Shown here: piece after piece, positions 1 to 64,000 of the stretch
How the letters are laid out: each line of letters begins with the position of its first letter
Position numbering within the stretch: the first letter of the stretch is position 1
Source: Camelus ferus
Taxonomy: Eukaryota
Reading direction: 5' to 3'
Assembly (NCBI RefSeq): GCF_009834535.1
Contig: NC_045696.1
Location: forward strand, 12,774,001 to 12,838,000
Length of the DNA: 64,000 nt
The notes under the pieces: model-generated
Told to the model about the DNA's origin: nothing
The model's input: the letters and a program-made list of their open reading frames with translations, nothing else
Database searches by the model: none
Made by a program: the position numbers and the translations under genes

Positions 1-1059
1 CTTACAATCTATATATTGGTACATAGCAATGTATTATTAAAATAACGTACAAAAACTAAAAAAAGTTTTAGTAGTTGAGACCTGCTAAAAGTAACATGTG
101 CATCATCTGATCCCTCTGGTGGCCTCTAGGGATGTTAGTCTCATGTTCTGTGAGATATTTCATCCAAATCTGAAGTGGCAGGGGGAAATCAGAAACAAAA
201 TGAACAGCTGACCCATCTGGCTGTGTGGTAGCAGTAGAGGAAAGACTGGCATTTCCAGGGCAACTGAAGGGCAGTGGGGAGGTGGGCAGCAGGAAGGAAC
301 TCTCAGGAGGCACATAAGGTTTGCATTCAATATAGGCAATGTACTATGAGTACCATTTGGATTCTTATTTGTGTTTATGTTTAAGATCTATCCACATTGC
401 CTTGTTAGTTTCTTTTGATTTCTACCTAGTATTGGATAATACGTAGCATAATGTACTTACTGATTCACTTAGTGATGGGCACATAGGTTGCCTCCAACAT
501 TTTACTGAGATAAACAATGCATTGTGTCCCCTCCACCCCGTTCCTCTAACCAAGTCTGACTCCAAGGAATACTCAACACATGGTACCAACCTGAGTGCTG
601 GCAATTAGTAAATATTTAATAAGCACTTTTGGGACTGATTTATGGAGGGCCTCAAAAACCAGATAGTGTGTTGATTTGATTATAGGTCAATTTGCTGAAA
701 ATAGATTTACAAAAAGTCATTTCCACAATGAAAACCCTGTCCAAATCCAATTTGCCAAAAACGAATGCTCTTAATTACCAATTCGATGAATAGCTGGGCC
801 TTGTTAAAAAGTTTGAGCTCTGCTTGTGCTTCAGAGCCTTCTGTGAGGCAAGCCAAGGGGCAGAGTGTAAGTATACAGAAATAGAGATAAACTGCAAACT
901 CCAATTTAAGAAAAATTTCCCCTATCTTTCTATTAAATGGCTGGGGTAGATGCAAAACTAATGCTTTGAGAAAAAGCTCTTCATCAAGCTGGCTTTCCAC
1001 TGCTAGTAACAGGCAAAGAAATACAAATAAAACTGGTTTTATTTCATAATAAGCTGTCT

Positions 1060-1410
1060 AGAGATAGGCAGGGGCTGGTGTTGGGTCAGTAGCTCAACAA
1101 CATGAAGACTGGCATCTCTGTGGCTCTCTTGACCCTTCCTTCCCTCCTGGTTGAAAGGACTACTGCAGATTCAGCCATCACTTTGGTGTGTGTGACAGAG
1201 AGAGAAGAGGTGTCCTGACTGCATCAATCATTTTAATCAGGAAAACAAAAGTTTTCCCAGAAGTTCCTTGGCCAAAGCTGTGTCCCTAGGCCACCCTAGC
1301 TGCAAGAGAGGCTGAGAGAGTGAGCATTTATCCTTTCCAGCTTCTTTAGTGGCAGCAGATAGAGGAGAAGGGGGTTGAGAATAGGTGGCAATTTGGACCA
1401 CCAATATTAT
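1060..1410. mobile_element. MLT1-like (ERVL-MaLR) LTR remnant
   Basis: TTGGCCAAAGCTGTGTCCCTAGGCCACCCTAGCTGCAAGAGAGGCTGAGA. Confidence 0.55.
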
Positions 1411-1689
1411 CTTCCTCAAATATAATTAACCTCTCTTTCAAAATAAGTAGTTTATATGTTGAGAAATTTCTATCAACAATTTTAAGATTATAATTTAAAA
1501 TTCACTTCTTCATTCAGTCATGACATATTTTTAACACATGTATTTCAGCTATACTACTTTTCCTCTTTTTTCCCCCATAACATTCTAGAATGGAACTGAA
1601 GTAAAATGACTTAATCTTTCAAGAAAGAGTGGGGAAAAAATCAAAAGACTAACAGTGACAAAACGCTTTTCAACTACTCCTCTGCTCAG

Positions 1690-3508
<1,819 letters not shown>

Positions 3509-5394
3509 TCACAAAATATGAAATGTAGTCATTTTCCTGTTATTCTACTTTCAGATGTAATATGCTGAGGACTCAAATGATGGGACAATCCAATGAGAGC
3601 CATAAAACCCTCATAACAACCAGGCACCAAATTCCTCAGGATAGAGGTAGTTGGTGTGGCATCTTGAGCTACCACAGTGAGCAATTTCACTGAAGTAAAC
3701 TAACTGTGTAGTCAAAAACCACATCAATGATACAACTAGGAATGAAGCTCTGTTACCTTGGAAACATAGAATGAAAAGAATAAGTAAGAGAGAGAGTTAA
3801 GTGGATGGTTAATTTTTTTTCTCTCTTAATGACCATTAGCTTCTAAAAAGCAGAAGAATGTGAAAAAGAGAAAATAAAGGCTAATTATCCCACAGCTCAA
3901 GTACACAATTATAAAATTCAAATGGTAGAGAAAGGTTAAAAGAATGTCTTTCTGGCTGGTGAGCATTTCCCCATCTGTCTAAGTCCCCAATCTAAGGAAG
4001 AGTTGTTGGTGTTTTGGAAACAGAACATTTTAAGCATTACACATATACATGTATGGGAAATACATGCTGGTATAATGTGTAAATACATGTACAGACTGAA
4101 ATATATAATTAAAATGTATCTGCAAGAGATCATATATACACATATTTTTCCCCTACTTCCTACCCCTCTTCTCCCCCAAGTATATTTTGGATATTTATTC
4201 ACTGTCAGCATGTAGTGATCTATCTTACTACATTCTTTATAGTGGTTGACTGTCATGCTGAATCATATAGATATGTCATAATTTAATGCATTCTTTACCT
4301 ATTGTTGGGCACTTGGGTTGTTTCCACATGTTTGCTATTATGTACAATTCTACAATGGAAGTTTGTGTATGTATATATACAGAGTTCAGTGAACTGTGAA
4401 TACTGCTTATTCAAGGGATAAGTTTGTAGAGATGGCTTGTTGGATCAACAGGTACAATATTTTAAGATATTGCCTAGCCGCCTTCCAGAAAGTTATTACA
4501 TGGAAGTTTAAAATTTTTACATAGTCCCCCCTTTAAAAAAAGTCTAAATACATAATCTTTTTAGGGTGTTTTATATCTGTGTGTGTCATTTGTGAGTTTT
4601 TATTTTTAAGGAGGCAAACTCACCAGCCTTTTCTGGACTTCTGGACTTTGAATCTTTGTTAAAAAAGTCTTCCCCACTCCAAGGTTATAAAGGTTACTAA
4701 GATGCTAATCAAATTAGGATTTAAATTTTTTTAATAATTTGATAAATTGATTTTAATTTCATTTGCAAGAAAAAGTGTGGGGATTTCTAATAAAACATGG
4801 AGGCTGAGCACATGTATTTATTTCTTTTTCTCTCTTTCCACCCCATTTAAATGAGAGTAAAGAAATAAGTTCTTAAACACAAAGGAAGAGGAAATAATAG
4901 ATAAAAGCTTGGAAGATGGAAAGGGGTGAATGAGTTATAACTAACTTAGATTTCCGCTTTCTTCCTTCTATTAACTACTTGGTCAGGTGGGGAAGAGAGC
5001 TGCAGAACTTCGGAAAAGCTAAGAACTATCAACACCAGGTACCTTAGAAAACAGCAGTGTGTATGTAATAGAGAACATGAATTTATTGAAAGTCTAGAGG
5101 TCTGACATGGACCTGACATGGGGCTGATACTGACACTGTGGTGGGGTCCTTGCTACTGCCTAGCAGGGAGGAAGGTCCTGGAGGTCCCAACTTAAGATTT
5201 TTTGACACCTTCTTGACAAGGGGTTAGCATTAGGTTCTTATTACATACAGCTCAATAAAGGTGAAGTCTAGGCTCCCTTTGCTGGTGTGGGTGAGAGAGA
5301 AGCCACAGTGTTTTCTGTGGGATTTGCCTGGTGCAGAGCATTTATTATTTAAATGCTTTCTGTCTTGCTAGGCTGCACCTTTCTTGATACTTTT

Positions 5395-5711
5395 TAATTC
5401 TAAAACAACGTATATACCTTAATTAAGAAACACTTTGTTGCTAAAAAATGCTAACCATTATCTGAGTCTTTAGAAGGTCATAATCTTTTTGCAATAGTAA
5501 CACCAAAGATCACTGATCACAGATCACCATAAGAAGTATAATAATAATGAAAAGTTTTTAAATATTGTGAGAATTACCAAAATGTGACACAGACACAAAG
5601 TGAGCTAATGTTGTTGGAAAAAATGGACAGACTTGCTCAAGGGTTGCCACAAAAACACAGTATCTGCAAAGTGCAATAAAGTCAAGTGCAATAAAACGAG
5701 ATTTGCCCGTA
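5395..5711 (-). mobile_element. Tigger1-derived fragment (one end)
   Basis: ...GCAATAAAACGAGATTTGCCCG|TA terminus; homologous to the 35658-36098 element. Confidence 0.8.
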
Positions 5712-7542
5712 TATCCAAGTAGTAAAAAATTATGAGATAATGTAAAAAATGTATATTGACATTGACATTCATGATATGTGTGGTTACCTAAAAAGTAGAC
5801 TGTAGGACAATACAAATAATTATAAATTTACTATTCATTCTTATACCGTCACACATACGTGAAAAAATCAGAGAATTCACCAAACTGTTAAGTTGGCTAA
5901 ATTTGGGTAGAAGGCAGAAGAGAAGGACTTCCGCTTTTCAATTTATATGCTTCTATATTGTTCCATGTTTCATGATTAGCATGTAGTACTTCTAAACTCA
6001 GCAGAAAAAAAGGAGAGTTATACTTCTGAAAAACAAAGCTCAATCCCATTGCTGCAGAGGACAACATGGCTTACCTTCTCACAGAGAATTTACTCTGTGA
6101 AATCCAACACCATTATTAAGGTTAGTGCTGTCTTCACAGAACTCTTTCTCGTCTTTGGTAAAGGTTTATCGAGCAGCTATTGTGTGTAGAGCTTCACTCC
6201 TCATTCCTTCTTGGAACTTTCTATTTACTCTGAAGATCAGGACTTATATCTAATAAAATATAGAACAACAAAGGTAAATGACCAGTATAGGTATTATCAT
6301 GGGGATTAAGTGTGGGCATGATCAGTGAAATGGGGCATCAGGAAAGATTTGAGGAAGGTGGCGGGCTTTGAGTTGAGCCTTGAAGGACGGGTCAGACTTA
6401 GACAAGGGAAGGAGGCGGCATAGTGGAGAAAGGAGAAAGGTCTGCAAGGCAGGAAAGCACCAGAACAACAGCACAGACTGAACCTGTCCCTTCTTCACAA
6501 GGCCAAATACCAAGGCCTAATTCAGGGACTCGTCATTTGGACTAGTTACTTCCTGTTTGTCCCCGAAACTCATTCTAGGCCCTTCTTTTCCCTGCCCTGG
6601 ACTCTGGGCAGCTGACCTCCACAGCCTACAGCACCCAACTCTGCCTTTCTTGTGCTTGAGTTTAGCTAATGCCCCAGCAGGAAGTGAGAAGCTGGGAGGA
6701 GAAAGAGGCTGGGTACCTTTCTTCACTACTCCTTCCCTGCTTTGCTGGGATTCTGACAATGGTTGTGACCTCCTAAGGCCTCCTAAGAGCAGCTCTTCTT
6801 TCTCAGCTCCAGCAGAACTTTCAGCGTAGTTATAGTCATGGCTCACTTAAACCTGGCCACACCTTTGTAAATAACTCCTTTATTACACAGTCTCTTCAAA
6901 GTTTCAAAGTGCAGTGTGTGTCTGTTTCCTTCCAGAACCTTGACTCCTCTTACCTGGACTCTGCCTCTAATATCTCTCCATCAACCATCAACTCACACTC
7001 CACATTGCCATTATACTGATCATACACATTGTCTAATAGAAGTAGGCTGAGACAACCTAGAGAGCACCAACTATCCATTAGGAAAACCCACATAATTGGT
7101 GATTGAGCAACAGTGTTGTGGTCTGGGAGGATGAGGTGGGGGTGTGTTAGGTTCCCGGAGGGAAGACATACTGGCTGATGACCCTGACAACTTGCCAATG
7201 GAGTGAACTGATCCCAGTTCACCATCTGGCAGTTAGTTTCACAGACTCAGTAGCACAAAATGCCAGCACATTGAACGTGGATCCACTTCCCAAAGGCTGC
7301 CTTGCATAATCCATCATCAAGCCCTCTAAGAACATGTCTGTTTATTCAAGTCTTTATTTCATCAAATGTAGTTGGGTCATTTCCTTAATATCAGAAAATG
7401 GTATTTGGTCAACAGTGTAGCTAGTTCACCGTATGGTACTTTTAAGAAGCAAAAAAAGTTCTTCCACTTAAAAAGAAATACAAATTACTCAGAGGTATCA
7501 GATCAGTAGCTGCAATGGGTCCTTCCAAAACACACCAAAGTT

Positions 7543-7671
7543 GGGGGAAGGGTATAGCTCAGTGGTAGAGTGCATGCTTAGCCTGCATGAGGTCCTGGGT
7601 TCAATCCCCAGTGCCTCCATTAAAAACAAACAAACAAACCTAATCACCCCTCAAAATAAAACATATTTTAA
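7543..7671 (+). mobile_element. tRNA-Ala-derived SINE (camelid Vic-1-like) with 14-bp TSD
   Basis: GGGTATAGCTCAGTGGTAGAG...GGTTCAATCCC...CCTCCA head, A-rich tail, TSD AAAACACACCAAAG at 7527-7540 and 7672-7685. Confidence 0.9.
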
Positions 7672-8524
7672 AAAACACACCAAAGATTATGGGAATGATC
7701 AATGTGGTGGGGTGTTAATTAATGTGGTGACTTCATCAGGATTCACTGGACACAAATTAGGAAACTATGAAGCAGTCAGTCTTGCACACATTGGGATGTC
7801 TCCACACACTGGAGTATAAACCAATGCCAACACCTCGTCATTCCTATCCCAGTGTATTTTCAACTTATGTCCTTAAAAACACCTTACCAGGGTGTCAATG
7901 CCATGCTAGGGAAAAAAAAATACTACATACAGCATTTTGTGCTTATTTAAGTCCTTGAAATGATGAATGACACAAATTTCAATAGGTTTCTTTAGGGTGA
8001 CCATGGGTCATCCTATTGTCCTGACTGGTTTAGTATTTCTTAGGCAAAAGTGATCCCATTTGGACAATAAATTATACAGTATACTTTTTTGTGTGTGGTT
8101 TCTCTGAGTCTTTATTGTTGGATGCCAATATGCACCATGGATTTCTAAGAGGGGGGTTTAGTATGCACAGTATCCCAAACCTGTCTGATCTCGAGACATT
8201 TTCTTCCAGACTTAATATTAGCTCTTCTCTACAATTAGAGCCGCACACTCTTCCCTCCTTTAAACACAGTATTTGCTGAACTCTCCAGTGACTTCACGTA
8301 TTTCTATATTCTACTGTTTTCACTTGACATCCTAACTTAGGAATTTGCTGTTATTTAAAAAAAATCTTCACAAATATTTAAAATTCCTGAATTACTGAAA
8401 TTCCATAAATGCCTTTTACAGTTGTGTTGGAGTTGAGGAAACTAGGAAACAACTCTTTAGATAGTTATTAGAGGAGGTGAACTTGCTTTGGTTTTTCATC
8501 ATCATGTTTTAAGAACGTACCCTG

Positions 8525-8730
8525 TGACCAGACTGCCAAGATGCAACTCCTGGCTCTGCCACTTATCAACTGTGTGACCTTAGGCAGGTGGCTTAATTTT
8601 CTGTGCCTCAGTTTCCTCATTTCCAAAATGGGAATGACAGGTTTGCAGTTGAGGATTAAATGAGGATGTGTGGAAAGTGATTAAAACAGTGCCTGGTAAC
8701 AGAGTATGTGCCGTCAGAGTGCTTGTTATT
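8525..8730 (+). mobile_element. MIR SINE
   Basis: CTGGCTCTGCCACTTA...TGTGTGACCTTAGGCA...CTGTGCCTCAGTTTCCTCAT...GAGGATTAAATGAG. Confidence 0.8.
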
Positions 8731-8959
8731 ACTGTATTGTAAGTATTGATATTATTATTATACTCATTCAAGAAATGTTTCTTGAGCATCTATTGTGTAC
8801 CAAAAACTGAGATTATAAAAACAGACAGAAGTAACAAAAAAAACTGCTGTCAGATTTAATCTAGTGAGAGAAGACCATGACAACAAAAAGCACACACATA
8901 TATATGTCTAGTGAATAACAGTTATAAAGAAGATAAAGAGGATAAGGTGTAAGTTGGGG

Positions 8960-9800
8960 GGGTGGGCATGGTTCAATTTTACATGGGGTTTTCAGGGCTG
9001 GCCTCTCTGCTACCATGACTGAAGGGAAGAGACTTGAAGGCACTAAAGAAGAAAGCCATGTGTTTATCTGGGCAGAAAAGTTTTCAAGGAAAAAGCAATA
9101 GCATGTTCAAAGTCCATGAAGCAGGACAGTGCTACACCAGGTGGCTAGAGCAGAGTGAGCAGGAGCAGGGTTTTAGGAGACAAGGTTAAAGAGGAAATAA
9201 GGGGCAGTTTATGTTGGAACTCTTAGGGCATGGCCAGGATTTGAGAATTTATCCTGATATGGAAGGCCACTGGGGGGGGGGGGTTGACTAACTGCTGAGA
9301 ACAGTGTAGGGGAACAAGGATGAAAACAGGGTGACCAGGCAGGCACTACAATAATTGGAGGAGAGATGATGGTGGCTTGGATTAGGGTGTGGTGGTCAAG
9401 GTGGTGAGCAACTGTTCATGTTATGGACATAGAGGAAAAGCAGAACCAACAGGATCATTGATGAATTATACATGTGATATGTAAGAATAACTCTAAGGCT
9501 TTGAGAAACTGGAAGCATAGATTTGTGATTTACTTAGATGGGGAAGATGGTGGAAATCTGAAGCGTGGTTTTAGACATACGAGGTAACCCAGTGCCTTTT
9601 AAGACATCTGTTAAGCAGAGATGTCCAGCAGACAGTTGGATGTAAAATTATGGCATTTATAGGAGATCTGGCTGGACATAAAATTTAGGAAGTAATCAAC
9701 ATCTATTTTAAAACATGTTTGTTTAGTCACTCAGGGAGTGAGTGAATTTGGGAGAAGCCCTTATTAAGTTTAGAGGTCTAGAAGATGAAATGGAAGCAGC
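8960..9800 (-). mobile_element. L2 LINE remnant
   Basis: GAGAGATGATGGTGGCTTGGA...CAGTTGGATGTA...GAGATCTGGCTGGACATAAAATTTAGGA, typical antisense L2 purine-rich pattern. Confidence 0.6.
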
Positions 9801-10019
9801 AAAGTATGTGATCATGGGACGCAGGGGTGGACAACTACGGGAGTGAGGTCACAAGTGACTTGTCAAATTACTTTCGTAGATGAGATTTCAGCCCCAGAAA
9901 CACCTTTAAGAGAATTTTCTAACTCAGGATTTTAGTAAATGCTGTAAGAAGGCAGAACGTAACTTTAATTCCCTAATCGGAATCCTTTTTCGTCTTTTTT
10001 TTTTTTAATCAAAGGGCAG

Positions 10020-10620
10020 AGCGGGTCTGGCAGCCTAAGTCCTTACATTCGCTAAGATGCCGGGGCCACTACAGAAGCCCGGTGCGCAAGCGCCGTTGCC
10101 CCTAACAACTGACAAGGTCGTGGGGGTGAGGTGGGCGGGGCCAGGAAACCCCGAAATCGGCTCTAACCAAAGAGCAGTGAGCAGCCGTAGGAAGGCGGCG
10201 CCAACAACTCGCCAAATTCCTGGGAGGTGGAAGGGCCCCGGCGGCGTCAGAGCCCCTAGTCCCGCTGGGCACCAGTGGACAGAAGACTCACCTCGAGACA
10301 TGGACCCCACCGGTGCTGTAAGCCCGGGTTTCCTGGCTGCGCGGGCAGCTCAGTTCTCATCCGGAGGAAGCCTCAGAACTCTAGGCCTGGCTAACCAGGC
10401 GCCTACAAACCGCTCTGACCGGCAGCCTAGGGAACATGAGACAGCGCACTGCCGGGATGGCGCATGCGCGCTCGCGGCGCCGCGCGTCCCGGAAGGCGGA
10501 GCAGCGACCCCAGGGATTCCTGGGCCCCTTTTCGTGCTTGTCAGTCGCAGAGTTTTTATTCTACCCCACTGGCGTTTCCCGGCTGCTGCCACTGAGAAGC
10601 ACCCGGCATGTTTCCTGGGT
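10020..10620 (-). promoter_or_regulatory. CpG-island promoter of RWDD2B
   Basis: GC/CpG-rich; NRF1-like GCGCATGCGC at about 10460-10469; ETS-like CCGGAAG at about 10489-10495. Confidence 0.8.
10292..10440 (-). other. RWDD2B: RWDD2B exon 1 (5' UTR containing an upstream ATG at 10360); 5' end approximate
   Basis: Donor GAG|gtgagt at 10292/10291 inside a CpG island. The ATG frame MRTELPAQPGNPG resembles the human N-terminus MKIELSMQPWNPG as recalled. Confidence 0.8.
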
Positions 10621-11249
10621 CAGGGAATGGTCCATTAAAGTAACGCTCCTCAAATATGAACTTATGCGGGGTCTGTCAGGAATCTTGGTATAAGATCTGG
10701 ATTCGGTAGGTAGCTGTGGGGTCCTACGTTTTGCATGCCTAAGATCTTCCCAAGCTGTAGCGATCCTGCTGGTCCCTGTACAACACTGAGTGGCAGGGTA
10801 TTAGGGAAAGGCGAGTGTGGATAGTGGCCGTGGCAACCTTAGGAAAGACCCTGTGTATGCACAGAAATTTATCCTGGCTAATAAAAGGACAGTTTGAAGG
10901 CAATTCCAACACGAGAGCAATTAGCAATGTTTTTCTTCACAATCTAAATAATGCACTTTTGGGGGGTTACGTATTCATTGTAGAAATCTCAAAGATAAGA
11001 TACATAAACACTGATACTCAATGATGTCAGGTACTGTCATTGCTAACTTCGCATTTTTTTTTAAACGAAAGTGAGATGAGTGCAAATGTCTTCATAGCTG
11101 CATCTTCTACTTGGTGTCTTGTGAACATTTTTCAACGTCATTATATACTTCTTTTTCCTCCAACTTTTATGAAAAATTCCAAGCATACAGCAAAGTTGAG
11201 AGAATTCAACATTGAAGCAGTGGAGCAATTCACAAGGGAAGGAGAAGGA

Positions 11250-11437
11250 GGGAAGTGATTTTGCTCCCCAAGGGACTTTTGGTAATGCTTGAAGACATTT
11301 TGGGTTGTCACAATTGGAAGGGTGCTTTTGGCATCTAATGGAGAGAGCCCAGGGATGCTGCTCAACTTCCCACAAGGCACAGGGCATCCCCCTACAACAA
11401 AAAATCCGCTGGTCCAAAACGTCCGTAGTGCTGACCT
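11250..11437 (+). mobile_element. MER20-like hAT DNA transposon
   Basis: GTGATTTTGCTCCCC...GACATTTTGGGTTGTCACAA...GGCATCTA...CAGGGATGCTGCT...GTCCAAAACGTC. Confidence 0.75.
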
Positions 11438-11589
11438 AGATATTATCATAGTATTTTGCTCCACCAGCTTTGACATATATCTAATTCATCCATCAGTGCC
11501 AACTATTTTGATGAATTGCAAAGTAAACTGCAGACGTTAAGTATACTTCTCCAGATGTACTTCAGCATGCATAATGTTAGGATTCAAAT

Positions 11590-12060
11590 TGCTTTTTTTC
11601 TTTTGAAGTAAAAATGAAGTGTGCATCTTAAATGCATATTTGCTGAGTTTTGACAAATGCATACACCTGTGTAACTCAAATCCTATTAAGATACAGAGCA
11701 TTACCAGCACTCCAGGATGTTCTGCCATGCTTCTTCCCAGTCAGTCCCCACCCCAGCCCCAAAAGGCAACCACTGCTGATTTTTTCCCCACCATAATTAG
11801 TTTTGCTTGTCCTAGAACTTCATAGGGGTAGAATCAGGCAGTGGGTACTTTTGTATAAGGCTTCTTTCAGTGTACTATTTTAAAGATTTATCCATGTTTT
11901 TGTGTATATAAGTAGTATCTTTTTATTGCTTAGTGGTTCCATTGAGTGACTATACTACAGTTCTTCCATTCTTCTTTTGATGGAAATATGGGCTGTTTCC
12001 AGCTTTTTGGCTATTATAAGTAAGGCTGCTATGAACATTCTTGTACATGCATTTTATTTC
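11590..12060 (-). mobile_element. Old L1M LINE 3' fragment
   Basis: GAGTTTTGACAAATGCATACACCTGTGTAAC...GGCTGCTATGAACATTCTTGTACA. Confidence 0.7.
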
Positions 12061-12536
12061 TCATGACTATATTTCTTCAATAAGTATTTATTAAGCACTT
12101 AATATGTTCCAAACACTTCTAGGTACTAGAGATATAGCCATGAACAAGACAAAGATGTCCCATCTCTCAAAGAGCTTACATTTCTTGTTTCTATGTATTT
12201 ATGGGGACAGGCAGTTAGGGAGGGGAAAGGGATAAATATATAGGTAAATACAAAAGAAAAATACCAGATAGTGATCATTGCTGGACAGAGAAGTAAAATA
12301 AAGTGATGTGAGTGACTGGGTGGCTATGTTACGTAGGTTGCTCTGCCAATTTCTTTAGAGAAAGTGACTTTTCAGCATTCTAGGTAGAGGAAGCAGGTGG
12401 TGAAATGGTCCTAAGGCTCTGTTTTAGAGTAGGAAGAAAAATGCCTGTGGGCTGAGTGAGCTTAAAAAATATCAGAAGTAAAATGCAGGAGAACCAGTCT
12501 ACCCATCCCCCTCCATTTCACCATTGTTATTCTGGC

Positions 12537-12997
12537 TGTGAAGGAAGAGCTGGGCTGGGCTAACTCGTAAATCTAAGTGTAACAAGTGTCGGATTACTGA
12601 TCTGAGTTCTGCTGGGCTAACTCATAAATCTAAGTTAATAAGTGTCGGTTTGCTGATTCCCTGCTCATGTTTTTTGTTTGTTTGTTTGTTTTTGTTTTGT
12701 TTTGTTTTGTTTTGGCTAGCCAGCTGGATTTTCAGAGAAACACATCTGGCCTTGAAATGTTGGTTTTCTGCCTCCCTGCCTCTACTTTTGTGATAAACAC
12801 GCTGCTAAAGCTGTTCCATGCCTATTGGCTGAATACCCCAACCTTGTAATTAACCCTATAAAACCTCATGCACACGTTTTGGAGGTGCTCAGAGCTTCGG
12901 AGCAGAAGCATCTCTGAGCCTGCTGGTGTAATAAATCTGAGTACTCCATCCCTCAGAGTGGTGCTTGTTTCTTGGCTGGCCTGTCGTTTCCATAACA
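12537..12997 (+). mobile_element. Solo LTR, ERV1 class
   Basis: TG...CA termini, 4-bp TSD TGGC (12533-12536 and 12998-13001), TATAAAA at 12857, AATAAA at 12930. Confidence 0.85.
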
Positions 12998-13509
12998 TGG
13001 CCAGTTTAACAGGTTAAGATGCCACTTTCTTAACCTCCTTTTACATGATTACTAATAAGGATGAACGTTTCTTCATATCATGTTCTTTTATTGTCAATTA
13101 CTTGTTTATACCCCTTGCCTTTTCTATTGGCACCTCCATCTTTTTTTTTCCTAACGATTATTTTGTCTTCTGCATGAGACTAAACTCCAGGTTGAGAAGG
13201 CCTACGTTTATTTAATACACTTCAGAGGGCTTGGGACTCACGTATTTTGAACAAGTAAACTGTAAATATTTGTCAATTTTACCCTCTGACCGCACGGTTA
13301 GTTTAAGACAATTTACATACTCAACTTTATAAGTCGATAGGCCAGAACTAGGGAATCTGCGTGAAATTTAAATGCCCCCCCCCCCTTATTCAGGCTTCAC
13401 ATGTGATGTGTTTGAGTAAGGTAATCAACCAGGACACTCCAAACCACCAGGCACTCATACAGTAGAAGCATTTAAATAACCCCCTAATGACACAAGAGCA
13501 AAGAAAACT

Positions 13510-14130
13510 CAATGCCGGCAGACTTCCGGGTGCTGTCGCATCTAGACTTCCGGCGTGAGCCACGCGCAGGCGCCAATTAACTAGCGTTAGTGCCTCCGGA
13601 CCCTAGGGCCAAAGCCTCTTCCCACAATGCCGCATACCGGAAGTTGTTGCTTTCTAGGGGTCACGCTGGCTTTGGCTCTGTCGCTCTCTATTCGTCACTG
13701 GGAAGAAGACGGAGCTGGCTGCCCAGCCCAAAGGCCCATTAGGGGATGCAGTTATGGGCGCTGTTGCCGTGGGTGAGTTCTGCTCTCACTGCCTCGCAGT
13801 CACCACCCTCATGACTTCCTGCTCACCGGGAGCCCGAAATTCCTGCCCCAACCTTGTTTTCTTCTCGAGGGCCCCTCTTCCTTAAGCACGTTACCGGGCC
13901 TCGGCCCTGTACCGCGTTCTCATTGGCTTCGTGTCCTGTCAGTTCCAGGAGCTGGCCAATGAGTTGCCGGTGCTGGAGCCCTTCTCGACCCCGTGGACCC
14001 CGAGGTTCCCCCGTGGGTGCGGAGCAGTTGGAAGCGAAGGAGAGGTGTGGCGGGCGCCACGCGGCCAGGAGCACCATACGGGTGGGGGCTGGATTTGCTG
14101 CCGCCCCCGTGTGGTGGTTGGTACGACACG
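13510..14130 (+). promoter_or_regulatory. CpG-island promoter of USP16
   Basis: ETS/GABP motifs ACTTCCGG at 13522-13529 and 13546-13553, ACCGGAAGT at 13636-13644; ZNF143-like TTCCCACAATGC at 13619-13630; CpG-rich. Confidence 0.8.
13650..13772 (+). other. USP16: USP16 exon 1 (5' UTR); 5' end approximate
   Basis: Donor GTGG|gtgagt at 13772/13773 just downstream of the promoter motifs. Confidence 0.75.
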
Positions 14131-16799
14131 CACAATGTGTCACCTAACCAATTCAGTGCTCCTAGGGTAGGACAGCTCTATTCAAAACTTGAAAGCCGTG
14201 TTTAAGTCCTGCTGACAGTGTTTCACAAACGCTTGCATTTTTAATGGAACCCAACAGTCATGGGAAAACTAGGAGGGCAGAGAGGGAAGAGAACTGGGTT
14301 AATTTGAGAGCCGGCAAGACCAGCTTTGATTTAAATTTTGTGTGGAGTCCTATAAAGAGTAATTTGGTTAATAAGGTAATGTTCATCTGGAGTCTCCTGA
14401 AAAATTCAGTAGATTTGTTGATGTTTTATAGCTGATGGTCCTCACAGTACTCTCTTATCACGACTCATTAGATGTCCTTTATAGTTGTCAAAAATTTATT
14501 GGAGCTTTTTGCACATCATTGAAGCAACCCCCTCCCCTGCTGTCCTCTGCCTGCAGCAATTACAGTTCGTCTTTCAAGTTTTCCTTTGGAGTCTGGGCTG
14601 CTGCAGTCCTCAAACCAGATTTGCTAGTGCTGTCTTCACTACTGCAGATTTCTTCATTATTAACCCTTTTCTTTTTCACCGGAACTTGTGTGCTTCATTC
14701 TTATGTACCTACCTTTGCACCTTGTAATCATCCTTTATGCTTCAGGTACTATTCTCTTTTTCTATTTCAATGCAACTATTTATTTCTTGGTCTCCTATAT
14801 ACTAACATTATGCTAGATGCTGTAGGCAATTCAGATGTAATGCCTAAAACCATTTCTTTCTTCTAGAACTTTAGATTCTAGTCTAGATAGAGAAATAACA
14901 TGTATCCAGGTTAAAAAGTTAAAAAGCAGTCCGTTAATCTATCTGATTAGGGTGCAAGAATAGTGTACACTACAAACGCTGGGAAAGTTCAGTTGAGAGG
15001 TTCATTTAGAGTAGAATGGTTGTCCGAGGCTCCATTGAAATGAAAATCTTGGAGGATTGGGAAGTTTTGGATAGATGGAAAGAGAGAACTCCCAGCTAGA
15101 GATCAAAGGCACAGAGGTGAGGAAGGCAAGATGTTTCGGAGTAGAGGATACCGAAGAGACTGGCTTGATTCTGTCTTGTAACCGAAAGATCTGCGTTTTA
15201 GTTTCACCTCTGCCACCATGTGATCTTTCATCATTTTGTTTCTGAGTTTCCTTCTTGAGCAAAATACTCCAGTTAAAGGGTTTTGTGAAAATCAGATGGG
15301 GTAATGTTTTGAAAGGGCTTTGAAGACCGGAAGGATCATATAATTACTTAAACTTTAGTGGTTCTTTGTTGAGAAGTAATGAAAGTCAGGATTACTAGAG
15401 CACTGGGGATAATTTCTAAGGGACCATGAGTGCACAGCACAGGAGGGTGGGCTGATAAACAGTTAAATCCTTTGAATCAAGAGAGTGATGTGATGAAAAT
15501 GGCGTTATTGGAAGGCATGTCTGGTATTGGAATGCAGCACAGATTAGAGGGAGTTGGATGGAGGCAAGAACTTGGGTGTAGTTCTTTTCCCCTAAAATCT
15601 GCAATTCTAGATAAGGTAAGTTATGTTAAATATTATTTTAGGGTGAGAAAAGTACATAAAATATACCCTCACTTTATATATGCCCATATAGTTCTGTTAT
15701 TTTGTTAGAAGTTCATTCATTTATTTTATAAATGTGGAAACTTGTTACATTTTATATTATCTTTGGAAAGGTCATCAGTTATTTGCTTTGGCACTCATTT
15801 TTCATACCAACCTTTTGGAATTACCTCTAATTACATTAACCCAGTAGGAGCTAAAGGAGGAATAGTTCTAAGACTCTAAGCCAGGGCAGGATCACAGTTA
15901 ATTGGGAAGTGTTTAAAAAACATGTCCCAGATCCTACTTTCCACTTATGCAATCAGAATTTTAATAAGCATCTCAGGTAAAATAATTATTATACTCATTT
16001 AAATGATTCTGACACTAAGTTATTCTAATGTATGTAAAATAGAACTTACAAAATCATTATTAAAGTTAGGTAGATCTGTATGTACTTCAGTATTTTTCAT
16101 GTTTTCTAATATTGAATTGTTGACTAAAGAGATGAAGATTTGGTAGGCAGCTAGATTTGTCATAGTCTTCTAAACTGATTTAGGCAAATGTAATAATGTA
16201 AATGGATGAGAATGCAGATATAATCAGTTTTCAGCTAATATCCTTAGGAAATCCTGGTGTGGAAAATGCAGAGCAGTGAATCACTTTTAATATTTGGCTT
16301 TGAAATTATTTTGTAAATTTTCTTACTCCCTCTGGGAGATTGTTTTCAGACTTATTTTAAGTTTTCTTTGAGAAATTATCAGTCTAATTGCATTGCCTGC
16401 AAGAGCTAGGAAAGATAGCTAGAAGAAAGGGAAATTATCTTAACTTTCAAAGTGCCACCACCATTCCACATCTGTGTAGTGAGAAGTTGAATCCCTTAGT
16501 GTAAAGTACTGAGACTTGAGATCTGTATGAGAAGACGTAGGTTCTTTCCTGACCTATACGTTTATTGAAACCTCTTAAGCTTACTAAGAATCAGCTTTCT
16601 AAGCGATGAAAAACAAAAGTAATACTCTCCTATCCACTTCTGAGTTCTCATTGAAAATAGATGATACATGTAAATGGTCTTTATAATTTATAAAGTACGA
16701 TAGACCCACAGAGTATATGTGATTAGTTATATTACTTTCTCCTACAGAACTGTAAAACATACTTTTTTTTTGTCAAGCTAACTTTATCTTGTTTTCTAG

Positions 16800-16901
16800 A
16801 TTGTTATTTTGTGTCAGTAAGTAATCCATAAAGTGCCAACATGGGAAAGAAACGGACAAAGGGAAAAACTGTTCCAATTGATGATTCTTCTGAATCTTTA
16901 G
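16800..16901 (+). CDS. USP16: USP16 exon 2 (ATG at 16841)
   Basis: ttttctag|ATT...GCCAACATGG Kozak context; [21 protein letters not shown]|gtatat. Confidence 0.93.
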
Positions 16902-19900
16902 GTATATTTCACCAATTAAATCTTTCATGTTTGTATCCCTAAATGGGCATATACTTTAATATGTAAAAATGGGATCAAAGTGTACATTATTGTTCTGTAA
17001 TTTGCATTTTAAATGTTTGTATTGCTATGTCATTTAATAGTTTTTATAACATTTTTAACAGCATGATATTTATTCCATTGATGTAAAAGACCATCGGTGC
17101 ATATTTCATGATTTATTTAGGTAATCCCCTACTATTAAAAACTTAGGTGATTTTTAACTTTTCAGTGTCATGAATGGAGTGATGGTAAACATTTTTGTAG
17201 CTACAACTCTGTGCACGTTCAGTTATCTTTTTGGTAGAGATCTTAGAATTAGAATTGCTGAATTAAATGATATAAATATTTTCAAGGCTTTTTTGGATCT
17301 ATCAAGCAAATTGCCCTTCAGAAATGTTTTACTAATTTACAGGGCTCTTAGCAGCATAACAAAGTGCCCATTTCTCTAAACCTTTATCAACATATGTCAG
17401 TATCATTTGTAAAAATCTTTGTTGATTTTGCTAGTTGAAACAGTATTTTCTTTCTTCAGTCTGTGTTTTTTGGACTACTTACTAGGATTTAGTAGTTTTT
17501 CACATGATCTCATCTGCATTTATATTCGAGTTCATTGGATATAAAGCTAATTGTGCTCCTTGATGAATTTCTAAACCTCCTGGGGACCTGAAAGAACTGA
17601 AGCCCTTTCGAGTGGCTTGCAAAACCCATTATTGACCTGGCCCCAATGGGGTTTTCAGTCTCAGGTCAAGCTGCTGATTTTTACATGTGTGACTGCCGTT
17701 CTGAGCAGACAGTAGGCACTTTTACATTTTACACCTCCATCCCTTTGTTCATGGGATGTGGCCTTTTCAGATTGTTCTTTATACTATGAAGTCATAGTTT
17801 AAAGTGTGAGCTTTGACATCAAAAGACTTGAGTCCAGATTCTGGCATAGCTTCTCAGTAGTTATGTGACCTTGGGCACTAAATCTGTGTTTTCTCATCTG
17901 TCATTAGGATGGTAGCATCTTCCTTCTAGGGTGGTTGTGTGGTTTAAATGAGATAATGTATGCAAACATATAGCACAGTGTTAGTGCTTAATCGATGTGA
18001 GAGGTTTTTCTATCTGTTTATACCTTCCAAGACTGTATAGACATTACCTCCCCTGTGAAACTTGCGTTGACTTTAGCCTTCTCTCCTGAGGCTGCTATAG
18101 CACATTTTAGAGATTCTTGTACATTTTTTTCTTTATTTGCCTCTCCTGCCAGAATGTGAGCTGCTCAAAGGAAGAGCTGTGAGTCAATCACTTTTAGGTT
18201 CACTGGCATGTGCCACAGTGCCGGGCCTGCAGTAGTTGTATTGCTGACTGGATGACGGACCTTCTCTGCAAACCTTTTACAATAAAGAGAATAATAGATC
18301 TGGGAAATAGATTGAAGTGAATTTGGGGTGGTGGTGGCTGTACCTAGGACTTCAAAAAAACAAACTTTCAAATTTATATAAAATCTCTTTCTCACATAGT
18401 CTCATAATCAAATATCAAAAATTTGTAAGTTTTCAGATTACCTAACAATTTGTTTATAGAATAAATTTATTTTTGAAGTTCAAATCAAGTGTAAGTTTTG
18501 AAATGAACTGAAGGAGTTCATATTTTACCTCATATATTCCTTTATTATTTGTTTTGATAGAACCTATATGCAGACACATCAGAAAAGGATTGGAACAAGG
18601 TAATTTGAAAAAGGCTTTAGTGAATGTGGAATGGAATATTTGCCAAGACTGTAAGACGGACAATAAAATAAAAGATAGATCTGAAGAAGAACCGGAAGAA
18701 AATCCTTCAGTTTGGCTGTGTCTTAAATGTGGCCATCAGGTATGCATAGATTTTTATTGATACGGGAGTTTATTAAACTCCTTGAACTTATTTTAGAAGA
18801 CACTACCTAAAAGAACAGTATGGGTGACCAGAATGTCAGCATAGGTCCTGTTTCCTGGGGAGCAGATTCTGAGACTGAGATCTGTGTGTGGATGCTTTAC
18901 TGGGGAGTGTTCTCAGTACCACACCAGGAAAACAGTGTGGGAAGCAGGCTTAGACAGAGGGAGAGCAAAGAGGCAGTGCTGTGAGGCCTCAGCTGATCCC
19001 TCAGTGAACTCTGACCTTCAGAGACATCTTGAATTGAGGCAAGGGGCCCGGCCTTTGCACCTGTGCGTAGACCAGTCATTGGTTGTGGGATCTTCCTGGG
19101 GAGGAGTAATCTTGGGCAAGGCAGCTTCCTTCCACTGAGGATAATTCCTGGGGATGGACAGACCTCGCTGTGAGCTGTCACTGGGCCACATTCCTGGCAG
19201 CTGGAGAAATGAATACCTTAGGGGGGTGGGGTGGAGTGGTATCTGGGTTACAGAACAGTTCACAGGTATTGCCATGGTGCTAAAGGTCAGGGCCTCTTTG
19301 TCAACCTTAGTGGTGGTTAAGTTAAGTTTATATGCTCAGAAACTGGGCTGTTAGGCAGTGGTAACGTTTTATAAAACTATAGTTTAATATAGGATATCAA
19401 CAGCCAGGATATTAACATTGTTACAATTCATCAGTCTTAATCAGAGCTCCCCAGTTTTACTTCTCTTCATTAGTGTGTGGGGATATGTGTGTTGTGCATG
19501 TGCGTATGTGTATGTTAAGTTCTGCTCAGTTTGTTGCCTTTGTAGATTTGTCTGTCCACCACCTCAATCAGGATACTGAGTAGTTCCAGCATCACATGGA
19601 TCCCTTGTGTTGCCTTTTTACAGTCATGCCCACTTCTCTACTGCCATTCCTCCCCCTATCCCCTTGCAACCACTAATCTGTTTTCTAGTTCTAAAATTTT
19701 GTCATTTCAAAAATGTTATGTAAATGGAGTCATGCTGTATACAACATTTTGAGATTGGCTTTTTTCACTTAGCATAATCACCTGAAGGTTCATCCAAGTC
19801 ATGCGTATTAGTAGTTTGTTCTTTTTGATTGCTGAGTAGTATTCCATGGTTTAGGTGTACCACAGTTCAACTGTTCACCTGTTGAAGAACATCTGGGTTT

Positions 19901-22900
19901 ATCCCATTTTTTGGCGATTATGAATAAAGCTGCTATGAACATTTGTATACATGTTTTTGTGTGAACTTAAGATTTCATTTCTCTGGGGAAAATGTCCAAG
20001 AATGCAGTTGCTGGGTAATGTGATAATTAAATGTTTAGTTTTTAAGAAACTCCCAAACTTTTCCAGAGTGGCTGTACGATTTTATATTCCTAACAGTAGT
20101 GTGTGAGTGATACACTTTCTCTGCATCCTTGTCAGCATTTAGTATTGTCATAATTTTTTATTTTAACCATCCCAACAAGTGATATGTCATTGTGGTCAGA
20201 CAGTTAAAAAATTTATATGTTAGCAAAGAACATATTTATTGTTTATTTGTATTTGAAAAGTTTCATTGAATCTGTTAAAAAATATATATGGTGGGCATGA
20301 GTATATTTTGCTATTTCAGATTTTCCACAGTACATTTCCTATTACAAATTTTATTTATTTTGCTAGCTTTTTAATTCTTAAGGGTAAGATGGTGTCAATA
20401 TTCACTGTTAACTTTTGGCCCAGTAGAGTTTTGTTTTGTACTGTTAGCAAGGGATTCTCAACTGTTGTCTTAAGATAACTCATCTCATTTTTAAGTTTCA
20501 AATGATGTTATAATTTTTAAAGTGAACATGAAATTTAAACTCATTTATTTCAGAATTAAAATGTTGAGTAGGATAAATTAAATCAGTAGTTTTGATATCA
20601 TAGTTAAATGATTAACAGCCATTGATCTATGTTTAGTAGTTACAGTTGAAACAGGACCACTTATTGTAGTGTCAGTCACCCAAGGGAGTTGGTGGCCTGG
20701 TTCAGATAGATACACAGTGAAGATATATTTCTTAGCAGTGATTTAATCAGCTGGAGGCAGACAGTCTGGTCATGTTTTTTTTCGAATATGCCTATGCATT
20801 TTGTAGGTGAAGATCTCCCATTTACTCATTCAGTTAATGCTTATTGACCTCCTTCAATTTGCTAGATTTTTTGGTAATAGATTAATTCTATTTTTCATGC
20901 CTTCAGGATTACAGTCCAGGGGAGAGAGGATATCAGCATTAACAGCTTACTATCAGGTAGAAAATAAGGAATGCCACCAGGAGTTTACATCATGTTCTGT
21001 AGAAGTTTGTTTACAGGAAGGATACAGTGTTTTCTCATCTGGGAGGATAAGCATAGGCTTCTGAGAGGAAGTGGCCTTGGAACAAGGTCTTGAAGACTGG
21101 GTGGGATTTGATCAGTGGCAAAATACTTAGGAAGATGTTAAGGAGTCCAAACTAGCCCTAGTGAATGACTGCATTCGCATGGTCTAGTTGGGACTTGAAA
21201 GGACACGGTGGAGAGGAAGAATACTTTTAGTGCATGATTTTCCAAATACTTTCTTCCTTAGGTATCCTCTGTTGCCTATTCATATCTAAGTTTTAACAAA
21301 ATCTGGGCTCTCTAGAGTCTAAAATTTTATTTTCAAAATTCTAAGAATGGCAGAATATCTTGAGCCACTTGTTCATTATAGATTATGAATTCTCTTCTGG
21401 TGAATTTTTGTGGCTTTGAGGTTTATGATTATGATTCTCTAGGGCTGCGGCAGAAATTCTCAGGAGCAGCATGCCTTGAAGCATTATATGACGCCAAGAT
21501 CTGAACCCCATTGTCTGGTTCTTAGTTTGGACAACTGGAGTGTATGGTGAGTTTTAACTCCTGTGCCATTTACTGGAAGTTATTTGAAATATTGGAGAAT
21601 GGAGGTGTTTGAAATGCTTAAGGAGCAAAGAAGTTAAAATTTTTGTAGTATTTGTTTAAATATGATCATTTTCAGAAGACTAGAGAGTGTGATGTTATGA
21701 GAAGCTTTTGCTGAGTGTTGTACAGACACAAAAGTTGTAGCTCATGGAAGACTTAGGAATTTTCATCTTTTTTCTTGTTTGTGATATTACAAAGCATTTG
21801 GTAGATTGTTTTTAGTTTTAACATTAGAACACCAAGCTTAAATTCTAGATAAACAGAATATAGAAAATTTTCGCAGTGGATTTGCATGAAAATAAATATC
21901 AGATTCATATGTATGTTTCCTGTTTCTTAACGTTAAAATAAAATTTTACATCTTTAAAAACCATTTACACAGCACTGTTCGCTGAACATCATTTGTTAAT
22001 TACGATGATATAGCTCCGTATTTTGAAATACGTCTAGAAAAACCTTTGACTTTAATGTTATAAATAGCTGTTTCAGTAGCTGTTTGGAGTTTTTCCACAG
22101 TATTTATATGTAGCCATATATGCTTAGCCATAATTTGGGCTAACCTTATTTAATGGTAAACCAGAATTAATGTGGATATAGTCTTCTTCAAGAAAACATA
22201 AACTTTTTATTTTCAGTTTCTCTAGTAGAATAATTTAAGAGTTACACACTTTGGGTTCCATGAATTAAAATTTGTCCCCTTTTGTGGTTGTCAGTTTGTC
22301 ACTTTTCTTCTCTGGGATCTTTTGGGTCACAGGTGTTACATATGTGATGATGAGGTCCAGTATTGTAATTCAAACCGGTTGGGTCAGGTGGTTGATTATG
22401 TTAGAAAACAAGCCAGTATTACAGCTCCAAAATCAGGTAAAATCATTTGTTTCTTAGTATATACTATAATGTTGATTTGTGTAATCCACTGATGTTTAGA
22501 TTGGTATATGATAGCATTATATATAGCTGAATAATGTTACTTATGGTTGATTTCAAACTATGAAAAGTATTTTTGGTTAGGAAAGTAAAACAGTGAGAAT
22601 ATAGATAATTATAAGGAGTTAGAATTAGAAGGGAATCTGAGAAATAATACAGTCAAAGGTGATGAAAAGTCTGGACTAAGTAGAGGGTAGTAATGTCCTG
22701 GTCCCATACCCTGGCACAGGAGCTGAAGGGAGACCTGCTTATAATGAGTTTACTTGGTTACATTTGTTTGGATGATGTAAAGTGCTTGTACTGCCTTCAG
22801 AAGGCCAGATACTTCTCAGAGTATTTTTCATACGTAATTAAATTAATGGGGTTGGTTTTCATCATCTGGTTTGAGAACTTGTTTAGATTTTTACAGTCAC

Positions 22901-25900
22901 AGAGGTATTGTTTACAGAGCCAGAATTGTTTGTTACTAACTTCAGGATGGGTTTTTGACTCTCACACCTCATTTAGAAATTCATTTCATGTCCACATTCT
23001 TTATTTGATTGCTTTGTACTCTGATTTCACAGGGTAAGATATGCTCATTTGTTAAAAAAAAACTTTTATAAGAAAGGGATTTATACTGAAACATATACTG
23101 TTTGGTTTCATTCATCAAAGTAATGCTTACATCAGTTCTGAATATTCTTTGTTTATTGATTTTTCTCTCGACAGTAATTTACTTCTATTTATAAGAAAAC
23201 ACTTAAAATCAGACAGGTGGCAAATAATGATATTAGGTGAAATTCACAAATTCTAGTCCCAGGTATAACTTTACATTTGGCATGGCTTTGTTACACATTT
23301 TTACAAATCTTTCCTTTTTCTTCTTTTTTTAAAAAGCAGCAAAAGATAATGGTAACATTGAACTTGAAAATAAAAAACTAGAAAAGGAGAGTAAAAATGA
23401 GCAAGAAAGAGAAAAAAAGGAAAACATGGCTAAAGAAAATCCTTCCATGAATTCTACTTCCCAAATAACTGTGAAAGGACTCAGTAATTTGGGAAATACA
23501 TGTTTCTTCAATGCAGTTATGCAGGTGCCAGTGTTAATTTTTTCCCCCTTTAAAAAAAAATCGAGTGTATTTCTTGTATTATTATGTACTTTTGCATGTT
23601 TGTTACTTAAAGTATTGAGTTCCCCCCATCCCCAAAGTGATTTACTTCTATGTCTTTAAAGAAAACTCAAGGGAATGTTTACATGACAGTAAAACACTGC
23701 TGAGCACTGGGGTGCAGTAGAGCTCAAAACAAACATGGCCTCTGCCCTCATAGAACTTTCCCTTGTGTGGCGGGAACACAGGAGAATGGAGTCCAGAAAC
23801 AAATACCTTGTTACAAGTGGTGATAAGTGGTGGTGGTGGTGGGACAGCAGCTTCATATTGGGTGGTTGGGAGAACGCCCTTCTGATGTGACGAATAAGCT
23901 CAGAACTGAAGTATTCATGAGCCAAATAGAGTGGGGAGAAAAGCACATCATTACTTTTTGTTTCCCAAGACAGATATAATAAAAGTTGCAGTGCTGAGAG
24001 AGATTTTCTGTTTTGGTAGAATAGACACTTGAGAACTATAGATGAATTGATTTGCCTTTAAATAATTCCCCCTTTCTTTTCCATCCTACATTCCAGAATT
24101 TGTCACAAACACCAGTGCTTCGAGAACTGCTAAAAGAAGTAAAAATGTCTGGAACAATTGTAAAAATTGAACCACCTGATTTGGCACTAACAGTATGTAC
24201 TTTAAAGTTTTTTTTTATAATCAGTACTTTATCTCTCTGAATATCCACATTTTAAATTATTTTGAGAATTGGTGCTCATGTTCACCTTTTTTGTTTGTTT
24301 TGTTTTACTTTGTTTTAGGCTACCAAGTTAAAGATATCAGGCTAGAAGGAATTATAAGGGGCCTTTACATTTATGTGCTCTGTGTGTGCCGTGTTCTGCT
24401 GTGCTCAAGTGTTTGGCTTCCTTCTTGGGAATGCTGTTGGTATTTGTGAAGCACTAGGCATATCTTATTATTTCTAACATCTTCTAAAGTGACTTAAATG
24501 CTGTGTAGCCAAGTGAATTTTACCTTAACCATTTTTACTATTTACATTTTGCTTTGGCTCTTTCAGTTCTTAGGTAATAAGTTCCTGCTGATCTAAAACT
24601 AAAACAGTAGAACTGAATTCTTTATCAAATAGTCTATGATCAGAAACTCTCCCATCATCTGATGTACATTCTGAACTCCTAATTGGGACAGCTCTGTCAG
24701 GAACGGTGGCAATATTGGTTGACTGTTACATTTTGATAAATGATTCCAAAATTTGACTGAAGAAAGTAATTTTTATTCCCATATTCAGGAACCCTTAGAA
24801 ATAAACCTTGAGCCTCCAGGCCCTCTTACTTTAGCCATGAGCCAGTTTCTTAATGAGATGCAAGAGACCAAAAAGGGAATCGTGACACCTAAAGAACTCT
24901 TTTCTCAGGTCTGTAAAAAGTGAGTATCCACTTTGATTGTGCTTTCAGTGCATCAGTAAGATGCTGAGCAACAGTATGAAAAAATTAATACTAGAGTCAG
25001 TTCATCAGATACAGTAAAACATAGTTTATTTCATTTGGATTTAAAAAATATGTACTTTATGTGAGAATTGAATCTGCCAAGGGTGTTGTTGGACTAAACA
25101 GAAATTCTGAGAAACTAGAACACTCCGAGATTTGGGATATGATCCTAAGATTTTATTAAAAAAAATAGTTTCATATTTTAGTAGACTCACCATATTTTTT
25201 CTTTTTCATTTTTCCTTTTCCCTGTAGAGCTGTGCGATTTAAAGGCTATCAGCAGCAAGACAGCCAGGAGCTGCTTCGCTATTTACTGGATGGAATGAGA
25301 GCAGAAGAACATCAGGTTAGCATATTTTGACCAGTATATTTTATAATCTAATTTTCATTAACTTGTCTGTCATTTGATGTCTTAAGGGTTATTAAAGCAA
25401 TGAAAACTAGTTGTTTGAGGCTAATGTATTAAAAAATATTTTTTTTTTCCTACATCAGCCTTTTCAGCCAGTATATTTTAATTTAGAATGAATGAAGGGA
25501 ATTACAAATGATGCTCCTTTTCACGGTGCTCTGCTTTGCTTGATGTTTACAGCGCTACTGTTCTTTAAGGTTCTTTGTACTGGCCTATACCAGGGGAGCT
25601 ACGAAGTACTGGAACTGTTTCTCCCAGAGCGATTCCCAGTTGCAGTGCACCTCTCCTCATATTCTGAGTGTGATTTAGCACTGCTTTTTGATGCTAGGAA
25701 GTATTTTTATTTCCTAAGACTCAGGGAATATTTGTTGCATTTTAAAATTTTTGTTAATTGCCAGGATGTAAAGTAATTTTTTGAGGATGTGGATATATAA
25801 TTAATAACAGTAATAACATAGTGATAATGATTTATTTTGTTCTGATTTTATGTCAAGCACTGTCCTCAGTATGAATTATCTTACTCAGTCCTCACACCCT

Positions 25901-28900
25901 TTCTAAGGAGTAGATACTGTTACCATTTTCTCACTCCATAGATTCTGAAGTTAGGGTGTAGAGGTTCAGTACCTGGTTCAGAGACTCCCAGGACTGATGG
26001 AGCTGGCTTTGAGCACCTGTCTCAGTAGCTCTCGTTTAACCACTCTGCTTCTAGGATGTGACATTTCAGTGGTCTTTCCAGAGGAGCTGGGCATGCTCTG
26101 AAAAGCTTTGGTTTGAGTAGGTAAAAATCTTGAAATGATGGGACGGTGACTTTGTTCAGGGGTTAGTGATTGTTTTATAGGTATAATTCTTTTTAGCTCC
26201 TTGGTTAATTTTGAAAATGTGATTTTTAGAAATATTAATTTTTATTGAGTAATTTTGGAGAGCTAATTCTTGATCACTTTCTTGACTTGATATTTTCTAA
26301 GGAAATTAACTATAAAATTCAAAATTTAATAGTATATATATCCATTTTATTACTTTTAGAGAGTGAGTAAAGGAATTCTTAAAGCATTTGGTAATTCTAC
26401 TGAAAAATTGGATGAAGAACTAAAAAATAAAGTTAAAGGTAATGTCTGACTTTTTGAACTAAAACACTATAGTTGAATTCCTCTGTTCTTTTGGACAAGA
26501 TTGCTGGCAGATGTATTTCGAATCCACAGTTATTAACATACAGTATCTCTTTATCTCTATTGATTTTAAAAAATTATTCAGTACTCCAAAGATGAATACT
26601 TTAGGAAAAATTTAGCTGTTGGTATATTCTTTTTTATGTAGTATTATGGTGAAAATAGTAAAGATAGCACTAAGATAGCATCACAATTTATTTTTCGAAA
26701 GCTTAAGACTTTATAATTAGCAGTAGTATGGGAATTACACCTGTCTTTGTGAGTCTTCAGTTGGTTTATTAATCATGGAGCCAACTTTATTGTTACGAGG
26801 CATTTAAAGATTTAGGAAAGTCTGAAGATCTATCCAGTAGGACTTTCTGTGATGATGGACTGCTTCCATATCTCTGCTGTACAATACAGGAGCCACATGT
26901 GGCTACAAGCCCTTGAAATGTGACTGGTGCAACTGAGGAGCTAAATTTTTATTTCCATCTAATTTTTATTAATTTAAATTTAAATGGCCACAGTGACTAG
27001 TGACTACTGTGCTGTAATGCACAGTTTAGAATCAACACATAGCAACTCTTTGCCTCCTTGTTGCCCTTGGGGCTGGCCTGGCCATCAGCAGAGAGAATCA
27101 TGCCTGCTCGCACTGTCTGTTATAAAATGTGTTCCTCATAAATGGACACCTGTCATTTGAATAAAGCTTACGGATTTCATGTATTTAGAAAAGTGGGTGA
27201 CTAGGTAGTACAATTATGTCATCTTAAACTAAACATATCAAGGTTATTTCCAGGAACATAGGAAAATAAAAGGATTTTGTCTGAAACATTTTCCTGAGGG
27301 CTGTTCTGGTTTTTGTTTTGGTTTTGGTTTTTGTTTTTGTTTTTGTTTTGATTTTAAATGGAGTTCAGTCTTAAGAGTTCACAAAGCAAGTTACTCCCCA
27401 GTTTGCTGCCAGTGTTAGAATGTTAGAGCTGGAAGTGAGCTAGAGTATCGTCCAGCCTAGCCCAGTCCGCTCATCTTACTCATTGAGGTGCTGATATACT
27501 TACTGACTAGAGATTAGATAAGAACTTTTTTCTTTTTAATAATATATGATTGTGTTAAATTGTGTTATGCTCAGAAATAGAGTATATGCTTCTGAAACAG
27601 AGCAATAGAGCAGCATAAAAATGAAATTACACTAATTATGAATAGAGACAAATAAGTCAATGGCATAGGAAATTAAAAATAAAATTTTAGGGTTAGATAC
27701 ATAAGTGAATAATTTTCACTTATTAATTATATAAGAGTAATTGATATACTTCTTTTCTCCTTATAGATTATGAAAAGAAAAAATCAGTACCAAGTTTTGT
27801 GGACCGAATATTTGGTGGTGAACTAACTAGTACGATCATGTGCGATGAGTGCAGAACTGTAAGTAGATGTAAAACAGACTGGATTTGTTCATTAATATTA
27901 GTACAGTTTATCATTTGTTCCTCTTAAAAACAGAAATGCCTGGTTTCATAAGATATTCTCTTTTGAACTGTCCAAGTAGGCACAGTTTTCTCTTGGACCT
28001 ATGAGTGCTCCTTATATCAGGAAGAAGTTAGTTTAACACTTTATTTCCCCTAACCCAAAGTCCTCAACACTGTAATTTTTCATTGCACTTTCTTAAGCTT
28101 TTATTAAAATAAGACATTAAATTATTAAAATAAAGGCTTAAGAAAGTGTCCTCCCCTCCCCCTTGCCCCATGATCTTAGTACATAATGTTTAAACTGAAT
28201 CTTTTCCTTCCTTTTACTTTTTTTTTTTTTTTTTTGGTTGGTTAAGGTCTCCTTGGTTCATGAATCTTTCCTTGATTTGTCTCTGCCAGTTTTAGATGAT
28301 CAGGTAAGACTACTTATGTTATTTAAGTAGATTTTTTTCTTTCCTGTGTTAGATTTTATGGAGGAGGGTTTGTCACCTTTTCCAAGTTTGTGTGTTACTA
28401 GCCCATGCATTGAAAATTTTTCTTAATGTATTTGAGGTAGAAGAATTTGAAAGATTTGAATAAAGAATGGGATACTTTTTTTTTTAAAGAGTGTGTCTAG
28501 GATTATTTATATATAATACTTTGATTACATATAGGGAAGAATTTTCTTCATATTATAAGTTACTATTTATTTTCATTATTTAAGACTAACCACAAATCCC
28601 TTACAGTCTTAAGTTCATAAATGTTAACAGAGTATCTCAGTTTTAAGCCATATTAATTTAGTTCCAATCAAGTCATAGTAGGAAAAAAGAGAACATATTA
28701 TGAATATTAGATAAATCATTTTTCAACTTCATATGAATTGGGGGTCCCTTTAAATCACTGTTAAACTTGATTAAACTTGATTAAAGCCTTACCTAACTTA
28801 CCCTGCTTTTTCTTTCTTTAAAACTGTCATTGACATTAAAAGAAATAAAAGAATAAAAGGAATACCTGTAGTGGGACATGAAATTCACATATCAACAGAA

Positions 28901-31900
28901 ATTCAGCTTATCACTTACACAGCTTTCTAGTGTTTAGAAACAGAATTACAGCATGATACAGCATGTGTCTAACGCAACTCATTATGTTTCTTCCTGTTAC
29001 ACTTGTTTGTGAAATTGCCTTCTTTTACTATTTTGTTTGTTTGCTTATTTTCTCAGCATGTGATTGCTTTCTAATATTTGAGATGGATGAATTCTGTCCT
29101 GGATATATTTTCAAACATTGTGAAAAATAAATCTAATATAAAATAGGAGTAGAAAACTATTTAGGTAACATTTCAAAAGATTGAAGAGATTTCAGTCTCT
29201 TCACCAATAGTAGTTGAAAAGTTTTATTTTTGGCCCATATTCTCTCCATATTTCAAGAGTGGTAAGAAAAGTATAAATGATAAAAATCTGAAAAAGACAC
29301 TGGAGGATGAAGATAAAGACAGCGAGGAAGAAAAAGATAACGACAGTTACATAAAGGAGAGAAATGATATTCCTTCAGGAACAAGTAAGCACTTACAGAA
29401 AAAAGCAAAGAAGCAAGCCAAAAAGCAAGCCAAGGTAGGTAAATAGGAAAACCATACTTTACTAATTTTAATTTTTGAAGTATTAAGTTTGAAGTCTGAA
29501 TAACATCAGTAGACATGTCTGTCGTATTACGTACAACGGTTTCATTTGCTAGTTACAGAATTAGCTCATTTAGTGTTCTCTGCAGTGAAATTTCTTTGAA
29601 TATATATGAAGAAAATATGCTTTATTTAACCCTGCATTACTTGTGACAACTTTTCAAAAAAAAATTTTAGTTCATTTTTAGTAATTTTTTCAGTTGTTAA
29701 TACACTGATATTAAAAAACTTAAAAATATATATGTAAAAGTGTACAGTAAAATCCCCCTCCTTTTATGACATAGATATTACTTTCATTTGTTTCTTATGT
29801 GTCCTGGAGTTTCTTTTGGAAAATGTGATCAAATACAAATATGTAGTCTTGTTTTCCCCTCCTTTCATGCGTACTCTCCTGGACCTTGTTTTTTGTTTGT
29901 TTTACTTGATTAGGTCTTTGGAGATCTTTCCGTTTCAGGACACAAAGATTCCTTTTTGACAGCTGTATAGTATTCCATTTTAGTAGCAAGCATGCTACTA
30001 AATATAGTATAATAGATGTACTATAGTTCACCTAGCCATTTTCCTGTTGATTTAGGTGTTTGTAATCTTTTGCTTTAATGGCCAGTGCTGCTGTGAAAAA
30101 CCCTACACATATATCATTTGTAGGGTTCATTTGAAGAAGAAGGATTATATTTGTAGTATTCATACATTAATTGCCTTCCACAAAGGTTGTACCAGTCTAT
30201 ATTCTCACCAGCAACATACGAGGCTTGCTGTTTCTCCTTATCCTTGACAGCAGTGTGTTATCAAGCTTGTGGATTTCTGCCAGTCTGATAGATAGTATCT
30301 CAGTGCAGTTTTATTTTCCATTTATTTTAATGTAAGTGAAGTTAAGCACGTTTTTATGTTAAGGGCCATTTGTGTTTCCTTTCCTTTGAAGTATTCACTT
30401 ATATCCTTTTCCCATTTTTCGTTCACATGTAACTCTATTTTTAACTGAAGCATATCGGAAAATATTTGTGTCCAGGACCCTTTATGTTGCCCTTCAGTCT
30501 TCTGGTTTTACAGATTAGCCTCACAGGGACTTTCCTTTTAGTTACAACCCAAAATGCTAACTCCTTGAGTCTTTAGGCATTCCAGTAACAGGAATCTTGA
30601 TGAAATGCACCACCGCCTCCCTCCGCATCCCCAGAAATAGGCAGCAAATGGCAGACCGGATGATTTAAGCAGGTGGAGGCTTCCACTGTTCTCTGTGCAT
30701 GTGGCTTTCTTGCTTCCTGGCTAACTGGGGGCCATTTGTTTCCCCGAGTGTTTTCCTCCGTCCTTCTGCCCAAAGCAGTTCTGTGCTTGTACATCCTTGA
30801 GTTTTTGGTTTGTTTTTTTTACCTCTTCACTGGAACCTTGATCCAGTGATGGTAACTCATGTGAATCCATCTCTTCCTGTTATGTATGTAGTCACTCGCC
30901 CCTGCTTGGGGTCAGCTGCCTTGCTGCTCTGTCTGGATCACTTCCCTTCAGAGACCATGTCTTGCACATTTTTATTTGCCCCTGTGTAACAGTTTTTTGA
31001 TGATTGGTGATGGTTTATTCCTGCTTTCAATCAAATAACTTTATAATTTATTTGATCCCTGATAGTAAAGGGACTTCTAGGCTCAGAATGCTGAGAGTGA
31101 ACTCTTCCTTAGTAACTTAATTATTTTTGATTGATGAGCAAGAGAACCTGAGGTGGTATGTGTACGCTTTGTCTCTTCCTCGCTCTCTTTTTTTTTTTTT
31201 TTTAATGTTTTATATACTTTTTACACAGAACCAACGAAGGCAACAAAAAATTCAAGGGAAAGTTCTTCATTTAAATGATGTCTGTGTCATTGACCATCCT
31301 GAAGATGAGTGTGCAGTTGAATTGTCACTTCAGGGAGAAGTGGATATTAAATCCAACCATATCTCACAAGAGGAAGTTATACATAAAGAATATTGTGTTA
31401 ATCAGAAAGATTTGAATGTCCATGAAACAATGATAGAAAGTGTAACTGACAGTCAAAAATCCACAGAGGAAGCTGATACGAAAAATGTCAACATGGATAA
31501 TGCCCTGGAGGCTTTGGCATTTTCTCACACTGAGTGTACCAGGAATTTAAATGGTGCCCATCCGAGGGAAGGGAGCAACGGAGAAGTGGACATTTCCAGT
31601 GGCTTTAAGAACCTTAACTTGAACGCTGCTCTTCAACCTGATGAAATAGATATAGAGATTCTGAATGACGGTCATACTCCTGGGACGAAGGTATATGAAG
31701 TTGTAAACGAAGACCCAGAAACTGCTTTCTGTACTCTTGCAAACAGGGACGCTTTCAATACTGATGAATGTTCAATCCAACATTGTTTATATCAGTTCAC
31801 CCGAAATGAGAAACTTCGAGATGCTAATAAACTGCTTTGTGAAGTGTGCACGCGGAGACAGTATAGTGGACCAAAGGCAAATATAAAAGGTATTTAGATT

Positions 31901-34900
31901 CTTTCACAGAAAGTCAGATGAATGTTCAGGGGCACGTTTTGCACTGCCCAGGTAGAGTGCTGCAGTTTTCATTGTTATCAGGATTTGGATGTTGTCAACA
32001 AGTTCCCTTTTCTGGGTAAATACTTTAGTAGACGGATGAATAAGAGAACTTTGTTGAAGTGGCTCGTACTCTGTGGCGTCCCAGCGGCAGTTACAGTGGG
32101 ACAGTTTGCTCTCTGACTCCACTCGCTGTGGGCAGAATCATCCCACTGACATGTTATCACAGCAGGATTCCTACAGGTAGTGGCTGTTTCTTTGTATCCT
32201 TGGTTTCCTGTCAGCATTTGTGATGCCCTATCTGCTTTGCACCCAGGAAGCCACACTAATTCATCAGTGTGCTGACGTGACATGCCCAGTGTGCAAGGTA
32301 CTAGGGGACAGTGCTTTCTTAGAATCGTCCTCAAATCCAGAACAGGAAGATCCTGGTAATACCCTCCTGCCTCCACCTTTTTATGTTTTTTGAGCTTCAG
32401 TAAGTGGAATATGGAAGGATCATAGATTTCTAAGGATTCTTACTAGAATTGTTGAAACACTTAGAAACTCTACCTTTTCTTTATTACATGTCAATATAAA
32501 AAGTAAATTGTTTTGATTTTACAGCAGTTCTGTTTGCTTTAGAGCAGGCATTAATGAAGTGTGGTTGACAGGCTAAATTTGGCCTGCCTCTTGTTTTTGT
32601 GTAATCCCAGAGCTAAAAATGTTTTTTATAGACAAACATTTGAAAATGATTATTATGGTAAAAATTTCAGCTTTGAACCCCAATTAATTATCTCTCCAAA
32701 AATAATTCAGTAGACTGCAGTTGTACTCAGTTATTTTTATCACATTTTGAATTCCATCAGTAAGCATTTGTGGAAAATTTTCTCTCATGTCTAAATACCT
32801 ATAAAATATCCTTGGCTTCACCTCTTGGTCCAAAATGCTGAAAATATTATTTGATTCTTTCCAGAAAGCTGATCCTTGCTTTAGGTGTTTGAAGTGATTT
32901 TGTAGCAGGTGTGGCTGCTTTAGGAGTCTAAAATGATTCTCACACTGCTAAAATTTCTTTTTTTCTATAGGTGAAAGGAAACATGTGTACACCAATGCTA
33001 AAAAGCAGATGCTAATTTCTCTTGCCCCTCCTGTTCTCACTCTTCATTTAAAGAGATTTCAGCAGGTACCCCTCGTTTGTTACCTAAAACTGGTTTTAAA
33101 TATGTAACAACTGCTTTATTTGTTACTGTCTCAGTGTATAACTGTGTTTCTTTGGTTTTCTATTACTTCTTAATTCTAACTTCAAAGACATAGGAAAGTA
33201 AAACATACATGTTGTTCAGACAGAAAGGAACTGACAAAGACGTATGTCAAGGTGGAGAAGAAATTTAGGTACAGTCCTTCCTCAGATTTACTAGAATTCA
33301 TGTAGCTCTTTTTAGTAATATTAACATCTTACTCTAACCTTCATTTCAGGTTAAAAAAAAAGACTAGTTTACTAGTTATATCTCGCACTCGGAAGTTTTA
33401 GTGATATTTTTGTTTTGTGTGTAGTATCTTATTTTTACTGATCCTTGGTAAAAAGTGTTGGTACCTTGGATTTTCACCATTTTGGTGACTCCCATCTTTT
33501 CTGGAAGACTTGCACTATGAGCGGTGCAAGTTGCAGGCAGGTTCAGTTCCAGATTCCCAAAGTCCCTTGAGAACGTTTTCTCTTCTGTAGTTGTTATTGA
33601 GCTTAACTAATTGAATGGTTCTCTATCAGCAGTTCACTAAACTGTTACAGAATGAGGCCGGGAACATGCTTCACAGAAAAGTATTCTGCTGTTGTTGAGT
33701 TTTAAGCACTCAGAATCTCTGGTCTGGTCTGCCTTTTCTGGATGGCTGAAACAGAAACATTAAGAATTTTCTTAGAGGAGCAGCTGTCTTAATGTGTTTG
33801 TGTGTGTCTGTGTTGTGCACTTTGCAAAAACAGATCAAATGGCAATCAGTTACTGGTCAGGGAGACAGAGTCTCCTGCGAAGATCGCAGTGGGGCTGGGT
33901 GTTAGGAGAGCCTGGGCACTGGAGTGGGACTGCAGTTTACTTAACATGTACAACTTCTCCTGAAAAAAACTTAATCTGTTATCCTTTTTTTCTTTTTTTT
34001 TTCAGGCTGGTTTTAATCTACGCAAAGTTAACAAACACATAAAGTTTCCAGAAATCTTAGATTTGGCTCCTTTTTGTACCCTTAAATGTAAGGTAGGTGA
34101 AGGTAGTCTTTTTGGGAAAATCTTTTAAAGGGAAATCATAGCTTATTACCAAATACCCGAGCAGCAACTCACATGAGTATGCAGTTGATAAGAACTACTG
34201 AGTAGACTGTGTCTGTGATCTTTGTACCTTTATCATTTCAAGATCTGTGACAAATCATGTTGAACATTAGGTGGTTATTTCAGTTCAGCATTTTTTAAGC
34301 CCCCATTATCATGGCAGACGTCTTGGGACTGGAGGCACAAAACTAAAGGTGAGCAGATACATTAATGGATAATCTCAGTGTGATGTGGTTGAGTGTTAAG
34401 CTTGGTGTACACAGAGCAGAGGTGATTATGCACTTAACCCAGCATGTTGGTGGTTCAGGGAAGGCCCTGTGAAGTAGAACCTGCCTCAGCTGCTCCTTAA
34501 GGAGTAAGACTCAGTTTGGTGCATCAAGAGGCAGCGAGTTTCCCAGGCAGAGGGAACAGCAGGGGCAAAGGCAGAGCAGGGTAAAGCGGCCTGGTGGGCA
34601 CCGGGGGCTGGCTCTGTAGGCATTTCCAGAGCTTATAGTACCAAGTCTCGGAATCGTCGGGAGATGAAGCCAGAGAAGCAAGATAGGAATGAGGTTTTGG
34701 AAGGCTGTCCTGATGAGGAAGTTGGGCTTTATTAGGTATGCAGTGGGGAGCCCCTGAAGAATTTAAAGCAGTGGGGTGACACAGCCAGATGTGTGTATTA
34801 CACAGGTTGCTTGCTGAGGCAATGGAGGCCGGATTTTAGGAGGAAAAGACTAGAGGCAGGGAGGTTAGTTAAGAGGCTGTTGAATTAACTCGGTTGATGG

Positions 34901-37900
34901 ATGATGACAGCTTCAACTAGGGCTGGAGATATGGAGATTAAAGGAATATTTTAGGAGGTAAAGTTAATGAGACTTATGATCTGTTGCCTCTGGAAGACGA
35001 GGCAGAGGCCTTTAAATGGGCGCTGAGGGTGGCACAGAGAGTTGAGCGTGATTGCCAGAGCCTGACTTGAGTGGGCAGTCGGGGCTGCGTGAGCTGGGGG
35101 AGAAACAGAGGAGGAGGAGCAGGATGGGAGGTGGAGAGAGGAGTAATGAGTTCAGTTTTAGAAACGTTTTCATACATGTTTGAGATATTCACGTGGCTGT
35201 GTCTAGAAAGCACTTGGATGTACATGTCTGAGGGCCAGGGCAGAGAGGTTGGGGCTGGAGGTAGGACTTAGACATCAATACGTAGGTGGTGGTTCAAACT
35301 CTGGGAGGATAGGATCTCTTGTGTAGAGCACGGAGAGAGAAGAAGAGATGGCTATGACAGAACTCTGGGGAGCATCTGCGTGTAAGAGGCCCACCAAGGG
35401 TGTCAGCAAGTCTCCACGCTGAGGAATTTGGAGAATCAGAGAAGCTGTATTGTTGTTCTGTAGTCAGGTTTTAAATACTTCAGTATAAATGTATTAATAA
35501 AGTCTTAACTTTCTGTGCAAAATTTGAAATGATGGAAAGTCCCCCTTCCTCCCTCCCACTTTAAATTCTCTATGAAAGGTATTTCAGAGGTGGTGGCTAG
35601 AATGGATTGTGATTATTTTCATGTTATTATCATAGGGCAGGGCCACTTTTGCTGGTACAGACATACTTCAGAGATATTTTGGGTTCTGTTCCAGACCATA
35701 ATAAAGTGAATATTGCAATAAGGCAAGTCACACAGATTTTTTGGTTTCACAGTACATATAAAATTTGTGTTTGTGCTATACTGCAGTCTGTTAATTGTGA
35801 AATAGCATTGTGTCCAAAAAAAGTATTTATCTTAATCTAAAAAATACTTTATTGCTAAAAACTGCCAACCATCATCTTGGCTTTCAGTGATTTGTAATCT
35901 TTTTGCTGGTGGAGGGTTTGAGGTATTTTGAAAATTACCTAAATGTGACACAGAGACACCAAGTGAGCAAATGCTGTTGAAAAAACGGCACCAATAGACT
36001 TGCTCAACACAGAGTTGCCACAAACCTTTGATTTGTAAAAAAATTTCAGTATCTGCAAAGCACAATAAAGCAAAGTACAGTAAATTGAGGAATGCCTGTA
36101 AACAGAAAGTTGGATTAGTTCTGAATACACCATCATCAGGAATCCATCTTTTGCCTAAAATGCCATTACCCTGTGTTCAGGTTTCAGGGAAGGACTAAGT
36201 GGCCAGTGTCAGAATAAAGAGGAAAGGACTAGAAAGTATTTATGGATTAGACAGTATAGAGGTCACGGTAAATTTTTCAGGAAGTGTAGTAACTTAAGTA
36301 GGTTGAGAAATGAATTGAGAATAATGGAGATAGAGCAGATAGGTATGTTACAGCCTTTGTTGAAAAGGAAAAGTAGTGGGTTAATGAGGATTTTTTAAGA
36401 CTAGGAGACCTAATCAGGTTTCCAGGCCAAGAGGAAAATCTAGAAGATGAAGATGTAGAAAAAAAGAGAGAACTGATTGAGCAAGACCTTGGAGGAGGCC
36501 AGGAGGGCTGGGATGAGGGCACTAAGTTGGAGTATCTCTGAACAAAAGGGAAAGGATACGGGCAACTTGCAGTTGGGTAGGTTATGTCTCAGTTTTCCTG
36601 AAGTGGGAGGTGAGGTCAACTATGGAAAATAAAGGGGGTTAATGAGAGGCTGCAAGAGAGTGGTGGAGGTTTGGTCCAGTTGCTGTGAAGGACCATCCAT
36701 GGAAAAGGCAGCTAACTAAGGACACATCGTAAGATTATATAGTCACATCGAGGACCTCATGAGGTAGAAAATCCTGAATTTACTGGTCTGCATACAGAAT
36801 TTTGTTTCCTAGCAGTAGCAGCTGTTGGGTTGGGGAAGGTGCACTGTAGGATTCAGGGTCGGGTTATTTGATGAATTGGATGTGGTGGCAGGGCTGCTGA
36901 TGGGTGTTAAGAGACTGTAAGAGTGATACGTGTGCTCTAAGTTCTCCAACTTTAATGTGCATGTGAGGCACTTGAGAATCGATAGATGGGGGTAGGGTCT
37001 AAGATTCTGCCTGATAAGCTCTGGTCATGCTGATGTTGCATTACACTTTGAGTACTGAAGATTTTAAATGGGAATGAAGCCAAAAGAGGCTGGACAGGCC
37101 AGGAGAAAGGATTGGAGGGTCCTGTTACGTTGCCTAGTATAGGCGAGATGAGTTGGAAGAATGAAAGAATTATGGACTGAGACTAGAAAATTAGTAAGAT
37201 TTTTGAAGTTGAAGAGTTGAGTGATGACTGGTTCTAGAATACAGTCCTGGCTGTGGTTGGCTAAAATGGAACAGCAGCGAAAATCCTGTGAGGCTCATGG
37301 ATGGACACTGAAATCCCCGAGGACGCTGACAGGATTTGGGATGACACATAAAGGTCTTTAGCGAGTAGGGAGGTGTAGGTGAGAGATGAGTGTGTAGGGA
37401 CAGTACTATTGAAGGACAGTGAGGCTTGTTCAGGAAGACTTTTTACAAGAGAACATAATGGAGTAGCTGTGTGTCCGCGAGTGGCTCCCAGCTGGAACCC
37501 CTCTCCCTGCTGCCGGCCAGCCCTGGGGCACACGTGGTCTTCAAAGAATAAGCAGCCTCTGCTAGATGGAGAGTGGGCTCTTGAGAGGGTGAATGTGCTT
37601 CTCACCAGATCTGCAAGGGGCATTTGGAAATGCAATGGGTGGTTTTGGGTGTGCCCTAAATACTACCCTCTTGCTGTTAAAGGCTTACATTTTGGGCTGA
37701 AAAGTAGGATGAGTTGTTGAGGTATTTTGGAATTACCTGATCCCAGACTCCTAAAGAAATCTTGGCAAATTCAGTTTAAGTAGGTGGGCCAGGAAACTGT
37801 GACTGTGGCAAGTGGACTCTGGTTTATGGTTCTTCCAGCAGGGCAACGACAGTGGCAACTTTCTAGTAAAAACATGTTAAGTGTGACACTACTCAGTAGG

Positions 37901-38440
37901 CTGAGAAAAGGGAGGAAACAGTCAAATTCAGACTCAAGATTTCTGCACTCTTGAAGATCAGAGACCCTTTGTGTAGTTTTAAAATTGTCTTGTGACGGGA
38001 CCTTCATAAATGGAACTAGAACTAACTTCTGAATTCTGTTCATTTTTAAAGAATGTTGCTGAAGAAAACACAAGGGTACTGTATTCCTTATACGGAGTCG
38101 TTGAACACAGTGGCACCATGCGCTCAGGGCATTATACCGCCTACGCCAAGGCAAGAACGGCCAGCAGTCATCTCTCCAATCTTGTTCTCCATGGTGACAT
38201 TCCACAAGGTAGGAGGTCCTGGAAAATTCTGGTATTCAGCATATTTACAGCAAAACCAGAAAATGATAAATTTGATCTTTCCATTTATACTTAATTTTAT
38301 TTTTCCTCTTGACAGATTTTGAAATGGAGTCAACCAAAGGGCAGTGGTTTCACATCAGCGACACACACGTGCAAGCTGTGTCTACAGCTAAAGTACTGAA
38401 CTCACAGGCTTACCTCCTGTTTTATGAGAGAATACTGTAA
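16841..38440 (+). CDS. USP16: Ubiquitin carboxyl-terminal hydrolase 16 (ZnF-UBP plus USP domain, histone H2A deubiquitinase); join(16841..16901,18561..18739,21443..21546,22333..22436,23337..23524,24097..24192,24789..24919,25228..25315,26360..26438,27767..27858,28247..28303,29258..29434,31229..31889,32971..33065,34006..34092,38052..38208,38316..38440), 2481 nt, 826 aa
   Basis: [18 protein letters not shown]...; ZnF-UBP ([28 protein letters not shown]); Cys box [12 protein letters not shown] (Cys codon 23501-23503, residue 205); QQDSQE; His box SGHY (38130-38132); ends [10 protein letters not shown]. All introns GT-AG with consistent phases. Confidence 0.97.
17790..17995 (+). mobile_element. 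MIR SINE
   Basis: TGTGACCTTGGGCA...TTTCTCATCTGT...TTAAATGAGATAATGTATG. Confidence 0.7.
18561..18739 (+). CDS. USP16: USP16 exon 3
   Basis: [10 protein letters not shown]...WLCLKCGHQ; ag|...|gtatgc. Confidence 0.95.
18830..19270. mobile_element. Old ERVL-type LTR (LTR16/LTR33-like) remnant
   Basis: GGAGCAGATTCTGAGACTGAGAT...TTTACTGGGGAGTG pattern. Confidence 0.45.
19380..20200 (-). mobile_element. Old L1M LINE 3' fragment
   Basis: CAACCACTAATCTG...TAAATGGAGTCAT...GCTGCTATGAACATTTGT...TTCCAGAGTGGCTGTAC. Confidence 0.75.
21443..21546 (+). CDS. USP16: USP16 exon 4
   Basis: [34 protein letters not shown]; |gtgagt. Confidence 0.95.
22333..22436 (+). CDS. USP16: USP16 exon 5
   Basis: [34 protein letters not shown]; |gtaaaa. 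Confidence 0.95.
23337..23524 (+). CDS. USP16: USP16 exon 6 (NAGNAG; alternative start 23340), contains the Cys box
   Basis: [10 protein letters not shown]...[19 protein letters not shown]|gtgcca. Confidence 0.95.
24097..24192 (+). CDS. USP16: USP16 exon 7
   Basis: [32 protein letters not shown]; |gtatgt. Confidence 0.95.
24789..24919 (+). CDS. USP16: USP16 exon 8
   Basis: [43 protein letters not shown]; |gtgagt. Confidence 0.95.
25228..25315 (+). CDS. USP16: USP16 exon 9
   Basis: [29 protein letters not shown]; |gttagc. Confidence 0.95.
26360..26438 (+). CDS. USP16: USP16 exon 10
   Basis: [26 protein letters not shown]; |gtaatg. Confidence 0.95.
26830..27020 (+). mobile_element. MER3-like hAT element
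   Basis: ACTTTCTGTGATGATGGA...GCCACATGTGGCTAC...TTGAAATGTGACTGGTGCAACTGAGGA. Confidence 0.7.
27767..27858 (+). CDS. USP16: USP16 exon 11
   Basis: [30 protein letters not shown]; |gtaagt. Confidence 0.95.
28247..28303 (+). CDS. USP16: USP16 exon 12
   Basis: [19 protein letters not shown]; |gtaaga. Confidence 0.95.
29258..29434 (+). CDS. USP16: USP16 exon 13
   Basis: [13 protein letters not shown]...[12 protein letters not shown]; |gtaggt. Confidence 0.95.
29700..30420 (-). mobile_element. Old L1ME-like fragment
   Basis: GTATTCCATT...TTGTACCAGTCTATATTCTCACCAGCAA...GGCCATTTGTGTTTCC. Confidence 0.6.
31229..31889 (+). CDS. USP16: USP16 exon 14
   Basis: [11 protein letters not shown]...[19 protein letters not shown]; |gtattt. 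Confidence 0.95.
32971..33065 (+). CDS. USP16: USP16 exon 15
   Basis: [32 protein letters not shown]; |gtaccc. Confidence 0.95.
34006..34092 (+). CDS. USP16: USP16 exon 16
   Basis: [29 protein letters not shown]; |gtaggt. Confidence 0.95.
34280..35420 (-). mobile_element. L2 LINE remnant
   Basis: CCAGGCAGAGGGAACAGC...GGGGAGCCCCTGAAG...TGAGTTCAGTTTTAG. Confidence 0.6.
35658..36098 (-). mobile_element. Internally deleted Tigger1-derived DNA transposon with both ends
   Basis: TA|CAGACATACTTC...GAGGAATGCCTG|TA: degenerate CAGGCATACCTC TIRs and a TA TSD. Confidence 0.85.
38052..38208 (+). CDS. USP16: USP16 exon 17 (His box)
   Basis: [31 protein letters not shown]...GDIPQ; |gtagga. Confidence 0.95.
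38316..38440 (+). CDS. USP16: USP16 exon 18 (last coding exon)
   Basis: [41 protein letters not shown]. Confidence 0.95.
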
Positions 38441-38496
38441 GTTTCAGAACGTGCTTTCTCTGGAAACATGTTTATGGCTTTTATAATGGCTGTAAT

Positions 38497-38725
38497 AATA
38501 AAAAAAAAAGTAAAAACTAACTGTAAATCATGTTCACTTAAAATTAAATACATGACAGAAGAAATCATGTTTATTGAAATACTGAAGAGGAAATACCTAA
38601 AAAAGTGGTTTTGTATTGTCATAGTGGTTTTTATTCCTGCTTCCAGTTTCTGGAAGGGATTCTGAACTAAGTCGTCTGTGCTTATTAATATATGTCTGGG
38701 TGGTGGTTTCCAACACATCAATAAA
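38497..38725 (+). terminator. Candidate USP16 polyadenylation signals (AATAAA at 38497-38502 and 38720-38725)
   Basis: Hexamers downstream of the stop codon; the distal one is followed by U-rich sequence. Confidence 0.5.
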
Positions 38726-39843
38726 ATGAATTACCCCCCAAACTTGTTTTATTACTTGGAAGATTTTAAGTTGTACTGACATACCCTGCTAGGTAACATT
38801 AGAAGTTTCAGACTGACTAGCTAATGAAACTTTCAAGTGTTAGTTTAAAAAGTAATTTTTGAGCATAGATATTTGACCTTAGCAGTAGTATGTAATTTGG
38901 GAGAAACATAAATGTAATTCTTCTGAGGCCACGTACTGTGCCTACGCTGGGGCGTAGGCTGAATTCTGCACTTGTTCTGTGCAACTGTTACTCGACCCAA
39001 GGACGACATTCATGGGTATCCCCTTAATGCCAGCATGCCAGGAAAGCCTGTCAGCTGTCTTAATAAATTCCTTTTTTGCCCAAGCCAGCCAGTGTTTCCA
39101 AGTGGCATACAAAAACCTGTCTAAACTTCTGGAAAGGTTCTCCATTAGGGTTTCTTTGACGTATCGCTCTTAACCCTTGAGTTTGTCTAAGACCTGGACA
39201 GCTTCCAAATTCCTTTGAAATACCAAAAGTATATATATATAATTTCAAAGTGCTATTCAGGGACCCTATATAACCAGCACATATAACAGCACACGTTCTG
39301 TAAAGTAAGTTAAATTAACTTTTTACAGTGTTCTTTGTCTTTTTCAAACTCCGTTTAAAAACTGACTTGCTTAATTTATACGTCAGGAGATATACTTTCA
39401 CTTGCACCGCAAGTATCTTTGTGCTTTGCTATTTTAAGTCAGCTATTCAACACATCATTCAATGCTATTGAAACAAGTCACTTCGGTTTTAGGGATTTTC
39501 AGAGTGGTGGGAAAGATACTCAAAATCTGGTCCAGGGATTGACGGACTTCCTATAGGCAGTAAATGTTGCATGCATTGCAAACCACTTGGTCTCCGTCAC
39601 AGCAATTCAGCTTGGGCATTCCCTTGCAGAAAGCAGCCACAGACAATACATAAATACATGATCATGGCTGTGTTCCAAAAAAACTTAAATACAAAAACAA
39701 GCCCCTGATAACTTATGTGACTTAACTTACACGACTTGCCTTAAGTCCCACAGCTAATTTCATTAACAAGGTTGAGACAAACAGGTTATCTAAATCCAAG
39801 AACAGTGGTCCTCAGACAATGAGGCTTTGATAGTAACAACATG

Positions 39844-39849
39844 TTTATT
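39844..39849 (-). terminator. CCT8 polyadenylation signal AATAAA
   Basis: TTTATT on the plus strand about 130 nt past the stop codon. Confidence 0.7.
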
Positions 39850-39977
39850 GTATCATCCAGCAGAGGATACAAACACAAAACACTTCTTAATTTAAGGAGA
39901 ATATGAAAACACCAGGCAATTCCTAGGGTACTACTACAAATACAACCTTCACCTACAGCAAAAACTAAGCCATTCAT

Positions 39978-40055
39978 TCAATCATTTTGGTCATCATCCC
40001 AGTCTTTCTTCCCACTTGGAGGCTTGGGCCCACCAGCTGGTTTTGCCATGATGAT
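39978..40055 (-). CDS. CCT8: CCT8 canonical last exon, coding part
   Basis: ttttgcag|IIMAKPAGGPKPPSGKKDWDDDQND*. Confidence 0.95.
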   Translation of the reverse strand: MIMAKPAGGPKPPSGKKDWDDDQND

Positions 40056-43000
40056 CTGCAAAACAAAATCCACGAGTATACTTACAAACTCAAGCTTCAG
40101 AGTGAAGAGAAAGAGTATTTTTCTAGTAGCTTAATTCAGTACTAAGCAACCATCGCCAATGAGCAATCTGTTACACACTGCATACGAAACACTAGCATAA
40201 TGTTTGTTAGCTTCCAGCAGTGACACTTTTCTGCTTTTGTGGACATCAACGGCAACTTAAAACTCACGCACATGACTGAAGGGCATTCTAAAACACGCAA
40301 TTCAACAACCCAGCGAGCTCAATGTGAAAAATATTTGCATGCATCACTGGTATAAATCAGTCAGTTTGGCACCTGATTTGCTTTTTATATATGAGATTCA
40401 TCTTGCCAACCATCTTTATCCCAATTTCCTTGTGGTTTAGGAGCTTTAGGTCCACCTGCCAGTTTTGCCATTATAATCTAAAATGGTCAATACATAAACA
40501 TATCAACACTGAAATTTTCTAATACCTGTAAATGAGAACCATTCAAGTGCAGGAAGTATGTGTTCATAAACAAACAAACAAAAAAAAAAATCCAAGCACC
40601 TAACTGCCTGGAAACTCACATGCCAGAAGCCTCTAATTTATCTAGAATGCACTAACCCAGCATTTTCCAAGTATGACCACTTAGCATTTTTAAAGAATTT
40701 ATGTTTGGGCCAAAAAAAGGGGAGGGTGGTAGCAGCTTTGGGCTCAAATAAATTTGGCATAAGTTCAAGTTAGTTGGCTTTCCTCAAAGAATTCTCAAAT
40801 TCTGATATACACACTGAATCTCAAAAACAGATAGTATTCAGTGCTTCTCAAATGTATGATTAAGAGATCTTTCTGTATAACATCAAGGGGCTTAGCTTTT
40901 GTCTGAAACACCACAAACCGAAAAATATCTTCACCACCACCTTCAATGGATTTCCTACCCCCTTTAAGAAGCTTCTTTCTTTCCTTAAACCTAAACCTGA
41001 AATTCTTCGAATAACATTTTAGCAACTGAGGGTAAATTCAGGCTGAATTAAAGGCATTATGTATAATTTTAGAACCTAAGTATAGTTCAAGAAAAAAGTA
41101 CCTAAAACAACAGTTATCAAACTTTAGTGGGCATCATAATCACCTGCAGGGCTTATTTAAAAAAGACTCTGGGCCTCTCTCCAGTTTCTGACTCAGTGGA
41201 TCCTGGACTCTATTTTTAACAAGTACTTAGGTGATGTTGACACTACTGATTTGGGGACAATTTGAGAACTAGTGAAGTAAGCACTTGAAGAAAGATTAAT
41301 CCAGCCCTACAACACTGTCCAGTGCTTAAAACTTGATGTACAAGTCCCTTTTCAGAATACATACAATACAAAATTAGGTACCACTATCTTAGAGTACAAG
41401 TTCATTATAGTAATACAAACTGGTTAATAAGTCAGATGGGGTCTTCAGATACGTTATTTTGCACACAGAGTGCCAAGGGCACCTAACAATGAACATTCTC
41501 CTAGGGTAAAACAAAACAGAGCCCTCTCAATTTAAAATCAAAATTCAGAAGCACCTGTGTGAGCAGGGCACTCAGTTATTAACAATATTGTCTTGCTTGG
41601 ATAACAGTCAAAAAGTTCCTTAGGAACTTCCTCCATTACAATTTCTGTTTACTGCTTGCTTCAGTCTACTTAGCTTCTCCTGTCTCCTTCTATTTTTGGT
41701 CCTCCTTTTTATTCTTAGCCACATGTTAACTTACAGAATAAACATTTCATTAAAGCTCCCATTATCCTTGTTTAAAACTCGAAAAACATACTCTTTCCAC
41801 TAAAAGCTATCTAATACACTGACATAAAAACACCCTACTAATAAATTCAGTACATGGACACCTGGCTTCTGTTTGATTATCTCCAGTGAGTTTGAACTGG
41901 ATCTACAGTTCCATTTTTCATCATCTCACCTAGTAAAAAGTTCTTCCTTTACTGAAACGAAATTTATTTTGCTGTAATTACAACCAACCGGTCCTTACTA
42001 TGCTGAGAGTAAGTCTAATTTCCTTTCCACTTCTATTTAAAATTTGCTTCTCCCAGGATTAACTTGGTATGATTTTCATTTAATGGATTTATACTGTGTC
42101 CCTATAGCAATTAAAATTTTCTACTAAGTATTTAAAAATAATTCATTTTTAAATAATCCTTTCTAGAATTTTGTAGGGAACTAGATTTCAGTAACTTTAC
42201 TAGAAAACACATTTGGGACCATTAAATAAGGGCTGCTTGCACACAAACACCACAATACCATGAGAGTGAATCTGACAACTGAAATGGCTGTGTCCTGGAC
42301 AGGCAGCGTACACACAGGGCTATGCCAGACACAGGGACGACTCATGTCTTGGAGCAGGATGACGCGAGATTTCATCATGCTAGTAAAGAGTGGCACATAC
42401 GTAAAACTTATGAATTATTTATTTCTAGGGTTTTTCACTTAATATTCTTGGACTATGGTTGACTCGTGGGTAAGCTGAAACCACAGGAAGCAAAACCACT
42501 ATACTGTAGTCTGCAATTTCTGCTTTGGGCTCTATGGCCCTTCCACATTCCATATTAATATTACACATTAGACTTCCTCTCCAGATTACTTGTACAAAGG
42601 GATTCTTAGGCTAGAAAGTCTTAAAAACTATGACTCTAAATCAGATTTGTTTTCCCCATTCCAGTTCCCAAATGGCAAAGGATTCTTTCACTGGAAAGAT
42701 CTTCATTTTTAAATTGGCTGAAATACATTCAATACTATATTTCTATAACAGAAGAAAAAAAATACAAATTCTCTTTTTTTGGGGGGAGGGCATTTCACTT
42801 TGAATAGAACAAAAACCGTGCTATGTTCTAGTTCCATGAGAATATACTTTACACTATATAAAAATCAGTGTTTTTAAAGATCAAACTCTCACTTCTCACT
42901 CACCTGATCCACCCTGAGTACAGTGACGGCAGCATTAGTGGCCAGCTTAATAGCCCAGTATTTTCCCAGGTAAGTATCCAGAACACCAGCTTCCAACATG

Positions 43001-46000
43001 TCCTTCACAGCAGGAACTTCAGCCTGTCAACACAAAACTATCTTCATTCCTTCATGTTAAGTGTTTATGTGAAAATATTTATACTCAGTAATAGAAACAC
43101 ATGGCTACTTAAATAAAACTAGAACAAGTAGCCAGGAAAAAGCACTATCCTATATACACTATAAAACAAACTTGAATAAAACAGAAGGAAAACTAACATT
43201 CTCTGTTGGACAAACTATATAAAAGCTAATTGTTATGAAAATCATTTGCTTACAAATCAGAACATCTGATTTTCCTTTCAAGCCTATATGTATATTTTTA
43301 AGTTGTGGATTCCCAAAACAAAATAATCACAGAGTTCCCCTCCCCTCCAAATACCTCAATATCTAATCCAACATTTTTATTTCCTTCTTGATGCACTGCA
43401 TAAAGTTTAGAGATTACTTCATTGGCCTTAACTCCAGAGTTTTCTGCCAGTGCCCGGGGAATAGCTTCAAATGCCTCAGCAAACTTCTTAATGGCATACT
43501 GTTCAAGTCCAGGGCATGTCTGAAACAAAAATGTGATTACTGAATTTTATTCAAGCAATGACAAGAACTCAGTTTATACAGAGAAAGCCATATACCTCTC
43601 CATATGACGTGATCTGTTTGGCTAACTCAATTTCTGTCGCTCCACCTCCGGGTACAAGACGTTTATCCTGCAACATGTAGTTTAAAAAAAAAAGTCACTA
43701 AGAAGCAGTTTCCACTTTCCTCATCTTTTTAGATTGTAGTACTCCACCAGACTAGTTTATAATCAATTACAAGTTTTATAAAATTCAAATTCCATTTACA
43801 AATTCCGTAAAAATGGAGTGCTTTGGACAGTTTTAATGCACATAATGTCTGGTATGTGAAAAAGGACCAAAGACAGGAATGGGACCATCACTGCACATTA
43901 TCTGTATTTCCACAGATGCAGCATTAACGACAGTGCTGAAGCAACTGAAGGTACATACATCATCACAACTGAAAACTACCATAAACTATCTTTAAAATAG
44001 TTAAAAAAAAAAAAAGACCTTGATTTGCTGTTTATTCCTTTGCATATTTCGTTTTAGAAAACTATCATATTCATCAGCAATGGACATTTAAATGCAGTCT
44101 TAAGAAAAAAGGTGCTTTGCTTTACATAAGCCATTGATTTTTTCATTTTGAAATTCTAAGAATGTTCAGCAGGCTGCCAGCCGTGTTTCTGAGGACTTAC
44201 AAATTAAGGCTACTGCTAATACTGACCCTTGTGAGAACTTTGAAGGTATTAACACCATCATCTACAGCCCTTTCTACATCATCCATCAGATTGTCTGTAG
44301 AGCCTCGAAGCACTATGGTAGAAATGGCACCATCTTCCTTTTCTGTTAATAAATTACATATATTTGGAAATTAATGAAAGAAAACAAACACCCCACACTT
44401 CACATACTACATATATCTTACCATTACTACTTACCATGCTTAAAAACCACCACTTGTGTATCTCCAACCTCTGAGAGGTAAACACTGTCACAACGCCCCA
44501 TTTCTTCAAGGACAGGAGGAGTCTGTGAGAAAATGACTCTTGTAATAAAAATAGTTCAAATAGGTTCAGCTACCTTTTAATACCCAGAACACATACCAAT
44601 CTAGGAAGAGCTGTTGCACCAACTGTTTTACATAGTCTTCTGAGATCCCATTTTGAGTTCAGCCTTTGAAAAAAAACAAAGACCTTAATAGATGTTTTAT
44701 TTCCATGAGATATCACAGTAAAATGCAGAGATTAAACAGGAAACTGTACACTGGGCCCCAATTCACATTCTTTTAACCCTGACGGTTCAAGCTCAGAATA
44801 GGTCTGGACTGCACTGTGCCAATCCAGTCACAGGTGTTTATGGCAGTAATCTAAAAATTGGGAGCGTTCAAGTCTCCATAGGATGTCAAGCTTATAGTTC
44901 TAAAACACTAAGGAACCCTGGTACATAGGACATTTTTGCTTTACTTTGGGCAACTGTGTTTTGTAAGAAAGCAAACAGCGATTTACTCTGCATGTCATAC
45001 TAGGTTATAGGACAGGTTGGAATGCGTATGGATTTAAAGTTATGTTCCTGACCCCACACTCTAGCTGACAGTGTGTATCAGGCTTGTGTCTGGTCTCTTA
45101 GGCTTTTCCTCTTGCCTGGAATGCTCTTCCCTCTTCAATTAACATCTGTTGACTGGTCCGTCAGCTCTCAGTCTAAATAAGTCTTCTCAGAGGTGCTTCC
45201 TGTCCCCGTAGATCAAGTTAAGTCCTCTTGCTATGTGATCTAATACGTTATATACGTTCCCCATTAACAGTCCTCATGGTGTGCTGAATTTGTCCAGTGT
45301 TTCACCACCCAAAAGCTATTTACAATCTAGGTTAACAGAATGCATCTCTCTCTTACCTCACCAACATGATATTGTATTTGTTTGCGTAATGAAGAGCCAT
45401 GTCTGCCACTTTGCCACCTGTTACTACGACGTTTGCACCAGTATCAGCGATCGCTTTGACTTGCGCATCCATGAGATTCTCTTCTCCCTTACTGAAGTTC
45501 ATCAGTTCTTCAGCAGTCTTTATCAATACAGTTCCCTAGCAAAACAAGCAAGGATTTTCTTTAAAAGCCATCTCACACTCTGGTGTTCAAAGTCACAGAA
45601 TAACATTTTACTGAAGAAATAACTTAAAAGATCTGGGAGGAAACATGAAGATAAATATGCACATATTACAAAGCAGAATACAAAAATCTATGGAATTAAC
45701 AGAAATTCTGCTCACTCCTAGATCAACTCTCCCCCAAATCCCAAAACTGATACATCTGCTCTCTGACAGGCACTTTGGTGGAAAAACTGGAGAAGTACTG
45801 CACTTTTAGATACACGAGGCAGGTGTCCCGGCATGTGTGTTTTGATAAATGTCAACTAGTACCAAAGCAACGTTGTGGGTCTCAAACATCTTCTAAACTG
45901 TGGACTAAATGACCAGCTCCATCCCTCACCCCAAGCCTGTGAAACTATTAAAACCATCAAGAACTCAGACTTCAAAAACCGTAGGGATAAAATCAGCAGT

Positions 46001-49000
46001 GACCTATAAACGTATATATCAAACTTCTTAAAATGTATTTTTAAAAACAAACTTCAAATTACAAGTTATTAACTTCAAAGTACATTAGCATGTTTCTGTT
46101 TTAGGATGCTACAGAATTTCAACATTTTAAAAAATATTTTAATGAACAGCACAAACACTTATATTCTCTTCAGTGAACATTTAACTTGCTCAATGTGTAA
46201 AACTAGAAGTCAACAGCTGTATATTAGTATATAAACAATACTGCCACCACCAAATGTTTCAAATTTTTATTTCCTATTTGAATTAGATATTCAAACACAA
46301 GTCTGATTAAAAACACATAACCCTGCAGTTTTCAATAACTATGTAGTATCCACTGGTTTAAGAGTAAACTCTACCTCAAAACTTACTTTAGAATCACAGA
46401 ACTACCTGAAAAAGCAACCTCAAATTTTTACTACTTCAAGGTTCTGAAACCTACATACCTTAGTTTCCGTTATCATGCCATCAAAAGGACAAGAGTACAC
46501 TGCTATTTTTGCATCTTTGACAGATGTTATATCACCTTCAGTTTCCTTCTTAAAAACCATGCCATGCAATACTGAAGAGGAATAGACACCAGAGCCCTAA
46601 AAAGTCGGGTAACAAAATCACCAATGATTTCATGAAAATAATATCAGGGCTAAGTTACTGATTCTGCATGCACCAAAAAATATTTGTTTTTAAATAAGGT
46701 AAAACACCAAGGTGGTAACTCCTGGGGATGAGTAGGGTGGTGGACACAAAGCACAACAGTTTGCTCAATGAAGGAATCACTGTGGGAATGAGCCACTATT
46801 ATAGTTGGGGGTCCTTCAGTGTATGGGAAAGAATCAAAGCCAGAGAACAACTGCTCTAAGCCATTCATTCACCCAGTAGTTGGTGCTAGTGTACCAGGCA
46901 AAGCCAGTCCTGGGGACAGAACAGAGATCAGAGCCAAATTTCTGATCTCACAAGCTTACCATGTACTGGGGAAGGGGAGGTAGGATATGGAGAAAGTCAG
47001 AAAACACAAAGCATATGTATAAACACACACACACTTATAGCTAACAGTTACTCAGGCTAAACTCAACTACATTAACTTAATTATCACGTATCAATGCATA
47101 GCACCACTAAAATGACAAGTTTTACTGTATCAAGCACAGACATTTTTATTAAAACCATACTCTTATTTCAGTACTAAAATTAAAAGTGTGAATTTTATTA
47201 TTATAGAGCAACAGAACAATTTCCATCTCATTCAAAACTGCCTTCTAAGCTGACTGTTATAAGTCAGCATATACAAAGAATGCAAAGTTACTGTTTATGT
47301 ACTATTCTCAACCTTCCAGCTGTCATGGAAAAATGATTTAACAAGATAATACATTGATGTACATTTAAATTTAGTAGTAGTATTACAACCTAGCAATAGA
47401 GATCCAAAATGTCACAATGAAAGCAGAGAGTCCTAAGTGTCTAAGACCTACAAGGCAAAATTTAGATTAACAGATTTGTTTTTTGGGGGGTGGGGAATTG
47501 AACATATGTAAGTAACATAAATGCATTTTCTAAACTTACCAAAATCTTACAAATTCTGATGTTATCAACATTGAAATGGCCGGAATCAGGAAAAATAGAT
47601 ACTGTTAAGAAAACAAGATGTGTCAAAGATGTACCGGAATAAAAGAGATAACATCTTAATCACATTAAGACACTTTTATTTTGGATCTTCTCATTTACTG
47701 ATATTTACTCACCACACGCCTGAGCAATAAGCTTGGCCAGAAACACTTCATTACCATACTGTTTACTCATCACAGACGTATGAAGCAGAGATGCCACTTC
47801 GTCAACATCCCGAAGATTTTTTGCAGAACAACATACTAAGTCAGGAAGAATCTCATGGGCTTTCCTGCAGGCTATTTCATAACCTTCTATGACCTTAAAT
47901 GTAAAGAGCAAAAACGTTTCTTCTAAAGACATAATTTTGACATAACTTAGTGTAGCTTATTTTGGTAACCCAGTGAATACGGTATTTACTTTCAATATAA
48001 AAAGACATAGCATACATCCAGAGTAACATTCACAGCAGAGCCTGCTAGTTAAGAATGCAGGCTTTGGAGACAGCATAAATTTGAATCCTGTCACTTACTA
48101 GCTACTTGAACAAGATTTTTCTACTTAAGACTCACTTTTCTTATCCAAAACAAAATGGGATTAATTTAATAGGCCTCACTCATAAAGTTCTTGTAAAGAA
48201 AGAATGAGATACCGCACGTTAAGCATATGCACTACAATGCCTGGCACAGAGAAGACTGCTCAATATTAGCTATTACACCACAGTAATGACTTTTATTTAA
48301 ATTTGAAACAATAGGTACATATACACAGGCAAAAATAAAATAAGAGTATAACACAAACACTTGCCTCTGAAACTGACAGGCCAATTCTCAGCAGCTCTTC
48401 AGCTAACTCCAGAAGAGCTCCAGCAAAAACCAGAACAAAGTTTGTGCCATCCCCAACCTCCTGCTCTTGCATGTGAGAGGCCATTACTATCATTTTTGCA
48501 GCAGGATGCTGGACCTGGTAGAAGGGGTATGAATTTAAATACCAAGTTAAAAATTTGATCTCCCAAGCAATATAGAATTGTTCATTTCCATTTGTTCTTA
48601 AATTAATAGACTCCAATCTCCCTGTGGGCCAGGTGATGACACTGCTACACACTACTTACAGTGTGGTCACCAGAAGACAGTCCAAGTCCTCCTATGTCTA
48701 TCAGCACAAAAGCATCACTATATATAAAAATAACTTCAATGGTCACTTTTTTAAATGGTCAAACATCCAGTATGTACATCTACATATGTAAAGTTTAGAA
48801 CATTATTGTATTTTCACTAAATAAAAAAACAAAGTAATTCCAACCATTATATCTAAGGCATTTCTTAAAAAAAGGCTTCAGAAGCGCTAAAATAGATGAC
48901 ATTTAACTTGGTCAACAAGTCTCAAGTCTATGTATATTCCCATCATAAGGGGTTATCAATTACGATTTTAAAAAAGAGGGATACAAAATATTTCCTAAAA

Positions 49001-52000
49001 AAAAGTGTATCAAAACTTTAAATGGTCTTTCCTTAGGAGTTAGATGCTTTTTAAGAAATAAGGAGTAACAACTGACAGGAGTGAGAACAAAAAAGCTGAC
49101 ACTACAGTTTGTTATGAAGACGGTCTCCCTGTCATATTTGAGTAACATATGTCCTGAGAACATCACAGACTACAGCATTAACCTTCACCGTGACAAGTCC
49201 CTCCACAAATACTTAGTAGAATTAAATTTGCTTTGCTCAACATTATTAAAGATTATAACCTATCTGTAGAGTTTTGTTTAAAAGGATTAAATTCTGGTGC
49301 TTTAAGAGCTAAGTTCAGGGAAACTCCAGGAGGTGGAACATATCCTCCAATTACAAAGCAGCTGGCTGAGGAATGGTTGTGTGTGTGTGTTCAGATGCCA
49401 GACTGCCCTCCTCACTCTGCTGGCATTATCTATTCTGCAGACTCTATAACATCAACACTAGCAGGTGAACAAAATTCCACCAACTGTTTTATTTTCACAA
49501 AGACAAACAAATGGTTTAAAAGAGAAACAAAAAACCACTATTTTTAAGAACCAGTTGTTTCTACATAATGCAATAATTTACTCTAGCGTCATTATGTAGA
49601 ACAAAACAACATTCAACATGATATGATTATAAGCAAATATACTTTTATCACAAGTCTCTAGATAAATTAGTAATTTAGGAGGTTTTCTTTAATTTGAGTT
49701 GCTAGAATGTTACACATAAAGAGGACTATAATTAGGAAAATCTGTATAATAAATTGTCAAGCTGGGGGGAAAAACCATTATTATCCAGTCTGAAATAAGA
49801 GGTTTCTTTACGTTAAAATATACTGAATTTCTGCTGTCACCAAAACATTTCTTGGCTTAAAACAAAAACAAAAACTTACTTCTAGCTCTCTTAAAATAGT
49901 TGCTGCATCATTTGTCACAAACAACTTCTCCAGGTGGTTGATAACCATTTTGTTCATTCCTTAAAAATAAGTTAGAAAAAGAAACCCACTATGATTCAAA
50001 CCCTTCTCCAAATACCCCAGGGAAATCTAGTCAAGAAATGTAACTGTATCCATTCCTTAAAATAACTCTGTGAGAACTCAACACATACTATCTATTCTCT
50101 AAGATGAACTCATAGCCCTACTGCTTTCCCTGATTGCACAGCTGTATTATTTCTTCCCCTTTTAATCTATTACATTGTTTACTAGGGAGGATGCCAATTT
50201 TGGCACATTTTTATTTGATAAATACAAATTATATTAACATGTGCAAAGACTAAAATAATCTACTTAAAAGTATATTTACTTTTTTGCTTATTCCATAAAT
50301 CTGTTATCAAGTAATTCAGTTGATGGTAGGAGGCAAGAGAAAATTCTTCTCCGTTAAATTATTACATAAGTTCATGTAAAAGAACTTCCACATCTGTAAC
50401 AATAAACATTACATACTATCTCAATGGGGAAAGCACTGTAATTTTTCTACCCTCTCAATATGACAAAAAGTAACATTCTGATTCCCACTTTTCTAAAAGG
50501 ATCTGAATTGCTGATTAACGATCACTGTACTGGTGTCACTGAACTATGAATTTTCAAAGCCATACTGCATTATGGCTAACTCTCAATTTACATATAACAT
50601 CCCCAGAATAAGTCTGAAAGAGCTAGTACACAAAATTCTCTTATTGTACCTCTGAAAACATGAATTAAGAAATTACCATTAGGCCCATATGCTGTACGAG
50701 TTGTCTGAGCCAGCTCCTTGCAAGCCTGTATATTCCTGTACACAGCCTCTTCTAATCCTGAAAAATGCTGTAAAAGAAAACTTCTGATTAGACAGGACAG
50801 TGAAACACAGTAATTCTTCATCTGTAAAATGGGATAATAAAATAGTACTTGCCTCAGAGGACTGTTAAGACTATTAAGCAAGACTTATGTCTGTAAAGCA
50901 TGGTGATTGGTATTCACAAATGATCCAGAAATGTACTCACTATTTGAACGAATAAAAAATGACATTTTTAGGGACCATGGGTACCTACTTACACATTAAA
51001 ACACAAAGCCGGTAATTTTTTAAAATGTAGTGAAAACTGCAAGGGAAGAGTGCTAACACTGATTAAAGAAGGCATATGAGCTATTACAGAGAAAAATACC
51101 TTTTTAGAGATTATCAGTACTTTCAAAAGTTGAACTGCGGTATGAATATTTGCTGTGTTAGAACCTGAGCACTGTAAAGCCAGCAGTTCTATATTCACTG
51201 GGAAGTAATGTATCTGTCCCATAAATGTTTAGGGACTAAAGCACACAGATTCTGAACACTCTCTTGCAACTGCAACACAATTCCAACATGTACATACTGA
51301 AAATGCTCAATTACTCACAGTACTAAAATTCTCAAATTTTACCCTGGACTTCTTTTAGTCTTGGAATTTAACTGTGATCTCAAGATAACTTTCAAGAGCC
51401 AACTGTTCACGTGAACATTTTTCTAGAGCTGCTTTGCCCAATATAGTAGCCACTAGCCACAAATGGCTATTTAAATTTTAAGCAATTAAAGTTAAAAATT
51501 CATTTCTTCAATTACACTAGGCACAGTTCAAGTGCCCAGAAGTTACATGTGGCTAATGGATAGCATATACCGAACATTTCCAGCATTGCAGAAACAGACA
51601 ACACTGTTACGAAGTGTAAGGAGTGTCTTTTTAATAGTCATAAAAGGGACTGTGATCCAAACAAGGTTAACAATCACTGCTTTTAGAAGTGTTTTCAGAG
51701 CCACAGGTTGAACTCCAGCATTTAGTCTGACCTTCTGCCTTACATCATTGTTTTCCTCTACCTCCGTTCTCTGAAGAAGTCACCTCTGATCATAAATCAG
51801 ACCCTATCAAACCCTTCAACTATTTCCCATCACTCTTAGGATAAAATGTAAATCCCTTGTCAGGGATACAAGCCCCTGAACACTCTAACTCTGACCTACT
51901 GATATAAATTCATCTCTTACCATTTCTGTCTTCCTTTGGTAAGCTTCAGCTTCATCACCTTTCTCACTGTTGTCTTTTAAGAGGTCAAAGTCATTCCATC

Positions 52001-53315
52001 TTCAGGGTCTTGGTGCTTACTGGTCCCTCAGCCTGGAACACTTCTGCCTTTAATCTTGGCTGTTCTGCTACTAAGCACCAGGCTGAAAGTTCTTTCCTGA
52101 AAATTGTTCTATCTGCAGCAGCACCGCCCTTCCTCCTCTTTTTTTTTTTTTTTGGAGGCAGACTCTTATTTCCTTTATCATTATTTGAAATCACCCTTCT
52201 TGTTTATTTGATCATTTACTATTTCTGCCTCAGAAGAATAAAAACTACAGAAAGTTTTCAGCCTGACTTAAAAAATATCATTTTAATCAAAACTTTTCCA
52301 CCAATATTTGCACTAACTCTTGTTATTTACTACACTCATGTTATCCCAAAAGTGCATCCTTCCAACAAGAACCTAGTTTCCTAAAATCGTTACCATAATT
52401 GGAGCCATATTGATGGCTTTAAGCAAGCACAGAAAATCTGGGAGACAAAGAAACACAAGAGATACATTTCTCAGTAGTGCTTTAAGATGTTTTTTCAAAA
52501 ACCGTGCCTTTTAAATTACGTTCCAGGTCTCCCCATAAAACAAAACAGTTTTATTTAGGCCAGGATATCACTTACCCTGTGGTTTACAACTCTGGTCGTT
52601 ACAACTCTTTTCGTCCGGCTCCTCAATTTAAAGATGAAGAAACCAAGACCCAGAGGAATCAATTTTACACCAAGCTAGCTAACCTAAGTTGGGACCAGAA
52701 CCCATTCGGATTTAACTAGTGTTTCTCCTGCTATAATGCACTACTTCTGCGAATTAAACGGGGGAGCCCTCTGCTGCTCATTTGGGAAGAAGCTGCCAAG
52801 TACTGGTCCTTGGCCCTCTCCTCTCCGGACCACCGACTCCGTGAACTGTGTTAGTCGGCTTCGCAGTCCCCAAAGCAGGTTCACCCGGTTCACCCTCATA
52901 CTACCCTTCAGGTTGGTGAGCTTCATCAGCCCCGTTTTAAGGAAGGAGGGAAAGTGCACGAGAGGCCTTACTCCAGTCCGGCTAGGAAGTATGAAACGCA
53001 AACCCAGCAGCCTCGTCCCTCACCCGCCGCCTCTCTTCCCACCACCCTCTCCGGAGTGGGTAAAGAACCGAAAGGCCCGCAGGCCTCCGCGGCCGAGCCC
53101 CCGCAAGAACACCTCCCTTTCTGGAATCTTCTCTCCTCCGACCGCTGTGCCGGGGGAGCACGCCCGGCCCGTTAGTAGGCCCTTCTCCTTCACTGCGGCC
53201 GCCCGCAGCCTTACGCCGACTCTCCCACCTCACTCCCCCTTCCTCCATTCCTTACCTTCGCTCCTTCCTTGAGCATCTGGGCAAAGCCCGGGGCCTTGGG
53301 GACGTGAAGCGCCAT
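39978..53315 (-). CDS. CCT8: T-complex protein 1 subunit theta; join(complement(53256..53315,50677..50767,49880..49959,48365..48514,47713..47893,47540..47601,46459..46596,45357..45535,44597..44663,44435..44522,44227..44342,43596..43667,43355..43519,42904..43023,39978..40055)), 1647 nt, 548 aa
   Basis: MALHVPKAPGFAQMLKEGAKHFSGLEEAV...AYGPNGMNK...VTNDAATIL...VGDGTNFV (chaperonin ATP-binding motif)...VPGGGATE...KKDWDDDQND*; the length matches CCT8 as recalled. Confidence 0.97.
40385..40477 (-). CDS. CCT8: Putative alternative (duplicated) CCT8 C-terminal exon; would give a 553-aa isoform
   Basis: cattttag|IIMAKLAGGPKAPKPQGNWDKDGWQDESHI*; phase 0 like the canonical exon and clearly paralogous to it; candidate donor CAG|gtgcca at 40373/40372. 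Confidence 0.8.
   Translation of the reverse strand: MIMAKLAGGPKAPKPQGNWDKDGWQDESHI
41110..41272. mobile_element. MER5A-like element
   Basis: CAAACTTTAGTGGGCATCATAATCACCTGCAGGGCTT...TTTCTGACTCAGT...TTTGAGAAC. Confidence 0.65.
42190..42506. mobile_element. Tigger2/MER8-like DNA transposon remnant
   Basis: GAGATTTCATCATGCTA...AAAACTTATGAATT...GGTTGAC...CTGAAACC. Confidence 0.65.
42904..43023 (-). CDS. CCT8: CCT8 exon 14
   Basis: AEVPAVKDMLEAGVLDTYLGKYWAIKLATNAAVTVLRVDQ|gtgagt. Confidence 0.95.
43355..43519 (-). CDS. CCT8: CCT8 exon 13
   Basis: [29 protein letters not shown]...VGLDIE|gtattt. Confidence 0.95.
43596..43667 (-). CDS. CCT8: CCT8 exon 12
   Basis: DKRLVPGGGATEIELAKQITSYGE|gtatat. 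Confidence 0.95.
44227..44342 (-). CDS. CCT8: CCT8 exon 11
   Basis: EKEDGAISTIVLRGSTDNLMDDVERAVDDGVNTFKVLTR|gtcagt. Confidence 0.95.
44435..44522 (-). CDS. CCT8: CCT8 exon 10
   Basis: TPPVLEEMGRCDSVYLSEVGDTQVVVFKH|gtaagt. Confidence 0.95.
44597..44663 (-). CDS. CCT8: CCT8 exon 9
   Basis: LNSKWDLRRLCKTVGATALPRL|gtatgt. Confidence 0.95.
45357..45535 (-). CDS. CCT8: CCT8 exon 8
   Basis: GTVLIKTAEELMNFSKGEENLMDAQV...YNIMLV|gtaaga. Confidence 0.95.
46459..46596 (-). CDS. CCT8: CCT8 exon 7
   Basis: GSGVYSSSVLHGMVFKKETEGDI...FDGMITETK|gtatgt. Confidence 0.95.
47540..47601 (-). CDS. CCT8: CCT8 exon 6
   Basis: VSIFPDSGHFNVDNIRICKIL|gtaagt. Confidence 0.95.
47713..47893 (-). CDS. CCT8: CCT8 exon 5
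   Basis: VIEGYEIACRKA...LIAQAC|gtgagt. Confidence 0.95.
48040..48275 (+). mobile_element. MIR SINE
   Basis: GGCTTTGGAGACAG...TTTGAATCC...ACTTACTAGCT...AATGAGAT...GCCTGGCACA. Confidence 0.65.
48365..48514 (-). CDS. CCT8: CCT8 exon 4 (followed by a GC donor)
   Basis: VQHPAAKMIV...GDGTNFV...GLSVSE|gcaagt. Confidence 0.93.
49880..49959 (-). CDS. CCT8: CCT8 exon 3
   Basis: GMNKMVINHLEKLFVTNDAATILRELE|gtaagt. Confidence 0.95.
50677..50767 (-). CDS. CCT8: CCT8 exon 2
   Basis: HFSGLEEAVYRNIQACKELAQTTRTAYGPN. Confidence 0.95.
51430..51600 (-). mobile_element. MER3/MER33-like hAT element
   Basis: CCAATATAGTAGCCACTAGCCAC...CAAGTGCCC...ACATGTGGCTA. Confidence 0.6.
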
Positions 53316-53650
53316 GGCCACTCTGCAAGGAGCCGTTCACGCGCCCGCTCGGAAGACGCCGCAGGAAGCGAGAGGCGCGCACAGCCTCCTGGGAACGTAG
53401 CGTACGGCGGCCTCACGCTCTTCCTCTCCAGCCGGGCCCGCCCCTTCCCCTAGCCGCCTGGTTTGAAGCCTCGCGAGAAGTAGCAGTTCGCGCCGCCAGA
53501 ACTGAATTGACGATCCTCGATCTGGTCGATCGATCGGGCGGGTAGCGGGGCTCGCCTTCCGTTTTCCGGCGAACGCGCGTCCAGGCTGTCCGGCCACAGT
53601 GGCTCGCTGCTGGTTATTCTCTTTTCTTGGACCCTGCGGTTGGGACGCTT
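52950..53650 (-). promoter_or_regulatory. CpG-island promoter of CCT8
   Basis: CpG-rich; GC box CCCGCCCC at about 53436-53443; one-mismatch BANP-type palindrome CCTCGCGAGA at 53469-53478; pyrimidine-rich putative start CCTCTCGCTTCC at about 53375. Confidence 0.8.
53256..53315 (-). CDS. CCT8: CCT8 exon 1, coding part
   Basis: GCCATGG; MALHVPKAPGFAQMLKEGAK|gtaagg. Confidence 0.95.
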
Positions 53651-54235
53651 GTTTTGCCAGTTCTGAACTGGAAGCTAAGCTTTCTAAGATTAACTTGCGT
53701 GTAATCTTCCAGACCCACCCATATTATTAGGGCTGGTGTTTCCCTTCCCCCTTCTTCCCCAAGGCAGAGCAGTTGTCTCCACCCCCCTAAATCTGTAGGT
53801 GAGCTTCGGCTGTGACTTGGGCACTGTGGGGAGCGCTGGGGACTTGAAGGTGTTAATTAAAATCTGTAAGGGTCACTGCGTCCTGAGTGCTCATACGTGC
53901 CAGGCTCTGTTAATTGCTTTACGTGCGGTATTAGCTAATGGTCAGTCGTAACGAGTTAAATCTGATTGCTTCCAGTTGATAGAAAGGGAATCCGGAATTT
54001 AAAAACGGTAATTTGTACAAGATCATAGCGCTAGCCATGTGAAAGCCAGGGTTCATACCAGATTAGGTATAATATAATACCTAATTATATTACTATTTTC
54101 TGCTTTCTCTTGGACATACTAATCCCTTTTACTTTACCACAGATCTTTAAAACCTGACCTCTGTGTCTTCCCACATCAACATGTGGCTGATTTCAAAGTG
54201 ACTGAATGTTAGAATAATTTTAAGAATGATTTCAC

Positions 54236-54360
54236 GCAGAGAGTGGTACTAGCTCAGTGGTTGAACGCATGCTTAACATGCACGAGGTCCTGGTTTCAGC
54301 CCCCACAGTACCTCCATTAAAAACAAACAAAATCATTCCTTAAAAAAAAAACAACAAAAA
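54236..54360 (+). mobile_element. Diverged copy of the same tRNA-Ala-derived SINE
   Basis: TAGCTCAGTGGTTGAACGCATGCTTAACATGCACGAGGTCCTGG...CCTCCATTAAAAACAAACAAA tail; imperfect TSD AAGAAT(GAT)TTCAC. Confidence 0.85.
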
Positions 54361-55834
54361 AAGAATTTCACACTATGAAAGTAATCCACTCTCTTTGTAG
54401 AAGGTAACATGAAACAAAAAGCAGAACGTTTGGCTTGACTTTTGTTCTTGGGTACTTGCAAATAACTTATTTTCCTTAAATTGGGACAGATTTAATGTGC
54501 CTTAAGGAATAATCACATGTGTCAAGTGTATTAGTTATAACTTTTACAGTGAGCACTTAAAATACATAATTATTAAAATAAAAACTACTTTTTGCTACTT
54601 CAAATCAAATGGTATGTGAACTATTTGTTGGGAAACATTACAAGAGATCAGTGATTCTCAAAGTGTGGTCCAGGGACAACACAAGATCTCATGGATTAGC
54701 TAAGAAACAAGTAAAAATTCATCTAACTCAGCACTGCTTACAAACATAATCAACACAAAATAAAACTGAAAGGGATTAAAAATGAAACCAAATCTTGAAT
54801 CATAGAAAATAACCTGAATATAAAACTATAGCTGAATCAAGTTTCCATGGAAAGTTTATAATAAAAATTGATCTTAATTTTAGTAAATTAAAAAGGAAAG
54901 GATTGAAATCAAAATCTTTTTGGTAATTTATCAAGAATAACATTAATTTAAGTGCTAAGAAGAATGCTTTTTAGATGGAAATTCGTTGATTTTGTATTGT
55001 TTGGGTTAAACTGTGTATTCATAATTACAGAATCACAGCATCGTGGGCAACATTTCCAATGGATCCTAATAGTAGGTCAAGTATTCTTTGCCCAGAATAG
55101 AAAATAAGTGCAAGTCCTACTGTGGCTTTGAGGCCTCGGTTCTGGTTCCTGCTTCTCTCACTGCATCTTTGCCCTCTTGGCCTTCCTCTCAGTCTTTTGG
55201 TCCCAATAGCCTGAATAGTTCATCCTGTCTTCTGCCTAAGGGTCTTAGCCTCTGCTGTTCTCTACCTAGAATGCTCTTTTGCCCCCTTTTGGCTGAGTTA
55301 GTTCTACTTTAGTAAACAGACACTTCGGCTATAAAAGCTTCAATGACTCCCAAAGTCATTCTCACAGCTTCTGTGCTTCTCCTTCAGAGCACTTAGCAGA
55401 GTTGTAATGATTAAAAAATTAGTTACCATTTTTCCCAGCTGGTAGGATTGCATGGAGTAGAGACTTAATGGATGGCTGAGAGCGTGCCCAGAGAAGAAGA
55501 CCAAAGAATCGAGAGATGAGGTCTCTATTTGTCCCTTGCAGACATAGGTGCTGAGAACCAGAGAACAACACAAAGCAATCAAGAGGGTTTTCCCAGGAGT
55601 TTGCAAAAGGTCAAGGAGTCACACAGTTCGGTCCCTAGCATTCTCAATGCTCAAAGTGAAAGGGAGCGGGATGCTGTGGCTCTCATCACCAACCCCTGCC
55701 TCTGGTTTATAGAAAAGCTGAAGTCTCCCAGGCCTCCCCGTGTCATAGAAGAGCAGGCTCAAGCAGTTGATTAGGACAAGCCTGCAGGCAGTGGGGGATG
55801 GCAACGACTCTGAACACCTATCTCAACCATTAAC

Positions 55835-56543
55835 TGAGATTATTCTTTCAATGCCCCTTAAAACTTTCATGGCTGAAGAGAATTTTTGGAGATGGCTTTT
55901 TTGGAGGGGATGCTGGGTCCACCAGATGGCAGGCATTCTGGTTAAAAGCAGCTTTCCTTTTTGTTGCCCCGAGGCAACAAAGCTGTTGCCTCCAGGATCA
56001 TACCCCTGCCCCTTCCTCAAATTGAAACAAATTACTCTTATCTAAGTCTCTGGAGGCAGTTGCAGAGAAGAAACAAGAACTGGTTAGAACTGACAGATGG
56101 CAGAGGATTTGACTTCAGTGCACGTGGAGCCTCAGTATACCCTTATTGTAATATATTAACATGCTGAATGACACAACCACCAGTGCCATGACAGTTGACG
56201 ATTGCCATGACAACTGGGAAAGCCATACAAGGACTGAAGAACTCGAACAAAGGCTGACTGCTCCATCACACCAGGAAGGGGGACATGATGGCAGAAACCT
56301 CATATGAAAGTCCACGTGGCCTGACCTGGACCGGAGCTGTCCCTACCAGCCATTTTGGCTGACAGCCCCCTTCTTGAGCACCTTTTCCTCCCTCGGTTGC
56401 TTTTCTTTCCTCTCCCTGCTGAGCACTTTCCTTCCTTTTTCTCTTTTGAGAAATAAAAGCAATTTTTGCTCTCTTCTTCTGCCTTAGCTGTGAATTCTTT
56501 CCATCCAAGAGGCTTTGGTGGGCCTCCTAATTTCGGGGTCTCA
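55835..56543 (+). mobile_element. MER41-like ERV1 LTR, copy 1 (boundaries approximate)
   Basis: Core ATTGTAATATATTAACATGCTGAATGACACAACCACCAGTGCCATGACAGTT...TGCCATGACAAC resembles MER41; AATAAA at about 56452; GAATTCTTTCC; TGAGA...TCTCA termini. Confidence 0.65.
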
Positions 56544-56849
56544 CTAATGACTAACAATAGGAACTTTTTTGGCCTGATTAACTTCTCTGATAAATCAGAT
56601 GAGATTTGTCTCCATGCATGTTTTGCCCTTATCAGCACCTACTGTCTGCTTGGGTGCTGGGACAATATTTCTGTCATTTTGAGCTTTAATTTATTCTGTG
56701 AATCCCACAGCAGGAATAATCAAACACCTGGTCTGTTAAAGAACGGATGAAGACATTCTTCAAATTTCAAACCATCAAAAGACAGATTTATCTTCCTATG
56801 AGCCATTTCTGTGGGAACGTGTTGAGTGGTAAATTCCTCGCCAACTTCA

Positions 56850-57563
56850 CTTGCATACGGAGGCTGCTCATTCTGAATGGGTAACCCATGGGATAAACCT
56901 GGAGAGGTCACTTCCCTCTAGAGACTGGAAGAGGGCAGAGCACAGCCATTCAAGTAATGCAATAGCAATTAACATCAAAATGGTGAAAGATTCAACCCTC
57001 AGTAGGCCTTGAGGCTCAAGATGATGGGAGATTTAACTTCCAGCAGATCTTGAGTTTCATTATACGCCCATTGTAATATATTAGCATAGTGAATAACATG
57101 CTCACAGGCACTGTGGCAGTCCCAAGGCTAGCCACAAGAGGTCAGAGTGGGAAATGGTTAACTTCCTGGGAATCCCAGCCCCTTCTGCAAGCTACTTAGA
57201 CTGGTCCTTTCACTTATTAGCATATGAAGCCACCAAGCCCATAAAAACTGGCAACACAGTCCCTCGTGGCAACCGCTCTCTCCCTCCCTCCCTCCCTTCG
57301 TTTGAAGACGGCCCACACCCTGTGTGTGGAGTGTGTACCTACTTTTACTCTAATCTGAGCACCCAACCCCCACAACTCATGGCCTTTCTCTTGCCTTTCA
57401 ACATATCTCTCTGAATAAATCTACCTTTACTCAACTGTGCCTCGCTCTTGAATTCTTTCCTGCGTGAAGCCAAGGATCCACACTTGGCGGGGCATGTCCC
57501 AGGGGTTCAATTGAAGCCTGATACACGGCCCACCTAACGCCCCACATCTGTATTCCTGCATCA
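56850..57563 (+). mobile_element. MER41-like ERV1 LTR, copy 2 (5' boundary approximate)
   Basis: ATTGTAATATATTAGCAT core, TTAGCATAT, CCATAAAAACTGGCAAC, AATAAA at about 57414, TGAATTCTTTCCTGCGTGAAGCCAAG, ends in CA. Confidence 0.7.
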
Positions 57564-60261
57564 CCTCTACTCTGGGAGCAGTGGTAATCTGAGTTAGGTT
57601 CTTCGAGGTTGCAAGGAAAGGAAATGCTGAGATCATTTTAAAGGCTGTGGTTTATTAAGGATTACAAGAAAGTAAGAAATTGCACAACTGTCCTAGAGCC
57701 AGATGACTTTTCATGTATACCGCTATAGGTTGGGTGCCTCTGAGTTATCATTTTCGTAGCTTAGTTTATCTCTGTTTCTATGGCTTCCACCAATGTGACA
57801 GCTGCTTCTTTTCACCTCTTTCAACTGCTTTTTCTTCTTCCTACACCTTGGCTTTGACTTGCTTCCTCTCAGTTTCCCCACCTCCCTCAGGTGGGTCTTT
57901 GTGTGTTTCATACTTAAACATCCCAAGAAAAAAATATCTGGTTGGTTCAATGTACTGCTGTCTACCAAAAAGCCCCCAGGTACTGCTGAATTGTCATCAA
58001 GGATACTACAAGCCTCTGTGGCTGCCTTGGCTGAAGCAAGGATTCCTCGTGCTCTTAATGGCGACCAGGGGGCCAGGATCATCTGTAACTTCAGTGTAAG
58101 GAATGCTTTGTGGCTGTTTTGTTCCCTGATGAGCCCATATTCAGAGTTTCGTAAGTAGTCCATTCCATCTGTCAAAGGCTATGCTGTAGTTAGTAGCTTC
58201 CTTAAAGTCTTTCTGGATCAAGGCAAAGTAAAAAATAATAATAATAATAAAATAAAATAAAATAAAGTGTATAGTTCATCACTCCCTTTTTATTACCATT
58301 CTGAGAACGGAAATCTTGGACTGGATGAAAGTGATCATTTCCCCCTTACTTTAAAAGTTGGCTTAGGCTCCCCCCATGCCTATTAGTGCCCGACCATGAC
58401 TAAGCTGGTTAGGTTATGGGGCAGAGAAAGGTGAAATGGAGTGAGATAGTGCGTTTAAATTCTATTAGTGATGCCTTAGATCACTAGAGATTGATGAAAG
58501 CTCTGTTGTATTAGGTGACTTGAGAGAGAAGTTTCCCTTCAGCTTTTGTGAATGGATTGTCCATAAACTAAAACTGTGTTTATCAGTCCCTCTTTTAGTA
58601 AAATTAGAAGTTACTGCCGTAGTTTCTCTGATAGATATGCTAGATTGGCACACTCGTGTCGCCCTGCATTGCAGAGGTCAGAGAGCCAAAACTGTACTTC
58701 CCAGGTTCCCTTGCAGTTATGATTCAGGATATAAATAAGTCTCCACCAATTAGAAACCTTCATGTGAGGGCTGGACGGCGATAGGGAGGCAAAGTCTATT
58801 TTCATGCTGCTTTGGTAGTTCTGCCAGCCAGCAGACCAGGAGAGGGTGCAGTGCTGGCTTTACTATTCCAGCAGGGACTCTATCAGAGGGACAGCTGTGG
58901 CGATGGCGACAGCTTCCTCATCCTGGCTTCTTGTTCTCTACATCACAGCTGCGGTGGTGGGTTCTTGATCTCAGGCTGTCCAGTGGTGATTCCTGATTCC
59001 CACCTTTCTGATCATATAAGGTGGGTCAGTTCTGTGACATCTGGGATTTATTCTTGGAGGCCCCATGGATTGCTTCTCCATCCATGGTGGATTTTTGAAG
59101 TATCTGACTCCTTGTATAAAAGCACTTTCTGTTTATAATACCTGGAGTGGTTTCTGTTTCCCATGTGGGATGCTGATGGAGACAATTTCTGTTTATGAGT
59201 GTTAGGAAGCTAAAAACAGTCATGGCCTGGCTTGTGAGCTGACATAGGGGATGAAATTCAGAAGTCATTCAGGATCTTTCCAAATCTAATTTTCATGCTT
59301 GATTTTTAAAAAATTTGATTTTTAAAAATTAATTCTTTGTGGCTGGCCCAGAACTGAGAGTCAAAAGATTTTGCAATTAGCCTGATGAGGAAGATTAAAG
59401 AAGCCCCAATATCAAGGAATGTGAGAGACTTCCCTGCCCCTTTCTTAAGTTTACAATTTGAGATACATTGCTTCTCTCTAGGACATGCAGAACACAAACA
59501 ATTCTTTTCATAGTCTTACTGATTAAAAAGGTTGAGTATGTTACCTGGTGAAGATTTTCTGTTATTAAAATTGCTTACAGTCTGCTAGTAACTGGTCTTT
59601 CTAACTTTGTTGTAATGCACCATAGTACATCCCTCTCCTCCCCCTCCTTTTTGAAAAAAGATAAATTCTTTATTCTTTTTGAATTATGGATTTATCAGAT
59701 TGCTTTTTTAAAAAAAAATTTAGCCAGTTTCCCATGATAAATTGCAAGCCTGGATTTCTCAGGCCAACATTCTACACAAGGAGCAAGCTTTTGACAAGGT
59801 TATTCCACAGTAGTAAACCTTTCTGCATATCTTACGCAGAAATTGTTCAAGAATAAGATAAGATTGTTCACAGCTTTTATAGCCGTTTACTCAGCTTTTG
59901 GTTCTGTGAATAGGAAACAGTTGTAGGTTAAACTGTACAATATTGAACCCAGTCCTGATTCTTACATAGAATTTGCATCTTAACACTAGTGCAAAGATCT
60001 GGGTTTGGAAGAATTAATTAAATAATTATTTCATGATGAATACAATATGGATTTTTGACTACCCTCTTAGTTTTTATTTGTTTCTTAATATTCAGTATTA
60101 CTTATGGACAAGCCAGTTGAATCCCTCCCTACTTCCACTGAGAGTAAAAGTAATAAGCATGATCTGCTAATAATATCAAGCTCTAGACATGATTTTATCA
60201 GCTTTTGGTTCTATTTTCTAATATTACATAAAAGATTAGCTTAAATTCAGCCACCATAGCA

Positions 60262-60710
60262 GTTAGCAATTGCTGTACCATTTAGCAAAAAACAAACCAC
60301 TCCAAAACTTAGTGGCTTAAAACAATAGGTACTTTTTATTTCTCACAAGCCTAGGACTGATTGGACACTTTGGCCCATCTGGACCAGGCTTTGCTGTATT
60401 AAGCGGGGAACTGTCTATGTATCTGCCTGCAGTCTGCTGGTGGGTGGGCTGGGGGTTGGTAGGTTAGGAGGCCTCCACTGGGACCCTTCTCATCCTCCAG
60501 CAGATCACCTGGGCTGGTGCTCACGGAAATAAGGGTTCCAAGAAAGCACACAGAAATGTGCAGGTACCTTGTCAAATTTACTACTGTCCAGTTGGCCAAA
60601 GTAGGTCACATGGCCAAGCCCAGAGTCAGTGAGGGAAGGCAGTATCAAAGAGTGTAGACACAGGAAGCTTGAAAGTTGAGGGCAAGAGTGCCGTCAATCT
60701 ATCACAGCCA
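60262..60710. mobile_element. MLT1-like (ERVL-MaLR) LTR
   Basis: AAACCACTCCAAAACTTAGTGGCTTAAAACAA...GGCCAAAGTAGGTCACATGGCCAAGCCCAGAGTC. Confidence 0.7.
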
Positions 60711-61849
60711 CTCAACCCCAATCATCCTTTTTGCAAGAGTTTTCCAATATTGACTTGCTTTTGTATTCAACAATTCCACTCAGAAAATTATCTTAGGAAA
60801 ATATGGGAACCAATATACATTGTAGGATTCCGTAGAAAGCAAAATTACTTAAATTAAATTTTTTCTTGGTATGTTACTGAGATTTGTTTTTTCCTTGAGC
60901 CACAGTGAATGACTGTTATTAACTGCATTGAAAAGACTCAGGCTAAAAATTAGCATGGTTGTTCTTTGTGTTGTAGAATTTGGGTGTCTTACTTTCCTGT
61001 TTATTTATATTCTGAGATAAATGCAGAACGTTTGGGAGGACATGATACTGGCACTTTCTAAAGGTATTTAGGGTTTGCCTTGATTAGTTCCTCAATTTTC
61101 TCTGCCTTATTCTCCTACACAGAATATCTGCACCCTGGGTTCTAGTTTGAGCATATAAATTTTAACCCTCTTTTATCCAGTTCTTATCAAAATCCCAATT
61201 GCAAAAATTAAAGTTTGAGGGAAATTCCCTAAATGCCATGCAAGTTCATTTAGATAATACATTTTGCCCTCGGATCAAGCTAGACCATCAGTGTTCCCGT
61301 TCTTTGGAAAACTGAGTTTGACAAAATGCACTTTGGTATCACATCATCCTCTTATAATAAGAGATAGTAAAGGAACAGCCAAATGTATGGGCTCTTATGT
61401 TTACTCGAGTCCTGTTTTTATGGATGTCAAATATTTCATTACATGGTGTCCTTTTAATATGACCTGTGGGGAAAACTTATCATTCAACCGTTGTTGTTTG
61501 TTTTATGATCTCTATGAATCTTACAAGTTTTTTTGTCTCTCTCTTAAATTACTAGAAACTTTAAGCCAATGGGTAGCCCAGATCTACCACGTGTCTAGGA
61601 TTATGGTGTGCCATTTCTGTCTCCTGCTCACTAGTTGGTTTTTATTCTTTTCTTTCTTGGTCTTTCTTATTTTGCCCAGATCATCTCAACTTAAAAAAAT
61701 CTTTATTGATTTTACTTTTTTATTTGCCATGTCAAATCCTTTGTGGAATGAGGTGGGGTATAACTATATTTTTTTAAAGTGCTAGTTTACAGATTTACAG
61801 ATAGTTTGAAGATGATTAAAGGAGTTAGAGGCCTTACTTCAGAATGACT

Positions 61850-61937
61850 TATTTCCTTTCTTTCCTTCCTTCCTTCTTTCCTTCCTCTCTTTCTTTCTTT
61901 CCCTTTCTTTCTTTTTCTCCCTTTCTTTCTTTCTTTT
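61850..61937 (+). repeat. Compound (TTTC/TTCC)n polypyrimidine microsatellite
   Basis: Direct inspection. Confidence 0.85.
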
Positions 61938-63420
61938 CTAGTTGAGGAAGAGGATTTACATTTTTTGCTAGAAACACAACCACACTATAAGTAGCATAAA
62001 ACCAAAGTATAAAACAAGCTTGAGACCTTCTTACATTACTGTGACTTGATCCCATTAAAAACAGTAAGTGGTACACACACTGATTGATTCATGTAAGATG
62101 GTCCCCAGTCTCCTTTACTTACTTAGTCCATGAGCTAGTTCTTATTTTCGTGGTTGGATTAGCAAGGATGCTTGATGGTTCAAATGTTTATCAGCCATCG
62201 TCATTCTCACTTGTCCTATTCTTAATGTTTTGGCTATTTTTATTACAAATAAAATACTAGGATTTGCATTCGGGTCAGTCATTAGTCTTAGGGGAATAAA
62301 ATTAAGAAAGGATTTATGTGTCTATTTATGTCATGGTTGGCTAGAGCAGTTATGTCTTCCCTTTGCCGTCTGACCGAGCTGTTTTCTGTTCCTTGACAGA
62401 TACTCTTCTGACTCTCTTCCCAGCTGCACCGCTGAGGTGCAAGTTAAATCACATCAGGAAACCTGATGAAGAAGGAGGGTAAGGGCTACCAAACCTTTCA
62501 AAAGATCTTTTTATCCCCCCTACATGGATTTTTGACAACTTAGGAAAATAGACTAGTAATAGTTAGAAATTAACTTCCTGAGATGAATAAAAAAATTTCT
62601 TTAGAAAGAAGAGATACGAGGCAATATGTTTAGAAAATGTAAAAATACGCAGTCATCTACCTCAAGATGACTCTCAAACTCTGCAAAAAATTGCAAAGGA
62701 AAAAGGAAAAAAAAACTGACAAGGAAGAGACCTGTCTCCAAGCGCATGCGCTTCCTCCTCCTTTGAGCTACGGAAGGACTCTTCGGCCCGTACCTGGGGC
62801 CTTTGGACTGAGAATCATAAAATAATGCCGCTCAGTCCCATAAGCTTTGTTGTCTGGTCTCTCAGAGCAAATGAGGACAGCTGTGGGAAAGCACAAGATA
62901 GGAAAAGTCAGACCTACTGATAAAAGCAAGAAGCAACAGATAATAGCCAGACAGACACACTTAAGAAGACTTGGAAACTAGAGAAACATAGTTGGGGCTA
63001 TCTGGGGAAGCCGCTGTATGTATTGCGTTTAGAGTGATCGCTGGCTATAAAGAAACAAAATTAGTAATGGTTCTTGAATCTTGTTTAGACAGTCATTGAA
63101 TATATGAGATGCATTTAAATTCTACCAAAAATGATGGCAATTTTTGAAACATCTTTTGGTTCTTGATGGGGGAGCTTCACTTGATGGGGGAGCAAAGCTA
63201 TTTTCCTTGCTAATTCCTTCCCTTTTTCCTTGGAAAATTCATGTATAAAGGCAACCTCATTCTTCAGATATTGTATATGACTGAAAGGTTACTATATTTG
63301 GCATGAATCACATGTTAATGACATGGTTAGTGTGTTGTTTGAAGCAATGTTGTGATGGCTTTGATGCAGAATCATCACTCTTTATCATTGTTTAAGACAA
63401 CTCAGGTAGTTAAATGCAAG

Positions 63421-63486
63421 GTGACCCAGACAGTTCAGATAACTGCACCTTTAGTAGCTATGAGGGAAGTGGTGGCAGATCTTACC
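63421..63486 (+). other. MAP3K7CL: Region homologous to a 5' exon of human MAP3K7CL; ATG position reads ACA
   Basis: Translation TVQITAPLVAMREVVADLT resembles the human MAP3K7CL N-terminus MVQLIAPLEVMWNEAADLK as recalled; syntenic position. Confidence 0.5.
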
Positions 63487-64000
63487 GTGTGCCCTCCTCC
63501 AACCTCTTCCCGTAAGACTGACAACAGTAGTCCTCTACTTCATTGATAATAGGGTAGAGAACATGTAGAAAAGCAGCAGAGCAAAATGTATCTTGGAAGT
63601 CTCTGAGTCAACTATTGCCAATGGCAACCTCTGAGCCATCTGGGGCAGGTCGGTCACCTATTTGTTGAGGTGTTGATTGGAACTCCAGGACGCTGGTTCT
63701 TTCCCTTAATACAAAACCAATTTTAAGCCAAGTCATTTAAGACCTTTGGAAAACTGACTCTAAAATAGCATGTGATATCCTGGGGGAAAAAATAAACCAT
63801 GATTTAGTAAACACAATGATCCACAGAGTAAGGATTGCTTTATATGGTGTTCTCACAGAAACTGAAGGCACTGATGATCAAGTGTGGCCAGGAAGAAAAA
63901 TCCTTGATGCACCCATGTAAGTTCCAATTTGAAGTGGATTTCTTGATGTCCCCAGCCCAGTGTTTGCTGCCCGCCAGCTCTGGGAAGCGGGTGGAAGGAT

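Follow-up and report, generated by a model that had tools for sequence, protein, structure and literature searches.

In KRAS, inclusion of exon 4A brings its own stop codon and leaves exon 4B as untranslated region (UTR), a layout that would equal the one proposed here for CCT8. CCT8 is the theta subunit of TRiC/CCT, a cytosolic chaperonin whose many client proteins include actin and tubulin and which is commonly regarded as a single, invariant complex of eight subunits. With respect to NMD, the 50-55-nt rule holds that a stop must lie further than that distance upstream of the last exon junction to trigger decay. The two KRAS exons are homologous 3' exons encoding alternative flexible C-terminal tails, which excerpts of PMC9882654 describe as conserved for more than 450 million years, with one form being dominant. 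For TRiC, the CCT subunit tails are located between the rings, where they contact tubulin, and recent cryo-EM work indicates that these flexible tails help to hold and guide substrate (PMC10188570 and bioRxiv 10.1101/2022.03.25.483853, both in excerpt).

Here, we describe exon 14b, which duplicates the start of CCT8's last coding exon and lies in the intron ahead of it, in a 64-kb window (the whole stretch of DNA that was analyzed). We consider it highly probable that 14b is a true alternative coding exon of this gene, an ancient tandem copy whose peptide has been kept by selection, and we propose a mode of splicing, a possible function, and, tentatively, control by RBFOX.

The host gene is CCT8, with tblastn of the 548- and 553-amino-acid (aa) CCT8 proteins mapping 15 segments to the minus strand from 53315 to 39981, and PF00118 is present in all listed matches of the exon 14 protein query. 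An Rfam scan of the window gave a sole match, which is tRNA-like and far from CCT8. Exon 14 ends in phase 0 (GAT CAG/gtgagt) and is the upstream splice partner for both tail exons, whose starts are 422 nt apart (Table 1). Exon 14b opens with cattttag/ATT ATA ATG GCA and exon 15 with ttttgcag/ATC ATC ATG, and the two acceptors have the same pyrimidine content (65% at positions -25 to -3). The donor after 14b, CAG/GTGCCA, is weaker than that of exon 14 (CAG/GTGAGT), and its GT follows directly on the exon end given by the earlier note.

Table 1. Features of the 3' end of CCT8, in window coordinates
Feature	Position	Strand	Basis
CCT8 exon 14 (AEVPAVKDML...TVLRVDQ)	42904..43023	-	sequence + tblastn map
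AG of alternative exon 3' splice site (cattttag/)	40478..40479	-	sequence
Alternative exon 14b, 105 nt (30 codons + stop + 12 bases), read as a cassette	40373..40477	-	sequence; 553-aa isoform X1 match, 30/30 residues
Exon 14b coding part = IIMAKLAGGPKAPKPQGNWDKDGWQDESHI	40388..40477	-	translation; dN/dS ~0.14 versus bird orthologue
Stop TAA of alternative isoform, 12 nt upstream of inferred exon end	40385..40387	-	sequence
GT of inferred 5' splice site (CAG/GTGCCA)	40371..40372	-	sequence; horse model P0083 uses same position
TGCATG, RBFOX-type element, 30 nt downstream of inferred 14b donor	40338..40343	-	motif search
Intron between exon 14b and canonical last exon, 317 nt	40056..40372	-	sequence
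Canonical last exon 15, coding part = IIMAKPAGGPKPPSGKKDWDDDQND, plus stop TGA (39980-39978)	39978..40055	-	sequence + tblastn
AATAAA, 129 nt past canonical stop	39844..39849	-	computed position

The earlier note had described 14b as a segment paralogous to the last exon, with a phase-0 acceptor and an open frame of 30 codons, and the sequence bears out all three points. Our recount agrees that 11 of the first 13 residues are identical between 14b and exon 15, that W19, D20, and D22 align without gaps, and that 8 of the 12 identical residues with degenerate codons use a different codon. Across the 25 aligned codons, 14 residues and 43/75 bases are identical. In tblastn searches of the window, the canonical CCT8 protein matches the 14b segment with E = 0.001 and the 553-aa database isoform matches it over 30/30 residues with E = 3.5e-15, indicating that the likeness of the two exons is beyond chance. 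With 14 of 25 residues shared, phase-0 acceptors on both sides, and a 317-nt intron between them, the two form a tandem homologous exon pair, and joining 42904 to 40477, as proposed, would keep the reading frame, given the phase-0 donor of exon 14.

Loci for comparison came from a metagenome pattern scan that found four candidates, of which a fish contig (L003) and a bird contig (L004) were used. The remaining two (L001 and L002) were rejected as 14b orthologues: they are G+C-rich, intron-less ends of non-vertebrate CCT8, and they fit the pattern only via a TGG after the stop. The bird contig carries exon 14, the alternative exon, and the canonical exon in the same order as the window, and the two loci do not align outside exon 14b. 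Within 14b, the comparison of window and bird gives a dN of 0.163 and a dS of 1.19 (dN/dS of about 0.14), as the dN/dS check proposed in the earlier note called for, while dS is saturated relative to the fish contig and dN lies at 0.13-0.18. Synonymous and nonsynonymous changes differ significantly (Fisher, P = 4.6e-4) in this estimate based on three species (window, bird, and fish).

Alternative-type tails are widespread among vertebrates. They make up 32 of the 120 matches listed for the exon 14 query (manual count) and, by pattern count, 80/247 and later 120/351 of the fetched CCT8 proteins, figures for intact tails that are biased upward, since proteins enter databases only with an intact frame. 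The mammals that carry them include armadillo, primates, squirrel-like rodents, and chinchilla; beyond mammals, we observe them in birds, alligator, turtle, squamates, frogs, a caecilian, and coelacanth, and among ray-finned fishes in bowfin, eels, bony-tongues, herrings, carps, characins, and spiny-rayed fishes. Among the tails inspected, 11 species have both forms on record, ranging from ray-finned fish to lizard and including Anolis sagrei, Latimeria, Xenopus tropicalis, Nanorana, and Alosa. W19 and D20 are each present in 58 of the 59 distinct alternative tails, and W24 in 55. The proposal of an old duplication held under protein-level selection is thus supported by a tail that extends from ray-finned fishes to mammals, with low dN and with dS near or at saturation; dN/dS and the breadth of clades together rule out a decaying pseudo-exon. 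No alternative tail appears for mouse, rat, hamster, vole, human, or ape among the matches listed, where clustering at 90% identity could hide them, and neither tail was recognized for sharks and lampreys among the matches listed, which is not evidence of absence. Tunicate and crinoid tails are marginally closer to the alternative than to the canonical consensus (e.g., 19 versus 17 of 22 residues), a difference too small to decide which copy is older.

The alternative ending is already known to databases as a prediction, though apparently not to the field. As the earlier note had foreseen, a check of RefSeq lowers the claimed novelty: the 553-aa product that splicing of exon 14 to 14b would give is annotated as "T-complex protein 1 subunit theta isoform X1" in Bos taurus, Ovis aries, and many other species, and in records such as XP_005201176.1 (Bos taurus), XP_012042114.1 (Ovis aries), and A0A3Q1MTL6_BOVIN the tail is identical to that of the window at 30/30 residues. 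These records describe the same object as the 14b product, without a word on its origin, age, architecture, or function. In Xenopus tropicalis, a 554-aa protein with the alternative tail is recorded as NP_001007875.1 and AAH80140.1, which, judging by accession type, we take to be a reviewed RefSeq entry and a sequenced cDNA, respectively. Furthermore, a 553-aa protein with a whale-type tail (P0021) sits on an assembled contig of 1736 nt and a fish 558-aa form (P0265) on one of 2064 nt, sizes which imply that both must be spliced RNA, and P0206, identical to the bovid 553-aa sequence, likewise has a read assembly given as its source. That both copies may be used in transcripts is suggested by database models, AAH80140.1, and the two cDNA-sized contigs, whereas a search of sequencing runs with the 105-nt exon listed no RNA run that contains it. 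Solved TRiC structures, as far as their sequences were searched, all have the usual tail. In the literature searched and in the supplements of three splicing papers (PMC8373072, PMC9741552, and PMC7561204), the CCT8 tail exon is nowhere described; a survey of duplicated exons missing from annotation (PMC9013439) might, through its supplements, bear on novelty. Literature searches for CCT8 together with duplicated or homologous exons returned nothing, wider ones returned nothing on a CCT8 tail isoform, and the papers that join CCT8 with PhyloCSF or with RBFOX, one each, are unrelated.

With respect to architecture, exon 14b is most likely a 105-nt cassette exon with its own stop, rather than the second terminal exon that the wording of the earlier note implies. 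A terminal exon would have its own polyadenylation site, tail choice being settled by competition between splicing and 3'-end formation, and the fish contig would suit this, as it shows neither a canonical exon in the 1.1 kb past the alternative exon nor a clear donor after the alternative stop. However, the 317 nt that follow 14b in the window contain no match to any of 12 poly(A)-signal hexamers, a GT follows the exon in window and bird alike (the bird donor, GCA/GTAAGC, lies 6 nt after the bird alternative stop), and the horse model (P0083) joins the alternative exon and exon 15 in one reading, so that mutually exclusive use is not borne out; we regard a terminal exon as highly unlikely. 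It is also very unlikely, in our estimation, that 14b is an unproductive poison exon which lowers CCT8 output via a premature stop and whose conservation reflects regulation at the RNA level. Its inclusion does introduce a stop ahead of the normal one, and its donor is weak, as in many regulated exons, but with the inferred donors the stop precedes the last junction by only 12 nt in the window and 6 nt in the bird, within the non-decay zone, and NMD should therefore be escaped. Moreover, it is the amino acids and not the bases that are conserved, as the dS and dN values given above indicate, and the length class of the peptide and its fixed W and D positions are constant across vertebrates.

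A productive exon in fishes, frogs, and birds could still be a conserved, unused relic in mammals, with the mammalian X1 records being driven by homology. All of the mammalian records seen are indeed XP_ pipeline predictions or automatic UniProt entries, for which propagation by homology is possible, and mammalian tails deviate from the vertebrate consensus at L6, P15, N18, G23, and the final HI. Damage is also seen in the horse copy: the 14b stop is lost, and the model continues into exon 15 in another frame (17 of its 19 C-terminal residues agree with the window's exon 15 read in that frame), with the changes A4V and P10S at otherwise fixed positions, which may reflect relaxed constraint in the horse lineage. 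Against this, 38 of 41 mammalian tails, from armadillo to bovids, retain 30 residues, with 25-30 identical to those of the window, a similarity that neutral drift over about 100 million years would have erased, and both the whale-type full-length form on its 1736-nt contig and the read-assembly source of the exact bovid sequence speak for use in mammals. We therefore hold an unused mammalian relic to be extremely unlikely and retain the reading of 14b as a selected cassette exon.

As we reconstruct it, a tandem duplication of the last coding exon would have taken place before the split of ray-finned and lobe-finned vertebrates, and selection on the encoded peptide would have maintained 14b ever since. 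When 14b is skipped, exon 14 would be joined to exon 15, yielding the usual 548-aa CCT8; when it is included, translation would stop inside 14b after 30 residues, yielding a 553-aa CCT8 whose last 17 residues differ from those of the 548-aa form and include a second, conserved tryptophan. Exon 15 would then become part of the 3' UTR, and the AATAAA downstream of it is likely the poly(A) signal shared by both isoforms.

A possible regulatory element lies close to the inferred 14b donor. The motif TGCATG occurs only three times in the window's 13.6-kb CCT8 gene, and one of these copies is located at +30 from the alternative donor; the bird locus has one at +42, and the fish contig shows none within 300 nt of its alternative exon on the downstream side. 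By chance, one TGCATG would fall within the first 50 nt with a probability of about 0.009 for the window and 0.048 for the bird, values to be read with nine motifs inspected and two species carrying the motif. The shared position weakly hints at RBFOX-type activation, under which inclusion of 14b might be higher in muscle, heart, and neurons.

At the protein level, inclusion of 14b would alter a flexible tail at the equator of TRiC: because CCT C-terminal tails are flexible, gather between the rings, and touch substrates, a ring built with this theta isoform would expose another set of acidic and aromatic residues at the chamber floor. The alternative tail has the motif G-x-W-D-K-D-x-W, in which the second invariant tryptophan stands in an acidic setting, and its two W-acidic motifs might conceivably be a ligand of a kinesin-light-chain-type reader. 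An AlphaFold2 model of the 553-aa isoform, built with 60 aligned alternative isoforms, is unreliable in its entirety (mean pLDDT, 42.8; pTM, 0.32), and its tail is not interpretable. The tissue-specific change in TRiC substrate handling suggested in the earlier note would fit such a tail and stays conjectural. A bolder version, which we put forward as speculative and rather unlikely, is that vertebrates have maintained a pair of TRiC types for over 400 million years and that a regulated, possibly RBFOX-driven switch of the theta tail in muscle, heart, and neurons lets the complex handle a substrate class differently or recruit a partner that reads tryptophan-acidic motifs; if this were true, the textbook TRiC of single composition would be merely the commoner of two natural forms. 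A selected second tail for one TRiC subunit, from fishes to mammals, would be a natural experiment on the role of these tails, and the alternative theta tail is a candidate source of tissue-specific chaperonin behavior. What is added here to the database records is the age of the exon, the evidence for selection, the cassette layout, and a testable regulatory lead.

Compared with known systems, CCT8 resembles KRAS 4A/4B in that two homologous 3' exons would swap a flexible tail on an unchanged folded core. It differs in origin, since KRAS 4A has been traced to an exon of a paralogous gene (PMC9882654, in excerpt) whereas 14b is a copy of its neighboring exon, and in function, as the KRAS tails have a known membrane-targeting role and that of the CCT8 tail is putative. 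CCT8 also shares with human tandem-duplicated exon events such as SNAP25 5a/5b (PMC8373072, PMC9741552, and PMC2581893, in excerpt) exons that are neighboring, of the same phase, ancient, and both selected, and it is absent from the searched supplement text of the human duplicated-exon catalogues (PMC8373072 and PMC9741552). In contrast to these mutually exclusive internal exons, however, the upstream CCT8 copy has a stop, and one mRNA can hold both copies. With NMD-coupled poison exons, 14b has in common that a cassette exon brings an earlier stop; it differs from them in a stop only 12 nt from the last junction and in conservation at the protein rather than the nucleotide level. Finally, 14b would resemble the CCT6A/CCT6B pair, of which CCT6B is described as testis-specific (bioRxiv 10.1101/2024.11.19.624414, in excerpt), in offering a route to TRiC rings of different make-up, with the difference that a whole paralogous gene is involved there, whereas splicing of CCT8 would alter only the last 17 residues.

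The duplicated last exon of CCT8 is a real finding. A canonical CCT8 protein matches the alternative segment at E = 0.001 (tblastn within the 64-kb window), with the canonical last exon starting 422 nt downstream of the alternative exon start. The comparison drawn from sequence in the earlier note was reproduced: the two exons share 11 of their first 13 residues, W19, D20, and D22 align without gaps, and among the 12 identical positions where the codon is degenerate, the two exons differ in codon at 8.

Features of the window, with the evidence for each
Feature	Position	Strand	Evidence
172-aa open frame, RWD + Prp3_C domains	2414-2929	-	E 8.3e-6 and 2.8e-12
tRNA-like, sole Rfam match in the window	7548-7619	+	45.6 bits
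zf-UBP match, open frame	18512-18757	+	E 1.6e-4, just under Pfam cut-off
UCH match, open frame	38010-38291	+	E 2.3e-8
CCT8 coding segments (n = 15)	53315 (start MALHVPKAPGF...) down to 39981	-	tblastn of database CCT8 proteins
CCT8 exon 14	43023-42904	-	ends GAT CAG/gtgagt, phase 0
CCT8 alternative exon	from 40477	-	after acceptor cattttag; 30-codon open frame IIMAKLAGGPKAPKPQGNWDKDGWQDESHI, stop TAA
CCT8 canonical last exon (exon 15)	from 40055	-	after ttttgcag; encodes IIMAKPAGGPKPPSGKKDWDDDQND + stop

The G+C-rich sequence around the first CCT8 exon (52700-53700) has long open frames in both orientations, as CpG-island promoters typically do. The zf-UBP and UCH frames indicate a ubiquitin-specific protease gene lying tail-to-tail with CCT8, which we take to fit the mammalian USP16-CCT8 arrangement. 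The 172-aa frame probably represents the terminal exon of an RWDD2B-like gene, and the tRNA-like match, given an intronic or intergenic setting, is as likely to be a tRNA-derived SINE as a gene.

A protein search with 40 residues of exon 14 returned 304 proteins at E <= 0.001 among 344 candidates, and the alternative tail ends at least 32 proteins among the 120 matches listed (C-termini judged by reading), most of them 553 aa long and named "T-complex protein 1 subunit theta isoform X1." The 553-aa protein is recorded, in the cluster that includes the buffalo entry, for Bos taurus (XP_005201176.1), for Ovis aries and Bison, and as A0A3Q1MTL6_BOVIN, together with forms from cat, camel, pig, monkeys, marmot, ground squirrel, and chinchilla, and the window tail is identical to the bovid entries at 30/30 residues. 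The alternative exon is thus not new, since annotation pipelines already list the 553-aa isoform; RefSeq, where the earlier note had suggested looking, gives it as isoform X1 (the Bos taurus record, for example). With respect to transcripts, the 554-aa Xenopus tropicalis protein with the alternative tail is NP_001007875.1/AAH80140.1/Q68ER1, which by its accession types is a reviewed RefSeq entry backed by a cDNA clone that was sequenced; the canonical tail is the one in the zebrafish reference CCT8 protein. Assembled contigs of 1736 nt and 2064 nt, which at such a size can only be spliced RNA, encode, respectively, a 553-aa protein with a whale-type tail and a 558-aa fish form with the alternative tail. 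No Protein Data Bank chain carries the alternative tail, and five CCT8 sequence sets there (yeast, bovine, human, and others) align only over the 22 residues that the tails have in common at their start (E 0.025-0.13). Literature searches found no description of the tail, and CCT8 does not appear in the searchable supplements to two catalogues of human tandem-duplicated exon events (PMC8373072, PMC9741552) and of a proteomic splicing survey (PMC7561204).

Two tail-region searches, with the buffalo protein (248 matches at E <= 10 among 261 candidates) and the coelacanth protein (280 matches at E <= 1 among 795 candidates), each with 120 matches listed, extend the range of the tail. Among the matches listed, it occurs in frogs and a caecilian; birds, including one cluster of 565 members; alligator, turtle, lizards, and snakes; coelacanth; and bowfin, eels, bony-tongues, herrings, carps, characins, and many spiny-rayed fishes. 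A pattern count over all fetched proteins gives an alternative-type tail in 120 of 351, and at least 11 species have both tails, including Anolis sagrei, Latimeria, Xenopus tropicalis, Nanorana, Pyxicephalus, Leptodactylus, Ascaphus, Pavo, two Alosa species, and Seriola. Among the matches listed, tunicates, crinoids, and an acorn worm show one tail only; shark and lamprey do not figure there, which is uninformative either way. The single tail of these invertebrates, together with the presence of the alternative tail in both groups of fishes, indicates that the duplication occurred before ray-finned and lobe-finned vertebrates diverged. The old duplication proposed in the earlier note thus holds for vertebrates from ray-finned fishes to mammals.

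Ray-finned fish alternative tails (database proteins P0145, P0235, and P0248-P0270) are five residues longer, with a conserved end (...PDKFDTHH), and the coelacanth alternative tail is likewise extended (...SDQFNTQ); that of tetrapods seems to have been shortened. The motif P-K-Q-x-G-x-W-D is kept in the single tails of tunicates and crinoids (P0151-P0156, P0275), in yeast chain 4v81_H, and in the alternative vertebrate exon, whereas the corresponding motif of the canonical vertebrate exon is S/T-G-K-K-D-W-D. Of the two copies, the "alternative" one may look more like the ancestor.

A metagenome scan with a degenerate pattern built on the conserved residues gave four loci. Two of them (L001, L002) fitted by chance, belong to a non-vertebrate gene, and were dropped. 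In L004, bird genomic DNA, exon 14, the alternative exon, and the canonical exon follow one another as in the window; L003, fish genomic DNA, contains exon 14 and the alternative exon. Protein-level selection, as claimed from codon usage, is borne out by the alternative exon (Nei-Gojobori, 30 codons; window versus bird, dN 0.163, dS 1.19; window or bird versus fish, dN 0.13-0.18, dS saturated), with an excess of synonymous changes (Fisher, P = 4.6e-4) and dense window-bird matches inside this exon only. The canonical exon gives dN 0.056 and dS 1.19 between window and bird. I1, I2, K5, G8, and G9 are invariant among 59 distinct alternative tails, with W19 and D20 each in 58 and W24 in 55. Thirty residues is the length of 38 of 41 mammalian tails, each with 25 to 30 residues identical to the window tail; the others are two strepsirrhines, one residue longer, and horse, without a stop. 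These counts are drawn from annotated proteins, among which broken copies would be under-represented.

The segment is best read as a 105-nt cassette exon in this organism, because of the GT after it, the lack of a poly(A) hexamer before exon 15, a bird donor, and a horse model. The GT adjoins its 3' end (CAG/GTGCCA; weaker than the exon 14 donor), none of 12 poly(A) hexamers sought is present in the 317 nt before exon 15, AATAAA lies 129 nt past the canonical stop, and the bird exon has GTAAGC 6 nt past its stop. The horse exon has lost its stop, so the protein modeled in UniProt (P0083, 577 aa) runs out of frame into exon 15: ...RHINSKSD is followed by HHGKASRWAQASKWEERLG, 17 of the 19 last residues equal the third-frame translation of window exon 15, and the join residues are those expected from the last bases of the cassette and the first of exon 15. 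Together with A4V and P10S at otherwise fixed positions, these changes may reflect lineage-specific decay of the isoform. By a well-established rule, a stop closer than 50 to 55 nt to the last junction does not trigger nonsense-mediated decay; the alternative stop would fall within this zone, 12 nt ahead of the inferred last junction, with exon 15 serving as 3' UTR.

Among nine motifs inspected, TGCATG lies 30 nt past the window donor and 42 nt past the bird donor (chance within the first 50 nt, about 0.009 and 0.048, respectively), with only three copies in the 13.6-kb CCT8 gene of the window. A further copy lies 20 nt upstream in the bird locus, and none occurs in 300 nt of the fish contig. 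RBFOX-type control is a lead, not a finding.

IIMAK-AGGPK-P and a W-D pair are common to both theta tails. Beyond residue 13, the canonical tail reads SGKKDWDDDQND (net charge -3, one Trp) and the alternative tail KPQGNWDKDGWQDESHI (net charge -2, two Trp, five residues longer), its second Trp being nearly invariant across vertebrates. Two reports place the CCT tails between the rings and describe resolved C-terminal extensions that contact tubulin and subunit-specific tail roles (PMC10188570; bioRxiv 10.1101/2022.03.25.483853). The most economical reading is that the alternative tail would change contact with substrates, neighboring tails, or a partner; an AlphaFold2 model of the 553-aa isoform was of too low quality for use.

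TRiC heterogeneity is known from CCT6B, a testis-specific paralogue (bioRxiv 10.1101/2024.11.19.624414). The CCT8 pair falls into the broad class of tandem-duplicated alternative exons, though without the mutual exclusivity expected of them. Its layout resembles that of KRAS exons 4A/4B, which are alternative homologous 3' exons kept for >450 million years (PMC9882654).
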